A DNA stretch of 64,000 nt from Klebsormidium nitens (taxonomy: Eukaryota > Plantae > Klebsormidiophyceae). Shown here piece by piece: positions 1-64,000 of this stretch. Both the position numbers and the translations under genes were made by a program. The stretch is from assembly GCA_000708835.1 (NCBI GenBank), contig DF236983.1, positions 197,753-261,752 of the forward strand. The letters are read 5' to 3'. The notes under the pieces are model-generated. The model did not search any database, was not told where the DNA came from, and was given only the letters and a program-made list of their open reading frames with translations. Within the stretch, counting starts at the first letter, position 1, and each line of letters starts with the position of its first letter.

Positions 1-10
1 TATAAAATAA

Positions 11-28
11 ATTGATTGATTGATTGAT
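11..28. repeat. (ATTG)n microsatellite, about 4.5 units
   Basis: attgattgattgattgat read directly. It could be the simple-repeat tail of a minus-strand retroelement, but the link is not established. Confidence 0.8.
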
Positions 29-450
29 CTCCGCAACTATTCTACATAAAAGACCCATTCAGTGGTCGGGAAAGGGTACCCGGGGCAAAGGCAGTCCCAG
101 TAGATCACAGCCGTTGATTTAGAATACGGAATTTGACGGTCGACTTCCACTCGACTTCGCAAGTCATAATCGGATGGTTGCGGTCGCTGCAGCATCTACC
201 GAAAATTTTGGTCGACCAGGATTCGGTAGTGTTTCAATGCCAATCGTCGGTGGTTCGAAGTGATCGGACGGCTTTATAATACTTGAGATCTCCGCGCGCT
301 TAGTAAATCCTACAAATCTTTTGAGCCAGCAATCGTTTGTTAAACACTGGTAGCGGGAAACGCAGAGAGCCAAAGCCGGCGGAAATTCAACAATTTAGCT
401 TTTGATTTTGACCTGAGAAACAACTCATTTATTGACACAGCTTGGCGTAC

Positions 451-1010
451 TCAGCTTCTCAACATTCCTTTTAACGCTTCTTCCTCGATGACCTCGTTGT
501 CACAGAGTTTACGCCATCTAGAGTACCAGATTAATGGGATGAACTCCTCATGAAAAGGTTTCCAGGCTTGGATATCTAAGTCCAAATAATGTTGATTAAC
601 AAAGCCCAAAAGCCGTTCCGCTGAAGATAACCTTTGTAGCCAAAGGTAAAGGAAACTCAAGCAACCAATCAACCAAGCCCAAAGCGGCTGAAGTAGCACA
701 ATATATAAAGCTGTGAAGTTCCTTTTTCAACATCGTTACAAAAAGAACATAGAGTTGACTTGAATCGTCACCGTGCATTTTGCGACCAATAGGGAGTGCG
801 CGGATGTAGATTTTGTATATTTTCTTCTTTGTTTTCAGTGTTCTGTAATATAGTATCGTGGATTTGATGAATAATGTCATGCCACTGGTTCGAGATCGGA
901 AGTTGAAACTCGGTTCCCCATCGCCGGATTGGTGGTATTTCGAACTTCTCTGATTGAATGATCGACTTGTACTACTCCATCATCGGAGGCATTGCCCTTA
1001 GTTGCCTGGC
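451..1010 (-). mobile_element. Degenerate non-LTR retrotransposon (L1/Tx1-like) ORF2 3' end with zf-RVT-like zinc finger
   Basis: Minus-strand frames joined across frameshifts and stops read YKSIIQSEKFEIPPIRRWGTEF..W / YKIYIRALPIGRKM / STLCSFCNDVEKGTSQLYILC / PLWAWL..LLGF..LIWYSRWRKLCDN. This follows the W..KI..RALP..C-x2-C..ET..H...C..W..LIW..R order of L1/Tx1 C-termini. AATAAA lies on the minus strand at 428-433, just after the stop. Confidence 0.55.
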
Positions 1011-1367
1011 GATCCAAATTAGCCTATTTGGATGATACGGACATAGTCTTGCTGCATACCCAGAAGTGCGCTTACTCCCGGAAATTCCAAATACCAACGC
1101 CCATGTAAAACCCATCCATCTTGTAACCGAAAGTCGAACTTGGCCCTGAGCACAGCGGACCGGCTCAGTGACTTTTTCTGAAACCTTCCGCGGAGCTAGC
1201 CTAAAGCTACTCAAAAGCCTAGATCTATCAGCAAGACGCCTTATGTACACGAAGTGGGAAGTCGTTATGTACACGGACTGTGGGCACCCAGCACTTGGGG
1301 TGCCCAAAACGGCAACTGAGCAACCTCAGTTTTGAGGAGGTGCGTTCATCTAGAACAACCTTTGAGT

Positions 1368-4300
1368 TCAGGTTCGTGCACATGCCTGCTTGTGCTGCGA
1401 CCAATGGAGCTTCTGGCACTGCAATGAGGAGCGAAGGGAAAGAACAAGCAGATTTGAGAGCTAGCATTCGATGTTGCAATACACGGGTGAGCAAACACGG
1501 CTTGCAGGTCTCGTTCTGAGCTTTCCATTATGTGAGTATCAACTACAAATAGCACGAGCAGCAAGCATCACCTGGGGCTTCATCTACAGTTCGAGGGAAA
1601 CCCCTACGCTCCAGCTTTACACAAACAGGGGAGGTGAGAATCAGCATTACATGGAGCAGTCGCCAATCAAGGGCAGGGCTGACCAAAGCAGCAAGCTGGA
1701 AGCCTGAAGAGGGCTGGGCGTGCATCTCACGGCTGCTCTCTTTCTGCTCATCTTACAAGTTCTCTCTTGTTCAAATCTAATGAACACGCTGCTTCAAACC
1801 TCGCCCAACACAGACCTCGTTTGACCATTCTATCACCCTTCACTTTCTCGCCTGCCCAAGATTCGGATGTGAAGCTTAGTGAGCTCACCTCTGCATTGCA
1901 GTAGAAGACGCGCTCGCAGCGCGCGCACTTTTTGAACTTGGGCGCGCCGGGCGCGCGCTCTTTCTGGTTCCTGGTGCACCAACCGCACACTCTCTCGCCA
2001 GCTCTTTCCTTTCTCGTATTCTCCTTCCCCCCACCCGCACTCGCCGGCCCTTGCGATTCCGTCCTCCTATTCTCAGCCGTGTTTTCAATCTCGTCTGCCT
2101 GTCTTGGACTCCCAGCTGCGTTTCCCATATCCGCTTTCCCCTCTCCCGCCTCCTGACGACCAGTCCGACTGTCTCTTTTTGCATGCGGAGCCTCCTCCTG
2201 AGCTTCTTTTCTCTCTGTCTCGAGATCTCCGGCATCTCCTCTTTCTTCCGTAGCTCTGTCATGGTCTCCTTTCGAGCCGTCCGCGTGACCTGCGCCGTCC
2301 GAAATCCGTCCTGCTCCCGACGGCGGGCGTTCCGATTGGTCGAGGGCCCAGCTTCCGGCTCCCTCTCTTGAAGGCTCGATTCCCTCTCCGTACGCTGGCG
2401 GTCTAAGTCAGATGACGAGCGTGCCTGCAGAGTCGTTGACGCCACTCCACCGGGCTCTCTCGTTGCGGGAACCCATATGATGTTGCGCCTCGCTCGAACA
2501 AACCCAGAATGCTGCTGCAGTCGGATGCTCAGCGCCTCGTTCCGCACCTCCTTTCGGGTGGTCGCTTCCCGCCAATCATTCCAAAGGCGCGCCTCTTGGC
2601 CCCAGTCCCTATCACCGGAGTTATCACCGGGAACGCTCATGGAGGTGTTCAAAGCAGGTGTGAAGTACGGAAGCCTGCAATTGGAGAGACTTAGTGGTCA
2701 GAGTCTTTCATTTTGTGCTTCTATTGCTTGCGGGCCTTGACGAGCAGCTTGTGCAGCAAACGCCAATTTTGTGGATTCGAGTTGTGGACTCAATTTGCAG
2801 CCTGTATGACTAACAGCTCTAGGCAGCAGCACTGAGTTTCACGAGGCGAGTTTCGAGACCTTGCTTGTACAAACAACCAGTGCAATATCCTTGCAACATA
2901 TCAAACACAAGTAAGGCCTAGCAAGGACCGATTGCTAGGAGCAGTGTGATAGATGAAGCACCATAAGCAGCACGTTCAGCGGCTTACCATTTTGTGCACC
3001 GAAGAATCGAAGGAAACGAACAGTCAATGTTGGGGTTACGGTCGTAGAAGAGCAGTTAAAATTTTGGCCTGAGAGGTCGAAAGCGAGAGGACACCCACCT
3101 GTGATTGTAGGGAACGGCTTCAGGATCGAGCGTCCTCTTGAGGATGACAAGCAGCTCAGAGATGAGCATCGCGTCTTGTCGATCAAGCAGAGAGGACTGC
3201 CGCTCGAGATTCTTGAAAACCCTCCCCATGAACCTGCAAACAAAGGGAAGGGGCATTAAGCAGCGACGACTGCATCCAATCTGGAAAGACGAGCTTAGAA
3301 GTGCAGAGAAGGGGGAAGCATATACTTAGAAGTATCCACGCGCTGATGAGACCTTGGCCTTCCACAGCATGGAAAGCTACCCTTGAGAAAGCCACTGCAA
3401 CTAGACGTGGCCGCACATCCAATTGGGGGGGCACTTTAATGGGCACTCCTGGCGTCAAGTGGGTGCAGGCAGCACATACATTGCCAAAGAAAAGAAAGGA
3501 CATTCAACAACATTGTGCTGATGACTCTTTCAGCATAGAACAAGCAAAAGTTTGTAAGCTGGGCGACTTAATCTGATGGAGCTTCGGAGTTTGTCAGATC
3601 AAGACAGGGAGGGCCAGCACCGGACTCACTTGAGAAAAGCTTGGTTGTTGCTGGGGAACTGGAACTCCCATGGCTCGGCTATGTTCCTCCGAATGGAGAG
3701 ATAGTGCTCGTTCGACTCGTCGGCCTGCATCTGCGTGAAGCAGAAGAAGGCCAGGAAGAGCGCGTGGTTGGTGCCCTCGAGGCCCGCCCACTCGTCCATG
3801 TCAAAGTGTGCGTTGAAGCTAGGGATTGACTCACTGAGGTCCACTTTGGCCCAGCCTTCTGAGCAGCGCCGAAGAACTCCCGCTTCACCTCAGGGGCTTT
3901 GCTGTAGAAGCCGACCGTGGGCGTCTCGCTGATGTAGTGCAGCGCCTCAAAGACCCGGTAGATGAGTAGCGCCGCGCGCTCGAGGAACGGCTCGCGGGGC
4001 AGGTCCCACTTGCGCACGGCGGCGGCCACGCGCGCCGCCAGCGCGCACAGGCCCTGGATCACCCCGCTCTCCATGGCGGCCGTCTTGGCGAGCACATTCT
4101 GCTTACACGCGTCCACACAAAAATCCGCAATGAGCATCGCAAGCTCTGAGCCTTCTGGAAACCGAGAGAGCGTCTCGGCGGCGAGGGGGAACAGCCGACG
4201 CAGCGGGAATGCAGGCAGCTCCGTCCAGTGCCAGTCGAATCTCTCCTGAGACGCTCTGACTTCCTCGGACTGCTCGGCCCTTGCACTCAGGGCGAAGTAG

Positions 4301-4446
4301 TGGTGGAGAGACTGGTGTAAGGACAGCCAAGCGCTAAAACAGGTTGCGATGTTGCGGTCAGCGTTTGCAGTCGTGATTCTTGTGGAGCACTGGGTGAGCT
4401 TGGCAGCCAGAGCGGCCGCCATGGTTTCCTGGGGTGCGGACGCCAT
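1368..4446 (-). CDS. Protein with C-terminal MYND-type zinc finger; internal structure partly uncertain
   Basis: ATG at 4446. Exons about 4446-3630 (contains a frame switch near 3830), 3233-3099, 2674 or 2402 to 1889, and 1418-1368. Splicing 1889 to 1418 gives CGWC..CARCERVFYCNAE|CQKLHWSQHKQACART*, a complete MYND signature. Confidence 0.75.
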
Positions 4447-4972
4447 TGGATTGCTGGGGTGCAGATGACTCTCAAGGGAAAGCCTTTAGATCAATTCACA
4501 CTCCCACACAAGGCACGTGCATGCAGCGCATGTAAAGAAAAGACTATGGAGTGGCACTTCTTGTTGACTCATCCGCTGTGCATCTCCTCCGAACGCCCCT
4601 CATCAGTGCTCCTGTAGAGACGTCCTCCTCATGCAATGCTGCAGCTGGCGGCCAGGCTTGCTCCCTGCAATTTAACGTTCAGGAGTGCTCAGCTGGGTAT
4701 CTATAGGTTGCAAAATGCACTGGGGAACGAACTTGCCCAGTGGCAGGGGTGTGAGCCCACGTTGTCACAATTGTCAAATCTACTTGATCACGATGTGGAC
4801 CTGATTGCCCCTGCGTAGGTCCAGGGGCTGCAGGAAGAGAAGGAAGCCCAGAAGGGATGCGGAGGGAAGCAATTTCCCGAATCTTAATCCCTGATAACGT
4901 CCTGCAGTTAAGAGCTTTTCAAAGCCCCCGGTTGGCGAAGATCTATGTCCATCCGCGCATTTCAGAAGCACA
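4447..4972. promoter_or_regulatory. Probable bidirectional promoter region (MYND gene / DnaJ)
   Basis: 526 bp between divergent ATGs. Inferred from gene arrangement only. Confidence 0.4.
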
Positions 4973-7900
4973 ATGAAGCTCCCCATGTCTTATCAGCTTC
5001 TCAGCTGGGTGTGCCTGGCTCTGGCGCTTTGCTCTTTGATCCGCCCTGCAGTGGCGATCTGGTGCGACGATGACAACTGTTACGAGCTGCTTGGAGTGAA
5101 CCAGACGGCCACCAGTTCCGAGATCAGGAAGGTGAGGTCGGAGGAACCGATGTCTTGCTGGATCAACAGAGCAGATCTGCGTGTATCAAACTGTTCTGCT
5201 CGCTTTTGCGAGGGTGCGGCTGAGAATGCAGGACTTTGTAGTGACCGTTACCTTTTTCTGATGCATCAGATCTGATGGGCGCACACTTGACGCTTCAGCT
5301 CCTCAAGACAGCTGTCGCACCACCTTGTCATCGGTCCATATCGTGTTCCTATTCCATTCCCATATGACTTTCCTCACCGAAAGCTTTTTAGAGAACCCTA
5401 AACCCTGCATCATCTGTTTCCGCCAGGCGTACTACAAGCTGTCGCTCTCATTGCACCCAGACAAGAACCCCGGGGACGAAACCGCCCAGCGCCGATTTGC
5501 CAAAATCGGCGCCGCTTATGAGATCCTCAGCAACGAGGACAGGCGCTCGTCGTATGACTACGTTTTGGCACACCCGGAGAGAGTCCTGTACAACACTGCA
5601 AGATATTACCAGACCTACTATGGGCCTAAGTCGGTGAGTGGTGTTGCTTGATTCGCCCCTTACAGAGGCCTTGTTCATGACCCGAGTTGAAAATTGCGAG
5701 AGCATCTCATCCCTTAGGGAAATCGTGCGCCTGTTTCTTAACCCGGTGGACTTGTAACGCACTTTTTGTTGGGCATCAGCAGGAACCATATCCAGTTTTG
5801 ACTGACAAAGTCGCTGTTTTGCCTTACAAATGGTGGTTAGTGCCATGCAGTGTGTAGTGCAACAGAGATGAGACTGCAACAAACTGTAAGTCGGTGATTG
5901 GATTTTCTCATGATGCTGGACCTCATTTTGCAGGACATCCGACTCATCGTCCTGGGCGTGGTGGTCATCATTTCGGGCTTCCAGTACTTCAACGATTATG
6001 TCCTATATCACAAGGTGAGAGCGCCCAAATCAGCACTCGTTTGACGCATTTTCTCCAGAGAGCACCCTGAGGCATTTACAAGCGTTCTGGTATTGTGAGT
6101 GAGGGCAGTGGGCAGTGATGCTAAAAGACAAGGGGAAGGACCCACCGTCAAGATGAGACCGTCTGTTCTCTGGAGTCGACATGGTCAGAAAGACAGCTTT
6201 ATGCACCTAAACGGGGCAGAGGGGCTTGTTAAGCAACACAGAATCTTATGCGGTTTTTTTCTTGTTGGATAAGGATGGGCAAGCGCACAGATGGAGAATA
6301 CTGCTGGTACATCCTGTTCAGGCTGGCCAGGAGTTGGCGACTGGATACAGTATTGAGCAGAGGTTTGCTGCTGAGTGGATGTCCGCCGCCCGGACTGGTC
6401 TCGCTACAAAGACGATTCAATCACCGCATTGTGGCTGGTCGGCCGCTTGCTCTTGACCTTTTGACCCAATGTAAGTATAGTGGTGCGGAGCTTTGAATAC
6501 AGGTTTCTGGCATCTCGAGTGTGCTTCAAAGAGCTGAACATGGTACAGAAGGATCCTGTTGCTAAAATCGGTTGAGGGTCTCACGTGCGAACACCTTTTG
6601 ACACTTGGTCCGCAGGCTATGAGCGACGTCAAGAAGTCGGCATCCTTTCGGAGGCGCCTGAACGCGCTGAAGCAAGAGCGGCTGGGCACCAAGGGGAAAG
6701 TTCGCTCCAAGAACAAGTGAGATATCTAGACTCTACGAATACTACCGGATTGGCCAGCGTTTAACCGCTGATAGGTACGATTGGCGCACCAGAACTATTC
6801 TAAGAGTAATGGCTTCCAGCGAGACGAGAAGGTATCGTGATTCGTGACGATGCGATTGAGCGCCAGCATCAAGGAGCATAGCGCAGTGTCAGAGACCACC
6901 CCCTACACAGTTGGCGACTACGTGGTCAGAATTCTTGAATCCGAGAATTCAGAGTGAGCGCAGACTAGTGGGTATTGTCTCAGTTGGAAACATCCTCTAT
7001 CAATTGTACCCGAACCACCTTTCTTGCTTTCCTTCTGTCCCAGCATCCACATCGACCAACGCGATCAGACTGCAGATAGAGTCTCTTCTTCCCGTCGTTG
7101 AACAAGTAGGACGAAGGATGTTATCTCTTGGGATCGAATCCACGGAACAAGCCATGGGCGCCAGATACTGAGCGTGGTTCTTCATGGCTAAATGCTTACA
7201 TCCCAGTCCTGGCATCGGACCCAAAGGTTTCCAGAGGTAGTTGAGTTCCGTCTGACTGTCTGCTTTTCCCTCCAGGGCTGCGAAAGATGACGACCCGGTG
7301 AAGGAACTAGAGGAGGAGGTGCTTCAGGAGGTGGAGCTGGTCGGGCGGCCCCCGCCCCACTGGAAGCGCCTGCTGCCGTGGCAGCTGGTTATGGGGGTGG
7401 TTAACCTGTTTAAGGTGAGGGGGCAAACCGGCACTCGGATCAGCTGTTCGGGTTTTGGAACTAGAACTAGAGATGTCGTGGATGTTCCGGAATGCGGTTT
7501 TGGGGGTTTTGGGTTGTGGGCTGGTTTCAATCGCTCAAGGTGGGGGCATAGGGGCGTTGCGGATGTACCTGTTCCTTAAGTTACTTTTTATCCGTTCGCT
7601 TTCAAAGCACTGGGGCACAGCAGCATTAATGCCTACAGTTCGCGGTGCATCTTGCCCGCAATGTGGCGAACCGCCTACCTGTGTGGACCTACAGCTTGAG
7701 TCGGGACCCAAGAAACCAAATTTGTTCAGCGGATTCTGGTCGGTCGTCTGGTCGGTCGGCACCGCTTGTTCTCTTTCAAGCGGACGGAGCGAGGCACACC
7801 GATTGCATACGTTCGAAAAGTAAACGGCTGCTGCTGCTGATCTTTAGCGACACCGTCTTCAACATTCTTCTTCATTTAGGGCGCAGTGGAAGACTGAAAC

Positions 7901-9215
7901 CAGGGTGGGCTTGTCCGTGCAGTGGGCGAAGTGGGAGGTGGAGTGGACGCGCAAGTACCGGTGGAACAAGGAGCCGTACGATGCGGACGCCCGCGAGTAT
8001 CTCACGCGGAGCACGCTGGGGGTGGGGGCCGAGCGGTGGGAACATATTGGTGAGTCGTGCTGAAAGCGCTCAAAAGCTGGTTAAGGTATCTCGGGGTTTG
8101 CAACGATTGGAATCGTGGAGAAGGAACGAGATATGTCCCCCCTGAGGAGTGGATTGGTGCGCCTTATTTAAGATGCTCGCCGAACTTCGGACGCGCTTCG
8201 TTGGTGGTCGATCCCAGGGACAGAACACCTTGGTTCCGCCTGGGAAACCGTCAGCTTGTTGAAAATCCGCTTTTCTTGCAGTTCGATTTTATAGTGAAGA
8301 CGTCGCTGCTCCTCGGTCTCGACTGCTCTTTCACTATCTCAGTCAAACCTGCGCCTGGAGCTGGTTTTGGATATCTGTTGTCGAGTCTAGAAGCACCCGT
8401 AATCCGCCGCAACAGTAGTACGGACAAACCCCGATGTGGCGGCTGTGAATGAGGCGAGGGGCTTGGGTTTAGGAATGAAGGTTTGCCGTACTTAAGGGCG
8501 GCACATGTCGCAAAATGGCTTCTTTGGCTGTACTCTAGCCGTTCGAGGACGGATTGGGCGATTCGGTTGTTTTTGAAGCCGATATGTGGCGGAAATGTGA
8601 GGCGCCTTAGTAGGAGTGTGGGAGGGAACTTCCGAAGCGTACCTTAACATGATGGTTTCACAAAAAGCTGTCGGCAATCGGCAGGGAAAGTGCCAGCTTT
8701 ACTTAGTAACCTTCCTGGTGGTTCTTGGGCTCGTGGTGAACGAGCGGTGGGAACATTGACGCTCTGACTTGAAAGTTCCTGCCCTTCTCCTCGTCTCATC
8801 TTACTCCCCGACTCGATCGTTTTTGAATAGCTCCGCAATCTTTCATAGCCGCATTCCGGTCCTCATATCTTTGGTTCTGCCATACCTAGAGCAATCTGAG
8901 GGCACTTTTCGAGGCTTGTCCCTTTGGCGCCTTTCGGACAGAACTCTTGCAAGTAGCTCGAAGCGATCTTTCTGCGAGAGCCCTGTGGCTTCGAAGATTG
9001 AGTTGGAAGAGCTTCTACGAAGAAGTGTTGCTTTACAGTTGTCGACTCTTTCGCATGCTTTATTCCAATCTCCGGTTTGCTGATGTGTCTTACACTTGTC
9101 TGCCTTTGCAGATGAGGAGGAACGGGAAGAGCTGATTGCGCGCGAGTTGTGGGTTGCCAAGAATTGGGAAGCGTTTAAGAACAGCAAGAGGAAAGAAGCT
9201 CGACGCCGACGATGA
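4973..9215 (+). CDS. DNAJC25: ER membrane J-domain co-chaperone, ERdj7/DNAJC25-like, 7 exons
   Basis: Exons 4973-5131, 5427-5633, 5934-6014, 6616-6716, 7276-7414, 7923-8049, 9112-9215, all GT-AG and phase-consistent. Signal peptide, then WCDDDNCYELLGV..YYKLSLSLHPDKN (HPD motif), a TM segment IVLGVVVIISGFQY, and a basic C-terminus. Confidence 0.9.
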
Positions 9216-10568
9216 CCCCGTGCAGAATTGTCGGTGCAATTTTGCCGCAGAGGACAAGGATTTCAGGCCGCAAGCAAATGCTAGAACTTTTACTCTCTAA
9301 AGTGCGGCTGAGTTGGTTTAAGATCTAAGAGGAAGCCCGTCATGAAAAGAGAGCGCTCAATTGGACAGCAACGAATCTGCATGGGTACATTTCAAAGGCA
9401 GCTTATTACATGCGCGCAAAGTATATGAGGCGGTCGCCACTCCTTGCTTGAGAGGCTGATACTATTAGGACTGGCCATACTGAACCCAGCCTGGAAACTG
9501 TTCTTACGACAAAACTTTCAGCTTCATCGACAGAAAGGCCGTGGCATATGTGCACATACTGCTGATCTTTGGCGGGCGCAGCGCACATGCCCAGCTCAGG
9601 CCGCGAGCCTGGCCAAACCTTTTAAGCCTGTCATGCCGGTATTGGATCTGCATTCTTAAATCGATGCTGCGTATGGCAGCTAGGGCACCTTTCCCGATCG
9701 AGTTGTACAGCGGTATGGGTTCATCAGTGTATGTACTATGGTTGTCAATCTTGAGGCGCTTTGGCCTAAAATATGGATGTAGGACAGTTGCGTCCATGCT
9801 GAATCTAGTCTGGGCCGGCCTGTGCGTCTCATACGTATCTCATATGCTGGTTTATCTTCACAGCGGGTCACTGTTGTTTTCTGTTGAGCGACGGTATGGC
9901 AGGGGCCGCAGCGCCGCCGTCGCCGAAAATGCACTGTGCGGGGCCAATAACCTAATAAACGGCTGGCCGACTAAACCCGTGGTTCACGTGTTCCTACAAG
10001 TACCACATGTCCATCCTGCCGAGGCATGGACGTTCGGCCCTGCACTCCGAGTCCAATGACTGCATTAATCCTGCGCATTCAATTCAGCAGCCTGGAGGCG
10101 ACAGCCCCGTCCCAGGCCAGGTCTAGACAAGTCCGTGATATACCATATTACCGAGTCCAGCTGGTCAGCTGACAGCTGTGCAAAGCATCCTTGAGAAAGG
10201 GCCGAGCAGTGGAGACATCATTAATTGTGCTCCATCCGTCGTTGACCTGTTGTTAACGTTGTTTACTTGAGGAGGTGCAACTTTAGGCTTAGCGACGTGG
10301 GTCTTCCGTAAGTACTGCTATGCGGCATGATTAATGGGCCTTGGGACAGAGGAGGACCTTGCAGGCAGGATGACCAGCGGACTTTAAGTTTGGAGTGGTG
10401 TTCCCCTTCTTGCAGCTGCCTTGAGTTTCCAAGGGAGGATAGGCTTTCTTGGAGAGGTCCTTGCGTGTGGTAACCAAGCAGGCATTTTTTCAGCACTGTC
10501 CAAAAAGAAAAGACAACTGAGCATCTTGGTTCTGGAGGTCTGCTTACCCCCAGCAACCTCCTAACAAG

Positions 10569-13500
10569 ATGGAACAAAGAGCGCGTTGCTTGCGGGCACG
10601 AGTGTGTTGGGGGCGCTGGACCACCTGGTTGAGTTTCCTTGTGCTGCTAGCAGGGCACACCGGTGAGTCGGGATTTCAAGTCTGATCTGTCTCGTTTGCA
10701 ACAACCATCTAAGTGACTTCCAGCAGAAAAGAATGGAAGACACTTCACAAGTATTCTTTGCACTGGCAGGATCTTCTGATCTAGTGTGTCAGCCGGTATG
10801 ATGCACACACCTGGAGCTGTGCCTTTCTGCTTTGGAAACTGATCACTGATGTGATGTATCCCTGACCCTTGTAAGACCGTGCAAGAATCGGCGCCAGACG
10901 CAAGTTGCCAACTCAGTCCTATTGGCACAGACCGTTGCGGCCGGCAGACGTGTCAAGTCACGTACATTCCATGTCCATGAAGTCCTAAAGCTTGCGGACC
11001 TTCATGGGAAATAAGGCGGCGCAAGCGCTCCCTCATGATGACTTGCTGCAACTCGATTTAAACAGTCATTCTGTTTGTTCTTGTTGCACATGACTCCCGC
11101 AACATTGGGCCAGAGCCCCATGGCTCAAACAGACTTCAATCCTATCACCAAAACTCTCTTTGCTAACTCCTATCAAAACACTGTCTGGTTTTGAAGGTGC
11201 CTCCGTAGCAGCTGGCAGAACAGACCATCCTTCGGAGGTGACCGCTTTAACCGCTACAGACAGCCTGCCCGCCAAAGTATATGCTACGTCAAAGTTGGAC
11301 TCGCCGCCTACCCTGAGGCTGCTGGGATGGCGGCGCATTCTCACGGATTCGGCGCCCTCGCTCTTTGTCGACAACAAGCGTAAGACATACTTTCTTTGAC
11401 ATGTGAAGTCTCACATCTTCAATCATTCTTGGCCTGTAGGAACCTGGCCTCGTCTAAAGATTGCATTGCATCGCTCAAGTGCTTGCAGAGCACTTTTTTC
11501 ACGAGTGTTGGCACGCTGTGCAATCTCAGCCAGATTCGTGTCTTCCCACTGAATTAGTGGCATGGATGCCTCGGTAGACACCTTGACTGCATTCTTGGTT
11601 GAAAAAGATGGAAGCTTAGATCCCAAAACGCGGGTCATTGGAGGACAACAAGCGGAGCGCGCCCGTATGACATTGCCATCAGCGCTTTTCTCTCTAGTGC
11701 TCAATGCTTCTTGAAAATCATGCGTGGACGTCCTTTCTGGTTCATTGTTCTGGCCCTTGCACCGTCACTTCTTCTGTGATCAACCACCGGGCAGCTTCTG
11801 GGCAGCTTGTGCAAGAGAAAGAAAATCCAGCACCTTTTAACAGCAGAAGAACATCAAAGCGTACTGACACAACTGGACCTTATGTCAGACCACACTCCTA
11901 CCAAAAGAAGCGCCCCCTGCTTTGGAGGCCTCACTTTCTTTCGCAGAGGTACATCTCCAGAAAGGAAGACTGCACAATCGGAACCGAATAAAGGAACGTA
12001 ACCTGATATAGGCCCTGCCCACAGACTCCCCAGAGAAGGGCGCCCCCTTTTGGAGCTTCACCTTCTCACCTAGGAGACATTCTCATCAAAGGAGGAAAAC
12101 TCTCTTTGGAACGCACACTCAGATTTCACTCAATCTGCAGGGTCCACCGAGCACCGCGCCCTCTTCTGGAGCCTCACCTTCTCCCCTGGAAGACTTAAAC
12201 TCGGAAAAAATGGGGACCTTCTTGGGCACTCACTCACCCTATCTCACGTCCCGCAGAAAACACTGAGAAGTTCGCCCTGTTCTGGAGCCATACCTTCCCC
12301 CCTGCAAGATACAAAACGACCGAACGAGTTTTTCTTGGAGACTCACGGTCGCATAACACTCTACTGCAGAGTCCACCAAGAAGCGCGCGTTGTTCTGGAG
12401 CCTCACCTTCTTCTTCTCCATGACGCCCTTCATCTGCGCCTGCTACGGCCTCTGCAGCGTCCTCTGCTGCAAGCGCCACCGCCGCCGCCAGCTGGCGCTC
12501 CGCCAGCAGCGGGAGGCCGTGCTCGCGGCAGAGGCCGCAACGCAGACTGTGAGCACCACTCCACCGTGTCGTTGAACTATTTCTGTCAGCCGCAACAGAC
12601 TCTCGTTATTGTTGAAGAGCTGGTCATCTCGGTGGCTACCAGCAAAACGCTCACGGCAGACGTGGCAACTGCAAAAATAAACCCGTTTTCAGTAGCCCCT
12701 CTTCAGTATCCCATCGGAATTTTTCGCTTTCTGCTTTTCGGATTGGAATCGTGTATACTCGGTACTCGAAATCAGCATTTAAACAAACCGGACCATTCTC
12801 AGTGCATCAGAGGCATCTGGCCTCTGCGCCTGTAGAACACGTGTCCGGTTTACGTCTTGCCGCCCCGTAAGTGCCAGTCTTTGCTCACAGAAAACCAATG
12901 CTTGGAAGGGTCCGTGCACGCCGCTGGAATCTGAGCTTCTCAAACCGAAGCGCTCTTGGGGTTTCAATCAGCCCACTCGCCTCCACACCGCTTTTCAAAA
13001 TAATGTAGAACAGCGTCATTGGACGAAGGGTGACCAAACTCCAGTTTATTACAACCGCTGGTCTTCCTTGGGCACAATCTGCAGCAGGCACTGGAAGGAG
13101 CGTTGAACTGTACGGTCGAAGGGTATGGGCGTCCACGCGGCCGCTAAGGGGACTTACCGCATAATCTCAAGACTTTGTGTCTGCAACTTACCAGTACCGC
13201 CTTCCATGCTCACCTTGCATCTGCCCGTCTTCTCCGCAGACCCCGCCAGAGACTGTAGTAACCGTCCGCTTTTCGGACCTCGAGCTTGGCACGTTCGAGG
13301 ACCTTACCGGTTTACCCCGTTTGAACGACGAGTAAGTGCTGGTGACGAACTTCTGATAACGTGGGTCTGATAACGTGGGTCCGCCTCTCCATAAGCTGTG
13401 CCACTGTCCCCCCAATCTGGTCGCACATGCGCATTCAATGGGATTCTTGCTTGGAATGCCACGTGGCAAGCCCTCCATCCAATCTGCACGGCCATCAGTG

Positions 13501-14366
13501 TCATGTTTTGCTTTGTTCGGGCCCTTTCAGTCCACACTTTGTAGATAGACGTTGATCGACACAGCTGTTTGGCAGACCTTGACTTAGGGTGTACTTCATT
13601 TCGTCCGGTGCAGGTGTCCTATCTGCCTGAGGGAGTTCGGCGACGACGAGAAAGTGCGGCAACTGCCTGCATGTCGCCAGTAAGTCGCTCGCCCACTTTC
13701 CCTACAACTTCGAGCTTTTCTTGAACTCTTTAACGGCGCGTTTCCAGAATCAAGGCAGTGAAGTTTCGTTAGTAATACAGATGCTTAGTAATACAGATGC
13801 AAACTAACCAGCAGTTGAAACCCAATTGGCCGCTCGTGATGCGCAAGCGGCTGATACAAGGGATTGGCAAAGTTGTGTCGAGGTTTGCAGATTTGTAGAC
13901 TTTGTCTGTTCCGCGTTTTAGGAACGCGTTTTAGGAAGTTGTGTCTTAGAGACAGCAAATCACCTTAGAAATGCGGCCGGACCATAAACCTCCACATCTG
14001 GTCGGTTTCTGCCTCCCGTTTTTCAGAGAGGCGAAGGAAGTTTGCGGACGCTTACGGTGTCAGCCCTCACACAAGATCGAACTGCGGCTTTCTTCTCGAC
14101 CCTCTCCGTAGTGCACCATCCGAAGCAAACTGCAGGACCCCAGTGCTCCGTCCATCCAACGTCTGTTCAGTGTTGAAATCGATCCCTAAGCTAGAATAAA
14201 CCTCCCCTTCTTCTCGTGCAGCTCCTTCCACCCCGAGTGTATAGCGGAGTGGGTCGCCAAGCACAACACGTGCCCCCTCTGCCGGACGCTGCTTCTGCCC
14301 CCACTGCCGCCCGAGGGGCCTGCGGACGCCCGAACACATCCCGAACGCCCAAGTTCGGCAGTGTGA
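10569..14366 (+). CDS. ATL-type transmembrane RING-H2 E3 ubiquitin ligase
   Basis: Secure exons: 12370-12548 (TM ALFWSLTFFFSMTPFICACYGLCSVLCC plus basic stretch), 13240-13331, 13614-13679, 14222-14366, giving CPICLREFGDDEKVRQLPACRHSFHPECIAEWVAKHNTCPLC (C3H2C3). The 5' exons 10569-10662 (signal-like) and 11197-11379 are phase-1 compatible but less certain. Confidence 0.85.
11881..12420 (+). repeat. Five degenerate tandem copies (113-128 nt period) of a 3' splice site plus exon start
   Basis: The core t(c/t)tggag ends at 11927, 12055, 12171, 12287 and 12400. Copies 2-5 have CAG exactly 31 nt upstream (12024, 12140, 12256, 12369). Phase-1 translations: SPEKGAPFWSFTF, STEHRALFWSLTF, NTEKFALFWSHTF, STKKRALFWSLTF (the real exon). 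Confidence 0.85.
13352..13379. repeat. Perfect 14-nt tandem duplication (intronic)
   Basis: tctgataacgtggg x2. Confidence 0.9.
13769..13800. repeat. Perfect 16-nt tandem duplication (intronic)
   Basis: ttagtaatacagatgc x2. Confidence 0.9.
13912..13937. repeat. Perfect 13-nt tandem duplication (intronic)
   Basis: cgcgttttaggaa x2. Confidence 0.9.
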
Positions 14367-15450
14367 ACGGGCCGTCGCTCGTATCTATGCACTGAATCAG
14401 GTGGATTCTCTGAGCATGGGGTGTGCTCGAAACTTGTTTCCGCAAAAGTTCCCAGTCGGAAGCGGGGTGTTGCAAAGAAGCATGCGCTGAGCTGCGCCAG
14501 CGCTTGACTAGGTACGGGTAGAAGACCTTATAAGGTGTTCTTGCCGAAGCTCAGGTTGGTGTATAGACTCCGGACTTTTAAAGATTTGTTCGTGTTGGGT
14601 AACTTGTAAGTAGGAGTGATCTGCAGGCGGCAGTCGCATGTATCATTGATCTTGTAGCCACTCTAATTAGAAGCAGCAAAGTTGTACGAAAGTAGGTAGG
14701 GAACGTTCAAGCACAAGCTGCCGGCTGCGCCAGGTCATAGTCGCAGTGCTGAGCTGGGGAGATCGCATACAGATCTATATGCGGACCTTGTGCAACAACA
14801 CTAAACTTATAGAGTAGTTTGTCAATGCCTTCCAAACAAACGTCTATGCCCAAGCAATCAAGAATCTGGTTTGACTTTTAAGAGAACGTCAGAAGATGGG
14901 GTCTAACATAGTGGTGCAGGATTAGAGTGTTCTCCCTGATATCGATTGTTTTGCGCATCTTTTGACCTCAGAGTAAACATAGGCAGCATCGTCCCAATGT
15001 ATACAATCGAAGCTCGTTTCATCGTTTTACAAACTCAGGCTAGCAAGCATGTTCTAAATGAATTTCATGCATTCTGTTGAACTAGATCTTCAATCAAAAA
15101 AATCCATGATCATAGCTTTTGTCTAAGTATGCAATGGGTGCTACCATGTATTTCGGCCCATAATTTTTGAGATCGCGCGAGTATAGCTCTTAGTTCAGAT
15201 CGTTCTTGCGGGGAATCAACATGCATTGTTGTCTGCCGCAGCCACCGTCGCACGTGTACGTCAAACATTATACAATCAATTCAGAATTCCAAGCTTGTGA
15301 GATGTGCGCCAAGAGCCTGAGAAAGTGCATTGGGGGAAACTTGAGAAAAGCGGCAACTTTTCAGAAAATTACTCGCGGTATACAGACTGTACTTCAGCAA
15401 ATTCGTGAAAATGCAGCCGCGCCGCACATGGATGCTAGCGGCTCACAAGC

Positions 15451-15459
15451 AAAAGAAAA
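15451..15459 (-). terminator. Pol III oligo-T terminator of the tRNA gene
   Basis: TTTTCTTTT on the minus strand, starting 17 nt after the discriminator base. Confidence 0.65.
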
Positions 15460-15475
15460 CCGTGAATGAGAATGA

Positions 15476-15560
15476 TGGAGATCCCGGGTTTTGAACCCGG
15501 TACCTTTTGCGTTCTCAATCGTGCTGTGAAGCAAACGCTCTACCGATGAGCTAGATCTCC
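15476..15560 (-). tRNA. Intron-containing tRNA, anticodon CAC (Val), alanine-type body
   Basis: Reverse complement: GGAGATC TA GCTC ATCGGTA GAGC G TTTGC TTCACA[GCACGATTGAGAA]C GCAAA AGGTA CCGGG TTCAAAA CCCGG GATCTCC A. All four stems are fully Watson-Crick paired, the A and B boxes are intact, and a 13-nt intron sits at the canonical 37/38 position. Confidence 0.85.
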
Positions 15561-16002
15561 CGGGGTCTTATGTCGCAGATTGAGTATTGGTTTACGATCG
15601 CCGTAAACACTATGTACCGGTACCGCGGCTTGCACGTGCGGCCATACTCGTTGGCAATGCTGGATTACTTCGCATAATGACGAAGGCTCTTCAAAATGCT
15701 GAAAATGGTGACGCCAACGTACAAAACCATACGAGAAACCAGCTTCAACTTTCAAACCAAACAGGGAAGTCTTTCTGTGTGTTTATGCGAGCTTCAAAAT
15801 CATTGGTTTCCTAACACTCTATGAAAGAATCATGGCATAAACAAAGGAAGCGATGGTGGATTGCACCAACTCGAGCAAAGCTCTGCATTTATGCATCCGG
15901 CCAATTATGCCGGGGCCTAGGGGAGAAGATGTTGTGTCAGGCAGGGATTCACGTGTCACTGTGGTTCTGACTTCTGACTTCTGACAAGCTGGTTATAGCT
16001 GG

Positions 16003-19000
16003 TTAGAGCTTGTAATCATCAAGGCCCAGGTCTCTAAGTGCGGCGGAGGCTTCGTCTTTACATCGCGGATATTTGGCCCCTGCTCTTCTAATCAAAGGCT
16101 CTACCCCCTTTTCTAGAATGGGACCCCTGCACAGCAATGGACGTCACAATCAGAGGAAAAACAAGCGGTCAAGTTGCAGCGGCGAGGTTCCAAAAACGTG
16201 GTGCACGGCGCTGTGAGGTCCTCCGTTAAAGTTTCCTGATTCCCGACGTGTCACGTCAATGTGGTACCTGACACTTCGAGCGCAGGAGTTTGCGCGGATG
16301 GGCAGTGAAAAGGTGGAGAAAGGAGAACGCGTTGTTCAAGCAGCATAGACCATAGTGGCCACATCTCAAAGATCCCTTCTCCTCTCCGTAAAGCAGAGGC
16401 CTGACTGCAGAAGCACGACAAGGACTCTACATTGCGATATTCAGAGAGACAGGCTTCGGACCGGTGTCGAGATGGGCGCCCGTGGACCATTCCGAATCTC
16501 GAAACGCTCGCAAATGGACTCTAAAGTACACAAGCGCACGAGCAAGCGCACCAGAGGAAAGCAAACACAAAAGCAGACTGGTTTTATCTGACCGTTTCAG
16601 AAGGGTATCAGCCTACCTGTTGTCAACGTTCCTGACTGCCAGGTTCCGGATGAGTTGGCAAGCCTGCCGTTGCACTTCGAACGACTCCAGTTGCGACTCC
16701 AATGCTTCGACGGCGCAGTCCGCAGCTCTCGCCCGAAAAGCTAGGTCCGCGTTCTTGGCGTTGCGCAAGGTAAGTGCGGCCAAGGCGGCGAGGCCCTGCA
16801 AAAGCAAAGCAAGTAGACATCAGGTGAGTGCACGCTCAAAAGAACAGGGCAGCAGCCTCGCCTACAGGGCCTCCGGAACAATGATGATAATCTAAGAGCT
16901 GGCATACATTGAACGAACAAAGTAACAACAGATTTTCGGTTAAGCTAAACGAACAAGTAACAAAGCAAATTCGAATCATGTACTTGCTAGCCAGTCGGAC
17001 CGTACTTTGAAGTCTTCTCGACAGCTGCAGTCACCACTAGCTGGTCGCTGCCCTGAACCTCCAAGCCAGGCCATACACACGAACGATGAAGCTCTTCATC
17101 TCAGTATCCAAGTAACCGAAGCCTGTCGCACTTCATTCACCAACATTCGTGGAGTCCCGAGACCGGCAAACTACGCCCTTCCACATTTTTGAAACACAGC
17201 ATCTTTTGAAATTCGCAAAGCACGCAAAGTCAGCAGAACGTCCCGGAAATGGGTCTGTGCACCAGCCTCTACCTGATGCAGAACGGCGGGGCTATCGTGG
17301 TACCGCCCCAGCACGTTAACGATCGTGTCTAGGCCCCCGAGTTCCACCACTCGCTCCTTGTTCGCGTCGCTTTTCCCCAGCTGCTGCAGCAACCCGAGCG
17401 CGCTCGCTGCCACGGAGACGTTCTGCGCCTCGCTCGTCCGGGGGGCTCCGCTGACGGCGCGCAGGATTGCGAGGATGGAATCCAGGCCGCCCGCTTCTTG
17501 GACCTGCTTGCAGATGTCGTCCTGCGGGGTGACGAGAACAAGGGGTCTTCAACCATAACAAGGACCATAACCATGACCGTAACCACCTTATGTCAAGCTC
17601 CCTGGGGCAGGTGCTTCGTCATATGGTATGCTTGCGCGAGTGGACGAATCCGCCAGCTACCTGCACCGCCTTGCAGATGTCGCCCTGCGGTAGCTTTCGG
17701 CTTCTGACCCGTCGTGATTTTTCAAACCCTCGTACATCGTCATTCGCTCTGCAGCCAACTTGCAAAAAAATGAAACAACGCTCAAGGGGTCCTGATCGGT
17801 CGAACTGCGGACTCTGGCAGAGTTGACACTTCTTTAGTTGCGACTCAAGCAACTCCGCATCTATGCAAGAGTTTCTTCAGCCCTTGTACAGTGATGCGAG
17901 TGCAGAAGTGAGCTTACATTTGCTGCCAGGCTCGTGAGCGCGCCACAGAGAGCAGCTAAAGTCTCTGGCTGTCCTTGATGAACCTTCAACGCTCCTAGCA
18001 CAGCGTCGACTCCATCCGCTTTTCCAATCAACAGGGCATGTCGAAAACCCTGCAGGGACAGAAGCCCTTCTTGATCATGTCTTCGAGACAGGACATCAAG
18101 GAGGAAGTCAGGCCGACCGCCACTTCAGTGCGAATTGTTTACTTTAAACATCTGTATTTTAAGTGCGTCAGAAATATTCTCGTTGCTCAAAACGTGCACT
18201 CTTGATGGTGAACTCGGACAGATAATCGAGTCACAATCTTGCCAAAGCATTTGAATTGACGCTGAGAAGACAGATTTTGATTCACAAGACAAGAGGAGAC
18301 CCGCTTCAGTTGACAGCTTCATGAATGTCAATGCTCACCTTGGACGACAACGCCTTAAAGTCATCTGCAGTGGCAAACGCCTGCAGCGCAGCTGCCGCCC
18401 CACGTACAACCGCTGCATCTTGTGAGTGCGTCTTCAGCGCGTCAATGAGCAACTCCTCTGCTTTCCCCTCCATAAACTGGACTTTGTTGCCCTCGTGCTT
18501 GGTGGATGCTGTAGCAATGACCTCTGAACTTCTGGCCACTAGTGACGAGAGCGTGCGATGCGTGCGGAGACTGGCTAGCAGGCTGTCTGGGCCTGAGGAC
18601 TGGAGGAACGCCTCCTTGTTGTCATACTCTGCGCATGAGAACGTACTTATCAATACCCCAATCAATCAGCATTTTGAAGGATTGCTTCAGGGCTGATGGT
18701 GTTATTGACTACTCTGTGAAACATGCTAATCCAGAGCCCTGTGACGTTCGCTGAGGTGCAGCCGAAGTATTACTAAAGCAACAGAACTTGTTCCATCTAT
18801 GAAAGACTTAGATCTCATGCAGAACGCATGATGCTGCTCGTTAGAACACCCTTCAGAGGTGAGTGGCAGCTCAGGCTTTCCTACACAAGTGAAGAATACA
18901 AAGGTGTCACCTTTTACCACAAACTCTTGCACGTGGGATTGTCCCCCTCACCTGACAAAATCTTGCCAAGGGCGTCAAGCGCTCCAGCCAGCCTTTCACT

Positions 19001-19834
19001 GTCCTTGTCTTCTCCCAGATTGTTAACAGCATCAATCAAAATCCTAACACCCCCGCTCCTGCCAACCAGTGCCTCTGCCCCATCTTCTTTGCAGTTTAAG
19101 TTCAGGCTTCCTAGCGCTTCCTCGATTGTCCCTACACTAGCTGCGTCAGAGGCTGAACCGCCTTCTACAAACTCTTGGAGCGCCTTCTCCAGTGCTTGGA
19201 GCGCTTGGCTAGCGGGATGGTCCGCCACAGCCTGAGCACCACCGGGCTTGGTGATTATACCTGGAAGCAGAAATTAGCAATTAGGTTGCTGGAGGTAGCT
19301 TTAGGACTCGAGCAAGCTTCTTTGCACCAGCATCAAGAAGCATCAAGAAACAATGGGCGAGTTTTTTCCACAGCTTTGTATTGGTGGTGGTTTGATTCAA
19401 AAAGCTGGCAATCAGATCGTTTCAGCAGGACATGTTGCTGCTCTTCTTCAAATCCTGAAGCTGTCCTGCAATACAACCTCGTGTGTCAATGATGGGTGTT
19501 TGTTAGCTCACCCGATAAGTCTGCCCCCTGCATCTCAAATGTTTTCACAGCGTCTGACACCGCTTCATCAGGCTCCATGTCGAACTCTTCAATGTTCTCC
19601 TGCAGATCCACAACCAATTAGCAGATGCCACCCTGCGATTCCTCATCATGAGTTTTTAAGCCTGTGTGAGCGCTTTCATTCTTTCATCAACAAAAGCAGC
19701 TAGCATCCGGGGACTTTAGCTCGTGATCAGCGATAGAGCAGACATGCCCAACTAACACCACTCGAATTACCGACCTTCACAGCAGCATCAAAGGCCTCCT
19801 GCGAAACCTTTACTTTCGTGCTCTTCGGCGCCAT
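16003..19834 (-). CDS. ARMC6: Armadillo repeat-containing protein 6-like
   Basis: Exon 1 (19834-19775) MAPKSTKVKVSQEAFDAAVK continues into ENIEEFDMEPDEAVSDAVKTFEMQGADLSG, the family N-terminus. ARM-repeat exons follow (e.g. VQRQACQLIRNLAVRNVDNR). Last exon 16126-16003 reads GPILEKGVEPLIRRAGAKYPRCKDEASAALRDLGLDDYKL*. Confidence 0.88.
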
Positions 19835-20285
19835 TCTCTGCAGCTTCAAGTCTAGGCCGTGGGTGCAGGTTTCCTTGAGCTAGACGCAGCTTGCGAAGTC
19901 AAACACGTAGAATCCACAGGAAACTGCAATTGCAGCAGGCGCTTTTGAATGAAAGTTTTTGACGTTTAAGTGGTTGCAATGAAAGCTGAGCTTTGAAGTT
20001 TGAAGAAGGGAGGTCTGCAGAACCCTAAAACTTTGCTAGCTAACATACAGATTACGCGGGGGCACGCGGACAGCAGATGAACGGTCGGGCAGCGATCCAG
20101 ACTCTCATCGACGGATGCGAGTGCCGGAGCCAGAAATGGACGCGCGCCAAAAGAGGTACTGCTCGCGTCTGCAGGCCCAGCTGCCACGCTTTGCATAAAT
20201 TGTCGAAGTCACTTCTGCCTGGCGTGGACCCTGGCGCAGGGGCGCATGATGCCTGATCAGCAAACGCTCAAGAAGTCTGAACTCC
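19835..20285. promoter_or_regulatory. Probable bidirectional promoter region (ARMC6 / ERCC1)
   Basis: 451 bp between divergent ATGs. Inferred from gene arrangement only. Confidence 0.4.
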
Positions 20286-23200
20286 ATGGGGGACGCGAAT
20301 CCCACCTCCCCAAGCTCGCAGCCGAAGCGGGCTCCCCTCTTTCGCATCCCTTCCGCAGCTGAAGTTGCAGCGGCAAACCGACCAACGGCCCCTGCAATCC
20401 TCTTCCGCCCGTCCTCTTCTGTTGCAAGCGCCTCTGCCCTTCCCCCTTCTCAAAGGCCGTCATTCCCAGTTCAGCAGAACAGCCCCCCCTTTCCTGTCCA
20501 GCAAAACACACCCCCCTGGCCCGCCCAAAGGCCCCCCTTTCCCACCGCCCCCTCTGGTCATCGACCCCCCTTCCCTCCTCCAAGCGCAAGCGCCCGCCCT
20601 TCCTCTTTTGCGGAAGCTTTCTCTTTTGCCCGCAATGGAGATTCAGGCGGTCAGCCCATTCAGAGACCGGCCGGCGCTGCAATCCAGGCGGCGGGGGTAA
20701 GGATTCCCAGTGGAAACTTTCCCCCAGGGCTGGGTCCGACGCCCTCCACTAACAGACCTCCCAGTGGTGGTGGTGCGAATGGGGTCAATGCGAACGGGCT
20801 CAGGCCCACCTATGCCGCAGGGCCGGTGCAGGCGCCAGCCAATAAGAACGCCATAGTTGCTAGCAACCGACAGGTGGGGCCCCTCTCCACCTTCTTGGCG
20901 CCTTGTAGACAGTATTATAGTCTTTGCTTCAACTAAAAACCAGTCCAGTACAAGTGAAACCAAGTAAAACGAATCACTTTCATGATGGTGGAGGCGGTGT
21001 GCCAATTAAGGGTGGCATTGTTCGTTTCTGAAATGAGTATCCTTGCCGTTGTGGCCCTTCTTGTTAAAAAGTACTTTGTTTGAAAAGAAACCTCAGCTTG
21101 TGGGACCGGAGGATCAGCAAGTGATTCACGTTTTGACGGAAGTTCCGGGCTAACAGAAGGAGCTACCTGACATTCTCCCAACAACTTTTAACTGGGATGT
21201 CTCTGAAGTTTGCGCTCTCTGTCTGAGTACCATGCAAATTGCACCTTTTCGCAGCGCGGAAACCCGCTTCTAAAGCATATTCGAAATGTCCGGTGGGTTC
21301 ACGGTGACATCGTGCCAGACTATCTGCTCGGAGAAACAACATGTGCCCTGTATTTAAGGTGAGCAGGGGATGTTATCACTCTTACGGTGCCACTGAGGTA
21401 CCAACTTGGGGCCCTGAGAGTGCATATCTAGTCAGCTTTTACAGAACCAAGGAACCTGTAAGGTGACCATGACCGGATTCTCGTACGGCTCCGGCGTTGA
21501 AAAGGCAATCAATAATCGATTTCAAGAAGCAGCGGAGGAATTGCACACCTCGTCGTTGAGTGCGAGGCGCTTCTATTCTTGCATGTTTTGGGCTCATTGT
21601 CAAAGAAACTTTCCCGCTTTTTGAGGAGAACGAAGCGGTTCTGGAACAAGTCAGGCGGATTGCAAAACATTCGAATCGGCTGGGGGACAGCTCGAAATCG
21701 TGTTGCCCATTGACGTCAAAGAATGGTCGCTTCAAATATCCTGCTATCCAGAACGTTTGCCCTCTTTCGCCCCCCACTTTGCAAAACCTGGCCCAAATGG
21801 CGATAGGGCTGCTCATGCCTATAACTTGCTAACTGTGGTGCTTATGCGAAGCTTGGACCGTCGGGACACCATTTCGGCTATCCTGAACTTCTACGATTCG
21901 CTTGGAGTTCCTGACGATGTCTGTGCTATCCCTCACAGCTTGCGGTATCACCTGCTGCACCCGGACTACATCTACTTCCGCATCCGGGAACTGCAAAAGA
22001 ACTACCGCCTCCGGGTGGTCCTGTGCCACGTGGATGTGGTAAGTCAAAAACCGATGCCTTTCCAAGACTCCTGTAGAGTGTTGTCTTCAAAGGCTAAGAG
22101 CGAGTTCCGCCAACAATCAGAGAACTGGCTTCAAGCATTTGTTGCTTCAGGACTTACGTTTCCTGAGGGCACGCACATTGATAGCCTTTTGAACTTGCAA
22201 TCCAGCCCTAGCCTTTGGAACTTCCGTAAACCTCTTCGTTGCACAGGCATGACAGATTGAAGATACTGCTCTAGGAACAAACGTTCTTCTGGCCTGCTAC
22301 CTCCGAAGTGCTCAGACTCAAACAATTGTACCGCTACTGCAGGAAGACGTCATCAAGCCCTTACATGAGGTGACCAAGATCGCCCTGCTGCACGACTGTA
22401 CACTAATATGTGCCTGGAGGTAAACACCTTTCGATTGCTTTGCTTCTCTTTTTGTGCTTCCAATTCGTTGCTGCTTGAGCGATGACATAGTCGAGTGGTC
22501 CAAGCGGACACCTCAAGCCTGCCAGACTTTTGCTCGAGCGAAGGAGATTAAGATGGGATACTAAGCACGGGTTTCTTGTCGCATCAGACGTTCCTCGAAG
22601 TGGAGCAGCTTCCAGCACTTGAAGTTGCTCTAAGTCTGGCAAAAGATACGCATTGTAGAGGCACTTGTTTTGTGCAGCTTTATCAAACTCTGGATAGCGG
22701 GCTTGCCTGAATCAAACTCAGGACGACACGTGTTGAACCGGGTGTTGCTCTGTTGCAGCAATGAAGAGTGCGCGCGCTACTTAGAGACCATCAAGATGTA
22801 CGAGAACAAGCCCGCAGACAATATCCAAGAGAGGACAGACCACGACTACCTGTCCAGGGTGAGCCCGCCTCTCGTTTATCGAAGACTCTTGGCACTGGAA
22901 CCAGATAGAGAACTGAGAAAGATGAATCATTAGACAGATACAAAAGACACCCGAGGCCTCTTGCTCAACCAACCCGCGCCGACTTACGGCGTGCTGGTCG
23001 CAGACGACGCCCTTGCTTAGTCTGTCGGTCCCATTGAACGAAGAAACGAAGAAATAGTTTTCTACAACGAAACTTGCTTGTCAGATACATACAGCGTTTT
23101 CCATCTCGAGGCAGGACTCGTTTGGAAACATGACGCAGAATCGTTGAGTAACCGGACTCTGGGCTCAAAGCTGATCAAACGGCGAGTTGTTGTGCAGTTG

Positions 23201-24793
23201 ACAGCGGCCCTGACGACGGTCCGCCATGTAAATAAGACCGATACAGTGACCCTAGGAACCACCTTCGGCGTGAGTAGTTCGGCCCTCGTTTTCGTACTAA
23301 TCTCAAGAAGCGATCAATGTCTGCAGTGCTCTTTCAGGCGCTGCTCATTCGTTGCTCCTCATCTGGCGGTTCCGTTCTTCTGGCGTCCTGCATCTCTTCC
23401 GCAAATCCGCCATCACTTTTCACGATTCCGTTGTCAGCGCTTCCTTGTATCTCCTGTAGTGATTTCCGACGTTTGTTCGATGGTTAAGCTTCGAAAATCA
23501 GTGATGAGATTGCCAGGAGTTACTAGATGTTGTCAGAGGTTGACGAAGATCACTGAACTGATTTCAGAGTTGCCAGAAGCGGTTGTCGTAGTCTCCGCCA
23601 CTTCGCTTCCTTTCGATTGCTCGTTGCGTTCGGACGCCCTGAAACAATCGTCGTCTCTGACTGTGCAGTCGCTCGCAAACCTGATGGGTGCATCGATGGA
23701 AGAACTCGCGAAATGTCCAGGGATTGGAGAAAAGAAGGTGAATCCCCAATGCCGCCTCTTTAGGGGAAATTTGCTGTATCTCCTTGGATGGTAACTTAGT
23801 TGCAATGGCCTTCTGGTTACGAGGCAGAAGCTCTGTTACTCATCTGGAGGATTGTGAGCTTGGCCCTTCCAGTAATTGCGGGTTGTGACCTCTTTCCCTA
23901 CGTTGTCCGCGCCAGTTACATCTTCTAGTCGCGGCTGGATGGGTCTGCGCGCTGGTTGGGACATCGACATGGCGCTAATACTCTTTCCGTGGTAGAGTAG
24001 CTTTGTGCATAATCTTGAGTCGCTATAAGACGTCAACTTCTTCTGTGCAATTGCACACGCACAGTGGTCGAAAGGCTGTGCACTTCAATTCTCGGGTGCT
24101 GCCATTCCTTAGCGACAACGTTCTGACTGGCTTTGTCCGTTCGGTGGTCGCTGCCACTGAGCCGCCACCCATGCCTTTCAACGCCTTCCTGCCTACGCTG
24201 ATTTTTCGCCCAAATTTGATATTTCAAAGTAAGCAGATTTCCATAACTTGCAGGTAAAACGGCTTTACGACGCGTTTCACGAGCCGTTCCGGCGCGCCAA
24301 GCCCGTGCGCGTGGATGCGCTGCTGGCGGGCGGAGCTTCGTCTGCCGGCAATCTAGAGGCACGGGCCGTTGCGGCCGTCGGCACTGAGTCGGCGAGTGCC
24401 GTAAAGGCGGCGGTCAGGGGCCCCGTTGTAGCGAGCATTAAGGCGACGTCAGCAATGCCGGAGTCCGAGGGCCAAGACTCGGAGGGTGGAGAAGATGCTT
24501 TGCATAGGGGGGACGATGACCTTGTAGATAGTTATGATGACGACGATGAGATTGAGGAGAATTTAGAGACGGACCTAGCCGAGTTTCTCGAGGCGCCGCC
24601 TCCGAGGCCAAAGCGCCAAAAGTTGGAGACGCGGAAGAAAGGGAGCGGGTCGGGCGGTGTGAATACGCGAAGGGCGAGCACGTTAGCGGAGGTCGCGGGG
24701 CGGAGATCAGATGATGCCGAAAAGACAGGAGTAGGGACTGACGAGGAGGAAAAAGTAGGCAGTGCTTATCAGAACGAAGTCGAAGTTATTTAA
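20286..24793 (+). CDS. ERCC1: DNA excision repair protein ERCC1 (Rad10), 8 exons
   Basis: Exons 20286-20873, 21255-21358, 21939-22038, 22343-22419, 22759-22858, 23198-23269, 23669-23737, 24254-24793, all phase-consistent. Motifs: [42 protein letters not shown], HhH motif [23 protein letters not shown]. Confidence 0.95.
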
Positions 24794-25616
24794 GGGTCTG
24801 AGCCGATGTAACCTGCTACAGTGCGCATTCAATGTGGCCGTTCATCCGTGCGCAGCGGCCTCTGCATCTCCATTTTACGTCGCTTCAGCAGAATCCTGAC
24901 GCTTGAAAGAATCATGAAGCAGGCAGCCTGCCAGCCAGAGCTTCCGCCAGTCAGTCATGACCTCGTGGTAAGCCATGGGCGCCTTGCAGCAAGCCTTTCA
25001 CCCGTTTGCTTGCCACTGCTATGCATGTAGCGAGGCCGCGCCGTATCTACACAGGAGCATTTGAGATCAAAGTCGACTTACCATGGTGCAACGAAGGGAG
25101 CCGCACACACGATGAAGTCTGCGTACTTCACTGCAGTGCCACGGTGCGCGCTTTATGGCAGGCAAGTGCGTATGCTTGTAACTTGCATAACCGGAGCTCC
25201 AATTGCTCATGCACACTGAGAACACGATCGAGCGACATACTATGCATGAAGTCTACGCCATCCATGTCCTGCATGAAAATTTTGGCCTATGCTAGCCATC
25301 TGTGCCTGGCTGATAAGCAAGATCATAGCACCGGCGTCGTTTACTGATGCATATGCACGCGCTTGAAATACCATGATGCGCGCGGTTCTTGCAACTTCCG
25401 ACCTCTTTAAAGCCTACGGCATTGTGGCCCATCATTGCGCATTCTATCCAATGCGCGTTTTCTTTACGACTTCTTCTCTAGCTGTGTGACATGCACGTTT
25501 CACATACGCCTCTGACCAGCATACGATCACTTCAGAAGAGCAGCAACCTTTTATCGAAGTCAGACGCTCATTGAAGCCTACCAAAAGTCCTGGCTTGTAC
25601 AATAAGACACCCGCAA

Positions 25617-28600
25617 TCACGGATACCAGTGTCCATGATAGAACGGCCCTGTCGGCTGATCCAAAGAGAACCCCAACTCGCCCTCCACCCCAACCTGCTC
25701 CAGCCGCTTTTTTGCCCCCATGTACTCCCAGAGATACCGACCGACGTGTGACGTCAGCGTTGCGACGACGTAGTCAGAGACCTGAGCCATGACGTAGAGC
25801 GTCGCCACGAAGTGCTCCTGAAGCTCGGCCTTGATCTCGGGGGGCACTTGGTCGTGGCCGTGGTACTCTTCGATGGCGGACCGGTTGAGGAGGGAGTTGT
25901 ACATGATGCGCACGCCTTTGCGCAGGCCGAAGGCGGCCGGGTCGCGCACGATTCGCTGCAGGAGCTCCTCCGAGTCGCACTCGACGAAGACCTAAACGAA
26001 GATAGAGAAGACCTCAAGAGTTGCATCTTATGCTGGACGCAATTGTGTTCCGGCTGCTGCTTGATGTGCTTAGATTACTCTTTTCACCAAGACTGTGTTT
26101 CGAAGTTCACGACTTGAGCGTCTTGAATCAATGATCAACACCGTCTGGAATTGTTCTGTGTTACGGGAAGATCTGCTGGAAAGACTTCTGGACGGCAGGT
26201 AAATACTCACCAGTTCGGCTTGGCTACTTGGATTTTGGGGCAATTTGCGAAACTTTGAATTATAGTCATCATAGAGAAAACCCTTATTCATGATTGCTCC
26301 CGTACCGTAGGCCATAGATAACCTCTGCTCTTTTTCAGCTCGGTAATTGTCCTCCCGTACTCAGAGGGATCTCTGTACTGCCGGTGTTCCTCCCAGTAAG
26401 GATCTGCACGACCGGAGTGGAAGAGTTCTGATGCACTTCAGATATCGCGACGTACGACTTGTCCAAAGGGGTTCCTTCTAGCAGATGCATGGAAAGTGGC
26501 AGTGAGGCGAAGGGGTACTACTGCTGCCTTTGGGGCCACAACTCACAAGGATCGTTGTTTTTCGATGCAATTTGGTAGCTTTCATGACTGACCTTCTGTC
26601 ATCTTGTCGACTCTGCGGATGTGCAGGCTAACAATTGGAGACTCTACGTCTGGATATTGGGCCATGATCGTCTCTGCGATGCTCTTGATCCTTGGCACCG
26701 GTTTCGTCATCCACTTTGCGATGACGGAAAACAGCATGAAGACCTGCGAAAAGTGAAGATCAGCCCGTGAACTTCCTCAAGCTTTCCAAAAGTGTCTACA
26801 TTCCGTTCGACAGCCGTTAGAAACCAACAATCTTTTGTTTTATGCATTATCCTTCTGCATTTTCCTTCTGCTCGCGCTCCGGCTTGCCAGATATGAAGTT
26901 AAGAGATTCAGAGCACGCACTTGAAGAAGGTGCTCATGACCGGGTACGATAAGTGGGCTGCGTTTGCCCTTGCTGAACAGTCCGGTACCGAAGAACAGGA
27001 ATGGGAACAAGACTCACTCTTTGAACTGACGTACTAGTGTACGGATCCCCTCCACCTTCCATGTAAACTGCGCCGGTTGCGACCAGATCCTCCCATAGTC
27101 CTGCCGGAGCTACATCTTCCCAAGTACCTGCCGAGATCCGAAAGATTGCAATTGACAGCACAGAATATAAGCACCTAAAATAAACAACAATCGTAGTTTT
27201 CGGTCAAGCGTTCCATCAAGCAAAACATGCGACCTGTACATCAGCCAGACTCTCGACAGAACCGGCCTTCAAAGAGGAGCTACTATGATGCTCATCCATC
27301 ATCCTTACCAGGCCAGCTTCTCAGCGTACCACTTCTGACCACTTGAAAAGCCTCTGTTTCAGCTCTTACTTCAGGGTTCCTGGCAGAAGAGTGCACTATT
27401 AGTGAAAACTTCAAGAGTTGATCATATGCCAAACAGATGTACGTGTATGCTCCTGATGAACGCGCGATGTAAGCTCGCGCGGACTCCAAATCCGGGATTC
27501 ATTGCACGAAATCATAAAGCACCGGGGTTTCTGCGCAGACCTTATTGAAAACGTTACATGCCTGACTTGAAAATCAGGCATCTTCTGACCTTGAGAATCC
27601 GATTCTATTCCTATTGGTCAGAAGTGAAACATGGCTCACCAGAAGGGCCAGTCGTCTAGCTTCCCAAAAGTTGAGCTCTGTCGGGGCTGATCTCCAAGCT
27701 CGCACCTTGTCACGTTGAAGAAGCTGGCAGCACGGAAAAGTTTTGGTCAGAAATTATGGTGAGTGTTGAAGAGATGCTGGTAAAGCTTGCAAATCAGGCG
27801 CCTCCAAAACAGCACAAGGAAAAGCTAGCAGAGGACAAGGAAAGAAGTCTGTTGTCAAAGAGGGACAGAGGATGCATGCGAACCAACTGATGGTCTTGTC
27901 GCTGCATCCGTCCCATGCAGCCGTTCTCCAAGGCTTTTTGGGGTCCACTTCTAGCCCTTGGAAGACGACCGTCCTGTTCGTTTGGAGGCCGACGACTAGG
28001 GCGCGGATGGCAGCGTTGAAATTCCACATCAACCCAGAGACGTCAGAGTCCACCACGAGCCACTTGTTCTGGGAGCAGGCTTTTGGATGCTGGATTGCAT
28101 CGAGGCGCTTCTCAATGTAGGCTTCAGCATCTGTTGGGAGGGTTGAATGCAGGTCACTTCTATCTGCGAAAGGCTTCTTATCTTTTCTCGCGCAAGGCAT
28201 AACGTTGCAACATTTTGGTTTCAACCTAAGATTATGCATAGACCGTTTCTAATACGGTGCCTGCAACGCTCACCTTCCGTCCAGCGCAAAGCCTTGGTCG
28301 CGAACTCTGAAGCTTCGACTGCCTTGTCCTGCTGCTTCTGGTCAGGGTTGATTTTCGAGGTAGAGTTGACATCAGCCTTTTTCAAGGACGAGGTATCAAT
28401 GTCATGCGTATATCCGATGAAGTCAGTGTTCTTCATATCTGTTGATCGATGTGTATTTCCAGTTCCTCGCTCCTCCTCCCGCTTCCTTCCGTGTGGCCGG
28501 CCCCTTATAAGGTCAAGCTGTTCATGGTCATACTGAATAATTTCTGTTGGAGGAAAAGGATTCAATGATTCCTCAGAACTTTGTTGATCAAGTGGTTCTG

Positions 28601-28910
28601 CAAACAGGCTTGAAAAGGGATCTTCGAGGTCCACTGTGTTGACGCTTGTTTCAAGTTTCCCATCCTTCCTTCCTTTGGATCTATGTCCGTTTAGTTGAAG
28701 ATCCGAGCGAATGTAATTCATCAGGCTGGGTCTTCTGACATGGATAATCTCTGGTAGTTCAGACACTGGAGACTCCTTTTTTGTGCCACCTTTTGCCGTT
28801 GTCAAGTTTCGATACAGCGCGGGGCTCATCGTCATCACGACAAGAAGCATGCCTAGTAAAGCAAGAAGCCTTCCATGCAATAAGAGTGCTCTGAGAGAGA
28901 AGGGCGCCAT
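25617..28910 (-). CDS. GT23 / FUT8-like alpha-1,6-fucosyltransferase-family type II membrane protein
   Basis: N-terminal TM anchor and S/E-rich stem (28910-28274), then EKRLDAIQHPKACSQNKWLV (28130-27884), motif I IVSLHIRRVDK (HIRRVDK at 26603-26623), VFVECDS, and YVMAQVSDYVVATLTSHVGRYLWEYM..SLD. Order matches the FUT8 catalytic motifs. Some internal exon boundaries are unresolved. Confidence 0.75.
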
Positions 28911-29263
28911 CGCGCGCGAGAGAATCTCAGCTTGCTCCCTTGAGGTTGTGCGGAAGAAGAGCATTCGTGAACATGGAAGTGGAGTATCGAATGATGCTGC
29001 ACTGACTAAGATACCCTGACTTCATGAGGAGAATGTCATTGGTGAGTCGCTCTGTTGGACGGGCTTGCTCCAGAATCCTTCGTCAATCTGGTTCTGACGT
29101 CATTGTTTTGACTGAGGGGAGCTACTGCTTGTTTGCCTGCCAGCTTGTAATTAGCGTTGAGCCCGAGCGTCCTCGACGACGTCACTGACAAATCCAAGAG
29201 ATTTTAAATGCGAGGTCGCACTAAGATTTGTAATCTTAAACCCTGCCGATCACGTCCAAGACC

Positions 29264-30652
29264 ATGCAAAACCCCTTCGGACAAACGGGCACGTCACGCG
29301 GCCGGCCGCGTCTCAGCAGGCCGACCGAACAAAGCGGTCAAAGGCAACATTTGTGTGAACAAACTCTTGAGTCTCAGCTTGAAAGCAAACAGCCTCTGTC
29401 GCCTGTAAAGATGGGCCGCATGGGAGCCTGCATCGCAGCATCGGGTTTTATCGGGTTGTGCTTTTGCTGGGGTCGGTCAAGTTGCCTTGGAATTAAGCAA
29501 AGTCCGTCTCAAAGCAGGATTGAGGACTTCAGACAGAAGACGGAAGCGGCGGCCCTGATGAATGACTTCTCTCTGCCAAAACGGTCTGGAAATGGCAGCA
29601 CGCGTGCGTGCGAGCTGCCTGCTCCAGGTATTCATGAAAGCGTAGAAGAGACGGAGAGTAGCGAAGCATCTCAGAGTAGGGGTAACCAAACCGTTCAAGA
29701 GAAGACGGAGTTGGCTGCTCCAGTGAACCTGAGTCCTGTGACATCGGGGGAGCCTGAAACTCACACACATCTTTACGGGGAAATCGAAAATAGAAATAGT
29801 GAAAAAGAGCTGACAACTAGTATATCCCTCTTGAACAAACCACCTGACTCAGCCGCCTCGGTGGAACATGTCGTAGGATCTTCTCCACAATTGGAGTCTT
29901 CAAACGAAACAGAAAGTTGTACGCGCTCGTACGTCCCGACTCCTTTGGGAAGGGAAAAGGCAGCGGATTCTTACAGAGCAACGTCCTCTGTGGCATCCGA
30001 CTTTCAGAGTCTTCCTCTGGAATTGCAAGAAGGCATCCTGAGAATTGCACTTAGCCAGGAAGGAGCTTGGGATCGTGCTTGGTTAACCCCTGGAACTCTA
30101 CGATCCTGCAGGCTTGTCTGCAAGGCCTGGCTGGACGTTTGCAAGAGGCAAACAAGGATCGTCACGATCGAATATGATTCTGATCAGCACTATGACGCGA
30201 AAAGGAATGTCTATTTTGGCAGCAACTTCCACGGCTTTCATGTAATCTTTCGAATCACAAACTCCGTCTTTGTAAGGGTATCCACGCGGGGCCGCAAACA
30301 TTGGGGAAGCTTGGCGGTACAATTTCGAGATCTGGGGGGACACCTCTGCACTTTCGAACAATGGTTTGAGACTCGACATGAAGCCATCATAGCTCATGCC
30401 AAGACCAGTGGACGCTGCTACACAGACTCGGCCGACGATTGTGCACCTAATGAATGTAACTCTCTCAGAGTAGAGGCTCAGGGGATCAGGGTTTTGTTCT
30501 CGTCGTGGGGCAGAAGGCACGTAAAACAACTTGCTCTCTGCTTCCAAGGCTGCTGTAAAATGCACGAACACGTCTGTGGTCGATGTACCAGCGCCGGGTT
30601 GTCCTCGCTTTGGTCCATCTCCGGGCTGTCATCAGAGCTAAGTGCCTGCTAA
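29264..30652 (+). CDS. F-box-like domain protein (start codon and possible introns uncertain)
   Basis: 462-codon ORF with FQSLPLELQEGILRIAL..TLRSCRLVCKAWLDVC (about 30001-30140), matching the F-box LP.E...IL..L..VCK.W pattern, after a low-complexity S/E/T region. Confidence 0.6.
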   Translation: MQNPFGQTGTSRGRPRLSRPTEQSGQRQHLCEQTLESQLESKQPLSPVKMGRMGACIAASGFIGLCFCWGRSSCLGIKQSPSQSRIEDFRQKTEAAALMNDFSLPKRSGNGSTRACELPAPGIHESVEETESSEASQSRGNQTVQEKTELAAPVNLSPVTSGEPETHTHLYGEIENRNSEKELTTSISLLNKPPDSAASVEHVVGSSPQLESSNETESCTRSYVPTPLGREKAADSYRATSSVASDFQSLPLELQEGILRIALSQEGAWDRAWLTPGTLRSCRLVCKAWLDVCKRQTRIVTIEYDSDQHYDAKRNVYFGSNFHGFHVIFRITNSVFVRVSTRGRKHWGSLAVQFRDLGGHLCTFEQWFETRHEAIIAHAKTSGRCYTDSADDCAPNECNSLRVEAQGIRVLFSSWGRRHVKQLALCFQGCCKMHEHVCGRCTSAGLSSLWSISGLSSELSAC

Positions 30653-30768
30653 ATGGTCATGCAGCGGCTTGTCCTTAGACGGATGCCCTAAGAGCTTAGG
30701 ATTTTAGACCAGGCAGGTCCACTCGCAGTCCGAGTAGGTAAGGCGCGACGTCGACTTCTGACTTCGAT

Positions 30769-30912
30769 ATCGATATGCAGAATAATTTGCACAGGAATAG
30801 GAAGCTTCTACAAAGCTCGAAACTCTTTTCAATCAAGCTTATCGATATGCAGAATAATTTGCACAGGAATAGGAAGCTTCTACAAAGCTCGAAACTCTTT
30901 CCAATCAAGCTC
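30769..30912. repeat. 72-nt tandem duplication, near-perfect
   Basis: atcgatatgcagaataatttgcacaggaataggaagcttctacaaagctcgaaactctttYcaatcaagctY at 30769-30840 and 30841-30912. Confidence 0.92.
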
Positions 30913-31929
30913 AGGTGATCAATTATGTACATATCAGAGGCAGTGGATGTGAGCTTGCTGATTGATGGGGGATTGATTTCAAAAGCGTGTGCGAAGAGTC
31001 GAGATGCTGAACTGCTGCACACAGTCGAGCCGACAAAGCTGCAATAGCATCAGACGCATATATACATCGGCCCGCAGAAACGTTTGCAAGATCGGATTCT
31101 GCGACAGCCACGCATAAGTACATGTGCTGCAGCTTACTCTGTGGGCTACGCGGCTTTGCTGCCGTAAAATCATGAACAAGCTTCATCATAGGAGGATTTA
31201 TGATACATATACATGACTTGATAAAGAAAGTCTATCGATGGGCGGCCACTACTATGTATTTGTTATGCAGATGTGTGGTACAAGTCAACTTCTTCGAAAG
31301 CTGAAACATGACCTGTCGTTGCCCACATTGCACAACGTCAAACGTCAGCAGCATCTCTGGCACAGAAAATTCTCCTGATGAGCACTCCCGGAGTGCTCCC
31401 ATGAGGCTTCAGAATTTCAGAATCAGACTACCGAGGGGACTACCCTGGTACCCCTTGACGTCAAGCTGATAGCGACGTTATACAAGAGCTTGAAAACAAT
31501 ACGATCTCGGACCAACGAAGGAGCGATCGCCTTGCCCTCCTTTACACGAACTACAACTCTCGTTAATTCTTTGGCATGTCAGCATACAGTTGCATCTCAT
31601 CAATGCACTGATGTCTCTTTTCGTATTTGCGCTAGCCAGATGGGCGTTGGGCTTCTCATGGCACACATATATGAATGTCGATCGTAGGTATCTCAAGGCT
31701 ATGCCCGTGCTTTGTTCCGCAGCTTGAAAGCGTGAGGAACGAGCCTGGAAAGCATGGATCTCGATGGGATCCCCCGTCGCCACACGACGCGCCCGCGGTT
31801 TCAGCATCCGATCTAGTTCAATGTTGTCGCGCGGTAACGCATGGATCGCCACGGTAATGGACGCTCATGCCCCTGTATGCAGTGCGTGTGAGGGATAATG
31901 TGACTGAGCTGCCCTACGGTGAGGTAGAA

Positions 31930-34900
31930 ATGGCGCCCACGAAGAGGAAGGCGCTGAGCAACCACCCCCAAGAAATGAAGCGAAGGCGAAGCGTGGAGAA
32001 AAGTACTGACCCTGCATTGCGGCAGACTGCTCCTTTGGCTAACGGCCGGCGGAAAGTGTCTTCACCCGAGCTTGAGTCCAGCTCTTCAAGTTCGATGGGA
32101 GAGGAAAAAGAGGAAAGCGAACCCGAGAGCTCAGAGGAGCCAGCTCAGTCCGGAAGCTCAGGTGGTGGCGAGGAGAGTGATGATAATGGCCGCCAGAGCA
32201 GCGAGGAGACAATCAGCGGTGATGTCTCTGGGGCATCATCCGGTGATGACGAAAAGAGGTCTATGGCGACCAGCGATTCTGAGGAGGGTTCAGGTGAGTG
32301 CAGCTTTGTCTGTGCTTTCACGAAGGGCTTTGGAAAACCAGTAGTACTCTGGCAAGTGAAAAGCATGTTACACCACCTTTTTACTAAACGTGGTGCCTTG
32401 AACTGCGTGCATTCTGTACCTTTGATGCACTTTCTTATTTCGCAACATTTTAGTTGAGCTGATGCTCATGAGGTGCCTCTCTTTGGATTCTAAGTTGTTA
32501 GACATGCATAGATTAGCAGCAGCCCATCATGAATGCATTTTGACGACGCTTGAGTTTTTATCTATCCTGAGAGCGAAATGGCGGTGTGGCAAGAGCTAGG
32601 CCGGTCTACATTGTGGGGATCTTGATTATCATTTGCACCATCTTGTCTCTTCTATTGCTGTGAAGCAGCTTTTTGCTTCTTAACACACGTCAGCGCGTAA
32701 ACATGTCACTGCTGGAGATCTTAGCATCAAGCAAGCAGAGACTTAAAGTACTCTGATGGGACTTCACAACTGACCAGTTAGCAGGTTCTGACGTTGCGTG
32801 CTGAAATCAAAAACAAAAGCTGGTGGTGGTTGTCAGCGCCAAGCTCCCTTTCCTAGAAGGCGCCTTAGCGCGCACTTGGCATAGTTCTTCAGCCCCATTT
32901 CAAAGCTTGTCCAGCTCTTGACAAAGGTCAACTGATGGAGGTAGAGAAACCAGTTTTTGAAGGTTCTTTTAGTCGCACAGTGCTGTCGTTTGGACAGTAT
33001 GCTGCTGAGAGACCAAGAGACTCTTTAAACACACCATAATATTGTGCAGCATTGCAAATCAAGCATCATCTAGCTCTCAAACTGCGTTCTAAGCAGAGAA
33101 CACTTCCTTCCTGCAGGCCAGTCTAGTGAAACAGGCTCAGAGCCCGAAAAAGGGCTGGCTGAGAAACGAGAGGCCCTAGCGGCGGCGCTGGCGGCTGCAC
33201 AAGTGGTGATGAAAGCTGACGTCAAGGCAGGGGCGGAGATCCTGAAAGCGGCCTCGAGGCTCGCTGAGGAGATTGACGGGATGGAGCAAAAGGAAGAGAC
33301 CAGTGGAAGCTCGGACAATGACGAAGTCGAAGGGGCTGATGCTGTATCAGAGTCCAGTCAAGAGGAAGCATCGTACTCTGAGTCAGGGTCAATTGAAAAG
33401 AGTGAAGCTAGTGAGAGTGGTGATTCGGAAGCGACCGATGGGGAGACGAGCTCTGGGGAGGCATCTGATGAGGACGGTTCAGATGGTTCGGAGAACTCAA
33501 AGAACCCAAGGAATCTGGCGAGCGAGTTTGAGAGGGCGAATACTGATGATGAGGAAAGCAGCAGCGGAGAAGAGTCAGATGAGGACAAAAGCGAGGACCT
33601 GGTTGAGAGGACGGAAGATTCTGATGCCGAATCCAGCGGGTCGGAAGGAAGTGAAGTTTCGGAGGAAAAAGCATCTGACAGGGAGAAGCGCGCAGCCGGA
33701 GAGAGCCGCACTTCAGAGGACGAAATGTCAGAGGAAGCGGAAGGGTCTGACGACAGTGAAGCTTCAGAAACATCTCACGAAGGAAGCTCAGACAAAGAGG
33801 ACGAGTCTAATGCTAGCGAAAGCTTGCGAGCGTCAGCCGAGTCTGATGAAGAGGGCGATAAGGGGTCTGAGAGTGGGGACGAGAGCAATGGGGAGTCTGG
33901 GGGCTCTGATGAGGAGGGTCACGGGGCCGCAAAGGGAGCCTTGAATGGTGGGGGGGAGAAGGGAGCCCTGGAGCTTGGGAAGCGGAAGGAGAGGGATACA
34001 ATGGATGGGGAGACCAGGTGCGTAGAGGGTTGTTTGTTACAGAAGGTTACGTTCTGAGAAGTGGTCACGAGATGATTTCTTTTGCCAAAAACCGCTCTTG
34101 TGCACAGTCCTTCGAGGAAGGCAACATGAGGCCCCTCGAGTTCGTAATTTCCTCAGATCCGCAGCCGAGTTTGTGCCCTTGTGTACGAACAAACATGGTC
34201 CGGAAGAAGCTCTTCACCAGAGCGAGCTGGTTCGAAGATATCGCTTCCGCTTGATCGTTGCTGACCTTTCCGTGTAAGAGCACTGCGGCTGATAGGTGTG
34301 TTTGACAGGGTCTTTTCGCAATGACAGACACTCTCTGGGACCCGCTCTGCGTCTTGCATTTTTCCTCTGAGCTCTGGTGCTGAAGTCGGCAAAACTTGGG
34401 GCGAACAGGAGTCATTTGAGAACGCTCAGCTTGTTGCGGGGTTCGCAGGCACCAGAACGGCCCCCAAAGGTACCTCGATCGGGTCCAACATCCAATGGGA
34501 CAACTCTGAACTCAATTTATCATCGGTTTTTCCACCAACCCTGGAACTGCAGGCGGTGTACGCAAGCAGAGTGCAGTGCAAGGAGCGTACAAATGCACGG
34601 TGCCTTGCTAACAAACGGTATGAGTTGCATACCATTTCTCACTAGCTGCCGCTTTTTGAATAGGGCTGGACAGGTGGATCCGAAGCGCGTGTACGTCGGG
34701 GGCATGCCGTTTACAACGACTGAGGACGACATTCACCAGTACTTTGGCGAGTGCGGCACGATCGCAGACCTGGACTTCTGCACGTTTCCGGACACGGGCA
34801 ATTTCAACGGGATCTGCTTCATCACCTTCAAGGTAAGGTTTCTCAAGATATTGTCGATACTTTTCTGGACGGAGGTTAGAGTAAGCAAGTCAGGAGGACT

Positions 34901-37233
34901 TGTTTCGTTCTTTCTCTCCCCTCGAGGATTTCCGAAATCCTTTTCGACGTTTGTTTGCTGGGGTTGTTTTTAAAGCTGCGAGTGCACGGAATGTTTTGGG
35001 ACGCAGCAAGTGGGCGGTAGCTAGACGAGGCTTGTAGCAAAACCCTCCTCTGCCTCTGCTGACGCTATGTGGCACTAAATCTATGGGACGGGAGCCGGGG
35101 TTCCGCATCCATCCGTTCGCTTGAATTGGAAAAAAAGATTTGGGCAAGACAAAAGCTTCCGTGTTTAGAGGTTTGGGGAGATCAACGTGCTTGATTGGTG
35201 CCAGGGAGTGCGTGGTAGTCGGTCTGCCCCAGGTGTTGGCAAATTGAAGGATCGCTGTGCGCAACTTTCGGAATTAAGCAGGGCGGTTCTCGATCTTGCG
35301 TCACTCTATGGTATGAGAGGCAGCTCTTAGTTTGTCAGGAAAACCTTTCAAGGCACCAAAGTTGGCACTTCCCGAAAGAAGCGGTGGTTTTACGTCGTTC
35401 TTTACTGAGTTGCTTGTCCGAGATTCCCAAAGGTGGCGAGATTCTACGTTTGTGCGAGGCTGATCCCGTCGATTTTGTCTGCAGACTGAGGTGGCTGCGA
35501 AGAGGGCGCAAGCGTTGGACGGAGCCGAAATGTGAGCGCCGCACAGACGAACATGCTATCCAATTTCCTCTTCACGAAATCGAGAGCTGCTCGGTTGTCT
35601 GCTGAACTTTTTTATTGGTTCCAGCTCGTCCGCTGATGCGACGGAATCAGGCGCGTGGCAGCCTTGATGATGTAGAGTTCCAGCAGAAAAGTCCTGCAAT
35701 GCCTGAAGCCATCTTTGAGCAACTTCTGTTTCCTGAAACGGCTCAGAAGTGGCACTGCGAAAAGCTAAAGCTGGCCTTGTGTCACCGTTTAGGACGCTAT
35801 CTGAGCCAGACATGTTGCCCCACTCAGAGGCGTTTCAGTCTGCAGTTGGCGTCACTTTGAAACCAGAGTCGTAGTCTCCAATCCTCCATGTGGCATCTGT
35901 TTCTGAAGCCAGGTCCGTAATTTGCAGGGGCGGGCGGTTTCTGAAGGTCGCCCCGTGCAAGCCCAAGACGGCTCCGGCGGACGCCAAGAAGCCCCGATTC
36001 GAGGAGCCCCCCCCGCGGGCGCCCGGCTCGTTGCGCGCGTACATCGGCAACCTCGACTGGGGCATCGATGAGGCGATCCTGCGGGACTTTTTCTCGGGGT
36101 GCAACATCCGGGCGGTCAAGTGGGCGGAGGACAAGGACACCGGGCAGTTCAAGGGGTACGGCCACGTGGATTTCGAGGATGAATCATCGTTAGAGAAAGC
36201 GGTTAAAAAGAACCAGGAGCTGTGCCTCGGGCGCCCGATGAAGGTGGCGTACGCGGTGGCGTACGCGGTGGCGAGCAAAGGGGGGGTCCCTGGGGCGGGG
36301 CCTGCGGGGGGGGAGAAAACGAAGGGCGGGTGTTTTGTGTGCGGGGGGGAGGGGCACCGCTCGTTCGAGTGCCCGGAGAAACCCCCCGGGGGAAAGGGGC
36401 CGGCGAAGGGGTCGCAAGCGTGCTTTGTGTGCGGGGAAGAAGGGCACAAGTCATTTGAATGCCCAACGAAGAAAGGCGGGAAGAAAGCGAGGGCTAGCGC
36501 GGAACCCGAGGCGGCACCGGACGATAACCATGTGGTTGAGACGGAAGTGAAACCGGTGGGAGAGGGGTGTTTCGTCTGTGGCCAGGAAGGGCACCGGTCG
36601 TTTGAGTGCCCGGTTAAGATGGGCAGGGCTGCGGCCCCGGTACAAACCGCCGGGGAGACGTGCTTCGAGTGCGGACAGGCCGGACACAAATCGTACCAGT
36701 GTCCGCAAAAGAAGGCGAAGAGCGGCCGTAGCGGTATCCAAAGTGAGGGGCAGAGTAACGACGACACGTGCTTTGAGTGCGGACAGGTCGGACACAAATC
36801 GTACCAGTGTCCGCAAAAGAAGGAGAAGAGCGGCCGAAGCGCGCGCGAAAGTGGGAGGCAAGGTGATGACGACACGTGTTTCGTGTGTGGGGAGGTGGGG
36901 CACAAATCGTATCAATGTCCGTCCAAGGGGGCCGGAAAGCCAGCGGAAAAGGGAGGCGGGGAGCGGAACGCTAAGGTGGATAAGAGCAGTGACGCGTGCT
37001 TCGTGTGCGGACAAGAGGGGCATAAGTCGTACCAGTGCCCGCAGAAAGAGAAGAAGGTGGCGGGGACTGCAGAGCAGGTTTTGGCTCCAGTAGAACAGAT
37101 GGAGTCGAGACAAGACAGAGAAGTGAACGGGGTGAAGCTGGATAAGAGCGTCGATGCATGCTTCGTCTGTGGAAAGCCGGGGCATAAGTCGTTCCAATGC
37201 CCTTTGAAGCCAAAACGTGAACGGAAGACTTGA
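31930..37233 (+). CDS. PHIP1: PHIP1-like RNA-binding protein: acidic S/E/D N-terminus, 2 RRMs, 8 CCHC zinc knuckles
   Basis: Exons 31930-32293, 33117-34017, 34664-34832, 35485-35531, 35928-37233, phase-consistent. RRM1: RVYVGGMPF..GICFITFKTEVAAKRAQALDG. RRM2: RAYIGNL..KGYGHVDF. Eight C-x2-C-x4-H-x4-C repeats follow. An upstream in-frame ATG at 31867 is also possible. Confidence 0.85.
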
Positions 37234-37958
37234 TGGAGAGCACTGCATACAGGACAGCCGGTAGCATGCGAGATACACTGTCACCTGAACCCCCTTAAGC
37301 AGTCTGAATCTCCTTTTTCCATCGAGTCGGCCGGATCCAAGCTTGTCAGCTTTAGACGTCTTCAAGTTTTGATCAGTGGCAAAAATAGAAACACGTCAAT
37401 CACTTAAACTTGTTTTTCGTCGTCGCACAATCTTTGAATCTTGGCACAGCCTCAGTGGCTACCGACTGCCACCCGATCGCCCTACCAAGACGGCATGTAT
37501 GTATTTCTAACTAGGATGGTTTGAGTAGCGTCATTCCATCCAATGTGTGCGCGAGCAGCGAATAGTTGCACCGAAGATGTACGAAGGTGCGAGCTGCAGT
37601 GCATTTCGATAGAGGCCTTGATCCTTCGGCGACCCGCCCGCGACATCCTTGGTTGCATGATAGCTCGGGACATAGTTGGTCTGTGCATGCGGACTTGCAG
37701 TTGCTTTTCCTTCTTATACGTTAAGTTCTTGCTGCCCACAATTCTCGTCGGATCACTAATATATCTGCGCACAGCGATCGGTGCTTGCAGTTTTATTTAT
37801 ATCGCATGAGACGGACGCGATTTGCGAGTGCATACTCACGCTCGTTCGCTTAAGAGTCCTCTACTCAGCCGATCTTAGAAGCATACAATCTGCTCGGCTT
37901 CCACAAATCACCGCGGATTTGCCCCTCCGGCCTTATCCTGTCATCCTGCTTCGTTGCA

Positions 37959-38192
37959 TCACCTTATCATGTAAGTATACACGCCGAGCACTTTCAGCGG
38001 CCCTGTCTGCACGCCTTTGGTGGAATGCACCGATGCCATCTGAAAGGTGACGGCAATCCCGTCAACGATCCGCCGGAACACGTTTCCGTGCCTCGCCTCG
38101 CTGTCAATCTCTGAGACCAAGTAGCCGCGGTCCAGCTCCGCGAGCTCGCGCAGAGTGCGCGCGAGCGCGCAAAAATGCGCTGGATCGGGGCC
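37959..38192 (-). CDS. Hypothetical coding exon, possibly a downstream exon of the 39422 gene
   Basis: GC-rich open frame after an AATAG acceptor: GPDPAHFCALARTLRELAELDRGYLVSEIDSEARHGNVFRRIVDGIAVTF... Family not recognised. Confidence 0.35.
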   Translation of the reverse strand, partial: GPDPAHFCALARTLRELAELDRGYLVSEIDSEARHGNVFRRIVDGIAVTFQMASVHSTKGVQTGPLKVLGVYTYMIR

Positions 38193-39209
38193 CTATTCTA
38201 CATTGTTCTACATCACCCCGATGCATTGCAATTGCTATAAAGTATAACGCGGCAGCATCTATTCAAGCTTGTAGAATATATGACACCTTGGAATATCGCA
38301 GCGCATTTGCTATTCTAAGGTGACCTTGCGAATCTGTTTCTCGACGGGGCTTGGAGGCTGTCCTGTTTCATTCCTGGCTTCTTCGACTGGTGGAACGCCC
38401 CTCTCCTGGTGTGCGGCCCCCTCCTGCAGCAAAGTAAAAACGAGCTCATGGGGGTGTGCTGCGCTCAACACGAAAGGGAAACGATTTCAGTTTGTGTTAT
38501 GCTAAGCGCTGTCGATCGTACGTGTGCTGCAACTGAAATTGGTCGAAGCACCCACGGCGAGCAGCACGCGGAAGCAGCTACGATGCAACACTGGCCGCAC
38601 TTGAAGTCCGGATTCGGATTGATTTCTTACCACTCATGTCAGAAAGCAAGTTGTACTTTGATAAGGAGCACTGTTCAAAATGAGCGTGGGAAGGAAGACA
38701 AGTCTGCCGGCACGTTGACAGCTCCCTGAATTGATGCTAGCCGCCCGTTGAATGATGAAAAAGCCCAACGGACTTTGCTGAAGGCTTGCCATGTATCTCT
38801 CACTCTGCCCCCTCGAGGAGCCAACAGCTTTCAGATGATATCCGCTGTCGATGTTTTCCTCGGGACGCAAAGATTTCTAACTGCTAGAGCAACGGAAGGC
38901 GATTAAAATGTAAGATTTCCCCTCCCTGAAATCCGAACTATCGTCAGTGTCCTTAAGATCTTCGAAGCACTCCGACTAACTCTCTCCAATGACCTTTTAT
39001 TCCCGTGACGTTTTCCTTCTTAGTAAAAACAAATATGTGTTCAACGCATTAAACAAATTACTGATTGCCTCAAACAGAGCTTGACGGTGTAGACATCACC
39101 GTTAGGTCACTTTGAACCTCTGGCAGACAGACACAATAGCACTCATCTCGTTCCATGTACCAACGTACCATGCATGCGAAATGCATCTTGAAAATCTTTC
39201 TGGCCTCAC

Positions 39210-39422
39210 ATTCGGTTCATAGTTCGGATCATTCTTGTCGAGGACCTCCACGACGGGTCGCATCTCCTCTTCGCCGGGTACTCCCCACCCATGCACTCCC
39301 CCCTTCCGGGGCCCGTCGGGAAAGCCCGTTCCGCTGTGCCGATGGCCCGTTCCGCTCCGGCGGTCCAGGCGCTCCTCCCCTCTTTTGATCTTGACCTCTT
39401 TCACATGCTCACCCAGCGGCAT
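39210..39422 (-). CDS. First exon of a protein with a PDCD4/SERBP1(HABP4)-like N-terminal motif
   Basis: ATG at 39422, 71 codons, then a GTGAGG donor: RLDRRSGTGHRHSGTGFPDGPRKGGVHGWGVPGEEE..LDKNDPNYE. Downstream exons are not resolved. Confidence 0.6.
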
Positions 39423-40524
39423 TCTCAGCACTCGAAGGACACCCGAGGATTGTCAATAGTCACTATTATAAAATCAATCGAGCACAAGACTGCATTTCGT
39501 CCACCAAAGCCCGAAAGCAGAAAAAGCGCTTGCTAAGCTTGATCACAAGGGCCCTTGAAAGCGAAACGGAAGCTTTTGGTCTCTATTCAGCTGGAAACAT
39601 ACCGCTGCTCGACAGATTAGATTTGGCAAAGGCGGATTTCAGGCTCACTTGATCAAGGAGAAACTTGAAAAGCTACTCAATTTTCTGCCGTTAGGCGTCT
39701 TCTGCGGTTTGAAGCTGGCAAAGTAGGTGGGAGCTCCACATGCAGGTGCTCGCGCATAACTTCAAGTCAGGCAGAATGTAGTACGCAGATCAGTGAGGTC
39801 AAATGGTTTGAAGGGCTTTTGTCAATCGGACTCAAAGACCTTTCACGACTCCGTTGAGACTGCAAGATCTTACAATGCGCGACGAGCACCATGCCGTCAG
39901 AGACTCGAGATCAGAGTGCCTGACGCTGTGACATTCGAGCTTCTATAGCGCGCGCAAATGCGCTTTTTGTCAAAAGATCTGCATGTGCCTCGTGTGACGA
40001 CGATCACGTGAAGGAAGATAGGATCAGGTGCAACCACTTCAGAGATGCGCTGGCGCGATCTGATTGCTTTGCAATCAGCTCTCGGCTTGCTGACTGAGCA
40101 AATATTCACGTGCATCTTCATGGTCTGTTTCGAGCTTGGAGTCACAAAAATCGAATGGCTTTAACGGAGGTGCTGGCGTAGACATCTTCGACGAGCCAGT
40201 TTTAGAAGTCGAAACGCCGCGAGAAAGGATCCGATCTGTTCCTTCCTTCGAGCTTCTGTGGACGTGTGTGGACGCCAGTATGCACGAACAAGTGTTCGTG
40301 TAAAGAATGCTCACTTCGATCAATGTCAGGTGCTTTAGACGCCAACTTATTGAGCCAGTCCAACACAAGGTCGGAGTTCGAAGAAACTTGTGAAACCGCT
40401 GTAAGCTTCGAAGTGCAGAAAAGGTGAAATAACAGCGTCGAATAATTTAATATCACAGACTTGAAAGAGATCAAATCAGACTCTAGTTGGTTCGATACGG
40501 GGACTGAAAAACGGGTCGGTAAGA

Positions 40525-40550
40525 GGGGAGGCGTACAGGGGAGGCGTACA
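40525..40550. repeat. Perfect 13-nt tandem duplication
   Basis: ggggaggcgtaca x2. Confidence 0.9.
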
Positions 40551-40870
40551 GTAGAATCTTGAAAGAAGAAGAGACAGCATTGCATTCTCTTCGAGTCAAA
40601 ATGCAGAATTCTTTATTTGCAATCGACTTCACAGAACCATAGCCTCGAGAACGCCGCCCTTCGAGCATCCCCTGACGCTTCTCTGCGCCTCCTTCCCTTG
40701 AAATCCTCGCCGTCTCCTATCTACATCAAGCTCGAAAGGGACAGCTTTGCTGTATCTCTGCCGTCTCTTTCTGCGAAGGGCCTGCTGCTCTGCTTGACTG
40801 TCCGCGCCGTTCACCAAGAAACTCTGTCAAGACTTGCTGAAGGACTGCGAAGGGTGCGCGGATCAAAATC

Positions 40871-43800
40871 ATGGCGGTCGAGACAGAGAAGAAGCCTGGC
40901 ACATGCAAGTGGTTCAACAGCACGAAGGGGTATGGGTACATCACCCCTGACGATGGTGAGCGCTTGCATTGCATTCAGAGCTGTGATCAGATTTTTTTTG
41001 ACCCTGATCCATCCCGAGGATTTTCATTCTTCTTGAGGTTTTTGAAGCATGCGAGGTCTGCTATAGTTGTCCCATAAGGATTTTTGCAACAGCATGAGGA
41101 ACATAGAGACTGATGAAGCTTCGATCTTCTGGAGGATCTTCAATTCTGTGCCATGTATCTGCTTCGATCTGGAAGGTCTGAAACAATGTATCTTATAGAG
41201 TTTTTGCTTTAAGGGCTCTGTTAATTTGAAATCTAGGTAAGTTTTCTTGTCCTGAGTCTTGCTTGCATGTCTGTTAAGTTCGAATCATGGAGATACTGCA
41301 TTCATGAGTGGTCTTCTGCCTACCTGGATCTTCTGTTATCTTATTGGCTCGTGTAGATTACACGGGAGACTTTTGGTCCATGTTTGATCCACAGCATGGT
41401 CTTTGAAGATTTTGTAATGGGTTGCAACTTTAGCCCAATGTGACAGCTGGAACATATGACAGCATCCAAATAGACAAGCCCTCACTTTCGAAGATCTCCA
41501 TCCCAGGAACCCAATGGGTTTTGCTGATGTACTTCAAAATCTGAACAGTATTTCATTGAAAAAATGGTTACTGCTGAGCAGACCATTACCACTTGATCAG
41601 GGATTGTGAGACGCAGTGGGGATGCTTAACCTCATTGGAAGTGCAAAACATCTGTTATTTCGGAATCCCTGATTCTAAGCTGACTAGCATTCTTGGTGTT
41701 TTTGTAGGACGAAATCTTAGCCTGACTCGAAGCGAGAAAGCTCGCTTGCTTCGTCCGGGTGCTTGTGTCATCATCAAAAACCTTCATGCAGCTTCTGAGA
41801 GTACCTGCTTATCATCGCAGCGTCTTGTCTACTTTCGTCGCCGATCTGACCTTGATTTCCTCTCTTTTGAATTCTAGAAATGGTTACTTCTCCAAATTTG
41901 CGCTTTCTTTGCTTGCTTCCAGGAAGCGACGACCTCTTCGTGCACCAGACCAGCATCCACGCCGACGGCTTCCGCAGCCTCAAGGAGGGCGAACCAGTGG
42001 AGTTCACGGTTGGTACCGGCGATGACGGACGCTTGAAGGCGCTGGACGTCACAGGGCCTGGCGGTGCAGCCGTCCAGGGTGCACCCCGCGAGCAGATGAG
42101 GTGGGGTTCCTATCCTCTGCGTTCTGAATCTTCAGCTGCATCCCGAAGGAGTCTTAAGAGGCAGCCCTCTTCAAGGTATTCTTCGTGGATGCTTCTCTGT
42201 TAACGTCTTGAAGGACGTGGAGAAGCTCTTGCTTGAATCGAAGTTTGCGAATCACTTGTCTGTGAAACTTGGGCATGTGGAAACCAACTTCTTCAGGGTT
42301 GAAAAGCCAAATTGCTTGTCCTGATTCATTCTAGAAAATGAAACTTTCTGATTCTTCAGATAACATCCATTTTGCTCCGTTGCCATTCTACTCGATTCCT
42401 GGGAGGAGGTATGAAGACTGCTTTTGCGTTGGGTTTTTACATTTCAAGTATAGTCTTCCAATGTCTTTCTGGCTCGTCAAAACCTTTGAGCTGTTCTCAG
42501 TCCGCAAAGCACCATCGATCTTGGTTATCACTAGCCCTTCTTTCAAACCTTTCGCATGTCTTGATTGGCAACTTCGACTTCTCACCAATCACTCCAACCA
42601 TTCACTGCTCTGAAGACCTTGATCCTTCGGATTGTGGCAATCAGATTCAATCTAAAACTTAGGAATTCTGCTTTCTTGGTTGTTCTTCAATCATCTTCAA
42701 ACTCATTTGTACTTGAGTTTCGAAATGGATTCAAAGGTTTCTGGATTTCGACACGCCCCTCGTTGGAATCATCGGGGTATGATCCGGTTCAAGCGGGGCG
42801 GCTCATAAGTCTTCTTCCTCGAAGCAACAGATCAATACTTCTTTTCCATTCGTTTTAGTCTTTTCATCCAGCCCACCTACCACTATCTTGCAGACATCGC
42901 GTTTCTCTAAGCGGCGGCAGCAAAAGCCAAACTGGAGGCTGCTTCTGCTGTACCTCAGACTTGTATGAAGGAATCTCGCTTTTCTAGGACTTCAATAAGT
43001 CCTCTCCGAATTGAACGGCTGCTCTTTCATCCACATTCTGTTCGCGCACTTCGCCGTTGCTTTCATCCTCAGTATCGAATGTCGATCACCCATTTCCACC
43101 CGTTTCCACCATCTCATCCATCTCTTATCTCAGGGACCGTGCTCCTATGGGCGGCGGCGGCGGCTATGGTGCTGGAGGCGGCGGCTATGGCGGCGGCGGC
43201 GGCGGCTACGGAGGCGCGGGCGGCGGGGGCGGCCGCGCGTGCTACCGCTGCGGCCAGGAGGGCCACATCTCGCGCGACTGCCCCAACGAAGCGGGAGCGT
43301 GGGCGGGCGGGGGGGGCTACGGGTGGCGTCGGGGAGGAGGCGGCCGTACGGGCGGGGGGGGCTACGGGCGCGGGCGGTGGGGGCGTACGGGCGGGACGGG
43401 NNNNNNNNNNNNNNNNNNNNGGGCGGTGGGGGCTACGGCGGAGGAGGGGGAGGCTACGGGGGAGGAGGCGGCGGTGGCAGCCGGTGAGCCTGAGAGCTTT
43501 GATTGATGACTTTTTGTTGCGTTTCGTGTATCTTCATCCGTCTCTTTGGAACAAGATGTGGGCGGCTGAAATTGTACGGCCTTTCGATGAAAGAAAGGCC
43601 TCTCGGATGCTCACAACGGAAATGAGATGATTTAATCTTGACAATCTTTGATGACCGTTGATTAGGATACGCCTGATCCAACTTTCAAACAGCAAACCTT
43701 ACACCAAGATCTGCACTGCGCTTGAGACATTAGCCAGCGAAGGCATCTGGGGTCCATTCTATCGGCTTTCACCGTTCCCCAGAATCCGCGATAAAAGACG

Positions 43801-44856
43801 CTGACAATCCGCGGACAAAGTCTCCTTGCGATCTACAAGCATCTCGACAGAGAGGAGATCCATGTCGAATTGTTCAAAAACATCGTCTCGTGCTCGACGA
43901 GTCTGTGACCGAGAATTTCCTGTTCGCAGGGCATGCTACAAGTGCGGCGAGGAAGGCCACATCTCACGCGACTGCCCGCAGGGCGGCGGGGGCGGCGGCG
44001 GCTATGGTGGCGGTGGAGGCGGCGGCGGCAGCAGGCACGTATATCCTTGCTCTGACCGTCTCAGAGAAGTTTTGAACGCGAAGCAAAAGAGTTTGTAGGG
44101 GCTTGCGGTTCCTAGCTCTACGTAAAAGATCGCTCTGTTGCTTCACCTTCTGCTCTTGGTCTTGAAGAAGGAAAGGCTTCAAGTGTGATTGGGCTCGTTG
44201 AAAATTTTGCCATTCCGTTTAGATTACAGTTCCGGTTCACTATGCATGCACACGAAAGTGAGAAGGAAGACGTGTTTCCACTAGTCAAACGTGCTTGCTG
44301 CTTGTTTTGCAGGGCTTGCTACAAGTGCGGTGAGGAGGGTCACATCTCGCGGGACTGCCCACAGGGAGGAGGCGGCGGGTGAGTCAGCCGTTTCAGTAGA
44401 TTCTCAACAGAGATCGAGTACGAATGACGATATGATGATCTTGTCGGTGAAAGAAGGCTGGTTGGCGACGAGTTTTGTCATTCTGAAATTTCTCGGACAA
44501 TGAATTCGTTCATCAATGGAAGCGATTTTGAAGGCACACGAACGTGAAGTATCCGGGGTTCCTGACATAAAACAGGTTCCTGACATAAAACCCTGAAAGA
44601 AAGGGTGAATGTGTTTCCTTCAATCGGGGCAGTTCAACAGATTTACTCCTCTTGAGAACACGCAAAGGTGGATAAGCAACGGAGATCAATCCTTGTCTCG
44701 CCTCAAGTTTGTGAATTCAACTTGACCACCCACCTGCATTTTGAGACTTATAGTCTGACCTCGTTTCGTTTCATTTGCAGCGGCGGCGGCGGCGGCCGCG
44801 GCTGCTACAAGTGCGGTCAGGAGGGTCACATCTCCCGCGACTGCCCGAACCAGTAG
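40871..44856 (+). CDS. Cold-shock domain protein with glycine-rich linkers and 4 CCHC knuckles (plant CSP/GRP2 type)
   Basis: Exons 40871-40955, 41923-42100, 43134-43483, 43930-44034, 44313-44378, 44781-44856. CSD motifs [15 protein letters not shown] and DLFVHQTSI; four CY(R/K)CG(Q/E)EGHISRDCP knuckles. Exon 3 contains an N gap. Confidence 0.93.
43401..43420. other. Assembly gap (20 N) inside a Gly-rich GGC/GGN exon
   Basis: Run of n characters in the sequence. Confidence 1.
44035..44312 (+). other. Non-canonical GC-AG intron in the cold-shock protein gene
   Basis: The downstream exon (TTTTGCAG|G GCT TGC TAC AAG) requires phase 2. AG|GCACGT at 44035 supplies it; the nearby GT at 44039 is phase 0. 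Confidence 0.75.
44557..44591. repeat. Tandem duplication with 18-nt period (intronic)
   Basis: ggttcctgacataaaac(a) x2. Confidence 0.9.
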
Positions 44857-46346
44857 AAGCCCGACCCTCCAGACCTCGAGCTTGCGTCACCACCCGGGGC
44901 CGATTGCGTCACGCGTTGGCGTCTTTCCGTCGCGTTGGGGGAGCGACAGGGGGTTCGAGGGTTGACGAGATTTCACGTTCGGTAGTTTCAGTCTTCGTAG
45001 GTTGGTGGTCAGGCCGGCCCTTTTCTTCTTGGGGCGATGCTTATCTTGGTTAGGGTTAATTTTGACGGCTAAGCGGAAGTCTGGACAGCTGCACAAACCG
45101 TTGTCAGAAATGGGTTCAATTTCAGAGCGGGACAGTCGTGTTTGTCGGCACGCGTGCAGAGGGACACTGTGGCAAGCAGGCAGCGCAGATACTCGTTCTT
45201 TCTGTTTCTGGTGTCAGGAAGTATGTTCGTTTGAGGAAGACGATATGGTCAGTGAGTCGAGCGAAAGATTGCACTTATTGAAACACAGAAGAGGGAGAGG
45301 AGGGAGCGGCACAGTTGAATCCAGCTCGATTGTCGATCGAGATAGATAAAGCTGCGGTCGAAAGGGTAGAGGAGGTACAATCATCTGCAAGCACGCAAGC
45401 GGGCTTTATTTCGATGAGGGGAGGATGGGGAAACATATATTGTAACACGGGGACCATTTTAAGCAAACCTGATCAACTTGTGAAACATGCTGCAATTTCA
45501 ACTTTGGAGCACCACCCCTTTTCGTTGGATAGTACGAGCCCATGGATGCTCATCTCGAACGCTATGCATGCAATCATCAAATGTTGCGATGAAGTACGTA
45601 TTGTATTTAGATTTGCACTCCTGAAATAGGTTCTTCGGCAAACCGTTGAACAGCCTCTGCATTAGCAAGTGTGCACATGCAGCGGGGCACCGCACACGAG
45701 ATAAGGAGCTAGTAGGTGGCCTCGCGTGCAAGTATCCTGTCTAGTCCGCTTGATTCAATCGCAAAAGTATGCCGGACTGAATTGAAGAAGCCGACTACAC
45801 AGACGGGTAATTCGCGCCGTTTGATTGTGGAGGCTTCCCGCAAACAGAAACCTAGCAGACTCTTTGCGCGAGGCTCTCGCGAATTCGTGTATTGCATAAC
45901 TAGCTGCGGTGGACATCTTCAAAGCGTCGGACGAGTTATAGACCATAGGGGCATGCAACCAACAGGGCATCATTGAAAGTGAAGGATGACAATTGGCTTC
46001 AGCTAGGATAGAGGTCACCGCATGCATGGTCTTGTGTACTTGAATCCAGGACCAACCATGCCGCGTCTCATTGCCGAACTTTATTACGTGATCCGCAGGG
46101 AGATGGCACAACAACGGAGTATCATTGATATGGGCCCGGAAGGACAGATTGAATTAGATAATCAACATCACTGTTTATCGAAGTATGCGCGCTTCATTTG
46201 CCCTTGTTGTAAGTGGGAACGTTGCTGACTCTGGCCCGAAGAAAAACTCTCTGTCTCCATCTTCAGTGCGGCCTCTTATACTAGCACTTGTGTTGTTAAA
46301 TCTTCGTGGTAAAAACCGAGTTGGACAAATCTACCAGAATTGCTCC

Positions 46347-49300
46347 CTACTTACGATACAAATAGATCGCCCTTCCGAATCCTCCTATACTGCCAGGAAC
46401 GGCGGGCGTGACGATGTCCGCACTGCGGAACCCAATCTGCAGAAAGATACAGAATCTACTGACTATAAGCATGACAGCAGCTTCAAAGCTCCGCTGAGGA
46501 GTTTGCGCACACCAAGAGCGCAGACCAAACTTCTGATGAAGATACAAACTCCCGACCGGTGACCGAGCTGTATGGTCATTTCGATTTTCAGCACAGGTTG
46601 AGAACGTTGCGACGGAAGAGCGTAAACTGACCTTTGATTGGAGGACGTTCGAAAACTGGTCCGGCAAAATCTTAATTTCCTTGAAGTGCCGCTGCGTCGT
46701 CTGCACAGTAAAACAAGGGACGTCAGTCGCCATTGAGTGTTTGTGATTGAAGCGATTCATTCAGAGTCCTCTAAAACGACTCGCAATGTCACGCCTTCCC
46801 ACTCTGGCCGCACTCAGTCCAGAAAGTGTTTCACTTGAAACAAGGCAGCTGTCTGGGCCACCCCGGACGGCCTGCTGACTCACAAACGTTTTCGACCCTG
46901 CATGTGCTGCTCGCATTTTGCGCACACTTGGCGCTTTCTTTGGCAATCGATCACGATTCACATCGCTCCGGCCCTGTACTTCGGACCGAAAGGTTCAAGT
47001 CGAAGCAGCAGAAATGACGTTACGCGTTTCCGGGCACTTAGAGACCCACCTCCGAGACTGCCCGGTTGCTCTTGTACGACTTCCAGGGCTGCGGCTCCAA
47101 TATGAAAAGTCCCCCGGGCTTGAGGCTCTTGTAGACCTTTGAGAAGAAGCGCAGCAGGCCGTCGTCGCCCCAGTTGAGGTGGATCCACTTGACCACGCTC
47201 AGACTGCATCGGGCGACATGAGCTCGCTGATGAGATTTCGGAAAAGCAAAGAAGGGGTCGATCCAGCAGGTTTGGCGAACGAAGCAGGCGACCGTAATCA
47301 GCAGAAAGAGCCATCCTTGCAGAGCTCCACGCATCTAATCCAGAGAGCTTCCTAAAGCACACGAGAGGGCAAAACCCAGTGGACGCACGGCTTCGAGGTC
47401 AGGCGTTCGAGAGCAACCTTTTCAAAAACAACCCTCGAAATCCATCGCACATGGAGTCCCGGCTAAGATGACCAGGCAAGCTCAGCGATTGACTGAATAA
47501 CTGCGGCCAACGTCGTCGTCAGCAATCACCCAGCTGCTCACTACTTGAACTGAAAGTCGCCCTCTCACCTCATCACGACGTCGTACTTCTCCTCCTCGAC
47601 CGGGCTAACGACGAAGTTCTCCTTCCGGAACTGCACGTTCTGCGAAAACCGCTTCCTTTCCAACGCCGATCCGCCCCCGAGGCACTCCCTTACTTCACTT
47701 GAAAGAAATCCCGTGGCTTCACTGGCTGGTGGATCGATCGTCGACACCTCTCCCTCTGTTTCTCGCTCATCTAATGTGCCCTCCGCCATACCCTCCCCTT
47801 TTCCTTCAAGCATAACCGTTTCAAGCAAAACATCTTCCTTTACGTCCCCGTTCTCACCCTCGGTTAACCCAACCAAACCTAAACCCTCCGGCTTCTCGCC
47901 CTCCTGTGCAAACCTAGAATGCAGAGAGGCTTCTCCCAAAGATCCGAGGGTTCCGTCGGCCGTCTGCTCGGGAACCCCGCTGACAACGACTCTGCCCGAC
48001 TCTTCTCCGCTGACGTCAGCACTTCCGTTCGCACCTCGACTGCTGACGTCAGCGGCCTCGTCCGCACCTCTGCCACTGCCGTCACCACCCCCTTCTCCGA
48101 CGACTTCGAAACCCCCGACTGTCGAAACTTGCTCGGAGGTGGACGAAACGACCCTTCGACCAGTTTCGCCAATATCAGATTCAGGGGGGTGACCCGAATC
48201 GTACCCCTGAGCTAGCCGCCTCCGCTTTTCTTGTCTCAGCGGCCCTTCTGGTGAGCGGCTGCTCTGTGTTCCCCATAGCAGGGTTTGCCTAACCCCAGGG
48301 TGGTCAGCTTGACCAGCGAGTTCGAGCCGCGCCCGCTGCGGCTTGTTGGCTTGGCGCAGGATGGCGGCTTCTCGCTTGAGGTGACTTTTGGCCTTGGCAA
48401 CTAGGGCTGATAGGAGAAAAGGATGTGCGATCATTCGTGAGTTGCTTGTAAAAAGTAGTTTGTCAAAGTAGAGATTATCATTCAGCTACATAGAGCACAT
48501 GTCAGCTGAAGCTTAAACACGGAAGGATTGGCCGAACAGAGCCAGCATTTGAAGATGCTGAATGTGCACAGACGATATTGATCTGCAAGTGTGGCTTGAT
48601 GATGGAACAAGGAAAGGCGAATCCCTATGGATGCAACTCGGGTGAGAGCACAGCGACATCAAGAGGAAGAACTCGAGGAGATGGTAAGGATGCTCACATC
48701 CATCTATGTCAACGCCCACCATGCTCCCACACTCAAACTTCTGAGCTGCAGCACAGACACACAACGAGCCACACATGAGACAATATCAAAACGATGCAGG
48801 ATGTACTCTGAGAAAGGAAAGCTCCGGGAGAGGATCAAATTTCAAAGACTTGCATGGACTGCCGACGCAGCTGCTACCAAGAAAAAGTTCAAAGGGAGGC
48901 ACTTGAACGATCATTCAGGATTTCCTGCAGCCGTAATCCTTGACAATGCAGTGCACTGGAGAGCAAAGTGTGCGAAGATGACTTTGCTAACAGGGGACTG
49001 AGAGAAGAGCGAGAGGGTATTAGTACCTACAGCGATGGTGACGTAGCCTTCGTTGCAACCCACGTCCAGGCACGCCTTCCCCTGAAACCATTCCTTTTGG
49101 AACAAGCTCAACCGGGGGTCCTCTGATAGTGTCTTGGCAAACTGCAAGAAAGACATTTTCCAACAACACTTCAGATGCCTCCATATTTGCATTGAAACAC
49201 TGCGTCAAAGTTCCTTGCTAGCTACTTTCTCCTTCCATCATGTCGACGAAACGCTAAACTTGAGTGTTTGACTCCTGCAAAAGCTCAACGGAAGGTTTGA

Positions 49301-50250
49301 AAAGAGGTCACTCAAAAGGTGCTGCAAATCTTGCTTGGGCAAGGAAAAACTGTGCCATGATCACAAGCCGTGACAGACATCAACCGTTTGGCCTTTTGAT
49401 TAATATGAATGGAAAATCTTGAAGATTGCACCGCATTCAAAAATATGGGGGGTTTAGCAGGGCAACTCACGCGATAGCCATAGTACCGGTTGTAATTGCC
49501 ATATGGGAAGACCTTCTTTGCGTAGTTGTCCCGTTGTTTCCCTGCCCCCTTGCCTGCGACACCGTTTGTGCGACCACCTCCGCAATCATTCTCTATCATC
49601 ACCGCTCCAGTTTGGACGTTATGCAGATCACTGTCAACATTTTCTCTAGATGCAGGAGTCTCATCAGGCCCAGTCACAGAATCATCTGCTGGCGCCCCCA
49701 CCGTCTCCTTTCTGATCTGCTCAGAAGCCTCAAATGGAACACCATTCCCTGTAGCCGATTGGCCCATCCCCATTTCACTGACAACCTCCGCCACGTCGGA
49801 AGACACCTGCTTAGAGCTTGCACCGTTCAGGACATCTCTACTTTTCTTGGACGCTCGAACTTCTGCACTTTCTAAAGCATTGCTCTCATCACACTGGGGC
49901 TCAACCCTCCTCCTTTTCGCCTGCTGTTTGTTTTTCTCTATCTGGAGCACCTCCGGCCCATCATCCTCATCCTCAAGCCCTTGGTTTTCCGCCAAGCCCA
50001 TCCTCTTCTTGTCTAACGTCCCCCTCCCTGATGAGCTAGCCTGCCAGTGTGAAGGAGCTCGTTCTGCTACACCACCCCTGCCCTCCTCACTAAGGACGTC
50101 AACTTGTCCTACTGTATGGGCTTTTCCGGTGGCATTGACATCCTTCGAAAAGCTGCGTTTATCAACCAAGCCGCCCGCTTTGCGCACCAGCTTGCCTGGG
50201 AGAGGGACCTTCTGCGGCTTTGTCAGCGCCCTGGGCACAAATGCTGCCAT
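46347..50250 (-). CDS. MEPCE: Bin3/MEPCE-family RNA 5'-gamma-phosphate methyltransferase
   Basis: Motifs: [95 protein letters not shown]. An additional 5' exon upstream of ATG 50250 cannot be excluded. Confidence 0.92.
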
Positions 50251-50686
50251 GGCCTTGGGATCTACCTAGTGGAATCTGACGGCAGCGATAAAGTTGGCTC
50301 AAGCACATGAAGCCTTGAAAGGGACGCAAGAGAGCGCTGAAGAGGCTCTACCCTTCGAGTGGATTTGAGGCGTTTTCAAAACATGGTTAACGTCTAAGGG
50401 CTACGAGACCGAACTCGCATTATGTCGCCGTGTTCTTCTTTTCCCAAGTCCTTGACGCCAGAGGACCGACGGCGACGAGAACGGCAGAGTTTACCAAATG
50501 GTTAATCATACATCGGGTTACAAAGGTGGAGCTCTCAGTTGAGACTCAGAGCTCTGTGGGAGGACTTGAAGTAGAAAGAGAGGGGAACGAGAGGCGCTTT
50601 GATCCCTTTTAATGAAGCAAGGGAGAGACCTAGGAAGCACGTTGGGTAGATGATGCGGTGCTGTTAGGCCGGAAGCTTCGGAAAGA
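50251..50686. promoter_or_regulatory. Probable bidirectional promoter region (MEPCE / Aquarius)
   Basis: 436 bp between divergent ATGs. Inferred from gene arrangement only. Confidence 0.4.
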
Positions 50687-53600
50687 ATGGAGAAGTCAGT
50701 CGACGCCTCCGCTGCGGCAACCGCGAACGGGGCAGCGGCTATGGGCACGAAGATGGACAAGAAGCAGAAGAAACTGATGAGCGGACTTCCTGCAGGGGCT
50801 CGGTCGATTACGCTGGATCAGATTCAAAAGGATAGGCTGACGCAGACAGCGGCCGTGAATTGGTCGACGCAGGTTGTGTCAAGGGCTGACAGGCCAGCAT
50901 TTAACCCAGGGCTGGTTAAGCAGATATATGATGACGAGCTTGTGAGCAAGACGAGGAGGACTGTGCCCCTGCAGAGGGTGATGCTCCTGGAGATCAGCCA
51001 GTACTTGGAAAACTACCTGTGGCCAAATTTTGATCCAGAGGCTGCCTCCTTTGAGCACGTCATGTCCGTCATTGTGATGGTGAATGAGAAGGTGCGGCGG
51101 TGCAAACTTTTTCCAAGATCACTATAAAATTCTCATAAAAAGAAGTGCAATTGCTTTTGGTGGCGCAGAAGATGTTACCATTACCAATATCTGCTCGGAG
51201 CGTCTCCCAAAAATTGGCCTTTTTTACCACCGCATCCATCTACGAATGCAGGACAACCCAATTGTTGAACAGAGTGGTTGCAGGCAGCGTAAAATAGTTT
51301 CTTTCCCATCAGTCCAAAGCTTTGTGCCTCATATGGAAGCATCTGGATGAGTTGCGTTCATGTTGCAGCAGCGCGCCATTGCAAACATTTCTGCAAAATC
51401 AGTTCAAGCGGAATGATCTCATGCCCTTGCGTCTTGCTTGTGCAGTTCCGAGAGAATGTCCCTGCATGGCGCTCCTTCCACCAGCGAGAAGACGTGTTTC
51501 CGCTCTTCTTTCGGCAAGTGTTGGCACTCAAAGAGGTATGCAGTGACGATTCCTAAACTAAGCATTTCATCTGTGAGTTGCATATGGGCCAGTAAACAGG
51601 CGAGCAATTTTCTGTCCGAGTTCCAAAAGCAGTCTTCAAGTGCCGCAAATTTTTTGTCTTGGTACTTCTGTCCATCACTGACGCAGTGATTGTCTGATGC
51701 GTTCTGGAATCAAAGCTAATGGTCCTCGCCGTCCCTTCCACCGCTCCCTTGTATCATGCTTATGTGGCTTCCGAAAGCGGTACTATCTGGGTGGCGGTCG
51801 CTCGGAGAATCACTGCAGATGAACAACTGGCCGAGTCGGGCGTATCAAGTTGGACACATTTTGTGATTCAGGGCGAGCGGCAGATGACGATCCAGGAGCG
51901 CACCAATTACCTGCTGTTCCTGATCAACTGCTTCCAGAGCCTGGAGGACGAGATGGTGCAGCGGCCAGTCTTGAAGCTGGTCTCTCTCCCGCTGTGGCAT
52001 GCCCTTTCTCCAGGTCGACGGCAGGTGAATGGTCTTGAAGTCTTGACGATGAAGTGGTGATTTATACTGGCCTTGAGGGCGTTTATGCAATCAAAAGCGG
52101 TCTCGTATCTGGCAGTGCCACAATGCTTGTACTTGCATGAAATCATAGAGGGGCCAGGCATAGAACATCCTTGTCATATTTCTCCTCATATACTGCATAT
52201 GAGAGCAAGGCCTTCTTAGCGCGAGAGGACCTTCTGATGCACATCATCTCCACTTTTCACCATGTTCATTTGTCGTATTCAGGCCCAATTTAAAAGCTAC
52301 GAGAAGATGGGGGAGCTGTGGGACAGACTGCAGCGGCGAGAGGCCAAGGAGGCCAAGAAGGGCGGGGACCCACTGAGCAAGCCGGAGGTGCAATTCATGC
52401 CTGGGATGCTTCACGAGTTTCTGCAGGTAAGCCAGTTGAGGGGCTCTCGGGCCGACTTGTTTGCCTTGCGAAAGTAGCAAGAGGGTACCTCTGGCCATCT
52501 TTCTGAAGGTTTTCTTAATTGGTGATGGGAGTTGTCTTTGATCAAAGGTGGATTGTAATATGGGATGTTAGGCTGTCTGGTAGATACTCGCGTCCGATCT
52601 CTATGTTCCGATCTAGAACAACGAAGAAATGGTGAAGCTTTTTTGCTAGTGGTTGGGCTGCGGGCCGGGCGGGGTTCGGCAATCTACTCTCTCATGTTCA
52701 CAAGATCCCGCAATTGGGCAGCTTACCTTAGAGCACTAACGATACATAGGGAGAAAGTTTTAAGGAGACTCCGCAGCTACAATCAGATTTGCTTTCTGAA
52801 CGTACCGATTGCCTTGCTTCTGCAGACTTTGGAGACAGTAATCAGCACTGCTGAGGCGAAAACCGATGGGGATGAGCCAATGACGGAGGCCGGCGCTGCG
52901 ATTGTTGATGGTGCAGAGGGAGAGGAGGCCCCAATAGCAGGCCAGGTCGACACCTCGAAGCTGCTGTACTGCGAGCGCTTTGTCGAGTTCCTGATTGATC
53001 TGCTGAGCCAGCTGCCGACGAGAAGGTGAGGGCCCTTTGAAATGGTTCCCACATTACTTCTGATATGAGAGGCGATTGCTGCAACGATTGGCTCCTCGCA
53101 ATCTCCTAATCCGCCCGACCTGTGGCGTGCAGACAGTTTTGAGGATCATATTTTGTATGAAGACACAAAACTTCGGAAACGTGTTCGCATGGCCATCGCA
53201 AATCCACAGGTCTTTTGAACCGCTCCACTCTCTGGCTTCCACTGTGCTGCTTCGACGATCATCAATTTGTCTCTCCCTCGTCAGGTTCTTGCATGCCGTC
53301 GTGGAGGACTTCCAGATCGTGGTCAAGTGCCGAATGAGCACGCTCTTCTCGCATCCCCGCGGCCGGCTCTTCACGCAGCTCGTGGATCTTCTCAAGTTCT
53401 ACATGGTGAGCTGTGCTCACCCGGCACGGTCATACGGCTGAGCTCACATACCAGTCCATCAACATTTTGATTATTGTCGCTTTCTTACATCAGGATTGCT
53501 GCGTAGTCCTTGCAATTTCCCTTTGTCTGTCCCTACTTTGTTTTGAAGAGCGAGATTGGACATACACGCTCTGATTCTTAGTCGAATATTTGTTCGGTCC

Positions 53601-56600
53601 TACATACATTGCCCGACAGGCTTCCTAGTATAAGCACTCATTTCGTGACATCGGATGCAGGTGCTTCCGCACCTTTTTCCTCGGTAAGCAGCACCAGCTG
53701 CGCTTGAACCCGCGTAGAGAATTGCCCTCGCTTCAAACGTGGACAAACGCTGACCCCGTGTTCATCTCGCAGACGTTTGAGATCAACAACCACACGGGTC
53801 ACCAACTAGAGGAGGACGAAATCCAGGAGGCGCACTGCCGGCGGCTGTACGACCTGCAGCTGCTGTGCTTCCAGCAGTGGCCGCAACTGCGCCCGCTGGC
53901 GCTCAGCCACGTGGGGGCCATCGAACGGCGGGACCAGCTCGCGAAATTCCTGGCGGTGCTGTCGGACGAGAAGCTGCGGACGCTGGTCACGGAGCATGTA
54001 AGCACACGCGGTGGCGGCCGCGCTGTCAGTCATGAAGCTGCTGGCATCCTGTTTGAGTGGCTGGATTTGTGTTCAGATTAGACGCGGTCAGCTTTTCTTT
54101 GAACCTGAGTGTCGAAGGGATTTGCCACTCGTGATCTCAGAGCTTGATCGCTCAAGCCTGGCCTTTGACGTTGTACTATCACGCGAACGGCGACACAATT
54201 CGACAACGACGCCATCGATCACGACTTCGATCAGAATTGCAGCTTCATTGGTTTCCAGTGTCTGAACAGAGCTGCAAGTTCAGGTCGCGGCAGTCGAGGA
54301 TTAAAGAGATAAGATCTGACTCACGAATTTACTTTCTTGAACTCTCTGCAGTTGAAGCTCGTGTCGCCCGACGACTCTTGGATCCACCGCCCCGGCTTCC
54401 TGCTCGAGGTCGTCCTGCAAAACTTCGAGCGGCGCCCGTCGCAGCGCGAGTTCGTCAACGAACTGCCGCTCTACCCCAACGAAGACGTTCTCTGGGACGA
54501 AAACCTGGTTCCGAGCATTAACTACACCGGGGAGGGCTGCCTCGCGCTCCCAAAACTCAACCTGCAGTTCCTAACCTTCCACGACTACCTCCTGCGGAAC
54601 TTTAACCTGTTTCGGTTAGAGTCGACGTACGAGATCCGGGAGGATTTGGGCGACGTTTTGCAGCGGGTGAAGGCGGGACGGAACCGGGACGAGGAAGTAG
54701 TGTTTGGCGGGTGGGCGCGCATGGCGATGCCCACGAAAGGGTTTAGGGTGACCGAGGTGCGGGCGCCAAACATCGGGGAGGTGAAGCCCGCGCGGGTTTT
54801 GGCGGAGGTTAAGATAACCGTGGCGGGGTTAAAGGACGTGGTGCGGGCGGAGTGGAACGACATCAAGGAGCACGACGTGCTGTTTCTGCTGAGCATACAG
54901 CCGGCCGTCGCGAACGAGGGGGAGGAGAACGGGGCAAAACAGGAGGGGGAAAGGAAGAGCGTGCCGGAGCGGTTCGGGTTGAAGTTTGTGCGGGGGGCAG
55001 AGGTGGTGGAGATGAGAGACGAAGTCGGGACGCTGATGAACGATTTCAGCGGGCGGACGAAACGGGAGGACGTGAAGCCCCCGGAAGGGAACGAGCGAAC
55101 AATTGTATTAGCGCTCGATCAGGCGCAGTACCAGTTGGACGTGACGGCGACCGCGGAGCGGGGGGCGCCGGACGTCTACGCGGGGTTCAACCTGCTCGTC
55201 CGGCGGAAGCCGAAGGAGAACAATTTCAAGGCGATCCTGGAGTGCATCCGCGATCTGATGAACGAGAATAACATCGTGCCGGAATGGCTCAGGGAAATTT
55301 TCCTCGGGTACGGAGACCCCGCGGCCGCGCAGTACCAAAACCTGCCGGAGAAGGAGCAGCTCCGGACGATCGACTTCAAGGACACGTTTCTTAGTGCGGA
55401 CCACTTGCGGGAGTCGTTCCCGGGTTCGGACGTCCGGTTCGTGGGTCAGGATAACGAACCGGACACGGAACCGAAGCCGCCGTTCCGGGTCACGTTCCCT
55501 CCTCGGAAGGAGGAGAGCAGCACGCCGGTTATCAAACCGCCCGCAAAACGGAAAGGGGTAGACGGGGAAGTCGCGAACGGGGGCTCGGCGATGGAAGTAG
55601 ATGGGGCGAAGCAACTAGAGGCGGAGCCGATCTTGGCGCAAAGTTATGTGCCGCCGGACCCCGGCCCATACCCGCAGAACCAGCCAAGGCAGAACAGCGT
55701 GCGGTTCACGCCCGTGCAGGTGAGGGGACAATGGGATTCGCGCTGGCATTGGTTATTGGCGTTCTTTGGACAGATTGAACAGAGGGTGACACTCCTGTGC
55801 AAGTACAGGACTAAGCATGGGCTTTCTTTCTGTACGTTCGGAGGACGGCATCCACGCTTTAGTTCCTGCGGTCAGATTTGCGGGATGCAGATCGAGTCTG
55901 ACGGAAATGTAGGCAGTCTGAAAGCCCTCCTGCAACATGAACTAAGACCCCGATCTTCTACGTGCAAATTACAGCTTCGATCACCAGCTGCAAGCATAAG
56001 ATGGTCAGCAACTGTATGAAGGTAAATGTCATCAACATTTCGTTGAAGAACGGACCCTTAACCCATCGATCTGGGGTCTTGTCAGGTGGAGGCGATCAAG
56101 TCGGGCGTTAACCCCGGGCTGACAATGGTTGTTGGGCCCCCGGGGACCGGCAAGACCGACACGGCCGTCCAGATCCTGAACGTGCTATACCACAACTGCC
56201 CGGGTCAGCGGACGCTGCTCATCACGCACTCCAACCAGGCGCTAAACGACTTGTTCGAGAAGATCATGCAGCGGGACGTGCCGGCGCGCTATTTGCTGCG
56301 GCTGGGTATGGGCGAAAAAGAACTGGAGAGCGAGCAGAACTTTAGCAGACAGGTGAGGATTCTGACGTTTTACCGTTCCTTATGTACTACTTAGCCAGGT
56401 TCTTTTTAGATAAGACTCAAGCCTTTCTGTGAGGGACCGACTGCTTTTACCGAAACTGAGGGCAATTGAAAGGAGTACACTTTGGTCAAAGCGGATAGGG
56501 ATTCCGCTAACCTATGGGACAGACGTTGGTGAGCAGACGTGCCAGCTTCCTTTTGTGAAGTTTGCAAAAGTTGTAGGAAGAGCATTTGCAAGTTGGCTTG

Positions 56601-59600
56601 CTGTTCAAAAAGGACGTTAGATTGGGGTGCGGTAGTCATGGGGGGGCTTCTTTTAGAGGGGCTGCTTTCAAGTAACGATTGAAACGAGAACGTTAACAAC
56701 AAATATTGCAGCAGAAACTGACCCTCTCTGCTGCTCCCGTCCAGGGCCGCGTGAATGCCATGCTCGCCCGCCGCATCGAGCTCCTCGCCGAGGTCGAGCG
56801 CCTGGCGCGCACGTTGGACGTCCCCGCTGACGTGGCATACACGTGCGAGAGCGCCGCGCACTTTTGGCTGCTCCACGTGCTGGCGCGCTGGGAAGAGTTC
56901 TCGGCTGCGTGCGAAGCCAGCCAGGAGCCGTCGATCGTCAAGGAGAAGTTCCCGTTCAAGGAGTATTTCAGCGACGTCGGCCGGAGTCTGTTCTCGGGGG
57001 TGTCGTATGCGCGGGACATGCGTGCGGCGACGGGGTGCTGGCGGCACTTGCGGACGATGTTCCAGGAACTAGAGGTGAGGGGCGTTGACGCTCAGGGGTT
57101 TGCACGTCAAAATCTTGCTCATCGGCTGTTTTCTTGACCAATGTTTGGGTGGATTTTATGCACAGAGTGATGGGAGTTGTCCGTGCGTGCGGTGACTGAC
57201 CTCGAGAATGGATCTCCGGCAGTAAAAAGTATTAGTTTTTCAAAAGAAGCAAGCTTCTTTGGTGCGATTGGTAGCTTACGGCCGATGTAAGGATTTCAGA
57301 CTGCGGGTTTAGTCGGGCTGCCCGTGCTCGTCAAAGTTTGTGCCAAGTCTTAGAAGTCTCAAACGTCCGAATGTTTGCAAGCCTCAGGGCAAAGGTCTGA
57401 CCCGGGGTCTTATCCCTGCCCCCAGAGCCCCAATTTTTCAGACCCCAAATCATTGTTAGTTTCGCGAAACCGATTCTGACCGAACGCCTTTTGCCTCCCC
57501 TCAGGAGTGCCGCGCCTTCGAGCTGCTCAAGACGACGGCGGACCGCTCCAACTACCTGATGACGAAGCAGGCCAAGATCATCGCCATGACGTGCACGCAC
57601 GCCGCGCTCAAGCGCCACGACTTCCTAGACCTGGGGCTCAAGTACGACAACCTAGTTATGGAGGAGAGCGCGCAGATCCTGGAGATCGAGACGTTCATTC
57701 CCATGCTGTTGCAGCGCCAGGACGACAACATCGCGCGGTTGAAGCGGGTCATCCTGATTGGAGATCATCACCAGGTGAGCGAACGAAGGTTTGCTATTTG
57801 AGCGTTTGAAGGGTCGATTCGTTCCGTTGTGATTGTTGGGATGTATCTGCAGCGCAGGTTTTAGCGACCAATCGGCGGTGATGTGCTTTTTGATGTTCAA
57901 AATCGTTTCCAAGAAGGTCACTGAGGATGACGAAGATTTTTGAAGGGGCATTCGTTTACAACATGCTTGTTTCAGCGAAGTTGTGAGTCACGTTCGGCAC
58001 AGGATTAAGTACCCGAATATGGCTTTGTGACTGTACTCTATTGTCTTGCTCAGGCACGTCGTCAGCATAGACTGAGCTCCAGGCATCACCGCACGCACTT
58101 CGCAAAAACGCGCTCCAAACCACATCCAAGTAGACAAAAAGGCAACCGCTAAGTTCCGCCTCTCCCTCTCCAACAACTCCCGCCCGTGGTGAAGAATAAG
58201 GCTTTCGAGAAGTACAGCCACGGAGAATGCAAGAACGGTTTCACATCCTAGAAAGAACAACCGCTAAAACCTCGTCTCTCTTTTTCTGAACAGCTGCCGC
58301 CCGTGGTGAAGAACATGGCGTTCCAGAAGTACAGCCACATGGACCAGAGCCTGTTCACCCGCTTCGTGCGCCTGGGCACGCCGTACGTGGAGCTCAACGC
58401 GCAGGGCCGCGCGCGCCCAACCATCGCGCGATTGTACAACTGGCGGTACCGCCAGCTGGGGGATCTGCCCGCCGTGCAGCAGCGACCAGAGTTCCAGGTA
58501 AAGTTTTTGTTTTTTCCCCCTCGTTTGTGAGTGTGTTTCGTGGTTATTGTTTGTTGTAGGCTTCTTCAGGCAGTGGTTTGGGGGTTGGTCGTTCACCAAC
58601 TCCTTCGTGTGTGCAGGTCGATTGCGAGAGCAGGTATTGGGAAGATCTGCTGGGAGTTGGGATCCCGTCGAAGCAGCAAAATGCTGTTTCTCTTTGAGCA
58701 TGTCGTTTCTCTACTTTGACTCCTTATCGCCTTCGTCAACCTGCCCAAAGAGGTTTTTGCCACACCCAGCTTATCAGTTCATCCTCTCCGTTCTCTGAAC
58801 TCCCACATCTGGTCTGAATGCACTGTAGTGGAACGTTTCCGGTGCGAAAGCATCGTTCCTACTCTGAGCACAAATCCGTCAACTCCGTTTTCGACATTAT
58901 CTCGCTCCTCTTCCCCAGGTTGTAAACGCGGGCTTCACCCACGTGTTCCAGTTGGTCGACGTGCCCTACCACCAAGGCCCGGGCGAGTTTGAGTCGAAAT
59001 CTGGTGTCTATCTACACCTTATTCCAGATCTAACAGCTCCTTGATCCCGCTTTGACACCATCTTATTTTTCCCCCAGGTGGCAAACGCCGGCTTCACCCA
59101 CGAGTTCCAGTTCATTGACGTCCCCGACCACCAGGGCCGCGGCGAGTTCGAGCCCAACCCGCACTTCTTCCAGAACCTGGGCGAGGCCGAATACGTGGTC
59201 AGCGTCTACCAGTACATGCGCATGCTGGGCTTCCCCGCGCACAAGATCTCCATCCTCAGCACGTACAACGGCCAGAAGCACCTCATCCGTGACGTCATCG
59301 AGCGGCGGTGCGCGAACCACCCGCTGTTCGGGCGGCCGAGCAAGGTGACGACGGTCGACCGCTTCCAGGGCCAGCAGAACGACTACATCCTGCTCAGCCT
59401 CGTGCGCACGCGCGTCGTGGGGCACCTGCGGGACGTCCGGAGGCTGGTGAGGATGGAGAGGTTTAGGTTCCTCAAATTTGTTGTTTAGGGTTGTGAAATG
59501 TTGGTGCTCCACAGGAGTGTTTCTAAAGGAGTGGGTGCTTTTCTGCTGGTGGACTGCAGATGGAGACTGTTCGCTGGCCTGTAGGACCAGCGGCTGAGAA

Positions 59601-61070
59601 TCAGGTTACAATCAGGTTGTCGAAACCCTTTGCTCGCTCCCTTGAGTCATCCCTCGTTTGCTGGTCGAAAGAACCCCTTGAGCCGAATGGTAGCTTGCGA
59701 AGCGGGTTCAGGTTTTCAGTAAGGCAAAACGCATTTATTCGCAATTTCGACGACGTGATCAGAAAGAGGCTGCCTGAGAGGAGTATTTGGAGGAACGGTC
59801 CGATTCTGTGTTCTATGTCTTTTTGTCAGCGCCTTTGGATGGAGTCCGCTAGACATGCTAGACATCAGGACTGACACGTGTCCTCGCTTGATAGGTGGTG
59901 GCCATGTCCCGGGCGCGGCTGGGGCTGTACGTGTTTGGGCGGCGCGCCCTGTTTGAGCAGTGCTACGAGCTGCAGCCGACGTTCCAGACGCTGCTGCACA
60001 AGCCGGACAGACTGGAGCTGAACCTGGATGAAAAGGTAAAGTCTGCACAGCGAAAGTCGCAAGAGCACGTTTGTTCTGCAGATAGCTGCGGAGCGTGTTC
60101 CCAGTTGCTGCCTTCTTACTATCCTCCTAGTTCGATCTGTCGCCATTGGATTTAAGGTTTCGAGCTTCAGCCTGGAATTCCTTTTTATGCATGTTTGCTG
60201 ACTTGAAGCACTGCCTAGGTCAGTTAGACTTTCCAACCAAAGCTTGCTTGCATTTGGATGAGCTCTTCAACAGCTCAGCAACAAAAGGGAAAGACCATCG
60301 CACGTGGTGTATGGATATTTCAGCACCGGTTTGTGTGAAGAGTCTTTCCGCCCGCACCGTGAAAGCATGAGGTGTTCAGTGCGCTTGATTCGTTGCTAGA
60401 TGCTCACTTTCGTCGTGCTTTTTGCAGCGAACACCCACTCAGCGACGAGCCGGCGACGCTTCTTCCTCGTACCAGGTGTCCGGACTGGATGAGATGGCGC
60501 AGCTAGTAAACCACCGGTACGAGGACTGGGTCAGGGAACAGCAGGTGAGGGTCTCGGCATAACCGGCTTTTCATTGCCCACCAGCAATACGAGGACGGTG
60601 GCAGAAAACAGGTTCGAAGCCCCAAAAACATTGTCTACTCGTCGGGTGTGGAGTTGCATTTGGTGTCTTGGCCAGCGCCACTTGCTCAGGCAGGCGTCTC
60701 GGCGGGCAAGCCGTGCTTCACCAGATGATGCTTGCGCGCAGAAAAAGCTGATGGGATATGTCTATCTGGTGTCTCTGCTCTGCTGACGGGATATCCGGCT
60801 GTTTTGAAGCCTCGTAATTCTTGACAACAACTGGTCGTCATCCTTCCAGTCCAAGGGTTTGGCCCAGGTCCTTGGTCTCACATCTCTTACCGTTTTCTTC
60901 AGGTGGAGGCCCAAAGGCGACAAGTTGCAGGGAGCCAAGTAGCAGCGGCACTGGCTTTTGCAGCGTCGAAGGGTTACGCTCCTGGGAGGGGAATGGGCGT
61001 ACCTACTGGTCCAAGTAGAGAAGAGGATCTCGGAAAGACGAAGATAATGTCCAAAAAAATGGAAGCGTAG
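50687..61070 (+). CDS. AQR: Intron-binding spliceosomal RNA helicase Aquarius, about 16 exons
   Basis: Motifs: [48 protein letters not shown], Walker A GPPGTGKT (about 56134), [52 protein letters not shown]. Exons chain in phase from 50687-51091 to 60903-61070. Confidence 0.95.
58144..58343 (+). repeat. Decayed upstream duplicate of the AQR acceptor/exon start at 58294 (about 115-nt period); acceptor AG mutated to AA
   Basis: aaccgctaag..caacaActcccgcccgtggtgaagaataaggctttcgagaagtacagccac versus aaccgctaaa..gaacaGctgccgcccgtggtgaagaacatggcgttccagaagtacagccac. Confidence 0.88.
58889..59153 (+). repeat. Decayed upstream duplicate of the AQR acceptor/exon start at 59078 (159-nt period); acceptor intact
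   Basis: ttccccag|GTTGTAAACGCGGGCTTCACCCAC ([25 protein letters not shown]) at 58919 versus cccccag|GTGGCAAACGCCGGCTTCACCCAC ([25 protein letters not shown]) at 59078. Confidence 0.9.
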
Positions 61071-62055
61071 ACGAGACGTTGGTCTTCTAGCGACTGGTTG
61101 TGATCAAGCGAGCTTTTGATTCGCAAATCTGCCGTGCATGTGCAATGTCCAACTGTTGTTCCACATAGCTACTTTCAATCTGATCTCTTCATGCCAACGC
61201 CTTTTTGCTGGCACTATCGTTTGGGTTTTTTGGCAACTCGCATAAAATACGCCCATGGCAGCATGCATCCACGCACAAGTGTAGTCCTATCACACCCGGC
61301 CACAGTATCCTCTTTTGCGACACACTTAACTCGAATGAAAACTTCAAACATGTACACATATGGTCACATGCGTGCGCGCAGCTCTACGACCATTCGCGAA
61401 ACAGAGCAATGGCTCACACATTCATCAAAATGGAGATGGCACTGCATGGCTATTCGAAGTGCCATGTGCGCTGTTTATCGGCAAGGGCCCGGCCCAAGAG
61501 AAACCACTTATTCGACTTTTCAATCTAAGCAGCGCGACGGTGAGTACCTTAAAAGTAGAGCGGCTGCCACAATGATTGTATACACATCTGGCCCATGTGA
61601 AGGCCGTGCGATGGCCGCCCGGCCCTTCATATCGAAGCAACCCTATTGTCCAGAATCTGAACTCGGTCAGCCGCCTGTTGGCCGCGTCCGTGGGGTTTCT
61701 ACAGAGTGCTTTGCTAGCGCGCGTCAGCTTGACTGCGCGGCTACACAATATCTGCATTTCGACTGTATACAATGTGCGGCCTGCATCCTTCGAACTTGGA
61801 CGAAATTCGATCGTCCAAGTGTACCGTGGCATCTTATTTCACCTTCCTCGAGGTTAGGATCAAGACTCAGTGCAGACTACATGAGACGTCGATTGCTTAA
61901 TGCAAGAACGCGTTTAAGAAATCAAGCTCATCAGGACAATTTGTGACCAGCCTCACTGAGCTGCTTGAAGCCCAATCGAGTACAAAGGAATTGAAAGAGA
62001 GAACTACGTGTTTAAAGATAGCGTCTGCCCGATCCTGCTTTGTCCAATCACAGAT

Positions 62056-62129
62056 GCAGAGTTTCTCTTATTTGTCAGACCGGATAGACAGGCAGAGTTT
62101 CTCTTATTTGTCAGACCGGATAGACAGGC
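62056..62129. repeat. Perfect 36-nt tandem duplication
   Basis: gcagagtttctcttatttgtcagaccggatagacag x2 with no spacer. Confidence 0.92.
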
Positions 62130-62268
62130 CTACTACGAATCCTACTGTCAGCTGCAATGATAAGCTGGTGCACATGCGGATTTAGACTGCAAAATGTGGC
62201 GAACCATCAACACTCATTACCTGGGAGTTCAGGCTCAGTGTGTGGGGGCCAAGTCTCCTCAAATCACT

Positions 62269-63920
62269 TTACTCCTCAAAGTCAATGTCTTCAAACCCCT
62301 CAGCGCTATCCTCCAGTATCGTGCCCAGTGACTTTCGCAGGACACTGATGGACTTGGCTTCCTGCAGGATCAGCTGAGGGCGTCAGCTTGTTGTCGTTCC
62401 CCTTGCCGTTCGCAGGCACACAAGGCCCCCTTTCGACGTGGTCGACTTCGTACGTGAAAATCGAAATTGTGCAGTACCTTTTCTTGAAACGACTTTTCAA
62501 AAGTACGCATGAGAACTCGGTTTGAACCACAGCCACTCCGCCATGTCCTGGGGATGACTAAGCTTCGACGCAAGAACCTGATCGTAATAACGCGATTGGA
62601 AGCACAAAGAGTTCAACCTGACGGGTCGTTTCGAAGCGAAGTTGGTGGGAATGATCTCAAAACGCTTGTTAGTCTTTGTGAATCTCACCCGCTTCTGCTT
62701 TGAGAGAATCTCTTCGGCCTCCCGAAGCTTCTCAGTACACAGTTTCTGAAGGTTTGCGTACTCGGTCTTGTCTTTTCTCCCTGCGGCGGATGATTCAGCG
62801 GGTCAAATGGGAGCAGTAATACTTGTTTGTTTGACAGGATACTTCCAAAGCAGCCGATCGAATCCGGAAAAGTGGCACGGATTCAGAGAGTACCATTAGA
62901 AGCATGAGCATGATCACAAGTGACCTTGATTGAGAGACCTTCTTGGCCTTCGCAATTGTTTTGCTTTCAAAGAGTATGAATTCAATCTCTGAGCAGCAGT
63001 AGCGTCTTTCTTACTCTGTTGTTCAATCTTCCTGTCGAGCTTCTCCTTGAAGCTCTCGTACTCCGCGACTATTTTCTCGCGCTCCTGCAGATCAGGTCTT
63101 GCATGATGTTACTTATGCTGGTCAATGTTTTCAAAAACACAAGCTCCCCCACCTTTTTCAGCATGATTGCCTTCCATGTGCAAGGAATCCTGCTGCAATT
63201 ACTACACATCAAGAAAAGCATTTACACGAAAGCTGAGGCTTTTGTGGGCAAAGAGACACTGGCTATGGTGTTGAAGGACTTACCGTGTGAAATTTGTTGC
63301 AAGAAGCTTGGAATTTCTTTGCTTCTTTCTCAAACGACTCTGTGACGTGTTTCAGTCTCGCCTCGTACTACAGAAGAAAAGATGCAGGTAAGCAATAGAA
63401 TCTGCGCTTCTGGACAACATCGAGTCTAGAAGAAACACAAAATCGCTCCTTAAGAGCCCGATCCCATGGAATTCCAGAAAGAGCAGGTGAATGAGAAAAC
63501 ACCATTCCAAAGGCTCGCAGGAGACAGCTTTTTGTTCATATTAGGATCCTCTCAATCCGGTTCTTGGTTATCCGGTTCTTGGATCTCCGCAATACACATT
63601 CCTTAACAAGTCAGGCGTTCTGCCGCTCACCTGACGAGTAGTCTCGACGCACTTTCTCAGGTTTGAGTTCTCGTTTCCAGCCTTCACTATTGCCGCGTCT
63701 ATGGCGGTCTTCACCTCTTTGGTCAAGCTGCACAAGAAAATAGTCACTATTATCCGCACGCACAGTCCACGGATTCTCAAGGGAATTCACTCTCACTGTT
63801 CCAGATCATGAATCATTTGAACAGAGGCTGCTTCATGCAACAGGAGTTTCTTTGAGCTCACCTGGCTAGGCGCTCCGAACTCAGCTTTTTTGAGCTGGCC
63901 TGCGACTTTTCCTTGACAGA
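62269..63920 (-). CDS. 3' five exons of a coiled-coil protein; gene continues beyond the window; possibly ASY3/ASY4/SYCP3-like
   Basis: Exons 63920-63862, 63727-63631, 63084-63015, 62780-62689, 62373-62269, all GT-AG with matching phases (2, 0, 1, 0). Translation: SVKEKSQASSKKLSSERLASLTKEVKTAIDAAIVKAGNENSNLRKCVETTRQEREKIVAEYESFKEKLDRKIEQQRRKDKTEYANLQKLCTEKLREAEEILSKQKRLILQEAKSISVLRKSLGTILEDSAEGFEDIDFEE*. Confidence 0.75.
63555..63582. repeat. Tandem duplication with 15-nt period (intronic)
   Basis: atccggttcttgg(tt)atccggttcttgg. Confidence 0.85.
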
Positions 63921-64000
63921 CTGAGCACAACGGAGGAGATGGATTCATGATATCTGAGATATTGTCAGCAGGGCATGGAAAAGCAATTCCAGGTTTCTAG

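Follow-up and report, generated by a model that had tools for sequence, protein, structure and literature searches.

Results

The feature under study is a tRNA gene of 85 nt (the precursor without CCA) located at positions 15476 to 15560, on the minus strand, of the 64-kb window, by which we mean the whole stretch of Klebsormidium nitens DNA that was analyzed. The Rfam tRNA model (RF00005) aligned with the strand read from 15560 to 15476 over its full length (model positions 1–71 of 71), with a score of 57.1 bits and an E-value of 1e-9; the gathering score of this model is 29. ARAGORN also reported the gene and detected no second tRNA in the 64-kb window, and a permissive Rfam scan of the neighborhood returned no rival RNA family at the locus. 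The two exons were delimited from the sequence and its pairing. The 5' exon (15525–15560, minus strand) holds positions 1–37 and consists of the acceptor strand GGAGAUC, U8 and A9, a D arm with the stem GCUC/GAGC and the 7-nt loop AUCGGUA, G26, the anticodon-stem strand UUUGC, and the loop bases UUCACA. The 3' exon (15476–15511, minus strand) holds positions 38–73 and begins with C38, followed by the stem strand GCAAA, the 5-nt variable loop AGGUA with A48 as its last base, a T arm formed by CCGGG, the loop UUCAAAA and CCCGG, the acceptor strand GAUCUCC, and the discriminator A73. The 21 stem pairs are Watson-Crick throughout, without a G·U or a mismatch, and the core nucleotides U8, A14, G18, G19, A21, U33, G53, U54, U55, C56, A58, and C61, as read off the sequence, are all present. 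The pre-tRNA folded with a free energy of −32.0 kcal/mol (z = −4.3 relative to shuffled sequences), and the spliced 72-nt form, produced for folding by joining slices of the window, adopted a clean cloverleaf as its minimum free energy (MFE) structure.

Internal promoter elements of Pol III type 2 were recognized in the sequence, namely an A box, TAGCTCATCGG, at 15543–15553 (minus strand; a single match in the window) and a B box, GGTTCAAAACC, at 15487–15497 (minus strand; its 3' half matches once in the window). A Pol III terminator, TTTTCTTTT (T4CT4), is found at 15451–15459 on the same strand, that is, from +17 to +25 past the tRNA 3' end. Weak plant-type signals, all of them consensus matches only, occur in the 40 nt upstream of the gene (15561–15600, minus strand): one CAA triplet lies at −29 and another at −22, and A/T-rich motifs were noted at −34, −28, and −11. 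An earlier note on this DNA, made by reading the sequence, had described an intact cloverleaf with A and B boxes, a 13-nt intron, and an oligo-T terminator; all of these were found, the minus-strand orientation being an added detail, and it is virtually certain that the gene is real and intact.

The tRNA gene is flanked by two Pol II transcription units, in the 709-bp gap (15017–15725) that separates them, and lies about 165 bp past the 3' end of the upstream gene. Contigs of four public RNA-type runs cover 14300–15016 and 15726–16125, and in all four runs they include a spliced joint, 16125 to 16616, with GT..AG on the minus strand. The gap itself is uncovered in all four contig sets, but such assemblies hold no tRNAs and are uninformative for this gene. 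The earlier note had also considered that the gene could be the head of a tRNA-derived SINE, and a search for copies within the 64-kb window did not bear this out. The gene and its 709-bp setting are single-copy in the window, and the locus shows neither a shared 3' body nor a target-site duplication; a tail, whether A-rich or of simple repeats, is likewise missing. Moreover, the terminator 17 nt past the tRNA leaves no read-through body, and the intron is kept, whereas a retroposed mature tRNA would be without one. On the evidence of the 64-kb window, we regard a SINE head or any other retroposed copy as very improbable.

Several observations were made on the neighboring sequences. An ARM-repeat protein gene occupies 15999–19228 on the minus strand, with exon-like ORFs at 18914–19228, 18306–18665, and 17171–17413. 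Its intron at 16126–16615 (GT..AG on the minus strand) is supported by spliced contigs from the four runs, and its last exon (16125–15726) ends with ...DLGLDDYKL, a stop codon near 16003, and a 3' UTR extending to about 15726. Low-depth contigs from two runs are unspliced across 16100–16645, which represents intron retention or pre-mRNA. At 16099–16422 and 16616–16700, one DNA-labelled run contributed contigs that are about 99.7% identical to the window together with others that are 80–92% identical; the diverged contigs have many substitutions and a replaced stretch at 16233–16321, and spliced forms occur as well. This run is probably either a mixed or RNA sample, or one containing a second diverged haplotype or species. 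Farther along the window, a gene for Aquarius, an intron-binding protein, has a long exon at 54337–56016 on the plus strand (Pfam Aquarius_N_2nd, 1e-49; Aquarius_N_3rd, 1e-20), and a run of 20 N at 43401–43420 marks an assembly gap.

The strands of the anticodon stem are 20 bases apart, and 13 of these bases have to be excised to leave a 7-nt loop. Enumeration of all possible 13-nt excisions gave the anticodons AGA or CGA (Ser), CAA (Leu), and CAC (Val). Ser and Leu tRNAs require a long variable arm; because the variable loop of the candidate is 5 nt, as in a class I tRNA, CAC is the sole reading that fits. Excision at 37/38 would remove the 13-nt intron GCACGAUUGAGAA (15512–15524, minus strand), seen as an insertion in the Rfam alignment, and would create the loop UUCACAC, with U33 and A37 and with the valine anticodon CAC (15526–15528, minus strand), which reads GUG, at its center. 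ARAGORN with default settings called the gene tRNA-???, and when introns were allowed it proposed Ser(AGA) with an intron at 33/34. The latter assignment was rejected, because the RNA lacks a long variable arm and the intron would sit at a non-canonical position. We infer the 37/38 splice position, since sequence alone does not fix where the intron lies; the loop UUCACAC, which the earlier note had reported along with an A:U pair at 3:70 and A73, was confirmed on the sequence given this canonical splicing, as were the other two features. Once spliced in this manner, the tRNA would very probably read GUG. In streptophyte algae, tRNA introns lie mostly at 37/38 alone. About 34% of the nuclear tRNA genes of K. 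nitens carry an intron, and the 13-nt intron is therefore unremarkable; it stands as the feature that had been described, but not as an oddity.

The unspliced precursor folds differently from the textbook substrate. In its MFE structure the anticodon is paired with the intron, as happens in ordinary pre-tRNAs too, to form a continuous extended hairpin (5+3+3 pairs with a 5-nt loop), and the 5' splice site sits within a helix. A bulge-helix-loop can also be drawn, with a pair between position 32 and intron position −3 and a 3-nt bulge that includes the 3' splice site; its energy of −27.3 kcal/mol is 4.7 kcal/mol above the MFE fold.

We compared the candidate with the ends of Arabidopsis tRNA-Ala(AGC) (taken from primer sequences), wheat tRNA fragments, and the nuclear and plastid tRNA sets of Agrostemma (supplement of PMC8662596). 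Hand-counted element by element against these angiosperm references, which are hundreds of millions of years distant from the alga, the candidate was identical to Ala-AGC at 55/73 positions (75%), to Ala-CGC at 54/73 (74%), and to Ala-UGC at 53/73 (73%); the corresponding counts were 44/74 (59%) for nuclear Val-UAC, 41/74 (55%) for nuclear Val-CAC, 41/73 (56%) for Lys-CUU, 36/72 (50%) for Thr-UGU, 44/74 (59%) for plastid Val-UAC, and 39/72 (54%) for plastid Val-GAC. The alanine-type body that had been proposed for the gene is thus supported by 73–75% identity to Ala as against 50–59% for all other comparators, and when the anticodon arm was left out of the same hand count with angiosperm references, the values became 77–80% for Ala and 53–54% for Val. 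The two acceptor strands match Ala at 5/7 and 6/7 positions, but match Agrostemma Val-CAC at only 1/7 and 1/7. The D stem is identical to that of plant Ala, whereas its strands match Agrostemma Val-CAC at 1/4 and 1/4, and the eukaryotic Val body (a D arm of the GUGU..UCAC type and a Val-type acceptor) is absent from the candidate. G26 is common to the candidate and plant Ala, and U15 to the candidate and plant Ala-CGC. The variable loop is identical to that of Ala-AGC and ends in the unusual A48; in plants, this loop reads AGGTA or AGGCA in tRNA-Ala and AGGTC in the other isotypes compared. In a survey of eukaryotic tRNAs, unusual 15:48 pairs were encountered in tRNA-Ala only. The T arm resembles Val and Ala about equally. 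Taken from the sequence, these comparisons indicate that the body is probably alanine-derived. An origin from a plastid tRNA-Val transferred to the nucleus is less likely, with identities of 54–59% and a different acceptor stem. Nuclear tRNA-Val or tRNA-Ala sequences of K. nitens were not printed in the literature searched (a review and the PlantRNA 2.0 preprint), and a table in PMC7678280, which lists 62 tRNA genes with 29 anticodons for K. nitens and in which CAC is absent, was set aside, as it has zero A34 anticodons and is clearly incomplete.

A metagenome scan with the 5' half of the gene, GGAGATNTAGCTCANNGGTAGAGCG, matched 33 loci, every one of which is an organellar, bacterial, or phage tRNA for Asn, Phe, or Cys. 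No orthologue of the candidate was present among these 33 loci, and because all the matches are unrelated, this half by itself does not identify a tRNA as Ala. Several of the unrelated metagenome genes, for tRNA-Asn(GUU), have 12- to 14-nt inserts in the anticodon loop that repeat GTTAA, and were classified by ARAGORN as intron-containing Asn.

Land-plant tRNA-Ala (Arabidopsis At1g06610, wheat, and Agrostemma) has the acceptor stem GGGGAUG/CAUCUCC, compared with GGAGAUC/GAUCUCC in the candidate. In addition to the D stem, G26, and the variable loop with A48, the two share the pairs 30:40 and 31:39, A73, and, for Ala-CGC, U15. Unlike land-plant tRNA-Ala, the candidate has no G3·U70, has CAC in place of NGC and C38 in place of U38, and possesses a 7-nt D loop, the 13-nt intron, and the T loop UUCAAAA. 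The stem pairs that differ are 7:66, 27:43, 29:41, and 50:64, and in each of them both sides have changed with pairing kept. The earlier note had argued from paired stem changes for selection rather than decay. Against the baseline of angiosperm Ala, all four differing pairs are compensated, and such compensation together with the lack of mismatches favors the view that the gene is under constraint, although the Ala tRNAs of Klebsormidium may simply have some of the compensated states themselves.

The anticodon arm gave a different result from that of the body. This arm (15509–15534, minus strand; stem UUUGC/GCAAA, loop UUCACAC) is identical to that of plant Val-UAC at 14/17 positions and to that of Ala-CGC at 11/17. 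From its sequence the candidate looks like a mosaic of an alanine body and a valine-like anticodon arm. The resemblance of the arm to Val could have arisen through selection for fit to ValRS or the ribosome, through exchange with a Val gene, or by chance within 17 bases. The gene had been explained as a tRNA-Ala(CGC) with three changes, and this holds insofar as the loop differs from that of plant Ala(CGC) at exactly positions 35 and 38 and the 3:70 pair is A:U; however, a simple three-step descent is too neat, because the anticodon arm is closer to Val(UAC).

The valine-like arm is also an argument for a reading in which the lineage has this gene as its ordinary tRNA-Val(CAC), the body being common to all its Val(CAC) or all its Val genes, with an ancient or convergent likeness to Ala. 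That the T arm is about as near Val as Ala agrees with such a view, as does the occurrence of D arms of the type TAGCTCA..GGTAGAGC in many isotypes. Land-plant tRNA-Val (CAC, AAC, and UAC) shares with the candidate the anticodon CAC, A37, C38, A73, G45, and a regular acceptor helix, in addition to the 14/17 arm (UAC); by contrast, its acceptor and D arm are unrelated, the overall identity being 55–59%, and land-plant tRNA-Val genes have no intron. The Val acceptor and the D arm of the GUGU..UCAC type are kept in angiosperms as well as in human and silkworm, and since these bracket the alga, the Klebsormidium ancestor should have had them too. The candidate retains little of either, as the Val matches of 1/7, 1/4, 1/4, and 1/7 show, and it instead has an Ala acceptor (5/7 and 6/7) and A48. 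We therefore consider an ordinary tRNA-Val of this kind quite unlikely. Furthermore, if the body were shared by all Val(CAC) genes, this would indicate an older, completed recruitment and would not refute one.

We examined the identity elements of the candidate, which carries A3:U70, G4:C69, A35, C36, C38, A73, and G45. According to a review of tRNA identity, G3·U70 is the major Ala determinant throughout evolution; insect and human AlaRS no longer charge a tRNA in which it is replaced by A3-U70 or G3-C70, and in Arabidopsis alanylation is blocked by G3-C70. The same review lists A35 and A73 as strong valine determinants of eukaryotic tRNA-Val and A35, C36, and C38 as strong determinants for wheat-germ ValRS, and notes that E. 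coli ValRS is impaired by a G·U at the third or fourth acceptor pair. The identity rules that the earlier note had cited as pointing to Val (A35/C36, C38, and A73, with G3·U70 for AlaRS) hold in this review. Thus, the candidate has the Val elements A35, C36, C38, and A73 and an acceptor helix free of G·U at both 3:70 and 4:69, and it lacks the tRNA-Ala marks, having A:U for G3·U70 and CAC for NGC. Because A3:U70, A35, C36, C38, and A73 coincide under the published rules, the candidate is predicted, with a good likelihood, to be charged with valine and not alanine. A tRNA with the anticodon CAC has work to do, since GUG was the commonest Val codon (23/45) in one coding exon sampled.

Mischarging was weighed against this prediction. 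A tRNA with an alanine-type body could be recognized by AlaRS, which ignores the anticodon, and would then insert alanine at GUG; miscoding is known for tRNA-Ala variants with mutated anticodons. The absence of G3·U70, and of any G·U at 4:69, speaks against such an activity. As A3-U70 abolishes alanylation, we take alanine insertion at GUG to be highly unlikely.

The remaining alternative is that the gene does not decode at all and is an alanine-type offshoot, either a young silent pseudogene or a tRNA-like RNA in which the unspliced 20-nt middle extends the anticodon hairpin. The unspliced MFE fold, an extended hairpin in which a helix encloses the 5' splice site, is consistent with this, and so is the literature, in which genes with a mismatch between anticodon and body are often pseudogenes. 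The lack of coverage of 15017–15725 in the four RNA-type contig sets (assemblies not holding tRNAs) points in the same direction. On the other hand, the 21 pairs without a mismatch and the compensation of every stem difference from plant Ala are not what such an offshoot would suggest. The 13-nt intron has a size and a place that are ordinary for plants, and taking it out leaves a textbook 7-nt loop with U33 and A37, which stands beside A3:U70; a switch of identity calls for precisely the changes seen at 3:70, 35, and 38, and drift is unlikely to have produced them. We judge a non-decoding offshoot to be unlikely, and on sequence grounds it is reasonably likely, as we predict, that the candidate is expressed and used.

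Discussion

We propose that the candidate is a tRNA-Ala gene recruited as tRNA-Val(CAC) through an alloacceptor shift, a reading to which we assign a probability slightly better than even (about 0.55). According to this proposal, a stand-alone nuclear Pol III gene would give rise to a precursor from which the 13-nt canonical intron is removed, resulting in a 72-nt tRNA with the anticodon CAC that reads GUG. The gene would have descended from a tRNA-Ala gene, the Ala-type acceptor, D arm, G26, and A48 having been kept; we infer from the sequence that this descent took place within the present lineage. The mark for AlaRS would have been lost by the change of G3·U70 to A3:U70, and the ValRS marks A35 and C38 would have been gained beside C36 and A73, which were already there in Ala(CGC). 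The product would be charged with valine and would act as tRNA-Val(CAC), either alone or in addition to others. Among the three outcomes that the earlier note had considered, a recruited tRNA-Val is the one favored by the identity nucleotides and the Ala body, whereas A3-U70 argues against mischarging with alanine, and the terminator and the single copy in the window argue against a SINE head.

The plastid of Klebsormidium adds a further consideration. The genes trnV(gac) and trnV(uac) are gone from klebsormidiophycean plastid genomes, and the loss of both in Klebsormidium has no parallel among streptophyte algae. Because there is no plastid tRNA-Val gene, nuclear tRNA-Val must be imported into Klebsormidium plastids, and this loss suggests a possible, testable link between the present candidate and tRNA import. 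One could imagine that the nuclear tRNA was remodeled for import into the organelle, where it supplies, or is tolerated by, plastid translation, but we hold this to be very unlikely. In this view, the candidate would matter for its bacterial-looking D arm, TAGCUCA..GGUAGAGC, found where eukaryotic tRNA-Val has a peculiar D arm of its own; any connection of the gene with the plastid loss is pure speculation. A milder version of the idea would have the whole Val(CAC) family of the alga replaced by alanine-derived genes.

If the candidate is expressed and valylated, it would constitute a clean nuclear example, from the green lineage, of a tRNA passing from a synthetase of class II to one of class I, and the route would be legible in the sequence, with one change ending the Ala mark and two (A35 and C38) making Val marks. 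It would show that an alanine-type tRNA gene can be recruited to another codon without miscoding, and would provide a natural test of which parts of the tRNA body ValRS and the ribosome truly need. If the gene is silent, it would be one more mismatch between anticodon and body of the sort routinely flagged by tRNA annotation pipelines. In either case the predicted amino acid is that of the standard code, and no codon reassignment is implied.

Alloacceptor shifts are already documented in other eukaryotes, and the candidate would be a further case. Rogers and Griffiths-Jones (2014, PMC3923123) described 31 shifts in primates, flies, nematodes, yeasts, and enterobacteria, with position 35 being the commonest site of change; plants and algae were unsampled. 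Like the candidate, these tRNAs combine the body of one isotype with the anticodon of another, and a change at position 35 is accompanied by changes at the ends of the molecule, which is where identity elements are located. Those shifts were found by synteny, and the candidate differs from them in the passage from AlaRS (class II) to ValRS (class I), the loss of G3·U70, the intron, and the Val-like arm. The remolding of mitochondrial tRNAs (PMC4783518), the yeast mitochondrial tRNA-Thr derived from tRNA-His (PMC3113583), and the CUG reassignment in yeasts (PMC5951914) are comparable in that one copy of a duplicated tRNA gene comes to serve a codon of another isotype. These cases make up for a gene lost from a tiny genome or alter the code, whereas the amino acid predicted for the candidate accords with the standard code. 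The CCA-tailed tRNA-like RNA GUT15 of Arabidopsis (PMC6152437) has an altered anticodon region without a usable anticodon arm; the candidate, by contrast, would have a normal 5-bp stem and 7-nt loop after splicing.
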